DNA of 64,000 nucleotides. Origin: Mobula hypostoma. Lineage: Eukaryota. The number at the start of each line of letters is the position of its first letter. The first letter of the stretch is position 1. A model generated the notes under the pieces. That model was not told where the DNA came from. It ran no database searches and saw only the letters and a list, made by a program, of their open reading frames with translations. The DNA is taken from the NCBI RefSeq assembly GCF_963921235.1, contig NC_086108.1:58282001-58346000 (forward strand), written 5' to 3'. Positions 1-64,000 of this stretch are shown piece after piece. The translations under genes were made by a program, and so were the position numbers.

Positions 1-3000
1 GCCTGCCCCGCCATTCAAAAAGAGCATGGTTGATCTGTCTGTAAACTCAGCTCCATCTACCTGCCTTTTCCCCATAACCCTTAATTCTCCTACTATGTAA
101 AAATCTACCTAAATGTATCTTAAATACAATTAGTGAAGAAGCCTCAACTGCTTCCCTGGGCAGAGAATTCCACAGATTCACCACTCTCTGGGAAAAACAG
201 TTTCTCCTCATCTCTGCCCTAAATCTTCTCCCCTGAATCTTGAGGCAATGTCCCCTAGTTCTAGTCTCACCTACCAGTGGAAACAACTTTCCTACTTCTA
301 TCTTATCTATCCCTTTCAAAATTTTGTATGTTTCTATAAGATCCCCTCTCATTCTTCTAAATTCCAGAGAATATAGTCCCAGGCGACTCAATCTCTCCTC
401 ATTGGCTAACCCCTTCATCTCTGGATTCAACCTGGTGAACCTCCTCTGCACTGCCTCCAAAGCCAGTATATCCTTCCTCAAGTATGGAGACCAGAACTGC
501 ACACAGTACTCCAGGTGCAGTCCCACCAGTACCTTGTATAGTTGCAGCATGACCTCCTTGCTCTTGAATTCAATCCCTCTAGCAATGAAGGCCAACATTC
601 CGTTTGCCTTCTTAATAAACTGTTGTACCTGCAAGCCAATATTTTGCGATTCATGCACAAGCACTCCCAAGTCCCTCTGCACAACAGCATGCTGCAATCT
701 TTCACCATTTAAATAATAATCTGCTTTTCTATTATTCCTTCCAAAGTGGATGATCTCACATTTACCAACGTTGTATTCCATCTGCCAGACCTTGGCCCAC
801 TCACTTCACCTATCTATATCCCTCTGCAAACTCTCCACATCCTCTGTACAATTTGCTTTTCCACTCAGTTTAGTGTCATCAGCAAATTTTGCTATGCTAC
901 ACTCAGTCCCTTCTTCCAAATCATCAATGTAAATGGTAAACAGCTGCGGGCCCAGCACCGACCCCTGCAGCCCCCCACAGCCCCCCACTCACCACTGACT
1001 GCCAACCAGAGAAACATTCATTTATACCAACTCTCTGCCTTCTATTGGTTAACCAATCCACTACCCATGACAATACACTTCCTCCGACTCCATGCACCTG
1101 TATCTTATTTATAAGTCTCTTGTGCAGCACCTTATCAAATGCTTTCTGGAAATCCAACTTTATGACAGCAACTGCACTTATTATGTCCTCAAAGAACTCC
1201 AGTAAGTTTGTCAAACAGGACCTGCCCTTTCTGAATCCATGTTGCGCTTGTCTAATGGAACCACCCCTTTCTAAATGTTTTGCTATTTCTTCCTTAATGA
1301 CAGCTTCAAGCATTTTCCCGACTACAGATGTTAAGCTAACTGGCCTGTAGTTGCCCTTCTTTTGCCTACATTCTTTTTAAAAAAGTGGCGTGACATTTGC
1401 TGTCTTCCATTCCACCGGGATCTGCCCAGAGTCTAGAGAATTTTGGTAAATAATTACCAATGCATCTACTATAACCTCTGCCAATTCCCTCAGCACCCTG
1501 GGATGCATCCCATCAGGACTAGGGGACTTATCTACCTTCAGGCCCTCTAGTTTGCTCATCACTATCTCTTTAGTGACAGTGATTTTATCCGGGTCTTCAT
1601 CTCCCATTTCATCCGTAACATCATTCTTTGGCATATTAGACGTGTCCTCCACCATGAAGACTGACACAAAATAGTCGTTCAATGCCTCAGCCACTTCCTT
1701 ATCACCCAATATCAATTTCCCCTTATCTTCCAAGGGACCTACATTGACTTTAGCCACCCTCTTCCACTTTATATATTTATAAAAACTTTTGCTGTTTTCA
1801 TACTTTGTGCTAATTTACTTTCATACTCTATCTTCCCTTCCCTTATTTCTTGTTTAGTTGTTCTTTGTTGCTTTTTAAAGTTTTCCCAATCCTCCAGTCT
1901 CCCACCACTCTTTGCAACTTTGTACACGAGCTTTTAATTTGATACTATTTATTTCCTTAGTTATCTAAGGCTGGCTCTCCACACACTTACTGTCCTTACT
2001 TTTGACTGGAATATACTTCTGTCGAACACTGTGAAAAATCTCTTTGAAAGTATTCCACTGTTCCTCAACTGTCCTACCAAATAGCCTGTGTTCCCAAATC
2101 CACATTAGCCAACTCCTCCCTCATCCTGTTGTAGTCTCCCTTGTTCAAGGATAATACACTAGTTTTAGATCTAACTATTTCATCCTCCATCTGTATGCGA
2201 AATTCAATCATACTATGATCACTCTTTCCAAGAGGATCCCTGACTACAAGATTGTTAATCTTACCTGTCTCATTGCACAGGACTAGATCTAAGATAGCAT
2301 TTTCCCTTGTAGGTTCACTAACATGCTTCTCAAGAAAGCTATCACAGATACATTCTATGAAGTCCTCCTCAAGACTTCCTTGACCAACCTGATTCACCCA
2401 ATCTATGTGGAAGTTAAAATCCCCTATGACAACTGCTGTTCCATTCTTACAAAGCTCAGTTATTTCTTGGTAAATTGCCTCTGCCACTGCAATATTTTTA
2501 TTAGGTGGCCTATAGACAACTCCCACCAGTGATTTTTTTCCCTTTACTATTCTTCATCTCTACCCAGATGGACTCAACATTCTGCTTTCTAGATCTTACA
2601 TCGTCTCTCACAATCACCCTGATCTCATCCTTAATTAAGAGCGCCACCTCACCTCCTCTGCCTTCCTGCCCACCCTTCCGTATTACCTGATACCCTTGGA
2701 TATTTAATACTCAGTCATCTCCACCTTACAACCAGGTTCCTATAATGGCCACTAAATCATATGCCTTGGTACTGATCTGTGCCGCATGTTCACTAATCTT
2801 GTTTCTGATACTACGGGCATTTAGATAAAGTGCCCTTATACTCATTGTCCTTTTAGAATCAAGTGACCCATGCGATTTTACTTTTTACTTTTATGCACTC
2901 TACTCTTACTTTTTTCTTCACTAACCCTAGCTTTGGTCTCTGCATCACTTCCCTCTTCTTTTCTGTGTGGGTTCCCATCCCCCTGCCATATTAGTTAAAA

Positions 3001-3842
3001 AAAAAACCCCAACAGCACTAGCAAACAATCTCTCTAGGATATTGATCCCCGGCCCTGCCCAAATGTAGACCGTCCGGACGGTACTGGTCCCACCTCCCTC
3101 TCAAGCGGTTCCAATGCCCCAAGAACCTGAAACCCTCCCTCCTGCAACACCACTCAAGCCACATGTTCATTCTAGTTATCCTGATAGTCCAACTCTGGCT
3201 AGCACACGGCTCCGGTAATAATCCTGAGATTATTACCTTTGAGATCCTACTCTTTATCTCCTAGCTCCCTAAATTCAGCTTGTAGGACCTCATCCTGCTT
3301 TCTTCCTACATCGTTAGTACCTACATGCACCATGACAGCTGGCTGCTCACCCTCCCCTTTCAGAATGCCCTGCAGCCTCTCCGAGACATCTCTGACCCTT
3401 GCACCCGGGAGGCAACACACCTTACGGGAGTCCCATTTGTGGCCACAGAAGCTCCTCCCTTACCATGGAATCCCCCACCACAACAGCTCTGCCACTCTTT
3501 TTCTTACCCTCTTGCGCAGCAGAGCCACCCATCTCCCCCAACAGTCTCCAAAGCAGTATATCTGCTTTGGAGGGAGATGACCGCAGGAGACTCCTGTACT
3601 ACCTTCCTGCTACCACTCTTCCTGTTGGTCACCCATTCCCTATCTTCCCTTGGATTCTTAAACTGCGGTGTGACCAACTCACTAAATGTGCTATTCACAA
3701 CATTCTCAGCATCTCGGATGCTCCAAAGTGAGTCCATGCACAGCTCCAGCGCCACCATGCGGTCTATCAGGAGCTGCAGCTGGACACACTTCCTGCACAC
3801 GTAGTTTTCAGGGACACTGTCAGCTGCCCCGAGTTCCCACAT
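1..3842 (-). mobile_element. CR1 LINE, decayed near-full-length copy (ORF1 zinc-finger/esterase remnant, endonuclease and RT fragments)
   Basis: ORFs 3504..3842 (CxxC, leucine zipper), 2074..2526 (GDFN, endonuclease), 806..988 (KFADDTK) and 47..781 (LEYCVQFWSP), with many frameshifts. Confidence 0.92.
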
Positions 3843-4789
3843 GAACTGTTGTTTGGTGAAAAGAGTTTGCAGATGGAAAGGTTGCCAGCTTCAGGACAGA
3901 CAATGAGTCTATGGCAGCAAGGTAAACCATGCCACCTCTTGTCAGAACACAATAGTTTATAAAACTATGTGCACCCTGCAAAGAGCATCCTTATGCAAAC
4001 CAAATGCTGTTTCAGTCCTGGAACCACCACAATAGTACTGAACATTGTTACTGAATCACTGTTACGTATCTCCCTTTGCCTGTTCAGTATATGAAAGCTA
4101 ACAGTTCAGAAAGGTGAAGATCACAGCACAGTAAGAGAGCAGACAGAAGTGTGGGGCAGCAACAGATGCCTAAAGGAAAGAAATCATGTGTCAATGATTA
4201 CTGCTGTAATTGATGGCCAGTGGGTGGATATGGTTTACCATTCCTGTCATTGTCTTTGTTATGACCAATTCCAAAAAGTGTTCCATTGATATCTTTAGAT
4301 CTAGAGATGTTATCTAGAAGTCAAGAATGAGGCACAAATCTTATGGTTTCACGTTCACAGGGAAAATATGTAAACTTCACCCAGACTGCACTGGAACTCA
4401 AGACTGAACCCAGATCAGTGCACCTACAAGGAACCAGTTCTACTTGCTGTACAACCCTGCTGGCACATTGTTCTTTTTTGGCAGCTTAAACTAGCCTATA
4501 GAGATGCACTTGCTGCAGAAGCTGTCAGAAAACTGACAAGAGAAACTTATTGAAAAATGAACATGAAGACGACAAGCAAAAAGTAAGACAGGTGTCAAAA
4601 TCACAACAGATGTATCTCTCACTTGGAATATTCCTGGAAATTTACAAAAATAATCAGAATCAGATTTATTGTCACCGACATTAGTTGTGAAATTTAACAT
4701 ACAAGAGATTTTGCAGATGCTGGAAATCCAGAGCAACACACACAAAATACTGGATGCACTTCAGGTCAGGCAGTGTCTATGGAGAGGAC

Positions 4790-5600
4790 CTTGATTTTGT
4801 TTTGTGGCAGCAAAATACTACAAGTCACAATAAAAATAAATAAACCTATAGTTGAAAATAGGAATAGTGAGTTAATGTTCATGGACTGTTCAGAAATCTG
4901 ATGGCAGAGGAGAAGCTGTTCCTGAAATGTTGAATGTAGGTCTTCAGGCTCCCGTACCTCCTCCCTGATGGTAGTAATAGAAGAGGGGATACCCCAGATG
5001 ACGAGGGACCTTTCTTGAGGTGCCACCTTTTGAAACTGTCCTCAGTGCCAAGGAGGCTTGTAACCACGATGGAGCAGTGATGCAACCAGTCAGCATACTT
5101 GCCATGTACCATCTATAGAAATTTTCTAAACTCTTTGGTGACATACCAAACATTCTCAAACTCCTAATGAAGTATAGCCACTGGTGTATCTTTTTCATAA
5201 TTGATTCAATATATTGGGCCCATGATAGATCTTCTAAGATGGTGAAACCCCCAAGGAAGTTGAAGTTGCTCACCCTTTCTAATGCTGAGGACTGGTGCGT
5301 GTTCTCCCAACTTCCCCTTCCCAAAGTCCACAATCAATTTCTTGGCCTTACTGATGTTGAGTGCAAGGTTACTGTTGCGAAACCACTCAACCAGCCGATG
5401 TATACCTCCTCATCCAACGGCGTCAACAGCGAATTCAACAGTATAGATGGCTTCAGCTGTGCCTTGCCACACAATCATGAGTGTAGAGAGAGGAGAGCAG
5501 TGGACTAAGCAATTGTAGAGGGAGGATTTGAAGTTTGGTGATTCGTAATGAGGGGGTGATAGTGGTGAATTCAGAGGTATAATCAATAAATTGCAACCTC
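4790..5600 (-). mobile_element. Rex1/Babar-type LINE 3' fragment
   Basis: LYFIRSLRMFGMSPKSLENFYR and LLPSGRRY..FRNSF.SAIRFLN motifs. Confidence 0.7.
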
Positions 5601-5867
5601 ATTAAAAGCTAATAATTCTCGGACAGGTGATAGGAAACCACTTTCTTGAACTGCTGCAATATCTCTGGTGAAGGTCCTTCTTTTAGATAAGGAGATCCAG
5701 TACTTAAATAATGATACATTTCCGATTTAAGGAGTGTGTCACCATAAAAGGAACTCATGTCTGTTGCCCATTTCCTTGCTCTTGGTAGAGGTCATACATT
5801 TTGTGGATGGTACATGCTGCAGTCACAATGGCAGGTGGTGCACAGTATGGTAATATGATGATTGGAA

Positions 5868-7385
5868 TAAAAACATAGAAAACCTACAGCACAATACAGG
5901 CCCTTCAGCCCACAAAGTTGTGCCAAATATGACCCTACCTTAAAAATTACTAGACTTACCTATAGCCCTCTATTTTTCAAAGCTCCATGTACCTATCCAA
6001 AAGTCTCTTAAAAGACCCCATCGTATTTGCCTCCACCACCATTGCCGGTAGCCCATTCCATGCACTCACCACTCTCTGAGTAAAAAACTTACCCCTGATA
6101 TCTCCTCTGTACCTACTCCCCAGCACCTTAAACCTGTGTCCTCCTTTGGCAACCATTTCAGCCTTGGGAAAAAGCCTCTGACTATCCACACGATCAATGC
6201 CTCTCATCATCTTATACACCTCTATCAGGTCACCTCTCATCCTCCGTCGCTCCAAGGAGAAAAGGGCGAGTTCACTCAACCTGTTTTCATAAGGCATGCT
6301 CCCCAATCCAGGCAACATCCTTATAAATCTCCTCTGCACCCTTTCTAAGGCTTCCACATCCTTCCTGTAGTGAGGCGACCAGAACTGAGCACAGTACTCC
6401 AAGTGGGGTCTGACCAGAGTCCTATATAGCTGCAACATTACCCCTCGGCTCCTAAATTCAATTCCACGATTGATGAAGGCCAATACACCGTATGCCTTCT
6501 TTACCACAGAGTCAACCTGCACAGCAGATCTGCGTGTCCTATGGACTCGGACCCCAAGATCCCTCCGATCCTCCACACTGCCAAGAGTCTTCATTAATAC
6601 TAGATTCTAACATCATATTTGACCTACCAAAATGAACCACTTCACACTTATCTGGTTGAACTCCATCTGCCACTTTTCAGCCCAGTTTTGCATCTTATCA
6701 ATGTCTCGTTATAACCTCTGACAGCCTGCCACACTATCCACAACACCTCCAACCTTTGTGTCATCAGCAAACTTACTAACACATCCCTCCACTTCTTCAT
6801 CCGGGTCATTTATACAAATCACGAAGAGTAAGGGTCCCGGAACAGATCCCTGAGGCACACTGGTCACCGACCTCCATGCAGAAAATGACCCGTCTACAAC
6901 CACTCTTTGCCTTCTGTGGGCAAGCCAGTTCTGGATCCACAAAGCAATGTCCCCTTGGATCCCATGCCTCCTTACTTTCTCAGTAAGCCTTGCATGGGGT
7001 ACCTTATCAAATGCTTTGCTGAAATCCATATAAACTACAACTACTGCTCTTCCTTCATTAATGTGTTTAGTCACATCCTCAAAAAATTCAATCAGGCTCA
7101 TAAGGCACAACCTGCCCTTGACAAAGACATGCTGACTATTCCTAATCATATTATACCTCTCCAAATGTTCATAAATCCTGCCTCTCAGGATCTTCTCCAC
7201 CAACTTACCAACCACTGAAGTAAGACTCACTGGTCTATAATTTCTTGGGCTATCTCTACTCCCTTTCCTGAATAAAGGAACAACATCCGCAACCCTCCAA
7301 TCCTCCGGAACCTCTCCCGTCCCCATTGATGAAGCAAAGATCATCGCCAGAGGCTCAGCAATCTCCCTCCTCGCTTCCCACAGTA
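5868..7385 (-). mobile_element. CR1 LINE, 5'-truncated (second family)
   Basis: RT ORFs 6709..7539 and 5977..6594. Tail AAACATAGAAA at ~5870. Confidence 0.93.
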
Positions 7386-8412
7386 GTCTGCAAATGAAGT
7401 GGGCAGCTTTCCCTGAATGGTGTTGCATTTCTTCAATATTATTGTGGATGCATTTAGCTGGATTATAGCAGGTGGACATTATTCCTTCACATTCCTTGTG
7501 AATGGTAGAAAGGCTTTTGGATATCCGGAGGCAAGTCACTTGTTGTAGGGTAGCCAGCTTCTAATCTGCTTTTGCATCCACAATATTACTATGGCTGGCA
7601 CAATTAAATTTCTGGTCAAAAATTACACTAAACATGGTTGCTGATAGGAACTGTGAAGATGTTGATACTACAGAATGTCAAGAGATCGCTGTTAAGACTC
7701 ATTAGGTAAACTTGTGGGTGCGTATGCACTTGCCACATGGACACTGGTGAACCAGCTAAAGATGGTTTTGCCTAAGACATTGACGTAAAGAAGTTTTGCA
7801 GCAATTTTCCAGGGTTTCAATGACTGCCTTCCAACAAACAACTGTACAAAGTAGGACTCTAACCACTAACATCTTTCCCTCTTCATTGCTCATTGACTTT
7901 ATTATCACCAAGACTTCTTGATGCTACACACTGTTGAAAGTTGCCTCAATGTCAAAGGCAGTCACCTTTTACTTACACATGGATTTTAGGACTTTTTTTT
8001 CCTATGTTTGGACCAAGGATCTGACAAGTAGTCCAAATGAAACACAAAATGCTAGAAAGCAGGCAATGGGTTAGCAAGTCAAAAAAAAAAGCAGATTCTA
8101 GAAACATAAAACAGAAAGCTGCTGGAGTCACTTGAGTAGATCTAACAGCAACTGTGAGAGAAATGTAAATACTGTTTGTTAACATGATAGATGGTATTTT
8201 CCAATGCAATGCTAATGATTGAGAGTAATCATTTTGAGTGGTAAAGAACTCCTTTCGATTTGTCCTGCTTTTTTGGATCAACACAGATAAAAAGACAATG
8301 TAACGTAAGATGTAAATTAAGGGCAGTTATTGGTTAATATTTGTTGTTTTGTCAAAATGCAACCTGTGGCTATTTGAGATATTCTAGGCAACTTTTATGA
8401 TGTTCAACATAC

Positions 8413-8542
8413 CAGGTCTTCCAAGTGAACAAGGTGACCTATACCATCTGGAATCCTTTCCAATTCGTTATGTTGTAGTTGCAGATTTTTCAAGGTCCTT
8501 AAATTCCAAAGTTCATCTGGCAGCTCCGTTAGTTTATTGTGG
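8413..8542 (-). CDS. LRRC40: LRRC40 coding exon 4 (HNKLTELPDELWNLRTLKNLQLQHNELERIPDGIGHLVHLEDL)
   Basis: ttcctag acceptor, gtatgt donor, 130 nt. Two LRR units, within ORF 8404..8607. Confidence 0.93.
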
Positions 8543-9154
8543 CTAGGAATTGAAAGACAGTAAAGTTTATGTATTGACCTGTTTACATATTTTCTACTAC
8601 AACACACCTACATGTACTCTGTGTGATCTATAATAAAATAAAAAAATTATGGCACGTGAAAAAGCAATTCTCACGTCTTCCATTGTCTTGAAATAATAAG
8701 GTATTCAGAGTGAGCCTGTGAGATTAAGTTTTAAAACTATTTCATACGTAGAACTTAAAAGTGTTTGTTTCATTCTAAGTTATTACTTCATATATATTTT
8801 CAGTCAACATTCTGTAGTACACAATCACAAATATCAAAAAATATGAATAATATGGCACTTTTAGGGCTCCAGTGATATTGGATCAACAGATATAACAGAT
8901 TATTTAACATGACTCCTATTAATACACCAATGCACTTTTATTTCACATTTTTTAAGATGCTACGCACCACTACATTAAGTTGATTTTAAATGGAACGTGA
9001 GAACAGAGCACAAGAAGTTTACAAGGAGCATAGGAGCAATGCAGAAGTTGATACATTCTTGACTGGTCAGGGCATGAAGGGTACCAGGGAGAAAACTGGA
9101 TCAGCCATAATGAAATGGCAGAGCAGATGTGATGGGCCAAGTGGGCACAGAAAG

Positions 9155-11632
9155 GGAGACAGATTCTGGAACGGTGCAATAATAACAAGGTTGTCTTGAT
9201 GGGAGATTTTAATTTCCCCAATATTGATTGGCATTTCCCTATAGCAAGGGGTTTAAATGAGGTGGAGTTTTTTTTTTAGGAATGTTCAGAAAGGTTTCAT
9301 GACACATTTTGTAGATAAGCCTACAAGAGGAGAGGCTGTACTTGATCTGGTATTCGGAAAGGAACCTGGTCAGGTGTCAGGTCTCTCAGTGGGACAGCAT
9401 TTTGGAGATAGTGATCACAATTCTATCTCCTTTACCACAGCACTGGAGAGGGATAGAATAGACAAGTTAGGAAAGTGTTTAGTTGGAGTAAGGGGAAATA
9501 TGATGCTATCAGGCAGGAACTTGGAAGCATAACGTGGGAGCAGATATTCTCAGGGAAATGTTTGGCAGAAATGTGGCAAATGTTCAGGGGATACTTGAGT
9601 GGCATTCTGCATAGGTACATTCCGATGAGACAGGAAAAGGATGGTAGGGTACAGGAACCATGGTGTACCAAGGCATTTGAAAATCTAGTCAAGAAGAAAA
9701 TCTTACGAAAGGTTCAAAAAAAAACTAGGTAATGATCAAGACCTGGAAAGTTATAAGGCTAGCAGGAAGGAGCTTAAGAATGAAATTAGGAGAGCCAGAA
9801 GGGGCCATGAGAAGGCCCTGCCAAGCAGAATTAAGGAAAGCCCCAAGGCATTCTACAAGTGCTTGAATAGCAAGAGGATAAGACGCAAGAGAATAGGACC
9901 AATCAAGTGTGACAGTAGAAAAGTGTGTATGGAACCGGAGGAGGTGGCAGAGGTACTTAATGAATACTTTGCTTCAGTATTCACTACAGAAAAGGACCTT
10001 GGCGATTGTAGGGAAGACTCACAGTGGACTGAAAAGCTTCAGCATATAGACATTAAGAGGATGTGCTGGATCTTTTGGAAAGCATCAAGTTGGTTAAGTC
10101 ACCAGGACCAGACGAGATGTACACCAGGCTACTGTGGGAGACGAGGGAGGAGATTGCTGAGCTTCTGTCAATGATCTTTGCATCATCAATGGGGATGAGA
10201 GAGGTTCCGGAGGATTGGAGGGTTGAAGATGCTGCTCCCTTATTCAAGAAAGGGAATAGAGATAGCCCAGGAAACTGTAGACCAGTGAATCTTACTTCAG
10301 TGGTTGTTAAGTTGATGGAGAAGATCCTGAGAGGCAGGATTTATGAACACTTGGAGAGGCATAATATGATTAGGAATAGTCAGCATAGCTTTGTCAAAGG
10401 CAGATCGTGCCTTATGAGCCTGATTGAATTTTTTGAAGATGTGACTAAACGCATTGATGATGGTAGAGCAGAAGAGGTAGCGTATATGGATTTTAGCAAA
10501 GCATTTGATAAGGTACCCCATGCAAGGTTTACTGAGAAAGTAAGGAGGCATGGGATCCAAGGAGACCTTGCCCACAGAAGGCAAAGAGTGGTTGTAGATG
10601 GGTCATATTCTGCACGGAGGTCGGTGACTAGTGGGGTGCCTCAGGGATCTGTTCTGGGACCTCTTCTCTTTGTGATTTTTATGTGACTTTGATGAGGAAG
10701 TAGAGAGATGGGGTAGTAAATTTGCTGATGACACAAAGGTTGGCAGTGTTATGGACAGTGTGGAGGGCTGTCAGGTTACAGTGGGACATTGATAGGATGC
10801 AAAACTGGGCTGAGATGTGGCAAATGGAGTTCAACCCAGATAAGTGTGAGGTGGTTCGTTTTGGTAGGTCAAATATGATGGCAGAATATAGTATTAATGG
10901 TAAGACTCTTGGCAGTGTGGAGGATCAGAGGGATCTTTGGGTCCGAGTCCATAGGACACTCAAAGCTGCTGCGCAGGTTGACTGTGTAGTTAAGAAGGCA
11001 TACAGTGTATTGGACTTCATCAACCGTGGGATTGAGTTCAAGAGCCAAGAGGTTATGTTACAGCTACACAGGACCCTGGTCAGACCCCACTTGGAGTACT
11101 GTGCTCAGTTCCAGTCACCTCATTACAGGAAGGATGTGGAAACTATAGAAAGGGTGCAGAGGAGATTTACAAGGATGTTGCCTGGATTGGGGAGCATGCC
11201 TTATGAGAATAGGTTGAGTGAACTTGGCCTTTTCTCCTTGGAGCGACAGAGGATGAGAGGTGACCTGATAGAGGTGTACAAGATGATGAGAGGCATTGAT
11301 CGCGTGGATAGTCAGGGGCTTTTTCCCAGGGCTGAAATGGCTAGCATGGGAGGGCATAGTTTTAAGGTGCTTGGAGGTAGGTACAGAGGACATGTCAGGG
11401 GTAAGTTTTTTTTGACGCAGAGAGTGGTGAGTGCGTGGAATGGGCTGCTGGCCACGGTGGTGGAGGCGGATACAATAGGGTCTTTTAAGAGACTCTTGGA
11501 TAGGTACTTTGAGCTTAGAAAAATTAGAGGACTATGGGTTACCCTAGGTAACTTCTGAAGTAAGTACATGTTCGGCACAGCATTGTGAGCCAAAGGGCTT
11601 GTATTGTGCTGTAGGTTTTCTATGTTTCTATG
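9155..11632 (+). mobile_element. CR1 LINE, 5'-truncated, same family as 5868-7385 but opposite orientation
   Basis: ORFs 9257..9532, 10063..10686 and 10722..11558. 3' tail TTTCTATGTTTCTATG at ~11617-11632. Confidence 0.93.
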
Positions 11633-11869
11633 CTGAACTGTTCTAACAATATCATGTTGAACCCCCATTCTCAAAGTTCTTCAAATTTTTAAAGTCTTAT
11701 CCCCTGTACTCGTAACACAGATTGTCCTGTTTAACTGCTACCCATGCTTATTGATCTCCAATGGCTCCTGATGAATCAACACAGTTCCTTTAGTGTCTTA
11801 CCATTTTTGAATTTAAAATACTACGACGGTCTGACCCTTCCTCTGCACTCTCCTCCCACTTTAGCATAT

Positions 11870-12113
11870 AGCGGCTAGCATAAAGTATACAGCACTAGCA
11901 ACCTGTGTTGAATTCCTATCGTTGTCTACAAGGAGTCTGTACATTTTCACCATGATTTTGTGGATTTCCTCCAGATTTCCACCGACATTCCAAAGACACA
12001 TGGGTTAGTAAGTGTGAGCATGCTATGCTGCACCAGAAGCATGGTAACACTTGCAGGAAGCCCCCAGCACATCCTTGGACTGTGTTGGCACTGACACAAA
12101 TGACATATTTTAC
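11870..12113 (+). mobile_element. V-SINE-like element, split by the DNA transposon; its tail resumes at 13724-13760
   Basis: Degenerate V-core (GGAGTCTGTACATTTTCACCATG...GGATTTCCTCC...CATTCCAAAGAC...GGTTAG). Confidence 0.55.
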
Positions 12114-12115
12114 TA

Positions 12116-13721
12116 CAGGTGTTCCCCGCTTTTCGAACGTTCGCTTTATGAAACCTCACTGTTACAAAAGACCTACATTAGTTACCTGTTTTCGCTAACA
12201 GAAGGTGTTTTCACTGTTAAGAAAAAAAAGCAGCACGCGAAAAAAAGGCAGCACGCACCCCGAGCAGCCGATCTCCCTCAGATTCGGAACTGCATTCTAG
12301 CCGGTATTGCTTAAACACGTGCCTGTGAGCAGCCGTTTACAAGATGAGTTCTAAGGTATCGGAAAAGCCTGAAAGAGCTCGTAAGGGTGTTACTCTTAGC
12401 ATAAAACTAGGCATAATTAAGCGTTTCGATTGAGGTGAATGAAGTAAGGACAAAGTGAGTTTGGTTTATGGAAGTTGACGAAGATGAAGTTAAAGAGGTT
12501 TTGGCATCCCATGACCAAGAACTGATAGATGAAGAGCTAGTGCAATTGGAAGAGAAAAGGATAACAATCGAAACCGAATTCAGTAGCGAAAGTGAAGTCG
12601 TCTAGGAACTGAATGTGAGGCAACTACGTGAGATTTACACTGCAATGATAAAGTAAAACTTTAATTTTGAAAGGGTACATCAGTTTGGGCATATTTGCAG
12701 GATGGTTTGAGTGCTTACAAAGAACTGTACGATAGAAAAATGCGCGAGGTTCAGCAGTCAAGCAAGCCTTCCACATCAGCCACAGCAGAGGACGAACCTC
12801 GACCTTCGACATCGAGGCGGGCAGACATAGAAGAAGATGACCTGCCTGCCCTGATCGACAATGAAATGACACCCCTGTGTCCCACCACCCCAGCGGTCCC
12901 AACCCCCGGGCCGCGGACAGATACTGATTCGCGGAGAATGCAGCGGTAGCCGGGACGCACCCAGCACATCTTTAAGAAAAAAGCCAAAATAAACATACTA
13001 ATTAATTAGGTGCCGCCTGGCACGTAATTGTCGGTCCAGATCAGAAGCCATTGCCAATTGCGTCGCCTCTGATCTGCGCTGACATTTACGTGCCGGGTGG
13101 CACCTAATTAATTAGCATGTTTATTTCGGCTTTTTTCTTAAAGATGTGCTGTGAGCCTCCCGGCTACAGCTGTACCCCTGCATGCTCCGCGAATCTGTAT
13201 CGGTCAGCGGCCCGGAGGGTGGGGGCCACTGCACCACCCAAACTCCCGACGACTCAGCCTAACACACCATCAGTGCTGTCTGCGCTGTCTTCCAGATTCC
13301 CATAAGTGATACTACTCTGCACATACATTATTTCTACTTTATATCGGCTGAGCATTTTTATGTGTTACTTGGTATGATTTTGCAGCTTCATAGCTTAAAG
13401 GTTACTGCACAGAGTGTTTTTGCCAACAGAGCTTGGGTCAGATTTTTGCTACAGAGAACAGTTCAGCAATGATTGTGGAAAAGTATTTCTACTTTATATA
13501 GGCTGTGTATTTATCATATCATTCCTGCTTTTACTATATGTTACTGTTATTTTAGGTTTTATGTGTTATTTGGCATGATTTGGTAGGTTATTTTTGGGTC
13601 TGCAAACGCTCACAAATTTTTCCCATATAAACAAACGGTAATTGCTTCTTCGCTTTACGACATTGCGGCTTACGAACCGTTTCATAGGAACACTCTACCT
13701 TCGGATGGTGGGGGAAACCTG
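12116..13721 (+). mobile_element. Tigger/pogo-like DNA transposon, internal-deletion derivative
   Basis: TA duplications at 12114-12115 and 13722-13723. Imperfect TIRs CAGGTGTTCCCC.../...GGGGGAAACCTG. Decayed transposase N-terminus (MSSKVSEKPERARKGVTLSIKLGIIKRF) joined to a C-terminal remnant (EVKEVLASHDQELIDEEL...AYKELY). Confidence 0.85.
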
Positions 13722-14339
13722 TATATGTTTCAATGTATTTGTGACAAATAAAGTTAATGTTTAATCTTTCAAGTCTTTGAACATTCTCAATTTTATTTGC
13801 TCCATCCTAGGTTGCTAGGCTTTCAGACACCAAGGCCCTCACTCTGAGACTTCCTTCTTTAATTCTCATGGCCTCTCTTCTGAGGCCTTCTAACCCACTT
13901 AGTTTACAAATCTGGTTCAGTTTGCCTTTGTATCTTGCATAATACTTACGTAAGATGTCAATGGTGACAGGGCTTTGCAAATGGAAAGGAAAATATTTTA
14001 AAAACAGAATTTAATGTAAAATAAAATAATTAAAAAAGGAACTTTAGAATTTCACAACTATTAACACCTGATGACTTCAGCAATATCTGATAAACAATTT
14101 CAGGAAAGTAATTTTGGTTTTCATCTTCAGAGGAACACATCATACATTTACTATCACCTTCCTGTAACCTTTCAATCTATAAATCAAAACTCAGTCTAAT
14201 TTATCCTCATTGTCTATACCCCTTCTCAGTGGAAAATGAGAATGCTTACTAAGCTCAAAACTTGGCCTGAATGAGGTGGTGCACATTATTAGTAGCAGTG
14301 GAAATATGCACCACCATAATTATGACCTCATGGCCAACA

Positions 14340-15200
14340 TACTTCTGGTTTAAGATGGTACTATCAAAGACATGTAACGGCTTATTGGTAGTTCAAAAGC
14401 AAAGAAATTTGATTAAAAATATTACAAGTAACTGTTCTTGAAGAAAATTGTGGTAAGCTATCACAAACACTGAAGAGGCGAGTGAAGGCAAAACGAACTC
14501 GAGAAATGTGCCCTGCTGGTGCATTGCAAAATTGATGCACTTGGAGTTGCAGTCGTGCTGGTTGAAGTGAACAATTCAGAGAGAAGACGAGGCTGAAGAG
14601 CTCCAAGGCCCATTGAACTAACTTGGCTGCAAGGGTGGATCACTCTAAGCACCGAGTCGATGTGCAGAGATCACGAATAGCTTCTTCAGCAGTGAAATCT
14701 AGGACTGACGCAAATTGCTGGGTGGCACGTTCTAGGCCCGGTGTGATTCACCAGTGCGGAGCTCAGGTCCTAATGCGAAGTACAATCTGCTGTTCAGACA
14801 ATTTAAATGCCAGCCCAGATAAACTGGGGGCTTCTCTCTCCACGGCACTATGATTGTGAAACTGTCCCCAGTGGCTGTGCTTCTTGTCTGCGAACTTTGC
14901 AGTGATTTGCCTTGCTAATACGATAAACTGAATACCAAGGTTTTGGGCAGCTGTGGGGATTTGGATCTAAGGATTCAATGTGGTTTGGAATGCTGTTGTT
15001 GTTGCTTACTTCTATTGTTTGCATGATGTCTTTTTTCCCCTCTTTCCTCTGTGTGCAGAGATGGTTGGCAGTTGGCCTGTATTTTCTTTTAAATTGGGTT
15101 CTTTCGGGTTTTTTGCTTTGCGGCGGCATGTAAGCAAACAAATTTCAAGGTTGAATAATTTATACATTATTTGATAATAAATGTACTTTGAACCTTTGAT
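14340..15200 (+). mobile_element. Unclassified non-coding retroposon ending in a Rex-like tail
   Basis: Ends GATAATAAATGTACTTTGAACCTTTGA, the same tail type as at 27335-27425. No coding signal. Confidence 0.4.
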
Positions 15201-16224
15201 TTTGCCATTCAACCTGATCTAATGAGGTTTGCGGAAAAGCACGGCAGGAGCAGTGCCAGGCATACCAAAAAGTAAGGTACCAAGTTCAAATTCAAATTTA
15301 TTGTCGTTCAACCACAAACATGTACACAGGTATATGAAAATTGTTCCTCTGGGGTCATGGTGCAGAGCACAGTACATGTAGTTATGATCCAGCACATACA
15401 ATCACAAAATAAAATTAACACAAGTCCCTGAGCAGCAAGGCCTGAAGATCGACAGCTTGACAAAGTGCAAGGTGCCTGCTTAAGACAGACAATAATGCAA
15501 TAAGATACAGAAGCAGAATTAGGCCATTTTGGCCCATTGAGTCTGCTTCACCATTTCATCATGGCTGATCCATTTTTTTCCTCTCAGCCCCAATCTCCTG
15601 CATCCCCGCCTCTCCTCCCCCACCCCCGTATTCTTTCATGCCCTGACCAATCAGGAATCTATCAACCTCTGTCTTAAACATACATAAAGACTTAGCCTCC
15701 ACAGCTGCCTATAGCAATGAATTCCACACACTCACTACGATCTGGCTAAAGAAGACAGTATAAAGTTACTGGCACTAACAAGCAGTTAACTACTAAAACA
15801 AGCAGTTGTATAAATATGTGAAAACAACAGCAAAAGAAGATGAAAAGTGACCAGTGCAGGATGAGAGCACGTCTGTGAGTTGGGGAGTGGGAGGAGGGGG
15901 GGGCAGGGCACTCAGACAGGTGTACTATACATGTGTGCCAAGTGGCTGCAGGGTGGTAAGAAGTCTAACAGCCTGGGGAAGAAGCTGTTTCCCAGCCTTA
16001 TAGTTCTGACTCTTATGCTACTAACAGCAGGAGGTCAAAGAGACTGTGGGAAGGCTCGGAGGGTCCTTGACACTTACATAGTCCTATCACCATTGACTGA
16101 TTACTTCAGGAATATGATGGAATAATTACCAGCTTGATAAAGCTATGTCACAGAAGCAAAGTGTGAATGAATCATAATAGAAGCCAATCTTCCTTCATTC
16201 CACATAACATCAAGAACTAAGGGA

Positions 16225-16500
16225 GCGCACATCTAGTGGTGTTGCTGCCTCAGTTCCAGTGAACATGACTGAGAGTCTCCTTCAAGCGCTCCAATTTCCT
16301 CTCATGTTCCAAAAGCATGTAAGTTGGTAGATTAATTGTACATTATAAATTTCTTCTAGTACCTGAGTGAGTATACAATCTGCAAGACGTTGAAATGTGG
16401 GGAAATGAAAACATGTTATTAGTGAAGTAACTAAGTGCTTGATGGATAGTGCCAGCTTGATGGGTTGAAGGGCCTGTATCCATGCTGTACAAATTCATGA
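16225..16500 (+). mobile_element. Degenerate V-SINE (HE1-like) with CR1-type 3' end
   Basis: CTCCAATTTCCTCTCATGTTCCAAAAG...GGTAGATTAATTG core and TGGGTTGAAGGGCCTGTATCCATGCTGTA tail. Confidence 0.55.
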
Positions 16501-17279
16501 CTCCGGATGCACGTCTAGCCAAGCTATTATACACTAAATGCGATACTGCCATCTATCCAACGCCAAAAATTGCCCCAGGTTTGTCCCAGTCAAAAATAGG
16601 ACAAAACTAACCCAGATAATTGCTATTCAATGTAATTTTAATCATCAGCATGGAGGGCATCATCAATTATGTGATCAAAAATTATCACTCTCCAATAACC
16701 TGCAAAATTCACCACTACTTAGCTCCAAACCAGTCTTGGTTTAAACATCAACTAATGTGCTGACTTGCAATGGTGATTGGTTTGGCATCAGGCCAGCATC
16801 AGACCGATGCAAGGGGAAAATGCTGCGAACAACTGGAGGCACAATTCACACAGAGAAGATAGTTATAAATGGTGAAGGTCAACAGTCCCAGCCCTAAGAA
16901 TACGCTGTTGAAGTTACTCTAATTCGTGTCTTGGAGGGAACATCATCTGTTATTTCAACAATGAGCTTCCTCTCCATCATAAAGTAGGAAGGAAAATATT
17001 TGTTAATGGCTGCACAATGGTCAATTCCAAACAACACCCTTTAGCGAATCAAACAGCAAGCAGCAGCACCGACAGTGCCAGTTATTAAGTCCAAATGATT
17101 ACCATTGACATTCACTGGCATTATCATTTTGCACCATCGTGCGATTACTATCTAACACAAAACCTAGTTATTGACTAAGAGAGAAAGACTGTTGATTTTA
17201 TTCTAGTTTTATCTGATTAGTAAACTCTACTGAATGTTTCAAGTGTTTTCTGTCTCACCAAGGTCTACATACAAGGATA

Positions 17280-17990
17280 AGACTGATCTTTGAGTGAAGC
17301 TGTTAAATAGGGAGAAGGCAAATTACAACAATATTAGGCGAGAACTGAAGGAAGTAGGTTGGAACCTGCTATTTGAAGGTAAATCAAGATCTAATATGTG
17401 AGCGTGTTTAAAAGCCAATTGATTAGCTTTCTGGACTAACACCAGCAAGGTTGAAAGATAAGAATGTCACAGTTTGGGAACCTTAGAGACAAGAGATAAT
17501 ATAAATTTTGTCAAAAAGGGAAATGACAAACATGTAGTCTTTCAGAAGTTGAAGGCAGACAAGACCCTTAAAGAAAACAAAGAGAGAAGAAGGGAAACAA
17601 GAAGTTAGGAAAACTAAAAAAGGGCTATGAAATGTCTGCAAGAAAGACAGAGGATAACTAGAAAAAAGGTTTGTTCAAGAACAAAGATTTATTCATTAAC
17701 TTGAGGAAGTGGGTAAAGTAATTAATACTTCATATCTGTATTCACCAAAAAGGACATGAATGATAATGAGATTAGGGAAAATATGTTGATATTTGAGGGC
17801 ATTTTGATATTAAGAAGGAGATGTAGTGTTTTGAAATATGTTATGGTGGATATGTCCCAAGGGCCTGATGGAATCTTTCCAAGTATACTGAGGGAGACAA
17901 AAGAGGAAATTGCTGGGGTCTCAAAAGAAGTCTTTGTATCCTTTTTATTCATGGATGAGGTGCCAGAAGAGTGAAGAATAACCAATCTCC
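17280..17990 (+). mobile_element. Old CR1 ORF2 fragment
   Basis: SQGPDGIFPSILRETKEEIAG in ORF 17756..17974. Confidence 0.75.
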
Positions 17991-19164
17991 TATTTTAAAA
18001 AATAGAATAATAGATTTCAATCACAATGTTATCATCATTCATCTGATGACTATTACAATTCCAAATTACTAGATAGTATCAATCTAAGTGTCAATCTTTA
18101 GACCACATTTTGATGAAATTAATATACTTCTAAAATTTGAATTGTCCTAAAAACAGAACATTGTATTTTTGCAAGCATGATTCTATGTTATAAATATTTC
18201 CTGTACAACATGCCTAATAAATCAAACTTCAAAAATGATTGAAAACCTAACTACAGAACCTGGAAATACTCAAACTGCCAAAAATGATTGCTCAGCATTC
18301 AACTGTTTTTCCCCATTACGCCAGGAAGCACAGACATCAGGACTTGGTCTAGTGAAAGATTATCAACCTGAAACATCAACTGTTTCTCTCTCCATGGCTG
18401 GTGTTTGACTTGCTGAGCAGTTCCAACATTTTCTGTTTCTTCTGCAAAAGCTTCAGGTTGTAGAAGTTCAAACCACTATAACCGATGGATTGTAAACAAT
18501 TTTCCAAGATCAGCCATATGATAATAAAATAGCATTCAACAAATTAGGACCTCTATATTAAAACATTCTTATCTGCAAATATTCTAATCCTGTTTTTGAA
18601 TGACTGATCATTTGCACTTTTGCTTAAAGTACCTTGCAAATTAATCAATACAATCAGAATCTGGGTATATTCTGCTCGTAGAAATTTCTCTACTATTACA
18701 TTGCTAGCCCAGATACGATGATTTTGAGATCACTGGATTTGTTAAGTGTTCAGGAAATAGTGAGCCAGTGGTGAAATACAAATCTGACTGGATGAGATTT
18801 CTTGGAAGTAATTTTTAATTATACCCCACATACAGTCGGTGAAAACATTTATTTCTGAAATAATTGTCATAAGCCAGATGACCAAAATGTTTTTATGTGC
18901 ATCAAAATAATCAGTATAAGAACAAGGAATCAAAACTGGGGATTATGTGAAAATACCATTCATTGTCCTGTTCATAAAATGGGCAATTATAGTAACAATA
19001 TGCTTAATTGCAATAAAATACTGGTCTATCTTCAGAACAACATAGATCATACTGGAAATAAGGTTGAATACAAAGCAAATATCGATAAACGTTGATCAGT
19101 TTCAAGCAACACACATCAAAGTTGCTGGTGAACGCAGCAGGCCAGGCAGCATCTATAGGAAGAG

Positions 19165-19510
19165 GGTGAAGTTAGTCACCAAATTGCAGGAAGACTACTC
19201 CTACTACCACCACCAAGGAAATTCCAGTCTCGAAGATTTTGTGCTAACTTTACCATGAAAAGTCCCAAGCCTGGCTGCGAAAGGAGGGCTGGGCATGGGG
19301 CTACCAACCCCACCCTGTAAAAGACTAGTACTACAGAAGCTCCAAAGACCTCATCCCTGGGAGAGGAAGGATCTTCGGCTAGAAAACATATGAAGTCGTG
19401 TGGTGAAAGCAGAAACCACAGGGCAGATCAACCTTTGGCCCAGGACAGAGGAAACTGGTGAGCTGCTGTTGGCAGCCTATGGCCCAGTAAGGGTGATAGG
19501 CTTAAGAAGA
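19165..19510 (+). mobile_element. RTE-derived bipartite non-autonomous element
   Basis: RTE-like 5' motif (TCCCAAGCCTGG..AAAGGAGGGCTGGGCATGGGGCTACCAACCCC) joined to an RTE-like 3' end (GCCCAGGACAGAGG..TGG..GCTGCTGTTGGCAGCCTATG..CTTAAG). Confidence 0.55.
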
Positions 19511-20099
19511 AATATAGATTTTAATTGCACAACAACAGAAAACTGTGGAAATATTTAGGAAATCCAGCAGGAACTGCGGAGAAAGAAAAGTTATTTGATA
19601 AGATCTTACAATGCCAGACTTTAATTATTTAAATAGTAATGAACTGCAACTCTATTGAAATTCCTTAGTTTTTATAGCTAGAAAAGATGGAAGCCCTTGT
19701 CAGCTGTTAAAACTTTCAAGGGCTTTTTGTATGAGAGATTTCTTCACTCTTGCAGCTTCTATCTCTATCAGAACACAAAATCTGGTATAGTTCAGACTAG
19801 ATCACCACATCCTGAGCAAATGCAGGCGAGGAGAGAACACAGGGAGCAAAGTTGGTTGGTTAGCCAGCCGGAGCCAATAAAATCTGATTCAAATTTGCAA
19901 GTAGACTATCTTTTTCCATCAGGAAATGCCATTTATCTGAACCATTAGTTCTGCTTTCCTTCAGAAAATTCTGATATTCAGATTTCTAGCTCTATTTGAT
20001 TCCACATTATGTTTACAAGAACCGCTGAGAACTCCATTTTAAAAAAAGGTGTGTAACCTAACTCACTTGTTCAAGAACTTAATTTAAAAAGTTAATACT

Positions 20100-20320
20100 A
20101 AGGACTGCAGATGCTGGCATCTGAAGCACTGGAATAACTTAGTGAGTCAAGTAGCTTCTATGGAGGGAAATAGACAGTGGATGTTTTGGGTCAAGAACCT
20201 TCACCTGGACTTGAACCAAAGTGTTAACTGTTCATTTCCCTCCTTAGATGCTGCCTGACCTGCTAAATTCCTCTAGCATTTTGTGTATTGCTCAAGAATT
20301 CCAGCATCTGCAGAATCACT
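20100..20320. mobile_element. Penelope-derived fold-back element, decayed
   Basis: CTGCAGATGCTGG ... CCAGCATCTGCAG inverted ends with inverted internal arms. Confidence 0.7.
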
Positions 20321-20771
20321 TTTATCAGAAGTAACATTCTGATGTTTAGAGAATGTCAGAAATTTGACCTAGGCAATCATTGATCATAAGAAAAATAGTA
20401 TGTACCAGAACATATGATCTTATTTTTAAAACTTAGAAAAAGAACAAGATTTTCACTCAAAAAGATAATAAACTGGTGGCCAACTGCATCAAGGCCTTGA
20501 GCCAAAAAAAATCGAAGGACAGAATGAGTGAGCTGAAGATGGACAAATTCAAGATCCGTTCAAGTAACTGCAACTGATTAATATAGTACGAGAAAAGACA
20601 GAAGTTTTTAAAAAAATAATAGGGCAGGCCTTTTACTCTTAATCATTTTCTGTATTTGAAAATTCTTACATTCTTTCCAAATGCCATTTAATCTAAAATG
20701 AATTCTGCTTTGTTACTCTGTCATATATTAAACACATTCATATATAAAAGTGAACTTATCTGAGGCAGTAC

Positions 20772-20845
20772 CTGACATTGAGCTTCTGGAGATTCAGCAA
20801 CTGTCCGATTGCTTGAGGAAGAGAAGTCAGCTGATTGTCATGGAC
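20772..20845 (-). CDS. LRRC40: LRRC40 coding exon 3 (VHDNQLTSLPQAIGQLLNLQKLNVS)
   Basis: tctag acceptor, gtactg donor, 74 nt. LRR consensus, in frame with exons 2 and 4. Confidence 0.93.
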
Positions 20846-21149
20846 CTAGAATCAATGTTAAAGAAATCAATACCTTGGCCTTCATAAAATTATTCATTAT
20901 AAAGTGTACTATTCCAATTAATGCAAGTGTCATCCACTTAATGGATACATTTTTTTTCAAAAGGGTTTAAGTGGATTCTTATTTTACTTCAATGTTTTGA
21001 TTAGTCACTATTACATTTCAATAAAATGATAAATAATAATATATTGATTAATAGAATTAAAAGTTCTCATTTCAAAATGAACTTGGACCCAGAAGCTAAT
21101 TTTTAATAATTTCCAAATGCAAAACGTATTATTTTAGTGAGATTTTTTT

Positions 21150-21550
21150 CTGGGATAGCTCATTTGAGAGCCTCTCTTGTTCGGGGTCGACCATGGAAGT
21201 TGCATCCCAGCCACCTACGTAGTCAATACACAAGCTAGTATGCAAGCCAGGGCAGTGTGATATGGAGAGCAAGCTTTTGCCCATGCAGCAGTCTCCCCCT
21301 CTCCAGACAGCTGATGAATCCAAAGGAATGGCAGAGCTCGATACAATTTGGCACCAGCGGCATCACAGGAGTTGCCAGTCAATGTTGAACTCAACTTAGG
21401 ACTGCCTTTGGGACTCCAGCTCCAGATTTTTCCTCAGGGTTTATTCCTGAGGCCTTCCCCATGAGAGGGTATAGCTGCAAGGCAGCAGAGGTTTGAGATC
21501 AGAGTTTTGCTTTTCCTAAGTGGGGCTGACAAGCCCCATTTGCCTAAGAT
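21150..21550 (-). mobile_element. RTE-clade 5' region fragment or derived SINE
   Basis: Minus strand GGGGCTTGTCAGCC...TAGGAAAAGCAAAACTCTGATCTCAAACC resembles the recalled RTE 5' motif. Confidence 0.5.
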
Positions 21551-22226
21551 AGCCCAATTACAGAAGTATTAAGCAGTATTATAATAATTACATTGAAGTA
21601 ATAGACAGGGATCCTTAAACAGAAGCAACAGTTGAAAATTTCAGTCACACGTACTTAATTATTGGTTGTTCCTTTGTCCCAGAAGGTAAAGGATTTGTAC
21701 TTTAAATTGAAAATGAACTACTTGTTTGATGAACAGGGAATTGTACAAATGATAATTAACAATTATTCAAGTTATTAAGGATCATAAATTACAATTAATA
21801 ATTCCATTACAATATTTTATTAAATCCAAACTAATTCATTCATGGTAATTTTTAAAAAGGACACTGGTATTCAGAGAATGGTATTCAAACCGTTCAGTTT
21901 GATTGAGCATCCTTCTTGATATAGCCATTTCTTAGCAGATTGCCTGTGAGATTACCTGAATAAAGTTTCCTATCCTTTTTCATTTAAATACCTATTCTAT
22001 CAGACTAGAAATGGGAGTGCCAAGCAAACCTTTATCCATGCCCAGAGTAAATTGGCGCTGGCTTAAATATAATAATAACTGATTAAAATTGTTAGAAAAT
22101 TTTTCAGCCTAAAGGCAGTAATTATTGTAGAAATTCTAACTTCCCACTTAAATAATTGTTTTATAGTCATGTAGTTTATTCACAATTATATTTTGATGCA
22201 GACTAGTTTTCAAAATACAATCATCA

Positions 22227-22448
<222 letters not shown>

Positions 22449-22589
22449 TTATGACAACTAAACCCAAATCTTAAAATTAGCTTAGAATTATGTATTTTCC
22501 TATAATAAAATCAGAAAACTCTTACATCCAATCATGACTAAAACTGGAAAGAGAATACAGGAAAAAATGCTAGCTACAGTAAAAAAAAA

Positions 22590-25560
22590 CTAAATCTAGC
22601 ATGCTCAGCACTTGCAACACAAAAAAGCGCTGGATGAGCTCAGCAGGTCAGGCAACATCTATCGAGGGCAATACATAATTGATGATTCAGCCAAGATTCC
22701 TGATATGAACTGGAAAGAGGGGAAATTTCCAGTATGAAAGGGTGTGGAGCCAGAGCTGGTAGGTTATAGGTGGATTCAAGTGAGGGAAATCATAGGCATA
22801 TGAAGGAAGAAGGACAGTGGGAATGATGTAAGAAGCTGGGAATGATAGTGGAAGTAACAAAGGGTTGAAGAAGACGGAATGACAGGAGAGGATAGAAACA
22901 TAGAAACATAGAAAATAGGTGCAGGAGTAGGCCATTCGGCCCTTCGAGCCTGCACCGCCATTCATTATGATCATGGCTGATCATCCAACTCAGAACCCAG
23001 CCTTCCCTCCATACCCCCTGACCCCTGTAGCCACAAGGGCCATATGTAACTCCCTCTTAAACATAGCCAATGAACTGGCCTCAACAGTTTGCTGTGGCAG
23101 AGAATTCCACAGATTCACCACTCTCTGTGTGAAGAAGTTTTTCCTAATCTCGGTCCTAAAAGGCTTCCCCTCTATCCTCAAACTGTGACCCCTCGTTCTG
23201 GACCTCCCCAGCATCGGGAACAATCTTCCTGCATCTAGCCTGTCCAATCCCTTTAGGATCTTATACGTTTCAATCAGATCCCCCCTCAATCTTCTAAATT
23301 CCAACGAGTACAAGCCCAGTTCATCCAGTCTTTCTTCATATGAAAGACCTGCCATCCCAGGAATCAATCTGGTGAACCTTCTTTGTACTCCCTCTATGGC
23401 AAAGATGTCTTTCCTCAGATTAGGGGACCAAAACTGCACACAATACTCCAGGTGTGGTCTCACCAAGGCCTTGTACAACTGCAGTAGTACCTCCCTGCTC
23501 CTGTACTCGAATCCTCTCGCTATAAATGCCAGCATACCATTCGCCTTTTTCACCGCCTGCTGTACCTGCATGCCCACTTTCAATGACTGGTGTATAATGA
23601 CACCCAGGTCTCGTTGCACCTCCCCTTTTCCTAATCGGCCACCATTCAGATAATAATCTGTTTTCCTATTTTTGCCACCAAAGTGGATAACTTCACATTT
23701 ATCCACATTAAATTGCATCTGCCATGAGTTTGCCCACTCACCCAACCTATCCAAGTCACCCTGCATCCTCTTAGCATCCTCCTCACTGCTAACACTGCCA
23801 CCCAGCTTCGTGTCATCCGCAAACTTAGAGATGCTGCATTTAATTCCCTCATCCAAGTCATTAATATATATTGTAAACAACTGGGGTCCCAGCACTGAGC
23901 CTTGCGGTACCCCACTAGTCACCGCCTGCCATTCTGAAAAGGTCCCATTTATTCCCACTCTTTGCTTCCTGTCTGCTAACTAATTCTCCACCCACACCAA
24001 TACCTTACCCCCAATACCGTGTGCTTTAAGTTTGCACACTAATCTCCTGTGTGGGACCTTGTCAAAAGCCTTTTGAAAATCCAAATATACCACATCCACT
24101 GGTTCTCCCCTATCCACTCTACTAGTTACATCCTCAAAAAATTCTATGAGATTTGTCAGACATGATTTTCCTTTCACAAATCCATGCTGACTTTGTCCGA
24201 TCATTTCACCGCTTTCCAAATGTGCTGTTATCACATCCTTGATAACTGACTCCAGCAGTTTCCCCACCACCGACGTTAGGCTAACCGGCCTATAATTCCC
24301 CGGTTTCTCTCTCCCTCCTTTTTTAAAAAGTGGGGTTACATTAGCCACCCTCCAATCCTCAGGAACTAGTCCAGAATCTAACGAGTTTTGAAAAATTATC
24401 ACTAATGCATCCACTATTTCTTGGGCTACTTCCTTAAGCACTCTGGGATGCAGACCATCTGGCCCTGGGGATTTATCTGCCTTCAATCCCTTCAATTTAC
24501 CTAACACCACCTCCCTACTAACATGTATTTCACTCAGTTCCTCCATCTCACTGGACCCTCTGTCCCTTACTATTTCTGGAAGATTACTTATGTCCTCTTT
24601 AGTGAAAACAGAACCAAAGTAATTATTCAATTGGTCTGCCATGTCCTTGCTCCCCATAATCAATTCACCTGTTTCTGTCTGCAGGGGACCTACATTTGTC
24701 TTTATCAGTCTTTTCCTTTTTACATATCTATAAAAGCTTTTACAGTCCGTTTTTATGTTCTCTGCCAGTTTTCTCTCATAATTTTTTTTCCCCTTCCTAA
24801 TTAAGCCCTTTGTCCTCCTCTGCTGAACTCTGAATTTCTCCCAGTCCTCAGGTGAGCCACTTTCTCTGGCTAATTTGTATGCTACTTCTTTGGAATTGAT
24901 ACTATCCCTAATTTCTCTTGTCAGCCACGGGTGCACTACCTTCCTTGATTTATTCTTTTGCCAAACTGGGATGAACAATTGTTGTAGTTCATCCATGCAA
25001 CCTTTAAAAGCTTGCCAGGATGGCAGAACATGGAATAAAGAAGATAGGGAGTGGAACCAGTGAGAGGGATGTGTGGTGAGGGGAACCAATTGGATCAGAA
25101 GGAGAAAAAAAAAATCAGGAGATGGGACAGAGGGGAATGGTGCTCAAGAATTCTATGCTTATGCCATCAAGTTGGGAACTACCTAGGCAGAATATGAGGT
25201 GCACTTTCTGTAATTTGCATTTGGCCTCAACCTGGCTATGGACAGACATGTTTGTGTGAGAATGGAAAATGGATTTAGAATGGATGTCCACTGAGAGATC
25301 CTGGCTGACGTGTTGGATGGAATGAAGGTGCTTGATGAAGTGGATCCCCCAAAATGTGTCAGGTCTTACTGATGTAGAGGCTGCACGGGGGGTACCGGAT
25401 GCAATAAATAACACTGAGTGATTCACATGTGAAAGGAGGGAGAGAGATGTTGAAGATGGACCAAATGGATTTCAGAGTAGGATGGAAGTCCAGGAGCACA
25501 GCTGATGAAATACAGGAAACTGCACCAATATAGTTATTAATTTAGTTCAGAGTTTGGTGT
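22590..25560 (-). mobile_element. Penelope-like element 3' portion (22590-22890 and 25017-25560), interrupted by a young CR1
   Basis: Minus-strand GIY-YIG remnant FTCESLSVIYCIRYPPCSLYISKT (~25350-25435) and C-terminal HSHTNMSVH..HLIFCLGSSQLDGISIEF. Followed by a pyrimidine-rich UTR and the fold-back-family motif. Confidence 0.75.
22892..25017 (-). mobile_element. Young CR1 LINE, 5'-truncated, RT region with one nonsense codon at 23980-23982
   Basis: ORFs 23980..25089 and 22990..23958 are in the same frame. (CATAGAAA)n tail. Nearly identical to 56033-58160. Confidence 0.96.
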
Positions 25561-26269
25561 GCAGACTGGCAGATTTCTCACACATTATTCTTATTAAAAC
25601 TCCACTATCCCAACATCCACTTCATTTTATTATAGTACTGTGTAAAATCTAAAACAAATTGTCCTGAGAACTAGAGAAGTTTAAAGAGTGGAGGAAATTA
25701 AGCTCCAATGAGGTTCAAAGAAGTACAGAAAATTTTAAAGGCTCAGCATCTAGCACAGGCAAGTTACCTACTGAATCTTCAAGATTTCCAAACAATCATC
25801 AAATTTTTACTATATTCTGCAACCAACTTCTCTAGTTTCCGCCCAATTCCAACCCAACTCTGCTCCAGTCTCAAATTTCTGTTGAAAATCATGTCTATAT
25901 CTTTATTAGCAGTTCTTTTCCAGGATGAACTCTCTAATTTTCTTCAAGTCCTGTTCATTCACTAACCCTGTGCTTATTAACCTACATAGTTTAAAGTCCC
26001 ATATTGAATTTACCATCCTCCTTATTCAAAGGCCTCTAGTCGTCCATATGTCTCTCAAGAAACTGCTTTTCGTCAACCCTGATCTTAATGCTATCTGGCT
26101 TACATGGTCTCACTATTATTGGCAGTTCCAACCTCAACTATCCAAATGCAAAGATTCACTCCTTAATCCTTTCTTCTTCACAGTTAAACTATCCATTTTA
26201 AAAGCTTATACTTGGAGTGGTCACTCCAAGTATTGACATACAAGTTACAAACAAAATTTGGACATCCCT

Positions 26270-27425
26270 AACTAAATCAAAGGTGGAGACAAATCAGCAT
26301 ATAGGAGGGAGACTGATAGAAAATCTAGCTGAGTGGTGCCACAACAACAACTTTTTATTCAATGTCAGCAATACCAAGATGATTATTGACTTCAGGAGGA
26401 AACCGAAGGCCCATGAGCCAGCCCTCAATCGGACATCAGAGCTGGAGAGAGTCAGCAACATTATATTCCTCGGTGTTATCATTTCAGAGGATCTGTACTG
26501 AGTTCAGCATGTAAAGTGCCATTATAAAAAAAAGTATGACATAGCCTCTACTTTCTTAGAAGCTTGCATAGATTCTGCATGTCATCTAAAACTTTGACAA
26601 ACTTCTATAGATGTGTGGTGCACAGTAGATTGACTGGTTGCATCATGGAAACAGCAATGCCCTTGTACGGAAAGGCTATAAAAAGTCGTGGATACAGCCA
26701 GTCCATGACAGGTAAAGCCCTCCCCACCTTTGAGCACATCTATACGGAGTTCGGTCGCAGAAAAGCAGCATCCATTATCTAAGTCCCTCAGCATTGAGGC
26801 AATGCTCTTTTCTCACTGCTCATTAAGAAGGTGGTACAGGAGCCCCAGCACTCACACCACCAGATACAGGAACAGTTATTACCCCTCAACCATCAGGCTC
26901 TTGAACTAGAGGGGATAACTTAACTCACCCTACCGCTAAACTATTACCACAACCTACAATTCTTCATCTCATGTTCCCGATATTTACTGCTTTTTCCACC
27001 CCCCCCCACCTTATTTTTGTATTGCAGAGTTTTATTTTACATAGATTGTTGGCCGTCCTGTTGGGTGCAATCTTTCACTGATTCTATTGTTTATTGTAAT
27101 GTGTCTGTTCCGTTTTGTTCATTTTTTTTGTGCAGGAGGAGGGATTTGGAGGTTAATGCATCTGTTCCAATTTTGTTTTCTTGTATGGGGAGGGGGGATA
27201 TGGGGATTGATACACCTGTTCCATTTTGTTGGCATTTTTGTGCAGGGAGGGGGGATTTGGGTTGATGGTCATGCCTGCTTTTTTTCCTTGGTTGTGTGGC
27301 TACCTGAAGAAGAATTGCAGAGTTGTATACTTTGATAATAAATGAACTTTTGAACCTAATTGCCCACAAGAAATTGTACATGGTGACATATGTACATTGA
27401 TAATAAATTTATTTTGAACTTTGAC
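26270..27425 (+). mobile_element. Rex1/Babar-type LINE 3' fragment with a nested repeat at ~27040-27360
   Basis: LAEWCHNNN..NVSNTKMIIDFRRK and LTNFYRCVV motifs. GATAATAAATTTATTTTGAACTTTGA tail. Confidence 0.72.
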
Positions 27426-28696
27426 TCTGCACCAGGATTAACAACCCAAGTTCATCATTAACATGATCTGAAAGGCTTGCAGTTCACTCGTTCATAAGAT
27501 CTGGACTTATCCAGTTTCAGAGATTAAAAAAAAGACAGGAGCATGAATACAGACACAAAAATTCACATTTGCATTGCTTTTTAAATACAAGTTAATCATT
27601 TCCACCATCCTAATACACTTGACTCCCCGTCTTCACATTATCCTACAAATTCTTTACTTTCAGATACAGTGTTTATCTAACTTCCTTTTGAATATTATAA
27701 CTGACGATCCCTGGCAGTGCTTTCTAAGCAACAACCACCCACAGACTTTAAAAATAAATGCTCATATCACTTGAGGTTTTTATTCACGGTGGCTGGCAAA
27801 ACAATACCCCCTTTAATCAGTTATTCACTGGTAATTGACTATACTACCATGCAAGATCTTAAAAAATATTAAAATTGTAGAAAATTGCAGTATTAATAGG
27901 AATAATATTCAATCATCCATAAAATCTGCTGGTCCAGCACCACCTGTCAGGGTGCCAGAGGTGCACAGTAGGGGCTTTTACTGTATTGTCTTCACTCTCA
28001 CATGTCTGTCAAGACTTGCCTTAACGTATATGTATACACACGACTAATACACATTACCTGCACAAGCCCAAGACTCATGCATGGAGTACAACTCGCTTCA
28101 TTACCAAAAAAACTGAAATGGAACTCAAGGCCAGGCCACTTCAACAAACATTTCCAGACCATGAAGCAGCAACTGAAGATAATTCCGTTAACAACACAGC
28201 CAATCTACGTGTAGTCACATTCTATCTCATGTTTTTTTCTCGTCTTACCGAAAGTTATCTGACACTCGAAGTGTTTTGACCCCCAAATACCTACTCCCCT
28301 GCGATTTTCAGGTGAGGTCTCTGGTTGACAATCCAAAAAGGAAACTTGTTTAGATTTTTCTTTCCCCAGGTCAGGCAGAACACTAAACGGTTCTCCACAA
28401 ATCGAACAATTCAGGAATCATTTTGCATCCTTTTAATGTTGCAAAACATCCCGTGCACTTTTTAAGGAAACGTTGAAACATTTACAGCTTGTTACATATA
28501 TATGAATGCATATGCTTACGAAGAATTGGGAATTTATTTACTCAAATATTAAAATTCTGTAGGATCTGGCAAAAATACTACAAAGTGCTTTCCTTATAAT
28601 CCAAATCCCATTTATATATATTTTTTTCTTTTAAGCAGGCCTCTTTCAGCAATCACTTATATGACCAAATCCATTTATCCCTGCGCCCCTACCTAC

Positions 28697-28841
28697 CCTC
28701 ACTCAAGTCTCTGTTGGATAGGTTCAGCTGTCCACTCTTCCTTGCCGCTTTAATTAAAGCAGCTGGTACAGGTTGCTCTTTCGGCTCAGGTTGAAATCCT
28801 GCCCTGGAACTGGCGAACCTGCCTCCTGCCCTGCGGGACAT
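28697..28841 (-). CDS. LRRC40: LRRC40 coding exon 1 (MSRRAGGRFASSRAGFQPEPKEQPVPAALIKAARKSGQLNLSNRDLSE)
   Basis: ATG at 28841 (minus). Translation carries the LRRC40 N-terminal motif KAARKSGQLNLS. Donor G|gtaggt, phase 1, matches exon 2. Not in the ORF track. Confidence 0.93.
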
Positions 28842-29000
28842 TGCTGCCGGAATCAACAACACAACACGCCGGGATCCACACTCCGTCCGGGAAGGCCGCT
28901 CACTCCCAGTCTGCGCCTGCGCACTGAGGCGACAGGCGTACCCACAAAATGAGCAATTGCTTCATGCAAATCATTCCGGGGGGGTTGTCTTCCGTGATGT
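28842..29000. promoter_or_regulatory. LRRC40 5'UTR/promoter, small CpG-rich patch with an NRF1-like site
   Basis: CpG enrichment just upstream of the ATG. TGCGCCTGCGCA at 28912-28923. Confidence 0.6.
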
Positions 29001-30129
29001 TAGTGGCTGCAAGGCTTGAAATTGATCTTTCAGTGGCGAATTTAATATATTCATGGGTATATGAAATTGTTAACAGAAAACTAAACCTCTCTCCTCTCTG
29101 CACAGGACAAAGTTTCTATGGGGGAAAAAAAACATTGTCCCTCTTCACAGATACTGTTTGATCTGCTACGAACTCCAACCGTATTTACTTTCTGACTTCA
29201 GGGCAATCACGTGCTGATAATCGCTTTCTTGGACTGCTGATGAGAAGGTATTCCACCAGCGCAATTAGGATGGAAGTTCCAGGATTTCCATCTTGTGAGA
29301 AGGAAGGTGTAGAAATATATTTCCAAATCTGGATAACATTTGTAGTGGAGAGCAATTTATAGATGTTGGTGCTCGGCGTCTGCCGCTCTCTCCTACAATG
29401 CACTAGATTTTAACGGTTTCACATTTGGTATTAGGATACATTGGTTGGCCAACTGCAGTACATTTTATAAATGATACACATTGCAGCCATTATGTGTTAA
29501 CGGTGAAAGAAATTGACGTTTACACTGTAGAGTGGATGTGTTGACTTAGTGCCAGATGGAGCGGCAAATGTCAAATACTTCATCACGTTTCTGAGAATTC
29601 TGATTCAGTCAGGATGACTTACGTGAATCACTAGTTACAATATATTCAGTCTCTAGCCTGCTCTGGAGCGACAATTTTATGGAATTTGTCCATTTTGTGG
29701 TTCATTGTGAGCATAGTAAGAACTTCAAAATGGAAAGTATGATGATTGGACTCCCACTTGTTGGACATGGTCATTACCTGACATTTTAGTAGTGCAAATA
29801 TCAAACAGGTTATTTTATATCTGTTCAGAACTTTGGTATTCACACCCAAAATACTGTGCGTGAGCTTGGTTTCCATGTTACAAAATGATATTGAAACAAT
29901 TTTTAATTTTAATTTTTTCTCTCTTTGGTGTTCCCTTGGGATGAAAGGTCACTTGATTCCACACCCACTCTATAATGTCTACCATGATTGATAAACCCAG
30001 TGTGGGAACCTCAGATTCTTCCACAGATGGAGCATAAGGTACCTGACAGGGCAAGGCAGATGGAACTTTGTGAAATAGTGAATTATTTCCCCTGTTGGAT
30101 GCATTCTTTATCATTTACCTTGGGCTTCT

Positions 30130-30500
30130 GTGTTTCAGTTTCAGATTCAGATTTATTTATCACATAGAGCGAAATATGTCATTTGCGTTAACCCAAGGAT
30201 GTGCCGGGGCAGCCCACAAGTGTCACCACTCATTCAGGTGCCAACATAGCAATGTTCCACAGAACAACACAAGCAGCAAGCACAAAACAACAGCAAAATG
30301 AGGCATTTACCCATCACTCCCACACTCCTACCCACCCAGACAGGCCTCAGCAGAGGCCCCCGCCGGACCTTCAATCCTTGTGTCTAGATTTTAGGACCCG
30401 CAGACGCGGACCTCCAGCTTTGTATTTCACACCAGCACACTGATCTCTGGACCTTTGGACCTCAACTTCCAGACTTGCACGGACCGCCGACTCGTGACCC
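30130..30500 (-). mobile_element. SINE-like element sharing its 3' part with the element at 11870
   Basis: TTCAGATTCAGATTTATT tail. CCAAGGATGTGCCGGGGCAGCCCACAAGTGTCACCA is the approximate reverse complement of 12041-12078. Confidence 0.5.
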
Positions 30501-32122
30501 AGGGGCCTAATGACTAAGGATTTTTAGAATAGTTTTGCCAGTTATTATGCAGAAAAAATGTTTCCACATGTCAAGAACACTCTAGTCATTAATAATGGGA
30601 GAAGTGGATCTAAATTCACGGGAAATTGGCGACAATATTGGGGAAGGAGGGACCTGTTCCGATGAGAAAGGTTCCAGCTGAACTTTGCTAGGACCAGGGT
30701 TCTGGCATTTGGCATATCTAGGGCTGTGGATAAGGTTTTAAACTGAATAGTAGGGGGTGGGTTCAACAGTTTGGAAAAGTGAGAGTAAGCTAAAAGGGAA
30801 GGAGAGTGCAGAAGTTACAAAATGCCCTAGTATAAATTTCAAAAAATCGAAAGTTTAGAAAGGGATAAGAATTTAACTTCCAGTAAAATGGAGAAAAAAT
30901 TTAAAAAGCTGATGAATACACGACTGAAGGCATTATATTTGAATACTTGCAGTATGTGGAATAAGACAGATGATCTTGTAATGCAGTTCGAGATTAGCAA
31001 GTATGATAGTGTGGGCATCACTGAATCGTAGCTGACAGAAGATCATACTTGGGAATTTAACATCCATGGATTCACACCTTATTGAAAGGACAGACAGGTA
31101 GATGGAGGGGGTGGGATAAAAAATGAAATCAAAGAAAAGGGGGACATAAGATTTGAAGGTGTAGAATCCTTGGGGGTAGAGTTACGAAACTGTGAGGGTA
31201 AAAAGATCCTGATGGGAGTTATGTACAGGCCTCTGAATAGTAGCCAGGATGTGGGGTACAAATTACAACCGGAGATAGAAAAGGCATGTAAAAAGAGCAA
31301 TCTTATGATAGACATGAGGGATTGTAATATGTATATAGTTTGGGAAAATCAGGTTGGTGCTGGATCCCTGGAGAAGGAATTTGTAAAATGCCAATGAGAT
31401 TTTATTTAGAAAGGTAACAGGGTGACCCGTTAGGGCACCCTTTGAGAGAAGGGTAGTGCAGCCTGATATGAGCAGAATGAACATTAAATTTTCCTGAATG
31501 CTGTTGGTATCGCTTTGCTTTGGAAACTGAAGTAGAAAACCTCAGTTTATTAAAGAAGAACGACGCATAGCAAAGGAAAAATAGCTGCTCCTCATTTAAC
31601 GAAGGACACTTTTGATGGCATCATTTCTGGTTTATCTGCCACCCTTGTGCCTCTTGACATTCTGGAGACGTGCAGTCCTTTCATCCCCCATCTCTTCAGC
31701 TCTTCTGCTGTTTGTTGTTTGTCTCTGATCCTGGAGACGTGCATGCCTCTGCTCCTCTGTCTCTTCTTCTCTCACCATTTTTTGTCCTGATTCTTTGATC
31801 CTTGAGTCATGCGGCCCTGGCCTCATCCGATTCTTGTTCTCTCTCTTGCTCCTTGCCGCTTCCTGACGACGTTTGGCGTCATCCCTTTACCATAATGTCC
31901 CCCTTCCCTTTCCACGCGGCATAATTAGGCTGACCATTTTTTTTACCCTAATGTTGGATAGAAGATATGAAGCACTAACACCAAAGGATGCTGACTATTC
32001 TTGATGATGTAGTTGGCACTTTCCTAAATGGACGTGATATAGTCACCACTGTCCTTTGACTGTAGCAAAGGCTTTTATGGGTGTCTCCAAGTACATCATT
32101 ACGATAAGATTTAATTATCTCT

Positions 32123-32767
32123 TATAGACAATAGGTGCACGAGTAGGCTATTTGGCCCTTCGAGACAGCACCGCCATTCACTGTTATCATGGCTGATCAT
32201 CCATAATCAGTACCCCGTTCCTGCCTTCTCCCCATATCCCTTGACTCCGCTATCATTAAGAGCTCTATCTAACTCTTTCTTGAAAGCATCCAGAGAATTG
32301 GCCTCCACTGCCTTCTGAGGCAGAGCATTCCACAGATCCACAACTCTCTGGGTGAAAAAGTTGTTCCCCAACTCCGTTCTAAATGGCCTACCCCTTATTC
32401 TTAAATTATGGCCTCTAGTTCTGGGCTCCCCCAACATTGGGAACATGTTTCCTGTCTCTAGCTTGTCCAATCCCTTAGTAATCTTATACGTTTCAATCAG
32501 ATCCCCTCTCATCCTTCTAAATTTCAGTGTATACAATCCCAGTCGCTCCATTCTTTCAACATATGACAGTCCCGCCATCCCGGGAATTAACCTCATGAAC
32601 CTCTGCTGCACTCCCTCAACAGCAAGAATGTCCTTCCTCAAATTTGGAGACCAAAACTGTACACAATACTCCAGGTGTGGTCTCACCAGGACGCTGTACA
32701 ACTGCAGAAGGACCTCTTTGCTCCTGTACTCAACTCCCCTTGTTATAAAGGCCAACGTGCCATTAGC
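32123..32767 (-). mobile_element. CR1 3' fragment
   Basis: ORF 32207..32794 (LVRPHLEYCVQFWSP) with a CR1 3'UTR. Confidence 0.92.
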
Positions 32768-33385
32768 ACGACGAAGGGTCTCGGCCCAAAACATCGATTG
32801 TACCTCTTCCTAGAGATGCTGCCTGGCCTGCTGCGTTCACCAGCAACTTTGATGTGTGTTGCTTGAATTTCCAGCATCCGCAGAATTCCTCGTGTATGCC
32901 ATTAGCTTTCTTATTGATGGGTGGCAGTTAGAGCTGTCCCAATCCTGCACATGCTGATGGTGATTAGCAGAGTTTGACCCCTCGAAAACTCTACCCCTCC
33001 CTTCCCCCATCCCAGTATCCCTCCCCTCCCCTCCCCATCCCAGTTTCACTCTGCCCCCTCCCCCAGCTGCCTATCACCTCCCTCATGGTTCCACCTCCTT
33101 CTGCTACCCATTGTGCTTTCCCCTATTTCTCCTTCACCTTTCCTGCCTATCCCCTCCCTGCTTCCCCTTTTATCTTTCTCCTTACCGGTTTTCACCTGGC
33201 ACCTACCAGCCTTCTCCTTCCCACCCTCCCCCCACCTCCTTTATAGGGCCCCTGCCTGTCCTGACGAAGGATTCCGGCCCGAAACGTTGACTGATCGTTT
33301 CCACGGATGCTGCCCGACCTGCTGAGTTCCTGCAGCGTGTTGAGCGTTGCTTTAACCCCAGCATCTGCAGGGTATTTTGTGCCCT
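32768..33385 (+). mobile_element. Penelope-derived pieces (32768-32895 and ~32975-33385) with hammerhead-like cores
   Basis: Pyrimidine-rich UTR followed by GTCCTGACGAAGG..CCCGAAACGTTGACTG at 33258-33293. Confidence 0.7.
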
Positions 33386-34989
33386 GGAAATAGAGCTGCC
33401 CTGCCCTTTTGCTCCGGTAGGTGTCGCTGCTGAGGCTGGCCGTGCACATGCGGCGGGCTGTGGCGTCCCGATTTCCATGATGGTAGATCGGGTCTCGGGT
33501 GAAAGCCAGCCTGCTGATTTTTAGCGAATGAGCAATTTTATACGGATATATAACACTGAACTTCGCCTGCATTCTGTAAATTAGCGGATTTTAATTCGAT
33601 GTAGCCAAAAAAAGTGCCGCTGTAATGCGGCGTTTGCGCTGATTGGAGGTGACAAACAGACAGCATGACAGTTTTAGTAGTATATAGACAACTTTTGGTT
33701 GAGCTCACTAGGGAAAAGACAATTCTAGAATGGATGTTGTGTAATGAAATAGATTTGATTCGGAAGCTGAAGGTAAAGGAATCCTTACAAGGCAGTGAAC
33801 ATAATATGACATAATTCACACTGCAGTTTGAGAGGGAGAAGCTAAAATCAGATGTATCAGTATTACAGTGGAGTAAAGGGAATTACACAGGCATGAGAGG
33901 GAAGTTGGCCAAAGCTAATTAGAAGAGGACACTAAAAGGGATGACAGTAGAGAAGCAGTGGCTGGCATTTCTGGAAGCAATTTGGAGGTGCAGGATACAC
34001 TCCAAATAAGTATTGTAATGAGAGGATGAAGCAACCAAGGGAAGTCAAAGGCAGCATAAAAGCAAAAAAAAAGCATACAATATAGCAAAGATTAATGGGA
34101 ATCAAGAGGATTTGGAAGTGTCTAAAAGAGAAGGCAATTAAAAAAGCAATGATGAGGGAAAAGATAAAATATGAAGGTAAGCTAGCCAGTAATATAAAAG
34201 AAGATACCAAAAGCTTTGTTAGATATATAAAAAGAAAGCAAAGAATGGATATTGAACCACTAGAAAATGATGCTGGAGAGCTAGAATGGGGAAAAGAAAT
34301 AATGGACAGACTCATCAGCCTTCACTGTTGAAGACGCCAGCAGTATGCCAGACATTCAAGTGTAAGGGGGCAGAAGTGAGTGTAGTTGCTATCACTAAGG
34401 AGAGGGTGCTTGGGAAGTTGAAAGGTCTAAAGGTAGATAAGATAGACTGCACCCCAGGTCTCTGAAAGTGGTAGTTGAAGAGATTGTGGAAGCATTAGTA
34501 ATAACCTTTCACAAACCACTAGATTCTAGAATGGGTCTGGATAACTGTGTCACTACTTTCAGAAGGGAGGTAGGCAAAAAATAGGAAATTATGGGCCAGT
34601 TAGCCTGACCTCAGAGGTTTAGAAGATGTTAGAGTTCTTTATTAAGGATGAGGTTTCGGGGTAGTTGGAGGCACATGTTAAAATAGGTCAAAGTCAGTAT
34701 GGCTTTTTTGAGGGAAAATTTTGTCTGACAAATCTGTTGGAATTCTTTGAGGAAACAACAGGCAGGATAGACAGAGGAGAGTCAGTGGATTTTGTTTTAC
34801 TTGGATTTTCAGAAGGCCTTTGACAAGGTGCCACACATGAGGCTGCTAGAACAGATAACATTACAGGAAAGATATTAGCATGGATAGAAGATTAGCTGAC
34901 TGACAGTAGGCAAAGACTGGAAATAAGGGGGGCCTTTTCTGGTTGACGTGACAGTGGTGTTTTGCAGGGGATGGTGTTGCAACTGCCAG

Positions 34990-36070
34990 TGCAAAAACAG
35001 GAATAAAAATATAGTGTTGAAGTACTGTTCATGGGTTCAATGTCCATTTAGAAATCGTTTGGCAGAGGGGAAGAAGCTGTTCCTGAATTGCTGAATGTGT
35101 GCCTTCAGGCTTCTGTACCTCCTTCCTGATGGTAACAATGAGAAGAGGGCATGTCCTAGGTGGTTGGGGTCCTTAATGATAGACACCGCCCTTCTGAAGA
35201 TGTCTTGGATACTACGTAGGCTAGTACCCATGATGGAACTGACTAATTTTGCCATTCTTTGCAATTTGCTTCAATCCTGTGCACTACCACCCCCCCCCAC
35301 CCCCATAGCAGCCAGTCAGAATGTTCTCCATGGTACATCTGTCAAAGTTTCGACTGTTTTAGGTAATATACCAAATCTCTTCATACTCCCAATGAAATAT
35401 AGCCGCTGTCTTGCCTTCCTTATAGCTGCATCAATAGGTTGGGACCAGGTCAGATACTCAGAGATATTGACACCCAGGAACTTGAAATTGCTCACTCTCT
35501 ACATTTCAGATCCCTCTATAAGGACTGGTTCGTGTTCCCTCTTTTTATCCTTTCTGAAGTCTATCTTCAGCTCTTTGGTCTTACTGACGTTGAGTGCAAG
35601 GTGGTTGCTGTGACACCACTCAACAAGCTGATATACCTGGCTCCTGTACGCCCTCTCGTTACCATCTGAGATTTTGCCGACAATTATTGTATCATCAGAA
35701 AATTTATAGATGGTATTTGAATTATGCCTAGCCACATAATGATGGGTATAGGGAGGGTAGAGCAATGGTGGGTATAGAGAGGATCCAGTTGCAGAGGAAT
35801 GTATGAAGGCCCAGGTTCTGTAGCTTTTCAATCAGGACTGTAGAAATGACAGATTGAGATTGCATCTGCCATAAACCAATTGTGGCAATAGGCAAACTAC
35901 AGTGGGTCCAGATTCTTGCTGAGGTAGCAGTTGATTCTAGCCATTACCAACCTCTGAAAGCATTTCATCACTGTGATGCTACTACACAAGTTGATAAGGC
36001 AAGTAACACTGCTCTTCTCGGGCGCTGGTGTAATTGTTGCCCTTTTGAAGCAGGTGTGAATTTCCAACCT
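34990..36070 (-). mobile_element. Rex1/Babar-type LINE fragment
   Basis: IYKFSDDTIIVG..LVEWCHSNHLALNVSKTKEL and HALFSLLPSGRRYRSLKAH..FRNSFFPSA. Confidence 0.8.
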
Positions 36071-36834
36071 ATATGTCAATGAACTGGATGATAGAATTTG
36101 TGGCCAAGTTTGCGGATGATACAAAGATACGTGGAGAAGCAGGTAGAGTTGTGAAAGCAGCAGTCTGCTGAAGAACTTGGACAGATTAGGAAAATGGGTA
36201 CAGAAGTGGCAGTGGAATTTAGTGTAGCAAAGTGAATGACCATAAAGGCGTAGATTATTTTCTGAACTGGGAGTGAATTCAGAAATTGGAAGTGCAAAGG
36301 AACTTGGGAGTCCTTGTACAGGATTCTCTAAAGGTAATCTTGCAGGTTGAGTCAGTAGTAAGGAAGGCAAATGCAATGTTGGCATTCATTTTGAGAGGTC
36401 TGGAGTATAAAAGCAAGGATGTAATACTGAGGCTTTAGAGGTATTGGTCAGACAACACGTGGAGTATTGTGAGTAGTTTTGGGCTCCTTATCTAGATAGG
36501 ATGTGCTGGCATTGGAGAGGGTCCAGAGGTTCACGAGAATGATCCCAGGAATGAGACGGTTAAAGTATGAGGAGTGTTTGATGGCTCTGGGCGTGTACTC
36601 ATTCGAGTTTAGAAGAATGAGGGGCGAGCTCATTGAAACATATTGAAAGGCTTAGAGTGGACATGGAGAGGATGTTTCTTATAGTGAGTGAGTTTAGGAC
36701 TAGAGGGCACAGCCATAGAAAACTGGGGAGTACTTTAGAATGGAGATGAGATATATCTTTAGCCAGAGGGTGGTGAATCTGTGATATTCATTGCCACAGA
36801 CAGCTGTGGAGGCCAAACCATTGGATTGATAGGT

Positions 36835-37878
36835 ACTTACAACTGGATCCTTGACTTCCTAATGGGAAGACCATAGTCTGTACATATTGCAGGTAACATC
36901 TCCACCTCGCTGACAATCAACACCAGCATACCTCACGCATGTGATTAGCCCATTGCTCTACTCTCTCTACATCCATGACTGTGTGGCTAGGCACAGCTCA
37001 ATTGCCATCTATAAATTTGCTGATGATACAACTGTTGTTGGCAGAATTTTGGATGGTTCTGAGAGGGTGTACAGGAGTTAGATTTATTAGCTAGTTGAGT
37101 GCTGTCACTGCAACAACCTTGGATTCAACATCAGTAAGACCAAAGAACCTATTGTGGACTTCAGAGAGAGTAAGATGAGGGAACACACTCCATTCCTCAA
37201 AGAGGAATCAGAAGTCAAAAAACTGAGCAACTTCAAGTTCCTTGATATCAATATCTCTTGAGGATCTATCCTAGACCCACATTTCAATGCAGCTACAAAG
37301 AAGGCATGACAGTGGCTATATTTCATTAGGACTTCTAAGGAGATTTGGTATGTCACCAAAGATGCTCGCAAATTGACTAGATATACTGTGGAGAGCATTT
37401 TAACTGGCTACATCACCATCTGGTTTGGGAGGGGTGGGGTGCTACTGCACAGGATTGAAATAAACTGTAGAGTTTACTCAGTCAGTCCTAGCCTCTGCAG
37501 CATCCAGCACATTTTCAAGGAGTGTTGCCTCAAAAAGGCAGCATCCATCATTAAGAACCCCCATCACCCAGGTCATGCCTTGTTCTCATTGCTACCATCA
37601 GGAAGGAGGTACAGAAGCGGGGAGGCACATACTCAACAATTCAGGAATAGCTTCTTCCCCTCGGCCATCCGATTTCTGAGTGAACATTGAACCCATGAAC
37701 TCTATCTCACTACTTTCTTATTTCTATTTTTGCACTACCTACTTAATTGAACTATTTTATATATGTGTATGTGTTTTTGTGTATATATATAATTCTCTAT
37801 TATTGTGTATTGTACTGCAGCCGCAAAAACAACAAATTTTCACGACATATGCCAATGATATCAAACCTGATTTGAATT
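36835..37878 (+). mobile_element. Rex1/Babar-type LINE fragment
   Basis: TATAAATTTGCTGATGATACA (YKFADDT) and ORF 37373..37690 HPGHALFSLLPSGRRYRS. Confidence 0.8.
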
Positions 37879-38339
37879 AGTAAAGGCATCAGCAGTTATG
37901 TTGAAAAGGCAGGACAATGGGGTTTAGAGGGATTATAAATCAGCCATGGTGGAATGGTGTAGCAGACTTGATAGGCCAAATGGCCTAATTCTGCTCCTGT
38001 CTTCTGGTCTTATAGATACAATAGGAAATTTGAGGGTGGTGTGACTGTGGAATTCTCTGCTACTAGGGGAAGTTGAGAATGTGTTTATTGCTGGAATATG
38101 GGAGAAACAATGCCCCATTACAGTAATTTCCTTTTGATTTGTCTGGGTTATTAGTGTTTAAAATGGACTCCATGCACCGACTCAACACCAATCTTAATGC
38201 TTTTCAATTGTTAAGTAGTAATAGGTCAGGGCAGTCCAGGAGTCAATGAAATTATGAGAGATTTTTAAAGGAGGGTTTGAGTACATCTTTAAATCTTTCC
38301 TGTCTCTCCACCAAGCTTCCAGAGTTGAAACAAGGAATA

Positions 38340-38640
38340 ATTTTTATTTTATTTAGAGATACAACTCAGAACAGGTCCTTCCAGTCCATGAGACATGCCA
38401 CCCAGCCTCCCACCTTTTTAAACTAGCCTAATTGCAGGACAATTTACAATGACCAATTAACCTAGTAAGTGGTATGGGTCTTTGGATTTTGGAAAGAAAC
38501 TAGAGAACTGGGAGGAAACCCATGCACTCACGGAAAAAAGAAAACATACAAACTTTCTTACAGAAAACGCCAAAATTAAACTCTAATGCCTTGAGCTGTA
38601 ATAGCATTCATGCTAACTGGTATGTCACTGTGGTACCCCA
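38340..38640 (-). mobile_element. V-SINE (HE1-like)
   Basis: Reverse of V-core: ACCAATTAACCTA..GTCTTTGGA..GGAAAGAAACTAGAG..GGAGGAAACCCATGC..ACAAACT. Confidence 0.6.
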
Positions 38641-38989
38641 TGGAAACATGAGAGCCTGCAGATGCCTTAATTTGGAGCAATAAACAAACAAATGGGGAAC
38701 TCAGCAGGTCAAGCAGCATCTGTGGAGGAAAATGCATGATCGAGGTTTCGGGTCCAAATTGCAGCACTTGCAGTCTCACGCATATATTTTACTACTCCAC
38801 TGTGAAATCTCTTCAAAGTAGGTCTGCTTTGAAGTTTTCCTGTTCCTCAATGGAAGCTCTGTGAGCCACTTTCATACTCTGCCCTCCCCAACCCCTCTAT
38901 ACTCTGCCACACCATTCCCCCACCGCGCCCTCTCCAATCCCACTTCGGTATCCCCATCCCTCACACTGATTCTAAACCCCTCCCCATCC

Positions 38990-39151
38990 TGTTCCCCTTC
39001 CCTCATCCTAATGCCCTCCACTCATTCTGATTCCCCCTCCCTCATCCTAACCCCTCCCTCCCTATCCCTCATCCTAACCCCTCCCTCCCTATCCCTCATC
39101 CTAATCCCCTCCCTCCCCATCCCTCATCCTAACCCCTCCCTCCCTATCCCT
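38990..39151. repeat. C-rich minisatellite, ~27-bp unit CCCTCATCCTAACCCCTCCCTCCCTAT, about 4 copies plus degenerate flank
   Basis: Repeated units directly visible at 39039-39151. Confidence 0.85.
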
Positions 39152-40000
39152 GTGCCGGACGGTCGCTCGGCGCCGTTCCCCAGGCTGCCTGCGCCCCGCC
39201 TGCTGAAGCGAGGGCTGCTGGGAAGCAGCGCACGGGCATTGTGGGATACTGCAGAGGGTGCCTGTTGTCGTTGTTGTTTGAGCGTGTACGGCCGAATATT
39301 CACTGCCGATTAATTACCATCAGATTGTCATTTGTGCCACTTTGTTTTCTTATTTATTTTAATGTCTTAGGTTCGCGAAAACGTCGTGGAAAGTTGGATC
39401 GGGAAAATAAAATTATTCCCCTTTAAAAACGCTTATAATATTTCAAACGATGGCTACAGACGTGATTCAAGTGACCAATGTTTCGCCGAGCGCGACCTCC
39501 GAGCAGATGAAAACTCTGTTCGGATTTTTGGGCAAAATCGAGGAGTTGCGTCTCTTCCCTTCAGAGTGAGTAACTCCAAACTGTCAGGCGGGGCCTGGGC
39601 CTGGGCCGCGCCGGCTCCGCATGATCTGACGTCGAAAGTTTTCATTTTCTGAGGAAAAGTGTGTTTGTACAGCTGTGGCACCTTTACTGACGTGCGTTCC
39701 CAAATATATTCAGAAAGTGTCAGATGCTCTTCCTTGGATCTGCCCGAGTCCCTCAGCAGCTTCCACTATTGTCTGCCTTTCTGCCTGGTTGCCCCCTCCC
39801 CCTCGCACATCTGACCAGGCCACGTTTCCGCCCAGTCGTTGATGTTGAAGTAGATTGGGTGTTAGTCTAATTACTTAACCATGATAAGGTTGTAAGATGC
39901 ATCTAAGTAGCAAGAAACATTTTTTATTAAAGTTGTACCAAAGTTTGAATTTGCATTATTATCAGTGTAACGTAAAATGGCCGCCAATGCAAAGGCACGA
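39150..40000. promoter_or_regulatory. SRSF11 promoter/5'UTR/first-intron CpG-rich region
   Basis: High CpG density around coding exon 1. CRE-like TGACGT near 39628 and 39688, YY1-like AAAATGGCCGCC near 39974. Confidence 0.6.
39450..39565 (+). CDS. SRSF11: SRSF11 coding exon 1 (MATDVIQVTNVSPSATSEQMKTLFGFLGKIEELRLFPS), RRM start
   Basis: ATG in good context (ACGATGG). RRM N-terminus matches recalled SRSF11/p54. Donor GA|gtgagt. Confidence 0.95.
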
Positions 40001-43000
40001 CCCGATAGTAATAGGCGATAATCGTTCTAGGTATTTGTGTCTGGGAGGCACTATCGTAGTACACATTTTTACATTTGTTATATTATTAAATGAGTCAAGC
40101 CTAGTTATAAAACGGCCTTAAAGCACAATTTGTATAACAAGCTGGTGAGGCTAAATGGCCTGCTCATTTCCAGTTTTAAAATGGGGTCGATGAGAATTGT
40201 ACAGGGGCAAATGAGAAAGGGAAAAATGCGAGTAATTTAACATTGTTGAAAAGCCAACGGTGATGGAATTAATTGTTAACTTTAGCAGAAAATTGAAATT
40301 TCAGAAAGGAGTTTAGAAAATGTATGAAATCATTTGAACCATCAACGCAATGGACATTAAAAAAGTCAGAAACCATGCACTTCAATTCGTTGAGCATGTA
40401 TACAATTCAACATTAATAGAGTTAGTAAAGTAGATATGTTTAATGCAATATCAAATTTTTAAAGTTCTAAGTTACATAGAAAATGCTGAAGTCTCTGTAA
40501 TATGGCTAATTTCTCAGCTATTGAATTGTTGGAGAAGAGTCACCTATGTCATTTAAAAGAAATACTTATGGATTCTGTTTGCATTTCTGAGGAATTGCAC
40601 TCATTGCTAAGCCTACAACACTGACATGTAGGTATAGTTAAAGATTTAGGAGCTTGTGCCTTAATGTGCTGTAAAATCTGGTTAAAAGTGCAGAGAATTA
40701 GTAAATGTCATTCTTGTATAAGACTGTGTGTTACGGAATTTCATTTTTAACTGGAGATTAACATTTCGTATCCATTATATCAGTGGATTTAAATCTTAAC
40801 AAGTCTGCACTTTATCTTTTTAAATTCTAGTATTTTTGTAGTATTATTTGATGCTGATTGCAGAAAAATACTTGTAATTAGTTTTTAATGTCCAGATTAT
40901 TCTAATTTAGTTAATTTGTATAGTTGGCAGTTACAACATAAATTGCTATAGCTGTTTTCTGAGAATTTTTGTTAGAATCAAATGCTGTACCAGATTCCAC
41001 AAGAGCGTTCTTCCAAGATTAAAGAATAAAAAAAATCATGGTAATGATTAAATGACATTTACTTTGTTTTGAGGTCCTGACTGAGTAGGGAATTGAAGTA
41101 AATCTTTGTCAACAGGGGAACTGAAACATCCCTATTAGATGTTGAATGACTTTGAATATTCCGTTGGTTGCCAGAGTAAAAATAAGTTTACAGAACAAGC
41201 TAGAAAATCACAACATTGAAAAAAGTATTCTGTATTCCATATCAAACCAAAGATTTAGATCTTCATTACATTCTAATACTTCAGATTATTATTTGTAATT
41301 GCCTCTCTTTGAAGTAACTGTGTACACATTTTACTAAGTTTTTGTGTGGCACACAGTGTCTACATTCTTGTATCCTGTTCTCACAGTTTTTTTTGACTTT
41401 ATTTCTTCAATATTTGCAATATAAAAGTACCTTGTATCAATTGATGATGAAAATTTATATGTAAACAATTGCCTGTCAGTGTAAGCAGGCTTCCCACCAC
41501 TGGTGGAGCTGTGGTACGAATTGCCCAGGTCTGCTTTCCATTTTCTTCCTCGTCAGGTAAGTTTTGTTTTTAATTTGATCTATTATTATTGCATTTTATA
41601 TTTCTGTTGCCATGTCTTTTTGCAACTTTGTTTCCCAAACTACACCTCTCCTTCATCTAGGGCAGCCTGTTCATTGCAAAGCTTTGCCACCTCCTGGATG
41701 ACCGACACACATTCCTGGCAATCTTGCTTGAATTTCTGCATCTGTTGTTCATTATTCTCACATTCTATGATTTGGATTCTGATATTTCACTTTTTAGACT
41801 TTCACTCTTCATTCTTCCATCCCAATTGCTTCATCTATGGTCTGTTTGTATTTTGCTACATGTCCATGTACAAATTGTTTTTCTGTCCGCATTATTTAGG
41901 TTCTAACAATCTACTATTTTAAAAAATCTTATCAGTAAATCTATATGCTTCCTGCAGTGCAACCCTCCCCCTTATATCATAAACTTGTATGCATTAAATA
42001 TCAATACTGAACTATTTTTAAAATATATCCGTACTGTTTCACTGTTTACCTACATCACTGCGCTTGTGTTTCAGTAGCCATTCCTTGACTCTTGTAGAGC
42101 TAAGAGGGCAGCCCAAGATATTAAAGGCACCATAACGATGCAATTTCCTTTACATTGTAACCTAATAAATGATATGCAGAATAGCTAACAGTTCGCTGGC
42201 ATCTGCTGTAAGCATTTGTTTTATGCAAGTAAAATTCATATAGTTTTTAAGAATTGAATTTGATACACATTTTAATTCAAATCTCATGAAATTAGTAAAA
42301 TGTTTAAAAACTAAGTTTTTATTTACATTTAGCTGCTCCAAAAGAAAATTGATAATTTAGTGTGAACTAATGAAATAATCATTTGTTCTTTTGCCTTATC
42401 GATCAAAAGTACGACCACTTGTGATTCAGCTTAACAAAATTAATACATCATCTGAGTAATTAATTTACAATATTTTAACTTTTTTATAAAGGCAATATAC
42501 AATTACTTGGAATGCATTGCAAATCTGTATATTCTTGTAAATAAAAGGCGTGCTTTAATCAAAGAATGCAGCCACATCCAAATATTCTTACAGTTCTCCC
42601 TAAATTTGCCATATGGAAATCTTCAGGCCTAATATGACCTAATTTTTTGTGAGTAGTTTAAGAAACATTTTTGCTTACTCTGGTTTTAAAATGTAACACT
42701 CATGAAGTATGGTTAATATGCTGTAATAGAGCAGGGAGCAAAACAACAAACTGCTGAAGGAACTCAGTGAATCAGGCAGCACCTGTGAAGCTGTCTGACC
42801 CATTGAATTTTTTTTTCAGCTGTTTGTCTTCTTGTGAATTCCGTACTGAGAATGTGTCAGGTTTATGTGCATTTAAAGTAAATGGGTGATAGAATGTCAG
42901 TTAAAACATTTTAAAAGCTGTGTATAGTAAATCTGAAAAAAAAATAGTAAATGCTAAATATAGTACACCAGATAGTATCTGTGGAAGGAGGAATAGTTAA

Positions 43001-45208
43001 TCTGCAAGTTTGATTATAGGGCATGCAACATGAAATGATAGCTGTTTCACCTTCCATAATTGCCAACTGGTGTGCTGAGTATTTATAAAAATAAGTATTG
43101 ATGGAAAGGGAATTTAAAATACAAAATAGATTATTTTCATGAAGAGTTGTAAATAGTTCTTGTGGAACAGTATTTCCTTGTTGCTCTTATCAACAGTGTA
43201 CCGCTGGATTTTTACAATTAAATTCCAATGTAAGCCCCCAATTGTTGGTTTTTATTTTAATACATGACCCAATGATTCACCCAGTGGGCTTGAGTTGAGT
43301 AGCTAGGCTGCATAGGGAATGGCTGCTGCTCTTATTTGGGCATTCAATAATAATAGCAGTTTTCAGTAGCCCTTTCCCATCTCTCCCTTCCGCGGTTATC
43401 CTGCAGTTTTCATTCCTCTGTTCCATTTCAAACAGTTAGAATTTGGATTCCCAAAATCTGGATGATGCACATACTGCTGCCCAGCGATGGAATGGTGGTT
43501 TGACTTTGCTTATGTATAACCAGCTTGAGTTAGAGAAAATACTGCTCTTTTTAAATCCAGCTTGATTCAAAGTTAATAAACATCAGTGTCCCACCAGCAC
43601 TGGATTATGTCTCCAGTTATCTGGTGTTTGTTGATCTCTTTGGATGCCCACAATTTTTGTGATCTATATATTGTAATCATTACAGATAGACTGACTGCCA
43701 TTTTAAACTCACTATTGCAATTCTTTTTTAAAGACCTTATTGAGTTGGATTCGATAGTAACTGATTTCTAACATTTTGAAGGATGTTATAGTGTTCCAAA
43801 AAGAATCACCTAGTTTTAGAGCTGACACCAAAGTTTAAGAATTGAAGTCATTTCCCTAGTTCTCCCTCCCTTCCACCCTTGATCTTGTTGGCAACCAGGG
43901 AAATGTTAAGTTTATACTAAAGGGATAAGGGAATTTTTGGAGCATTGCTTCTATACCCAGGTATCATTTTTTTTTTAAAAAAAAAGTCCTTTTCTGCAGG
44001 TATATATTTTTTCATTAAACATCTTTGTGTGTGGGCAGGAGGCGCTTGTTGATGAGATTCTCATTAATTTTCCCTACAGTAACTGTAGATAGGGAAGACA
44101 TGAAAAAGATGATGCACAGAAAGCCAACAAAGATGAAAATCAAAAATCAGAAGGGAAACACAGAGGCTAAGAACCAGATTTGTGGTCCACTTATTTTACT
44201 GAATTACTGTTTCTGCATTGATTATCATATTTTTTTGAATTAAAAGAATCTTTTGACCTTGATTATGCATGTAGTCAGGTTTTGTAATATTAGGGGGCTG
44301 AAGAGTTGTGCGCACTACAGAATGAGGATGCAGTTCTAAAAGCTTCAAATATAGTTAACTTCCTGTTTTAGTTACAACTCGCTTGTATCTAATTTTTAAT
44401 GTACTCTGAAAGGAGCTGTCAGTTATATTTTGGTCAAAAAAGATTGGTTAGAAAGTTATTTAGCACTTGTTAGTGCTGAAGTAGCCAGTATCTTACAGTT
44501 GCTTCGAGATGGGCATATTTTCAATAGACTGCTGAACACAAGGAAAACCATTCCTTTGTGCTTCCTGTACAATGGATTTTTAAAATTCCCTCTCTAATTA
44601 ATTTTTGAATTGCCTATTGTTTAAATGCTAATGTAACATTCTTTTATAATTGTACTCAAAAGCCAATTGCATTTCTACTGCGATGAAATTCTGTAGTTAA
44701 AATGGTGACAAATTTTGCTTGGTTTTATTTTATGTGCCCCTGTGTGCATGATTACTGATATTAATGATCAATTCTTGTGCTTTTTAAAAATTTTGATTTA
44801 AGGAATGGGTAAAACCCAAGTATTGGTTTCTTAGTAATGAGCTGGAATGGTGCTGTAATTTTTGTTCTCTTTCACCCCCGCCCCCCCCGCCCACAGTTAT
44901 CCTGCAGGTTTAGAATTATTTTCCTGAATTTGATCTACGACAAAGTTAAGGTGATGCTCTGTAAATAAAAAATTGATCGAATAGACTTTGTTTTCCTTTC
45001 TGCCCTTGTTATGTGTACTTAGTGTGCTTTGGCAGGTTATGGGAAAACTAATCTTTTTTCAACTAGCCCACAATGAAACAGTTTATATTTATTACCTGGT
45101 ATGGTTAATATTGCAAGATTTACTTGTAGCACTTGTCACTTCACTTACTTTTTTAAGAAGCTGTAATGTGAAGTCAACATTGGTTCAACCATATTTTTCT
45201 TTTCTCAG

Positions 45209-45342
45209 TGAATCACCATTACCAGTGACGTCTCGCGTGTGTTTCGTAAAGTTTCATGATCCTGACGCTGTGGGAGTAGCGCAGCATTTGACAAACACGG
45301 TCTTCATTGACAGAGCATTGATAGTTGTACCTTACACAGAAG
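45209..45342 (+). CDS. SRSF11: SRSF11 coding exon 2 (ESPLPVTSRVCFVKFHDPDAVGVAQHLTNTVFIDRALIVVPYTE)
   Basis: tttctcag acceptor, gtttgt donor, 134 nt. Rest of the RRM, within ORF 44988..45404. Confidence 0.96.
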
Positions 45343-48300
45343 GTTTGTGTTTTATTGCTTGGGGGTTTTGGCCCTTTATGTCAATTAAAATATTTCTGAG
45401 TTAATTCCATTGAATCTGCATGATAAACGTCATTGATATATTAACCCTTGGTATACTGTGGAAATGTAGACTGTTAAAGCTGCAGTGTATTTTCAGAAGT
45501 TTTCAGGGAAGTTGTCTACCTTATTTCTTTCATTAGACTATTTTTAGGGGAATTAATATAGTATCATGGCTAAATTCATTTATAATAGGACCAATATGGT
45601 TCTGGGGTGGGGTTATATTTAATTTTGCATTGTTTAAATTTTTTTAAATAAGTAATATCAACAGTAAGGAGTTTCATAAACCAAAGGCACAAAAGTGCAC
45701 GTATTTAATTTGTAAACAGTACCAGTGAACAATACACAATGAACTAGTACATGAAGATAAACACCTTGCAATAATGTTGAATAATCGCTTCAAAGTAATT
45801 TCAATTTCCTTACAGTCATCCTTTTTAATGAGTACTTTAGTAACATAGTTGTAAAGCATTTTTTAAATACACTGCAGTATTAATCTTTAAATGGCTGTGA
45901 ATTCAACATAATTCTTTTTCAAACCGTGTCGTAAAGATTGGCAGTAGTATCAATCTGTTGAAAGCAAATTATGCCATGAACACCCAATTAACAATGGAAT
46001 GATAGTTCCTTATTATTTTTTGGAATTGTACTTGTTTGCAGAAATAAATACGCATCTATAGAAGTATATATTAATGCAGTATACCAAGGATTTTTAATGA
46101 GGGAGGGTGGGGGTTTAGTTTAAAGTTTTTTTTTAAAGTTGGTTAATCCAGCTTTTTGTGTACTTTAGCAATGATGGAGTTTTTTTTAGCAACCACATTG
46201 TTTCATTAAAAAAACCAGACCATCATCCAAAATAATAAATTCTTCTCTCTGTTATCTGTGTGTGTGATTTTTATAGTGGAGAAGGCAATTGCAGAGCCCC
46301 TTCCCCGATGACTGAAAAAGTTGGTCCTCTGCAGCGACAGAGGATTCTAGGCAATTTACAAAAGGCCAGCAAGCATAAGAGTCCCCATGTGTTGTCCTGT
46401 TGTAAACATTTGTTCTTGTTAACTACCTTTTTCTTCACTATTTCTATATTTCTAGGCTTTGATGTTATCCAGTTTAAATTTAATGAAGGAAAGGATTCAG
46501 CAGATTTAAGAGAGCAGGCTAAAGGAGAAATTTATTTGAAAGGGATAATATATAGAGTAGGTAATTTTGGCTCATTCTGGTTTCATTTGTAGGGGTCTGG
46601 AAGGTGATTGATAACAATTTCATTTACGAATCAAATTACACGCTAGGAATGGCAACACAAAGCTGTGTATGTCAAAGTGGCTTGCTTTGTAATATTCACA
46701 ATCACATATTATAGAGCACTGAGTCATACTTTAAAATTTTCTCTCAAGGCTCCAGACAAGTTGGTCCTTTCAACTGAATGCTCAACTATTTTAATTTTTG
46801 AATATTTATTGCATATGAAAGCCAGAAATGCTTTACAGATGTATGCAGCTTACATGTGAAGAATTTGATACATTAAGCCAATTTTATTCCAAAGCAAATT
46901 ACTTGGGATGAAAGCATTTCTGTTCTAATGAAGTTCATTAAAAAGCTTTTGAAAATTTTATATAACTGAGAAATCTGAATACCATTTACTGTTGAACACA
47001 ACATGATCTTAACTTTTCTGGAGTACTATGCAGAGACATTGTTTGCATGTTTTAATTTCTGTGTGATTGTTATTTGTACTGTAATGGAGATTTTAATTAA
47101 GCACAAACAAGAAACACGGTAAGCAAATAATACATGCAATAATTTGCTGAGCTTGAGAAAGGACTTACAGCATGTCGGAACTCTGTTTACTGATAGATAG
47201 TGGTTGTCAGTTGTCTTTCATTCTTTAGCCTATTTTCCTTTTCCCCCTTTTCTTTGTTCTTTCCCTCTTGTCAAATTACTCTTTCATCTGAGTATGAACA
47301 CCAAAGGTACAAATGAACTGCATAATTTTATGAAATCATTTAAAAGATGAGCCTTTAGTTATGACAGTTGGTAGCATCGCAGCAATGTAAACAACCCAGA
47401 TAACGCTATGCTAAGTGCATTCTGTTAATTTTATCAGCACCGCTCAGTACAGAAAGTGGAACCATTGCCTTTGTTTAACAGTGGTTTTTCTTTTTTTGTT
47501 GTTGTGTTTTACAGTTCTTTTCCCTGGTTCAGCCAGACCTATTTACCAGGCCCTGCTGAAAATACCACCCAACAGTTTTGCCTTCTGCAGCTTATCCAGT
47601 TTCTCTTAAGTGTCCTTTACTTGTTGTATGTTTTCTTGCTGAGGTGCCACACAGTATCTTATACATGCAGTGCTGATTACTGTTATCTGTAAAGGATAGA
47701 AATGCAGTTGGTGTGTATATATATTTACAGAATGTCACTCTTGATTATGGGGCATTGGGGCACAGTGGCAACTTGATATCTAGTAACATTGCAAAAAAAT
47801 TGGTTCACTTGCACAAAAAGTAGCATTTAATATATAATGAGCAGTATGTTTCAGCTTGTTCATGAATTTCTCCTGTCTAATGGTAAGTTCTAAACAAGTC
47901 ATAGTGAACTTTTTCATGATTTTGGTCCCTAAATCATAAACTTTTTTTTGTCTTGTGTATCTTGATTTTTCTGTGTGCTTTATAGTGAAGCAGCCGACAC
48001 GAGTCGCTTGTTCATAAAACATCTTTTGAAAAGTTGAGAGCACAACCCCTGGAGAACCGACTGTGCTTGCTTACGTTTGGTTCATGACTAAAAAATCGAG
48101 TACAGGTGATAATATCTTGGCAGTGTTACAAAAAAAAGTAGTGTGTATTGTGATATTTATTTATTTATTACTATAGTATGTACTGATTTGTAGATTCAGG
48201 GAAAAATCAAATTTTGCATCTATGACATTTCATTCTAAAGTTTAAAGGCTTCAGTTGTAATTACTTAAACATAAATCTATTTTGGCAAGATTATAAGTGT

Positions 48301-48414
48301 ACTTTCTACAAGCTAAGGTGCTGAAAACAGCGAGACCATGTTTTTCTAGGTGTATGTATGTGTTCTCGCAACTTCACAGAGTTTGTTCTAATGCAGATTT
48401 GAATTTTTCTACAG

Positions 48415-48524
48415 GAGTCATTCCTGATGAATCTAAGGCTTTGTCTCTGTTGGCACCAGCTAATGCAGTGGCAGGTTTGCTGCCCGGAGGTGGACTTTTG
48501 CCCACACCAAATCCTCTTACGTCA
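48415..48524 (+). CDS. SRSF11: SRSF11 coding exon 3 (VIPDESKALSLLAPANAVAGLLPGGGLLPTPNPLTS)
   Basis: ctacag acceptor, gtgagt donor, 110 nt. Confidence 0.96.
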
Positions 48525-50043
48525 GTGAGTAAGCTTCAATTTAAACTTTTTTGAGTCTGTTTATTATGAGCTGCTGTTGTTTATATGTAAATGGGATTTG
48601 CTGGCTGCTTCAAAAATTGTCAAATATTAATCACTGTTGTATACAGAATATTGGCCTCTTTTGAAGTGCAAAATATTGTGATTGCCTTAGTTCAGATAAA
48701 CGATATTAGTATTTGAGGTCATAGTTGTCAATTAATCACAAGAAATAGCTTGGATTACTTTCTTCGGTCCCGTAGAAGGGTCGTGGCCCAAAATATCAAC
48801 TGTGTATTCTTTTCCATAAATGCTGCCTGACCTGTTGAGTTCCTCCAACATGCTGTGTGTGCTGCTTTGGATGTCCTGTTATTTAGAGGAATAAATTTTG
48901 AAAGCTGGTCTGTAGAGTATTGTGAACAAGCTGAGTTGGAAATAGATCATTAGATAGATTTGCAAATGCATTCGACAGTGGATTATGTAAAATGGCAAAG
49001 TTGCAAAAGGTCTGATTTTGCTTGAAGTAATTGCAAGGGATTTGAATACATGGTTAACTAGTGATCATTTTCTGCATTGGTTTTGCATTCAAATTGCATG
49101 ATACTAATTTCTGATGAAGGCAGAGGGGTTGCTTGTCGACAAAAATTGAGTTAAAAGTAATGTGTCAGAGATAAACTGCGGGAACAGAAATTGTAATGAT
49201 ATATATGTGACTGAATAAAGTGAAATTGAGTGGGAGGTGGCCAGTGGTGGAAGAAATGGAAAATAGTATAAAATATGTTGAGGGATGGTAGTATTCTAAG
49301 ATGAAGTTTCAAGAAATATGGACATGAATTGGGGAGAAGTCAGTATGATTGAAGATGTTGGAGAAGAAAGGAGTGTTAGAGCAGTTATTTACAAGAGTGA
49401 CATGCAGTTAAGTATTTTTGTGTTGTGTTGGTGATTTGGAGACAATTTTAACATTAAAGTATAATGTATTAATTTGTTGAAAGTAATTTGAAATGAGAAA
49501 TTAATAGCAGGTTAAAATTGCTATACACTGAACTGTTATCGAACATTTTAAATTTTATTTTAACACCAGAATATTGTTTTCCGTAGTAACATTGAAAAAT
49601 ACCAACTTTCAAAGAATATAATTAATACTTGTTAAAAGAGGTTTTTGGAAACTGCCATTTGTCAGTATTGATTTGTAATATCTGTACCAAGTTTATTTTG
49701 ACTGTTAAAATTGCTATTGGTATTAATTTTGCATTTGCATTAACCTTTATTGGTGTTGATTTGCTTTAGAAGCAAGGCATTATGTATAGACATCTGGAAT
49801 GGTGAAGGAGTTAAGGTTGAATTCAGCCACATGAATGAAGGCCCTATATTTGACTTTAATTTGATCAATTGAGAACAGAAGTAACTTGAACATGGCCCAC
49901 TATTAGCAAATAACAGTAAAACACAAAATACTGAATTTTGCAGGTGTTGTCTAAATGTAGATCCACGTGTTTAAAACAAGGCCATTTTCATATTTTTACT
50001 TACACATAAATAGTTCCTTCTGACATTCGTTTCTTTTAACCAG

Positions 50044-50145
50044 CTCAGCGGTGTTCCTTTGGCTGCTACTCTTGGGAATGTTAATCCTGGCTTGGACCCT
50101 GCCCTTGCTGCACTTGGATTGCCAGGAGCAAATTTAAATTCACAG
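50044..50145 (+). CDS. SRSF11: SRSF11 coding exon 4 (LSGVPLAATLGNVNPGLDPALAALGLPGANLNSQ)
   Basis: ttttaaccag acceptor, gtaaaa donor, 102 nt. LDPALAALGLPGANLNSQ motif. Confidence 0.93.
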
Positions 50146-51449
50146 GTAAAATTATGTCATAACTGTGATGGAATGAATACTGAATTGGTTGTTACCAGTT
50201 GACTTCATATCGTGAACTGATTGATGCTTACAAGTTTCACAAGTTTACTTATTTGATTTTGTAATGTTCCTGTAAAAGCTATGTAGTGACTGATCAAAGC
50301 CACTGGAGAGGACTGAAGCTGGTGATATAGAACTCTTCATTCATCAAAATGAGCAGGCATTCTCATGAAAACACTCAGTAGAGGCTCACAAATCCAGAAG
50401 TATATCTCATTTTTATATTTTTTAAGATCAAAGTTAACAGTAGGTGATCCAATATAACTTCAATAGCTATAATGATATTGTTAACTTCAATTCTTAGGGT
50501 TGACAAATGGTTCCTTTGAGGTACAAATTTACAGTGGTAGCACATTTTAAATGATAAGGCACTTCTGAACGTTCAAGTGACTTGGGGAGAAAATAATTAG
50601 CACGGATATTGTAAAAACGAGAGCCAGATGAAACCCTTAGTTGCCTGGATTCATGTAGGCCAATTAACACAACCCCATTGTCTTAACATTTGGCTGATAC
50701 GTATTCAGAGGTCTCCTGGTCACCATTTTGCAAACCATATCTCTTACAGATGGTATTGTTTATTTGCAAAGGTGTACTTTTAACTTCAATTAACTGCTTA
50801 CAATTAGGAGACTGGTTCTTGTTTGAATTAATATCTGCAATATTCACACAACTCCAGAATACTCCCTAACAAGCTGTCACTGCTTTTATTTGGAGTCTTT
50901 TCAGAGTAGAGTTGTTTGCCATTCTTGCAAACCTCCTGTGTCACATGTCCGAAGATCTTTCTGTGCTGCCAGGCTCACCACAGAGTTGTGCAGACCAGCA
51001 GTATTTCTCGTGGCAGTGGGAGGTCCTTACCATTCTGCAAATTGGTATTGATGCACTTAGTGGGAACTTCTTGTCTTTTGGGAGATGTTGTAAAGGATCC
51101 ATTTGAAAGAAATACTATCCTGCAGACATTGTGCTCCTTTATGACCTAAATTTTGTTTCCTATTCAGCAATTTTTCTTTTGTTACAGGCTTATTCTGTTG
51201 TCTTGATATCTGGACTTTAGATGTATTGAGCAACATGTTTATTTTGTTCAAGTTAGTTGCTTTTCTCACTATAACACTGTATCCCCAAATAGTCACAATG
51301 GTATTTGAAAAAATAATAGGAGGGAGTATTACAGGTTTCCGAGATCTGCAGGTTATGGAAGAGAGAAACTAGCCCAACTCTTTGTATGTTAATTGTTCCC
51401 ATTAGGAAATGAAGGAAAAGTTAATGATATTTGGCGGAACACACCAAAT

Positions 51450-51658
51450 GTTGTTGTTGTTCCTCTCCGTGCCTTATGGTGCATTGGGCGGCAACCTTGC
51501 CATTTCTTTCAGCACTTGTCTGTTTTTAATGAGGCAAGAGTTGCTAGCTGGACGCTCAACCCAGCACGGATAGAAAGCATGCAAAGAGCCGGCCAGATTT
51601 GAACCAGGGAACACTCGTCTCGAAATTCAGTGCAAATGCCACTACCCCACCGGCTAGC
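51450..51658 (-). mobile_element. tRNA-derived SINE with (AAC)n tail
   Basis: Minus strand: A-box-like TGGGGTAGTGG, B-box GGTTCAAATC, tail GAGAGGAACAACAACAAC. Confidence 0.75.
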
Positions 51659-52482
51659 TATACCGGTTATGGCAACAATTTAATGTTAAATTTTAAAAAT
51701 CTTTAATATATTTATAAAGGTTTGATAGATACTGCATATGCATTCTGACTTGAAAAAAGCACACTGGGGTGTTAAAGGAAATGTGGGTAAATGCATGTTC
51801 AGAGTGGCTTACGGCCTTGTACTGGTGCTTCAGGGCTACTTCGGACGAAGAGGGAGATAGAGGAAACCTTTAAAAGGGTTTGCATGTAGGGAAGAACTGG
51901 AAGCAGGCAACTTAGTAGATAACTTCAAGTTTGCTTTCTTAATGTATTTTCTAAAACAGAAGTAGCATTAAAATATACTGTAAATTAGTATTATTTGTAA
52001 TAGACAAGTCAAAAAGCACTTAAAATAAGTAAAGAAAGCTTAGAATATTTAGATGAGCAGTATGTAATGTTTCATTTTTTATTTGCAACTTAAGCCCCAT
52101 ATTTTAAAATTAACAAAATAATTTTGCCAGAAATGTGTAATCTTTGAATATGTATGAATTAAGCTGTAGTTGTCAGGCAGAATTTGAAATCTTTCTTCAT
52201 TTTCAGTTTTTCTTTGTGAAACAGTTTGTATTCTGGAAAGCTTGTAAAGTATATATGCCTGCCCTTCAATGTAAATGTAGAGACATTGGGAAGTGCTGAA
52301 TTTTTGTTTGGAGGAATAAATATTTATAAATTTTTTTAAATAAGCTTTCCATACTTTGCATTTGTGGAGACAGAATTTCTTAAGTTCTACAGTGACAAAA
52401 TGTAAACACTATATTTATCCCTAGAGTACACAGTAAATCTCACTTTCATTGCAATGAGGTAATGCTTATTATATCCCTTTAG

Positions 52483-52529
52483 GTCACAGCAGATCAGCTT
52501 TTAAAACTCATCACTCAAGTTGATCCAAA
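52483..52529 (+). CDS. SRSF11: SRSF11 coding exon 5 (VTADQLLKLITQVDPK)
   Basis: ccctttag acceptor, gtaagt donor, 47 nt. ADQLLKL..VDPK motif. Confidence 0.92.
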
Positions 52530-52554
52530 GTAAGTTGTATCATTTTGCACCAAT

Positions 52555-53578
52555 TAGAAAGAAAGTGTTGTAGCAATTATATATAATATAATTATGAATT
52601 TATGTTCTGATGCTTCTAATAAAATTAAAGCTGACTGGGAAAGAGAAGTTAAGATTATTATACCGATAGAAAAATGGGAAAAAATTCTTCAATTGGTTAA
52701 TTTATCCTCTGTATGTGCTAAACATGTGTTGATACAGTTTAAAGTAGTGCAGAGGGCTCATATGTCCAAAGATAAACTATCTTGTTATTATTCTTATATT
52801 AATCCAATATGTGATAGATGTCATTTCAAGATAGCTTCTTTAACTCACATGTTTTGGTCATGTCCCTTGCTGGAAAAATATTGGAAAGATATTTTTCAAC
52901 GGTCTTGAATCCATCCAATTACTGCTATCTTTGGATTACCAATGATAGATTCAAATTATCTAACCTCTTCATCACGTAGGATGATTGCGTTTCTTACTTT
53001 AATGGCTAGAAGATCTATTCTGCTGAATTGGAAAGAGATTAACCCTCCTGTATTTCATTGGTTTTCACAAATTATGGTGTGTTTGAATTTGGAAAAAATT
53101 AGAAGTGCGGTTTATGACCCTTTCATTAAATTTGAAAAAACTTGGAGGCCATTCATTCAGCATTTTCATTTGATGTAATTTGATCATTTCCAAACTTGTT
53201 TTATCTCTCTGTACTGTTGGTTGAGGGGAATGGAGTCGTCGACACTAAGGTTTTCTTCTTTCCCATTTTTAAGTTGTTAGTATTGCCCAAGTCTTTTAGT
53301 TTAGTTGACTAATTCTGTTTAGTTCATTTTTTTGGGGGATGGGGTTTGTTTTTTTTTTCTATTTTTTTCCTCTTCATGATTTTTTTTCCAGTTTTTTTTT
53401 TGCTTTGTATTATTCATTGCTCTTTTTACATGATTGGGAGCTTTGTTAATTTATACTATTTGGTCTTAGAATTACTTATTTTAAGTGTAACAATGTATCT
53501 CCTACTATTTGTATTATTGCTATGTTTTGTTTCTATTTTATAAAATTAATAAAAAGATTGAAAAAGAAAGAAAGAAAG
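52555..53578 (+). mobile_element. L1-clade LINE 3' fragment (CCHC zinc region, 3'UTR, AATAAA, (GAAA)n tail)
   Basis: ORF 52594..52908 CDRC..ASLTHMFWSCP..YW and ORF 52942..53178 FEKTWRPF. AATAAA at 53548. Confidence 0.85.
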
Positions 53579-53979
53579 CGATCAGTACATGCCAGTTATA
53601 AGGGAAGTCACCAAGGCAGTCTGTTCTTCATTTGTTTCAATTTCAAGTGCCTGGAAAAAGTTCTTGCATGGAGGAAGGGGAATGGAGTGTGTTTACATTC
53701 TCAATTGCTTGGGATTGTAATGTGCGGTAATTCTTAGCCATGGAAAAAAAAATTGCATGTTCATTTTGGATTTGCATAAGTAATGAGCACTTGTACAAGT
53801 TGGCCTCTGTTCCCCTGCATTAGGAGGGGGGAAATAATGCTATTCTTATTTACTATTGCGTTTTGATCACCGATCATATGCATGTATGTATAAGCAATGG
53901 CAAGAGCAAGATCCTTCATGATTGAATATGCTATTGTCAGTAAAATATTTTGATAACATAAAGAAGTTACTGGTATAGT

Positions 53980-54011
53980 GATATTCCAGTTCCTATAGGA
54001 ACTGGAATATC
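53980..54011. repeat. Perfect 32-bp palindrome GATATTCCAGTTCCTATAGGAACTGGAATATC
   Basis: The sequence equals its own reverse complement. Confidence 0.97.
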
Positions 54012-54246
54012 TTCTAGGTGGTACATTTTATTTTTTTTTGTATAGGTGCAGTGAAGTGTAGACATGAGGTTGATCCAAACACTTGAGCATGTGGTAGCCA
54101 AACTAGTCCTGATAGTTTTGATATTTTTGACTGCTTAAAGAATTAGCCGATCTTCTTCAAGTTTATGGTACTTGGTAAATAATTCCCACTCAGTAAATTG
54201 AAAGGTAAAAACCCCATTTATTCATGCATGCAATTTTTTCCCTAAG

Positions 54247-54374
54247 GCTAAACCATACTGCTGGTGCCATTGTAAGCCCAGCCCTGAAATCTGATACCTC
54301 TTCCAAAGACATAGAAGAAGCAATGAAAAGGGTTAAAGAAGCACAGTCATTGATTTCAGCTGCTATAGAAACAG
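54247..54374 (+). CDS. SRSF11: SRSF11 coding exon 6 (LNHTAGAIVSPALKSDTSSKDIEEAMKRVKEAQSLISAAIET)
   Basis: ttttttccctaag acceptor, gtaata donor, 128 nt. Confidence 0.94.
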
Positions 54375-55313
54375 GTAATATTGCTATATCTAATACTTTG
54401 CTTCTGATAGTAATACTTATACAGCTTAGACGCAAAATAGTGAATCACTTTGGTGCTATGAAACTTCGTGTTTGCTTTAGTATAACAGGTTGAGAACTGG
54501 AGCAATATAGACATTTGGCTTGCGTAGGAAGAGTTCAATACACAAATCCTGTGACTGTACACCTAAAACACTAAATATGGACAAGTTTTGTACAAGTTTA
54601 ACCCAAATTGAAGTATCTTAATCTGGATAGCAGTGAGCAGCACATGGCAGTACCGATTTACTTGTTTTGCTAGACAAGGAATCTGTGAACAAACTTGAGT
54701 AATTAAATGGATGATTATTTTACTGAGCAGTGTATTACTTAATACTGAATTCACACTGACTTGTAACTCATCTGCTACATTATGCTGTTTTGGAGCAGAT
54801 ATCTATTTAATGGTAAACCATACCATTACTGCCAATAGTAATGATTCAAGACTTTTGACAAGTGCTGTCAGGTATGCAACAGAAATGCTATTACATAAGG
54901 AACAAAGGCAGAAAATGATGGAATTTGGAAAGGGAAGTATTTAACAAGATTGAGAAACCTTCAATGGTTCCAACATTTTCTATTTTATTTTCAGATACCA
55001 GTATCTCACTTTTGATGGCCGATCTGTAATATCTTTGTGTTTGACAATTCAGGATTTTTATTATGTTTTACAAGAAGTGCAAAGTAAATATCAAAATTAA
55101 ATCTAAAACTATCATTTCCACTTTAATACAGATTTTAATTTGAGACCGAGGATAATCAGGTAAATTCCCTTCATCAATAATCTGGCCAAATTTGCTCTAA
55201 ATTTATCTGTTTTGCAGAAGTAGCTATTTTCGGTCATTTCAAATGATTGAAAATTTGCAGTGAATGTTACTGCTTTTTGTGAAAGCAACTTGTACTCAAT
55301 ACCTAATTGTATA

Positions 55314-55534
55314 CCACACAAAATACTGGTGGAACACAGCAGGCCAAACAGCATCCATAGGAAGAAGCACAGTCGACGTTTTGGGCTGAGACCCTTTGTC
55401 AGTGTGTCCTGATGAAGGGTCTCGGCCCGAAACGTTGACTGTGGTTCTTCCTATGGATGCTGTCTGGCCTGCTGCGTTCCACCAGCATTTTGTGTGTTGC
55501 TTAAATTTCCAGCATCTGCAGATTTTCTCGTGTT
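55314..55534. mobile_element. Penelope-derived fold-back element with hammerhead-like core and 14-bp TSD
   Basis: ~85-bp inverted arms. TACCTAATTGTATA duplicated at 55300-55313 and 55535-55548. Confidence 0.85.
55406..55441 (+). ncRNA. Putative minimal type I hammerhead ribozyme motif
   Basis: GTC-CTGATGA-A-GGG(TCTCGG)CCC-GAAA-CG-TT-GAC: conserved boxes, helix II, and helix I (GTC/GAC). Confidence 0.6.
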
Positions 55535-55650
55535 TACCTAATTGTATAACTTTTATTCACTCCATTAAAAGTTCCTAGTTTTGATACAAGGTTCAGTTCT
55601 CCTTTCATTGTTAGTTATCATTTTCATGAATCCTACATTGTAAATTTCAG

Positions 55651-55732
55651 AAAAAAAAGATGACAAAAGGAAACATTCTAGATCGAGGTCTCGTTCACGC
55701 AGGCGACGGTCTCGTTCCCGTTCAAGGCATAG
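55651..55732 (+). CDS. SRSF11: SRSF11 coding exon 7 (EKKDDKRKHSRSRSRSRRRRSRSRSRHR), RS domain start
   Basis: tttcag acceptor, gtaagg donor, 82 nt. Confidence 0.94.
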
Positions 55733-56032
55733 GTAAGGAATGGAAGTTTCTTTTGGAAAAGGGATATAATTAAGACATACTACTTCTCACCTTGAGTTCT
55801 TGTGTAATATACTATGCATTTAATGAAGGGAACATTAGTTCGACAATGGATATATTGCCTTGAGTTGAAAAAAAAATTTCTTCATGGGTAATAAAAAATT
55901 GAAGAATAGACTGCAGCATAAAGAATAGTATTCTTTTGCTTTGCTGGTATCACCATGACAAACATAAGGCATTCTGTTCCTGTATTAACAGAGCCTCTGA
56001 AATTCTATACTACATCCTTTCCGGCAAGTTTT

Positions 56033-59000
56033 AAACATAGAAACATAGAAAATAGGTGTAGGAGTAGGCCATTCGGCCCTTCGAGCCTGCACCGCCATTT
56101 ATTATGATCATGGCTGATCATCCAACTCAGAACCCCGCCCCAGCGTTCCCTCCATACCCCCTGACCCCTGTAGCCACAAGGGCCATATCCAACTCCCTCT
56201 TAAACATAGCCAATGAACTGGCCTCAACAGTTTCCTGTGGCAGAGAATTCCACAGACTCACCACTCTCTGTGTGAAGAAGTTTTTCCTAATCTCGGTCCT
56301 AAAAGGCTTCCCCTCTATCCTCAAACTGTGACCCCTCGTTCTGGACTTCCCCAACATCGGGAACAATCTTCCTGCATCTAGCCTGTCCAATCCCTTCAGG
56401 ATGTTATACGTTTCAATCAGATCCCCCCTCAATCTTCTAAATTCCAACAAGTACAAGCCCAGTTCATCCAGTCTTTCTTCATATGAAAGTCCTGCCATCC
56501 CAGGAATCAATCTGGTGAACCTTCTTTGTACTCCCTCTATGGCAAAGATGTCTTTCCTCAGATTAGGGGACCAAAACTGCACACAATACTCCAGGTGTGG
56601 TCTCACCAAGGCCTTGTACAACTGCAGTAGTACCTCCCTGCTCCTGTACTCGAATCCTCTCGCTATAAATGCCAGCATACCATTCGCCTTTTTCACCGCC
56701 TGCTGTACCTGCATGCCCACTTTCAATGACTGGTGTATAATGACACCCAGGTCTCGTTGCACCTCCCCTTTTCCTAATCGGCCACCATTCAGATAATAAT
56801 CTGTTTTCCTATTTTTGCCACCAAAGTGGATAACTTCACAATTATCCACATTAAATTGCATCTGCCATGAGTTTGCCCACTCACCCAACCTATCCAAGTC
56901 ACCCTGCATCCTCTTAGCATCCTCCTCACTGCTAACACTGCCACCCAGCTTCGTGTCATCCGCAAACTTGGAGATGCTGCATCTAAATCGCTCATCCAAG
57001 TCATTAATATATATTGTAAACAACTGGGGTCCCAGCACTGAGCCTTGCGGTACCCCACTAGTCACCGCCTGCCATTCTGAAAAGGTCCCGTTTATTCCCA
57101 CTCTTTGCTTCCTGTCTGCTAACCAATTCTCCACCCACACCAATACCTTACCCCCAATACCGTGTGCTTTAAGTTTGCACACTAATCTCCTGTGTGGGAC
57201 CTTGTCAAAAGCCTTTTGAAAATCCAAATATACCACATCCACTGGTTCTCCCCTATCCACTCTACTAGTTACATCCTCAAAAAATTCTATGAGATTCATC
57301 AGACATGATTTTCCTTTCACAAATCCATGCTGACTTTGTCCGATCATTTCACCGCTTTCCAAATGTGCTGTTATCACATCCTTGATAACTGACTCCAGCA
57401 GTTTCCCCACCACCGACATTAGGCTAACCGGTCTATAATTCCCCGGTTTCTCTCTCCCTCCTTTTTTAAAAAGTGGGGTTACATTAGCCACCCTCCAATC
57501 CTCAGGAACTAGTCCAGAATCTAACGAGTTTTGAAAAATTAACAGTAATGCATCCACTATTTCTTGGGCTACTTCCTTAAGCACTCTGGGATGCAGACCA
57601 TCTGGCCCTGGGGATTTATCTGCCTTCAATCCCTTCAATTTACCTAACACCACTTCCCTACTAACATGTATTTCACTCAGTTCCTCCATCTCACTGGACC
57701 CTCTGTCCCTTACTATTTCTGGAAGATTATTTATGTCCTCCTTAGTGAAGACAGAACCAAAGTAATTATTCAATTGGTCTGCCATGTCCTTGCTCCCCAT
57801 AATCAATTCACCTGTTTCTGTCTGCAGGGGACCTACATTTATCTTTACCAGTCTTTTCCTTTTTACATATCTATAAAAGCTTTTACAGTCCGTTTTTATG
57901 TTCCCCGCCAGTTTTCTCTCATAAACTTTTTTCCCCTTCCTAATTAAGCCCTTTGTCCTCCTCTGCTGAACTCTGAATTTCTCCCAGTCCTCAGGTGAGC
58001 CACTTTCTCTGGCTAATTTGTATGCTACTTCTTTGGAATTGATACTATTCCTAATTTCTCTTGTCAGCCACGGGTGCACTACCTTCCTTGATTTATTCTT
58101 TTGCCAAACTGGGATGAACAATTGTTGTAGTTCATCCATGCAACCTTTAAATGCTTGCCATTGCATATCCACCGTCAATCCTTTAAGTGTCATTTGCCAG
58201 TCTATCTTAGCTAATACACGTCTCATACCTTCAAAGTTACCCCTCTTTAAGTTCAGAACCTTTGTTTCTGAATCAACTATGTCACTCTCCATATTAATGA
58301 AGAATTCCACCATATTATGGTCACTCTTACCCAAGGGGCCTCTCACGACAAGATCGCTAATTAACCCTTCCTCATTGCTCAAAACCCAATCCAGAATAGC
58401 CTGCTCTCTAGTTGGTTCCTCGACATGTTGGTTCAAAAAACCATCCCGCATACATTCCAAGAAATCCTCTTCCTCAGCACCTTTACCAATTTGGTTCACC
58501 CAGTCTACATGTAGATTGAAGTCACCCATTATAACTGCTGTTCCTTTATTGCACACATTTCTAATTTCCTGTTTAATACCATCTCCGACCTCACTACTAC
58601 TGTTAGGTGGCCTGTACACAACTCCCACCAGCGTCTTCTGCCCCTTAGTATTACGCAGCTCTACCCATATCGATTCCACATCTTCCCGGCTTATGTCCTT
58701 CCTTTCTATTGCGTTAATCTCTTCTTTAACCAGCAATGCCACCCCTCCTCCCCTTCCTCATGTCTATCCCTCCTGAATATTGAATATCCCTGAACGTTGA
58801 GCTCCCATCCCTGGTCACCCTGGAGCCATGTCTCTGTGATCCCAACTATATCATAATCATTAATAACAATCTGCACTTTCAATTCATCCACCTTATTACG
58901 AATGCTCCTTGCATTGACACATAAAGCCTTCAGGCACTCTTTTACAACTCTCTTAGCCCTTATACAATTATGTTGAAAAGTGGCCCTTTTTAATGCTTGC

Positions 59001-60698
59001 CCTGGATTTGTCGGCCTGCCACTTTTACTTTTCTCCTTTGTACTTTTTGCTTCTACGCTCACTTTACACCCCTCTGTCTCTCTGCACTGGTTCCCATCCC
59101 TCTGTTGTGAACTAACCTCCTCACGCCTAGCCTCTTTAATTTGATTCCCACCCCCCAACCATTCTAGTTTAAAGTCACCTCAGTAGCCCCCGCTAATCTC
59201 CCTGCCAGGATATTGGTCCCCCTAGGATTCAAGTGTAAACCGTCCTTTTTGTACAGGTCACGCCTGCGCCAAAAGAGGTCCCAATGATCCAAAAACTTGA
59301 ATCCCTGCCCCCTGCTCCAATCCCTCAGCCACGCATTTATCCTCCACCTCATCGCATTCCTACTCTCACTGTCGCGTGGCACAGGCAGTAATCCCGAGAT
59401 TACTACCTTTTGCGGTCCTTTTTCTCAACTCCCTTCCTAGCTCCCTATATTCTCCTTTCAGGACCTCATCCCTTTTCCTACCTATGTCATTGGTACCTAT
59501 ATGTACCACGACCTCTGGCTCCTCACCCTCCCACTTCAGGATATCTTGGACACGATCAGAAATATCCCGGACCCTGGCACCAGGGAGGCAAACTACCATC
59601 CGGGTCTCTGGACTGCGTCCACAGAATCGCCTATCTGACCCCCTTACTATCGAGTCCCCTATCACAACTGCCCTCTTCTTCCTTGCCCTACCCTTCTGAG
59701 CTACAGGGCCAGACTCTGTGCCGGAGGCACGGCCGCTGTCGCTTCCCCCGGGTAAGCTGTCACCCCCCAACAGTACTCAAACAGGAGTACCTGTTGTTAA
59801 GGGGCACAGCCACCGGGGTACTCCCCATCACCTGACTTTTCCCCTTCCCCCTCCTAACCGTGACCCACTTGTCTGCCTCCCGTGGCCCCGGCGTGACCAC
59901 CTGCCTTCCACTCCTCTCTATCACCTCCTCGCTCTCCCTGACCAGACGAAGGTCATCGAGCTGCAGCTCCAGTTCCGTAACGCGGTCCCTTAGGAGCTGC
60001 ATCTCGATGCACTTGGCGCAGATGTAGACGTCTGGGAGGCTTGGAGACTCCAGGGCCTCCCACATCCGACACCGAGAACAGCAGACTGCCCTCACAGTCA
60101 TAATGCCCCTCTCCTCAAATAGCAACAGAAAATGAATGTCAAACCTCCCTCGCCTCGCCCGCTTCCGCCTAAGCCCGTTGAGCCGAAGCCCTTAAGTCTA
60201 CACTCTGCTCCCGGCTCACTCCGCCGCCCGCAAACTACGCTGCCCGCTCTATGAGGCTTTATTCCTTTTAAATCTGCCGCGCTGCACTGCCCGACGTCAC
60301 ACGCCTGTGCAGTCCCGCCTCTCAGAAAGCCGTTGGAGAGAAAAAATAACGAAAATTTCAAAAATCTCTTTCTCGGCACTCCCACTCAGACTCTCAGACT
60401 CCTTCTTCGAATCAAACCCGAAGCAGGATGTCTGCCCTTTTAAATCTGCCGCGCTGCACTGCCCGACGTCACACGCCTGCGCAGTCCCGCCTCTCAGAAA
60501 GCCGTTGGAGAAAAAAAATAACGAAAATTTCAAAAATCTCTTTCTCAGCACTTCCACTCAGACTCTCAGACTCCTTCTTCGAATCAAACCCGAAGCAGGA
60601 TGTCTGCCCTTTTAAATCTGCCGCGCTGCACTGCCCGACGTCACACGCCTGCGCAGTCCCGCCTCTCAGAAAGCCGTTGGAGAAAAAAAAATAACGAA
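56033..60698 (-). mobile_element. Full-length young CR1 LINE: 5' tandem monomers, ORF1 (zinc finger/leucine zipper + SGNH esterase), ORF2 (APE endonuclease + RT), (TTTCTATG)n tail
   Basis: 871-aa open ORF2 segment 56127..58742, endonuclease start in 58706..59158. ORF1 in 59760..60125, 59366..59770 (GDS, GTND) and 59164..59382 (DGLH). Three apparent 1-nt frameshifts. Confidence 0.97.
60264..60698 (-). repeat. 2.5 tandem copies of a 172-bp monomer at the CR1 5' end
   Basis: AAATCTGCCGCGCTGCAC recurs at 60270, 60442 and 60614. Confidence 0.95.
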
Positions 60699-62056
60699 GT
60701 CCATAATCCCCACATTGAAATAGGAAAAAAGTACACAATTGCTGTTTGCTTTGTAAATGATTTTGAGATTTATTCACAAATGGATTGGGTTCTTTCAATG
60801 ATTTCTGAGAAATTTCATTATTCCTTATGTAGGTCTTTGAAGCATGATGGGCCCTATTGATTATAAGAATATTAATTGACTTCAACCATTTCATTTTCCA
60901 TATAGATAGTTGTATGATTTATTTAATTGAGTCTGCTTTCCAATTTACACTCTAAATTGCCTGATTTTGCAGCTTAGAATGATGATTACTTGGCATTTTT
61001 GTGTTATCCTTCAGAAGCCAACTGAACACTCGGGATCCCTAGTAGTTTGTCAGTTACTTGAGTCAGTTGGCCAGATCTTGCTAGCACTGACCTGCCTTCT
61101 TTAAGTTGGCCTGTGTGAAGGTTGCCAACTTGCTAAGTGTAGTCCATTGACAAGGCCTGAGCAACAGCAAAACTTGAATTGTCCATTCTGATTAAGCTCT
61201 TCCCCTAAAACTGGTGAGAGTTACAACGTGCATCAAAACACTGCCCAGTTTTGTTGTCAAATTTGAGAATTGATAACTACTTCTGAATGCCTCTGACATT
61301 TGAGAACCAAAGTAGTTAAGTATTAAACAAAGCTCAATTAAAAAAACGCCTTGAGTTAAAACCTTAAATGAAATCAAAGTTACTTTTAACTTAGAATCTT
61401 GTCTTTTTTCCAAAAGCCTGATTTAAAATCATTGGACTTGCGACCCTTGGCATGATAAAGTTGGTATAGGATATCAGAGTTTATTCTAGTGTGAATCTTA
61501 ATTCTATTGGTGAATGTTAGATTCAGAACTGGTGGGACTTGTAGGGAACTTGGAGATGGGCCATTATTTAAAAATAAAATAAATGCCTAGTTTTATTTAG
61601 TGAGTTTTGAACTTCTGCACTTCATTGTACTTCTGGGTTTATAATTTGCTAGTTTATCTGCCGTTATTGAGTGCATTAACCTGTGACGCCTTCATGTCAA
61701 GTTTATTTTGAATCCTTGTTCTGAACATTTGGGTGATTGGGCTATGCTTGGATTTGTTATCTTCTGTGGAGCAATTTATCTTTCAATGGTGCCCATTTAG
61801 CTTAGCTGTGCTTCCATGTATGTACAACTTTCTATTTTCTCTTTGTTACGGTGTAACTGGTTACACACATTCTTCATTAGAGCTACTATGGCTATTTTTG
61901 CCTCACATTTCTCTTTTTATCATTTACGTGCAAGTTGAAGCCATTTGTATAATTTGGCTTGTGCTGTATAATTTGTATTCCAGCTTTGCTTTTAAATTGT
62001 TTTGTATAATTCATATTCTTTTGCTGAGTATTCAACAAAGTGCTTTTTTAAAACAG

Positions 62057-62185
62057 GCGTTCCAGGAGTAGGTCTAGAAGGCGTTCACATTCAAAGTCTA
62101 GAAGCAGGCGGCGATCACGAAGTCCAAGACGAAGGAGGTCACGCTCAAGGGAGCGGAGGAGGTCTAGGAGTATATCAAAGCCAAG
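62057..62185 (+). CDS. SRSF11: SRSF11 coding exon 8 (RSRSRSRRRSHSKSRSRRRSRSPRRRRSRSRERRRSRSISKP)
   Basis: aaacag acceptor, AAG|gtcttt donor (weak), 129 nt. RS repeats. Confidence 0.9.
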
Positions 62186-62324
62186 GTCTTTAATCTTGCA
62201 ATATTCTTGTCATGTATTGATTTTCTTTATTATATATTACTGAATCAGTAATAATTTTCAGATGGTTTTGTGTAATACAAGCTATTTTTGAGCATGAGCT
62301 TTGTATTTCTTGCATATGTTTTAG

Positions 62325-62408
62325 GGAAAAAAAGAAGGAAGAGAAGAAAAGATCCAAAACACCACCTAAAAGCTACAGCACAGCCAGGCGGTCTCGCAGC
62401 CCCAGTAG
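62325..62408 (+). CDS. SRSF11: SRSF11 coding exon 9 (EKKKEEKKRSKTPPKSYSTARRSRSPS)
   Basis: ttttag acceptor, gtatgc donor, 84 nt. KRSKTPPKSYSTARRSRS motif. Confidence 0.93.
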
Positions 62409-63052
62409 GTATGCATGAATGTGTACTTTATGGAAAGCTACTTTTGTTTTGGAAATGCTGGTAAAGAGGAAGAGGATTTGGCTCTTCCTGCAGTTTAGTT
62501 GGCTTTTGGTCTATGCAGCACTTCTCGCTTCACAAGATGAAGGCAAAGTACCACAGTATTTAGTAGACTTCTAAGAAATGTGTCACGATTATATACAACA
62601 AAATTCAGTTGAGTCTTACTTTGCACTGTTTTGGCATAGGATATTGAGGTTTCAGTGTGTAAGAGAGTATATTTTCCAGAGTGCTTTTAAATTGAATATT
62701 TATAGAAATGCTATCTTCTCATAAACCTAAACAACTAAACTCCCTTCCTTTTCAATCTTAATTTTTAAATCTGAAATATTTTGAAATAACAATTCATGGC
62801 ATAATTGTAGAAATGATGCATTTCAAATGAAGAAGTAGGTTTATTTTTGAAACAATCATTGATAATTTCTATTATTCTTAGATTTAATTTTACAGCATTT
62901 CTTTAATCGGTTTCAGTTTTTTAAAAGATACTTTGCTCCAAGAAAACTTGATAGATTTAGAAGCTATTTAATATATGGCAGTTCAAATAAATGGAGATTT
63001 ATTTTAATGGTTGTTGAATTGTATAATTAAGATGTTTCCTTTATTTTGTCAG

Positions 63053-63172
63053 AGACAGAGAACGAGAGCGAGAAAGAGAACGGAGACGTAGAAGAAGTAG
63101 ATCTATTTCAAGGTCTCCAAAGAAATCAAGATCGCCTAAACGTAAACTTTCACGGTCACCATCTCCTCGAAG
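63053..63172 (+). CDS. SRSF11: SRSF11 coding exon 10 (DRERERERERRRRRSRSISRSPKKSRSPKRKLSRSPSPR)
   Basis: tttgtcag acceptor, gtaaat donor, 120 nt. Confidence 0.92.
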
Positions 63173-63496
63173 GTAAATTTTTGAGACTTGACTTTGAGCT
63201 TTCTATGGCTTTTATAACGTGTTACTTGTTGACATAGTGATGTGTCTAAACTGTTTACCACGGCAAATCTTTGTGAAACTCTACTTTTGTTGCGGTTTGG
63301 ATTAACAGTGGAATTGTTGATTGTGGGGCAGTACTGAATTGCAGTAATGCTACTTCACGTGAGCTAACATTTTTCAATATATTTCTCCAAATGATTGGAG
63401 AAATCTTTTTGAATGATAGATTAAGGACTTAACCTCTTCTGCTTTCCTTTACCTCTTTCTCCTGTGCTTGAAGATGTTCATTGACTTATTTTCCAG

Positions 63497-63650
63497 GCAT
63501 AAGAAAGAAAAGAAGAAGGACAAAGACAGAGACCGGAGCAGGGAAGTAGAGGAGAGGGAGAGGTCATCAAGCAAAAAGAAAAAGAGCAAGGATAAAGAGC
63601 GGGAGAAAGAAAAGGAAAAAAAGGCAGAAGGTGAAAAGGGTGATGTGAAG
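63497..63650 (+). CDS. SRSF11: SRSF11 coding exon 11 (HKKEKKKDKDRDRS...GEKGDVK); final exon is outside the window
   Basis: ttttccag acceptor, gtaaat donor, 154 nt, within ORF 63468..63689. Confidence 0.93.
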
Positions 63651-63759
63651 GTAAATTTAAATTTGGAACTATACCGTATTAGAAGGTGAACTACACTAGG
63701 CCAAGTAATTGGGTACATGTTTGTTAATGTAAATATCTAATCTGTCGATTATTTACAGC

Positions 63760-64000
63760 CAGTCAGTGCATAAAAGCATGCAGATATGATTGAGGTTTAG
63801 TTGTCTAGACCAAGCATCAGAATGGGGAAGAACTGTGATCTAAGGGACTTTAACTGTGGAATTGTTGGTGCCAGATGGGGTGGTTTGAATCTCAAAAATT
63901 GTTGATCACTTAGGATTTACACACATAACTATCTGTAATTTACAGAGCCTCTTGTGAAAAATAAAAGGCATCTAGTGAGCAACAGTTCAGTGGGTAAAAA
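63760..64000 (+). mobile_element. Tc1-like transposon remnant (transposase N-terminus)
   Basis: ATGGGGAAGAACTGTGATCTAAGGGACTTTAACTGTGGA.. reads MGKNCDLRDFNCG..VGARWGGL..DHLGF; decayed and running off the window. Confidence 0.7.

Follow-up and report, generated by a model that had tools for sequence, protein, structure and literature searches.

A hammerhead-bearing fold-back in an intron of Mobula hypostoma is very probably a one-off, 5'-truncated head-to-head insertion of a Penelope-like retrotransposon

Locus, empty site and anatomy of the insert

The window, i.e. the whole 64,000-nt stretch of the Mobula hypostoma genome that was analyzed, harbors an SR-protein gene encoding SRSF11-type peptide motifs (at 39465, 45234, 52492, 54314, 55680, and 62058-62359, all within the window). 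We take this gene to be SRSF11, and its exon number likewise, from peptide motifs present in the window. The gene name was not returned by database look-ups, which gave no usable match in Atlas and only weak RRM matches in the PDB search. A fold-back derived from a Penelope-like element (PLE) lies in the intron preceding an RS-rich exon of this gene. The features of the locus are as follows.

54375-55650, plus strand: host intron, 1276 nt, GT..AG; spliced joint 54374>55651 in RNA-like runs X9 and X12
55300-55313, no strand: left target-site duplication (TSD), exact 14-nt direct repeat of 55535-55548
55315-55402, minus strand: inverted tail-less pLTR stub, beginning at hammerhead C3, without helix I; G8 and G12 lost at CpG sites
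55399-55408, no strand: head-to-head junction, readable as three extra bases before GTCC or as a TCAG microhomology with two substitutions
55406-55535, plus strand: 3' end (pLTR segment and tail) of an RT and GIY-YIG Penelope-like element, with ~85% identity to the termini of intact copies
55406-55439, plus strand: minimal type I hammerhead motif; helix I down to 3 bp; T at both C7 and C17; cut predicted after 55436
55497-55535, plus strand: PLE tail, ~39 nt, on one arm only; continues into the 5' end of the ORF in intact elements
55535-55548, no strand: right TSD, exact repeat; first T common to the element end
55651-55732, plus strand: downstream RS-rich host exon, from sequence and spliced joint; acceptor at 55651
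32770-32898, 33258-33370, 19101-19165, 20247-20314: other PLE stubs in the window
38656-38752, 48767-48867, 4701-4753, 22614-22662: other PLE stubs in the window, continued

A previous reading of the DNA from its sequence only had described a 221-bp insert between exact 14-bp repeats, composed of paired inverted arms and located about 115 nt upstream from the acceptor. This description was borne out. The arms (55315-55402 and 55409-55496) are 88 nt each, 90% complementary, and 6 nt apart, and the measured distance between the insert and the acceptor at 55651 is 116 nt. Because the T at 55535 can equally be assigned to the end of the family, GTGTTT(G), the TSD measures 13-14 bp. The insert is asymmetric, the tail being appended to the right arm only.

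The check for an empty site in relatives established that the insertion is real. The insert was absent from organisms C and D, in each of which one contig bridges 55307 to 55541 with one letter between them; the target at this empty site is present as a single copy, 3 nt longer. Contigs of organisms A and B contained both insert junctions, with 18 differences over 1,195 nt. Organism C differed from the window at 56 positions in about 1,160 nt, and the insertion, missing at ~5% divergence, is fairly young.

Additional observations were made in the vicinity. At position 55920, 12 bases that the window lacks are present in organisms B, C, and D, indicating a small deletion in the lineage of the window. 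A strongly skewed C-rich repeat, which we take to be probably a LINE, starts in the next intron and covers 56040-60000. At least eight further stubs of the same PLE group are present in the window (listed above); the stub at 33258 has a near-intact core and belongs to a different subfamily.

The parent element and the origin of the fold-back

Copies retrieved from the genome with the right arm all terminated at one shared point. At the other side, 21 of the 29 other best-matching loci continued 5' into common element sequence, for up to 1.25 kb, and these extensions encode RT thumb, Cys-rich CxxC linker, and GIY-YIG frames. A protein search for the parent element provided 59,996 candidates, 150 of which were scored, and at least three contained open frames of 1043 aa. 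Intact copies consist of a 3515-bp unit in partial tandem with the sequence of the insert at both ends (L085-L088, L091); at their 5' pLTR copy, the tail (last ~39 nt) runs on into the ORF. Thus, the hammerhead motif is present in the terminal repeats of autonomous Penelope elements, namely in the pLTRs at both ends of intact copies, as the sequence-only reading had required. The single ORF of the parent encodes RVT_1 followed by GIY-YIG, both detected by Pfam in the 1043-aa frame under the curated cut-offs (E = 1.2e-4, score 22.3 versus 29.6, and E = 0.003, score 18.2 versus 22.6, respectively). The translation also contains a CxxxxCxxC motif, resembling a Zn finger, within the stretch that joins RT to EN. 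A Zn-finger-like RT-EN linker is described as a criterion for Neptune elements that is common to Nematis (PMC8557442). From this linker motif, which Nematis shares, the parent is likely to belong to the Neptune clade.

The element is young, with intact copies, and abundant: a 20-nt family anchor occurs 75,636 times in the genome, and the exact hammerhead core pattern has 23,502 matches versus 8 for the reversed control. Judged by sequence identity, the right arm of the insert is the 3' end of an autonomous PLE, and a second copy, inverted and without a tail, forms the left arm.

We analyzed 76 distinct head-to-head pairs, a non-random sample since many loci were picked by core or junction patterns. 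Exactly one arm was tailed in 73/76 pairs, whereas two arms were tailed in one pair and none in two pairs. A TSD of at least 9 nt was found in 58/76 pairs and was 12-14 bp long in 38 of these 58. The size of the fold-backs was continuous, from about 140 nt to 6.6 kb, and the kb-scale copies L089 and L090 displayed the identical layout of tailed and tail-less arms arranged head to head. Fold-backs in which both arms end just 5' of C3 number 3,083 and, sharing this end point, are of similar size (~200-230 nt).

Sequence identity to the ends of intact elements was observed, as were the TSD and the layout of the insert, its empty site, and the pattern of decay. We consider it very probable that an abundant Penelope-like retrotransposon with an endonuclease, likely of the Neptune clade, gave rise to the insert in a one-off event that left two 5'-truncated copies head to head, and that the hammerhead is likely an inert passenger. 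The proposal that Penelope machinery made the insertion was borne out. In the proposed mechanism, the endonuclease would nick both strands 13-14 nt apart, and two cDNAs would be primed, one from each of the internal RT start sites flanking the tail. Each cDNA would end close to the hammerhead's front edge, and the two would then be joined head to head. The mechanistic data come from an in vitro study of a Poseidon element, which belongs to a clade other than the inferred Neptune clade of the parent.

Alternatively, a single cDNA might have reached the TCAG located 9 nt upstream from the core, folded back onto its own CTGA, and copied itself. The window junction can be read as a TCAG microhomology, provided that two adjacent substitutions are admitted, and the tail was on the longer arm in four of the five pairs of this junction type, which is the predicted polarity. 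Palindromes at the inverted junctions of PLEs have also been interpreted as products of self-priming (PMC3846280). However, in 22 of the 73 pairs genome-wide, the tail-less arm outran the tailed arm on the 5' side by more than 10 nt, and a single folded-back cDNA cannot produce those. Folding back provides by itself no reason for the copied arm to end at the tail boundary. Self-copying by one cDNA is thus an unlikely, albeit not negligible, origin of the insert.

The sequence-only reading regarded the insert as a non-coding retrozyme-like unit mobilized in trans. This proposal was not supported: the sequence was identified as the 3' end of an autonomous PLE, its junction occurs a single time, arms vary continuously in length between ~200 nt and several kb, and no tandem array is present. 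The exact junction sequence had a single match in the genome, the window copy itself, and the four neighbors with one mismatch were all in other subfamilies. It is very improbable that the short fold-backs propagate as a non-autonomous family of the retrozyme, SINE or MITE type, mobilized in trans through PLE proteins, despite the similar size of the 3,083 fold-backs whose two arms stop just 5' of C3 and the PLE-derived retrozymes reported in vertebrates, including one chondrichthyan (10.64898/2026.07.22.740005). A few junction sequences did recur among the first 50 listed, but most of the 50 differed, and the recurrent ones were located at microhomologies or palindromes, as was also observed at control positions. 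In addition, arm sizes were continuous up to the kb range, and retrozymes are by definition tandem direct repeats with at least two intact hammerheads. Some of the thousands of ~200-230-nt fold-backs may occasionally have been re-mobilized.

Two side observations were made on junctions. An identical two-base filler preceded AGTCC in three different subfamilies (L110, L111, L112, and junction lists). Contigs of other loci contained the joints 55534>55406 and 55497>55409, connecting either end of the unit head-to-tail to the hammerhead edge. Template jumps at an RNA end would be expected to yield such head-to-tail joints, and short tandem forms could be retrozyme-like by-products.

The hammerhead motif, the hairpin and the host transcript

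The right-arm core, CUGAUGA-A-GGGU(CUCG)GCCC-GAAA-CG-UU, spans 55409-55436 and is closed by GUC/GAC. A 4-bp version of helix II is possible (GGGU/GCCC, with CUCG as the loop). In the window copy, the cut-site triplet is GUU, positions 7 and 17 are U, and helix I is 3 bp long. The assignment to the minimal type I hammerheads of PLEs was confirmed for the right arm only, which contains the core, the extra base at 9/10.1, and the palindromic helix III. The view that the palindrome ACGU is a vestigial helix III was likewise supported, and the predicted cut after 55436 agrees with the position given by the sequence-only reading. In contrast, the claim of a ribozyme motif on each strand did not stand since the left copy has A at both G8 and G12 and lacks the 5' strand of helix I. 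An Rfam scan of the insert returned no hammerhead match and only sub-threshold matches to hairpin (miRNA) models.

Six of the nine differences between the arms are CpG transitions, and this pattern suggests that both arms decayed neutrally after the insertion, mainly at CpG sites. At the family level, 11 core positions were constant in the majority lines of subfamilies A, B, D, and W. The covariation check on the majority lines of five subfamilies revealed that 9/9 helix pairs were kept, with two one-sided and no compensatory changes. Variable columns accounted for 8/37 positions in the motif versus 20/47 downstream, one group consisting of only three decayed copies. Non-CpG changes per copy amounted to 18/619 within the core, 39/959 for the remaining motif positions, and 117/1712 downstream, the latter rate being inflated by the lumping of subfamilies. 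The youngest subfamily (L085-L092, open 1043-aa frames) has G10.1-U11.1 instead of the usually conserved G-C of helix II, which points either to a relaxation of selection on the ribozyme or to a shift of register (A-U, G-C, G-C). The hammerhead of the window is likely an inert passenger.

The energy computed for the folded insert is -163 kcal/mol (z = -21.7). The hammerhead fold, when imposed, costs +49 kcal/mol relative to the hairpin, corresponding to a predicted equilibrium share of ~5e-35; these energies are all predictions for equilibrium. This difference argues against the competition between hairpin and ribozyme folds proposed from the sequence. The left arm, transcribed first, would capture the right arm in an 88-bp hairpin, and a minimal hammerhead would also need a sense-strand partner or a PLE protein. 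A regex search between the first and last coding exons identified no second intact sense core. For both reasons, i.e. capture of the right arm and the need for a partner or protein, cleavage of the host RNA is unlikely under this model.

The suggested effect on the SRSF11 pre-mRNA was not seen; intron 54375-55650 was spliced in RNA-like runs of both carriers, organisms A and B. Contig depth was 3.7-16 for the intron versus 144-436 for the exon and was similar in the carriers and in organism C; these contig-derived values cannot rank retention. We also considered an action of the insert on the host pre-mRNA, either by ribozyme activity or through an 88-bp dsRNA stem promoting editing or altered acceptor use. 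The hairpin is very stable and ends about 150 nt before the acceptor, the better core is in the sense orientation, and the insert has been kept in two organisms. Against these points, the fold energy rules out the ribozyme form, the search for a second intact sense core was negative between the first and last coding exons, CpG decay was neutral in both arms, the insert is young (absent at ~5% divergence), and the normal spliced joint was found in both carriers. An action on the host pre-mRNA is therefore highly improbable, and a role in SRSF11 processing unlikely.

The 5'-end hotspot at helix I and comparison with known systems

The 5' ends of copies and the inversion junctions concentrate at the first bases of helix I, about 30 nt upstream from the cut site. 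Fold-backs numbered 3,083 just 5' of C3, versus 305 in an interval including the cut site and 176 at 35 nt upstream; the counts are un-normalized, and the anchors differ in length and subfamily cover. No pile-up of ends was detected at the cleavage site. In the first 50 junctions listed from the 3,083 set, 68 of the 100 arm ends were located, by eye, in the five bases ending at C3, and arm ends dropped four-fold one base further 5'. A non-family base directly preceded GTCC in 5,013 anchors, about 23 of 100 listed being point variants rather than breaks, and a purine preceded AGTCC in 3,001 anchors. Most copies read through the hotspot since 52,718 of the 75,636 anchors continue six bases further 5'. 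Ends at the hotspot were found in 2/24 tail-selected copies and 8/72 copies of a mixed set, indicating that the hotspot is sharp but concerns a minority of copies.

Both an initiator-like TTAGTCC and an acceptor-like tract lie at the hotspot. A tally by eye for a cap-derived G gave G in 50 cases and A in 50 cases. Upstream from the core, the pLTR of all subfamilies (e.g. L086:6300-6340) contains a branch-point-like motif, a pyrimidine tract, and an AG adjoining helix I. In Penelope of D. virilis, an intron ends at helix I (PMC4209133). A spliced-RNA origin of the hotspot found no support: no upstream exon was shared by 200 listed breaks, the TSD often directly adjoined the break, and the candidate donor-acceptor join, tried for one of eight candidate donors, had no genomic copy. 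Literature searches found no published report of a 5'-end pile-up at helix I.

Our preferred reading of the hotspot, which we put forward tentatively, is that the front edge of helix I (A/G of AGUC, in the initiator-like TTAGTCC) is an RNA 5' end and that stubs and fold-backs are strong-stop cDNAs. The stubs of ~100 and ~135 nt, which number in the thousands, would be strong-stop cDNAs from the two internal RT start sites, and fold-backs would result from the joining of two such cDNAs primed from both nicked strands. If this reading is true, the ribozyme would lie at the 5' end of a capped mRNA and would act on expression rather than on the insertion template, and the genome would contain an in vivo record of a two-primer PLE mechanism. 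The locus itself matters little, being one among tens of thousands of Penelope stubs. The family, in contrast, is a good test system with countable footprints (the one-tail rule, the 12-14 bp TSD, and the helix I 5'-end hotspot), which bear on how the inverted ends of PLEs are formed and on what purpose the PLE hammerhead serves.

The motif shares with the metazoan PLE hammerheads described by Cervera and de la Pena (2014; PMC4209133) the core, the extra base between 9 and 10.1, the G10.1-C11.1 pair, the palindromic 15.2-16.2, a short helix I, and dispersal as thousands of single copies. Helix II is 3-4 bp long here versus 7-8 bp in Schistosoma (PMC4209133). The window copy also differs from the described hammerheads by its GUU cut site and 3-bp helix I, and the youngest intact subfamily by G10.1-U11.1. 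The same study already mentions dual motifs on opposite strands and reports no in vitro cleavage by single minimal hammerheads and weak cleavage by dimers (PMC4209133).

For PAc, a Poseidon element of Anolis, both strands were cut and extended, reverse transcription started at two internal sites flanking the tail, and cleavage by the hammerhead needed the element protein (Frangieh et al., 2024; PMC11167929). The two systems have in common two ends flanking the tail and a tail that enters the coding 5' region, and the both-strand products of PAc fit the one-tail rule. They differ by their clade and by the position of the first ATG, which is downstream from the tail here and within helix II in PAc.

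Non-LTR retrozymes are described as direct repeats in tandem that contain two or more intact hammerheads (Li et al., 2026 preprint; 10.64898/2026.07.22.740005). The insert resembles them in being non-coding and pLTR-derived and in carrying a type I hammerhead, but it consists of one pair of inverted arms whose only sense motif is decayed, rather than a tandem array with two hammerheads. Nor is it a propagated unit with fixed boundaries starting at the cut site, as ends cluster ~30 nt upstream from that site and its junction is unique.

The closest counterparts are insertions of endonuclease-bearing PLEs, in which a copy is accompanied by an adjacent inverted 5'-truncated copy, a tail of 30-40 bp on one side only, and a TSD (PMC8557442, PMC3846280). 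In the passages of these two papers covered here, no accumulation of 5' ends at helix I is described. All features of the units reported for Neptune and Penelope/Poseidon (Craig et al., 2021, PMC8557442; Arkhipova et al., 2013, PMC3846280), i.e. 5' truncation, adjacent inverted copy in head-to-head orientation, single tail, TSD, and pLTR hammerhead, are common to the insert. With respect to these accounts, the insert displays no structural difference, and the window copy represents the short extreme of such units, without ORF sequence.
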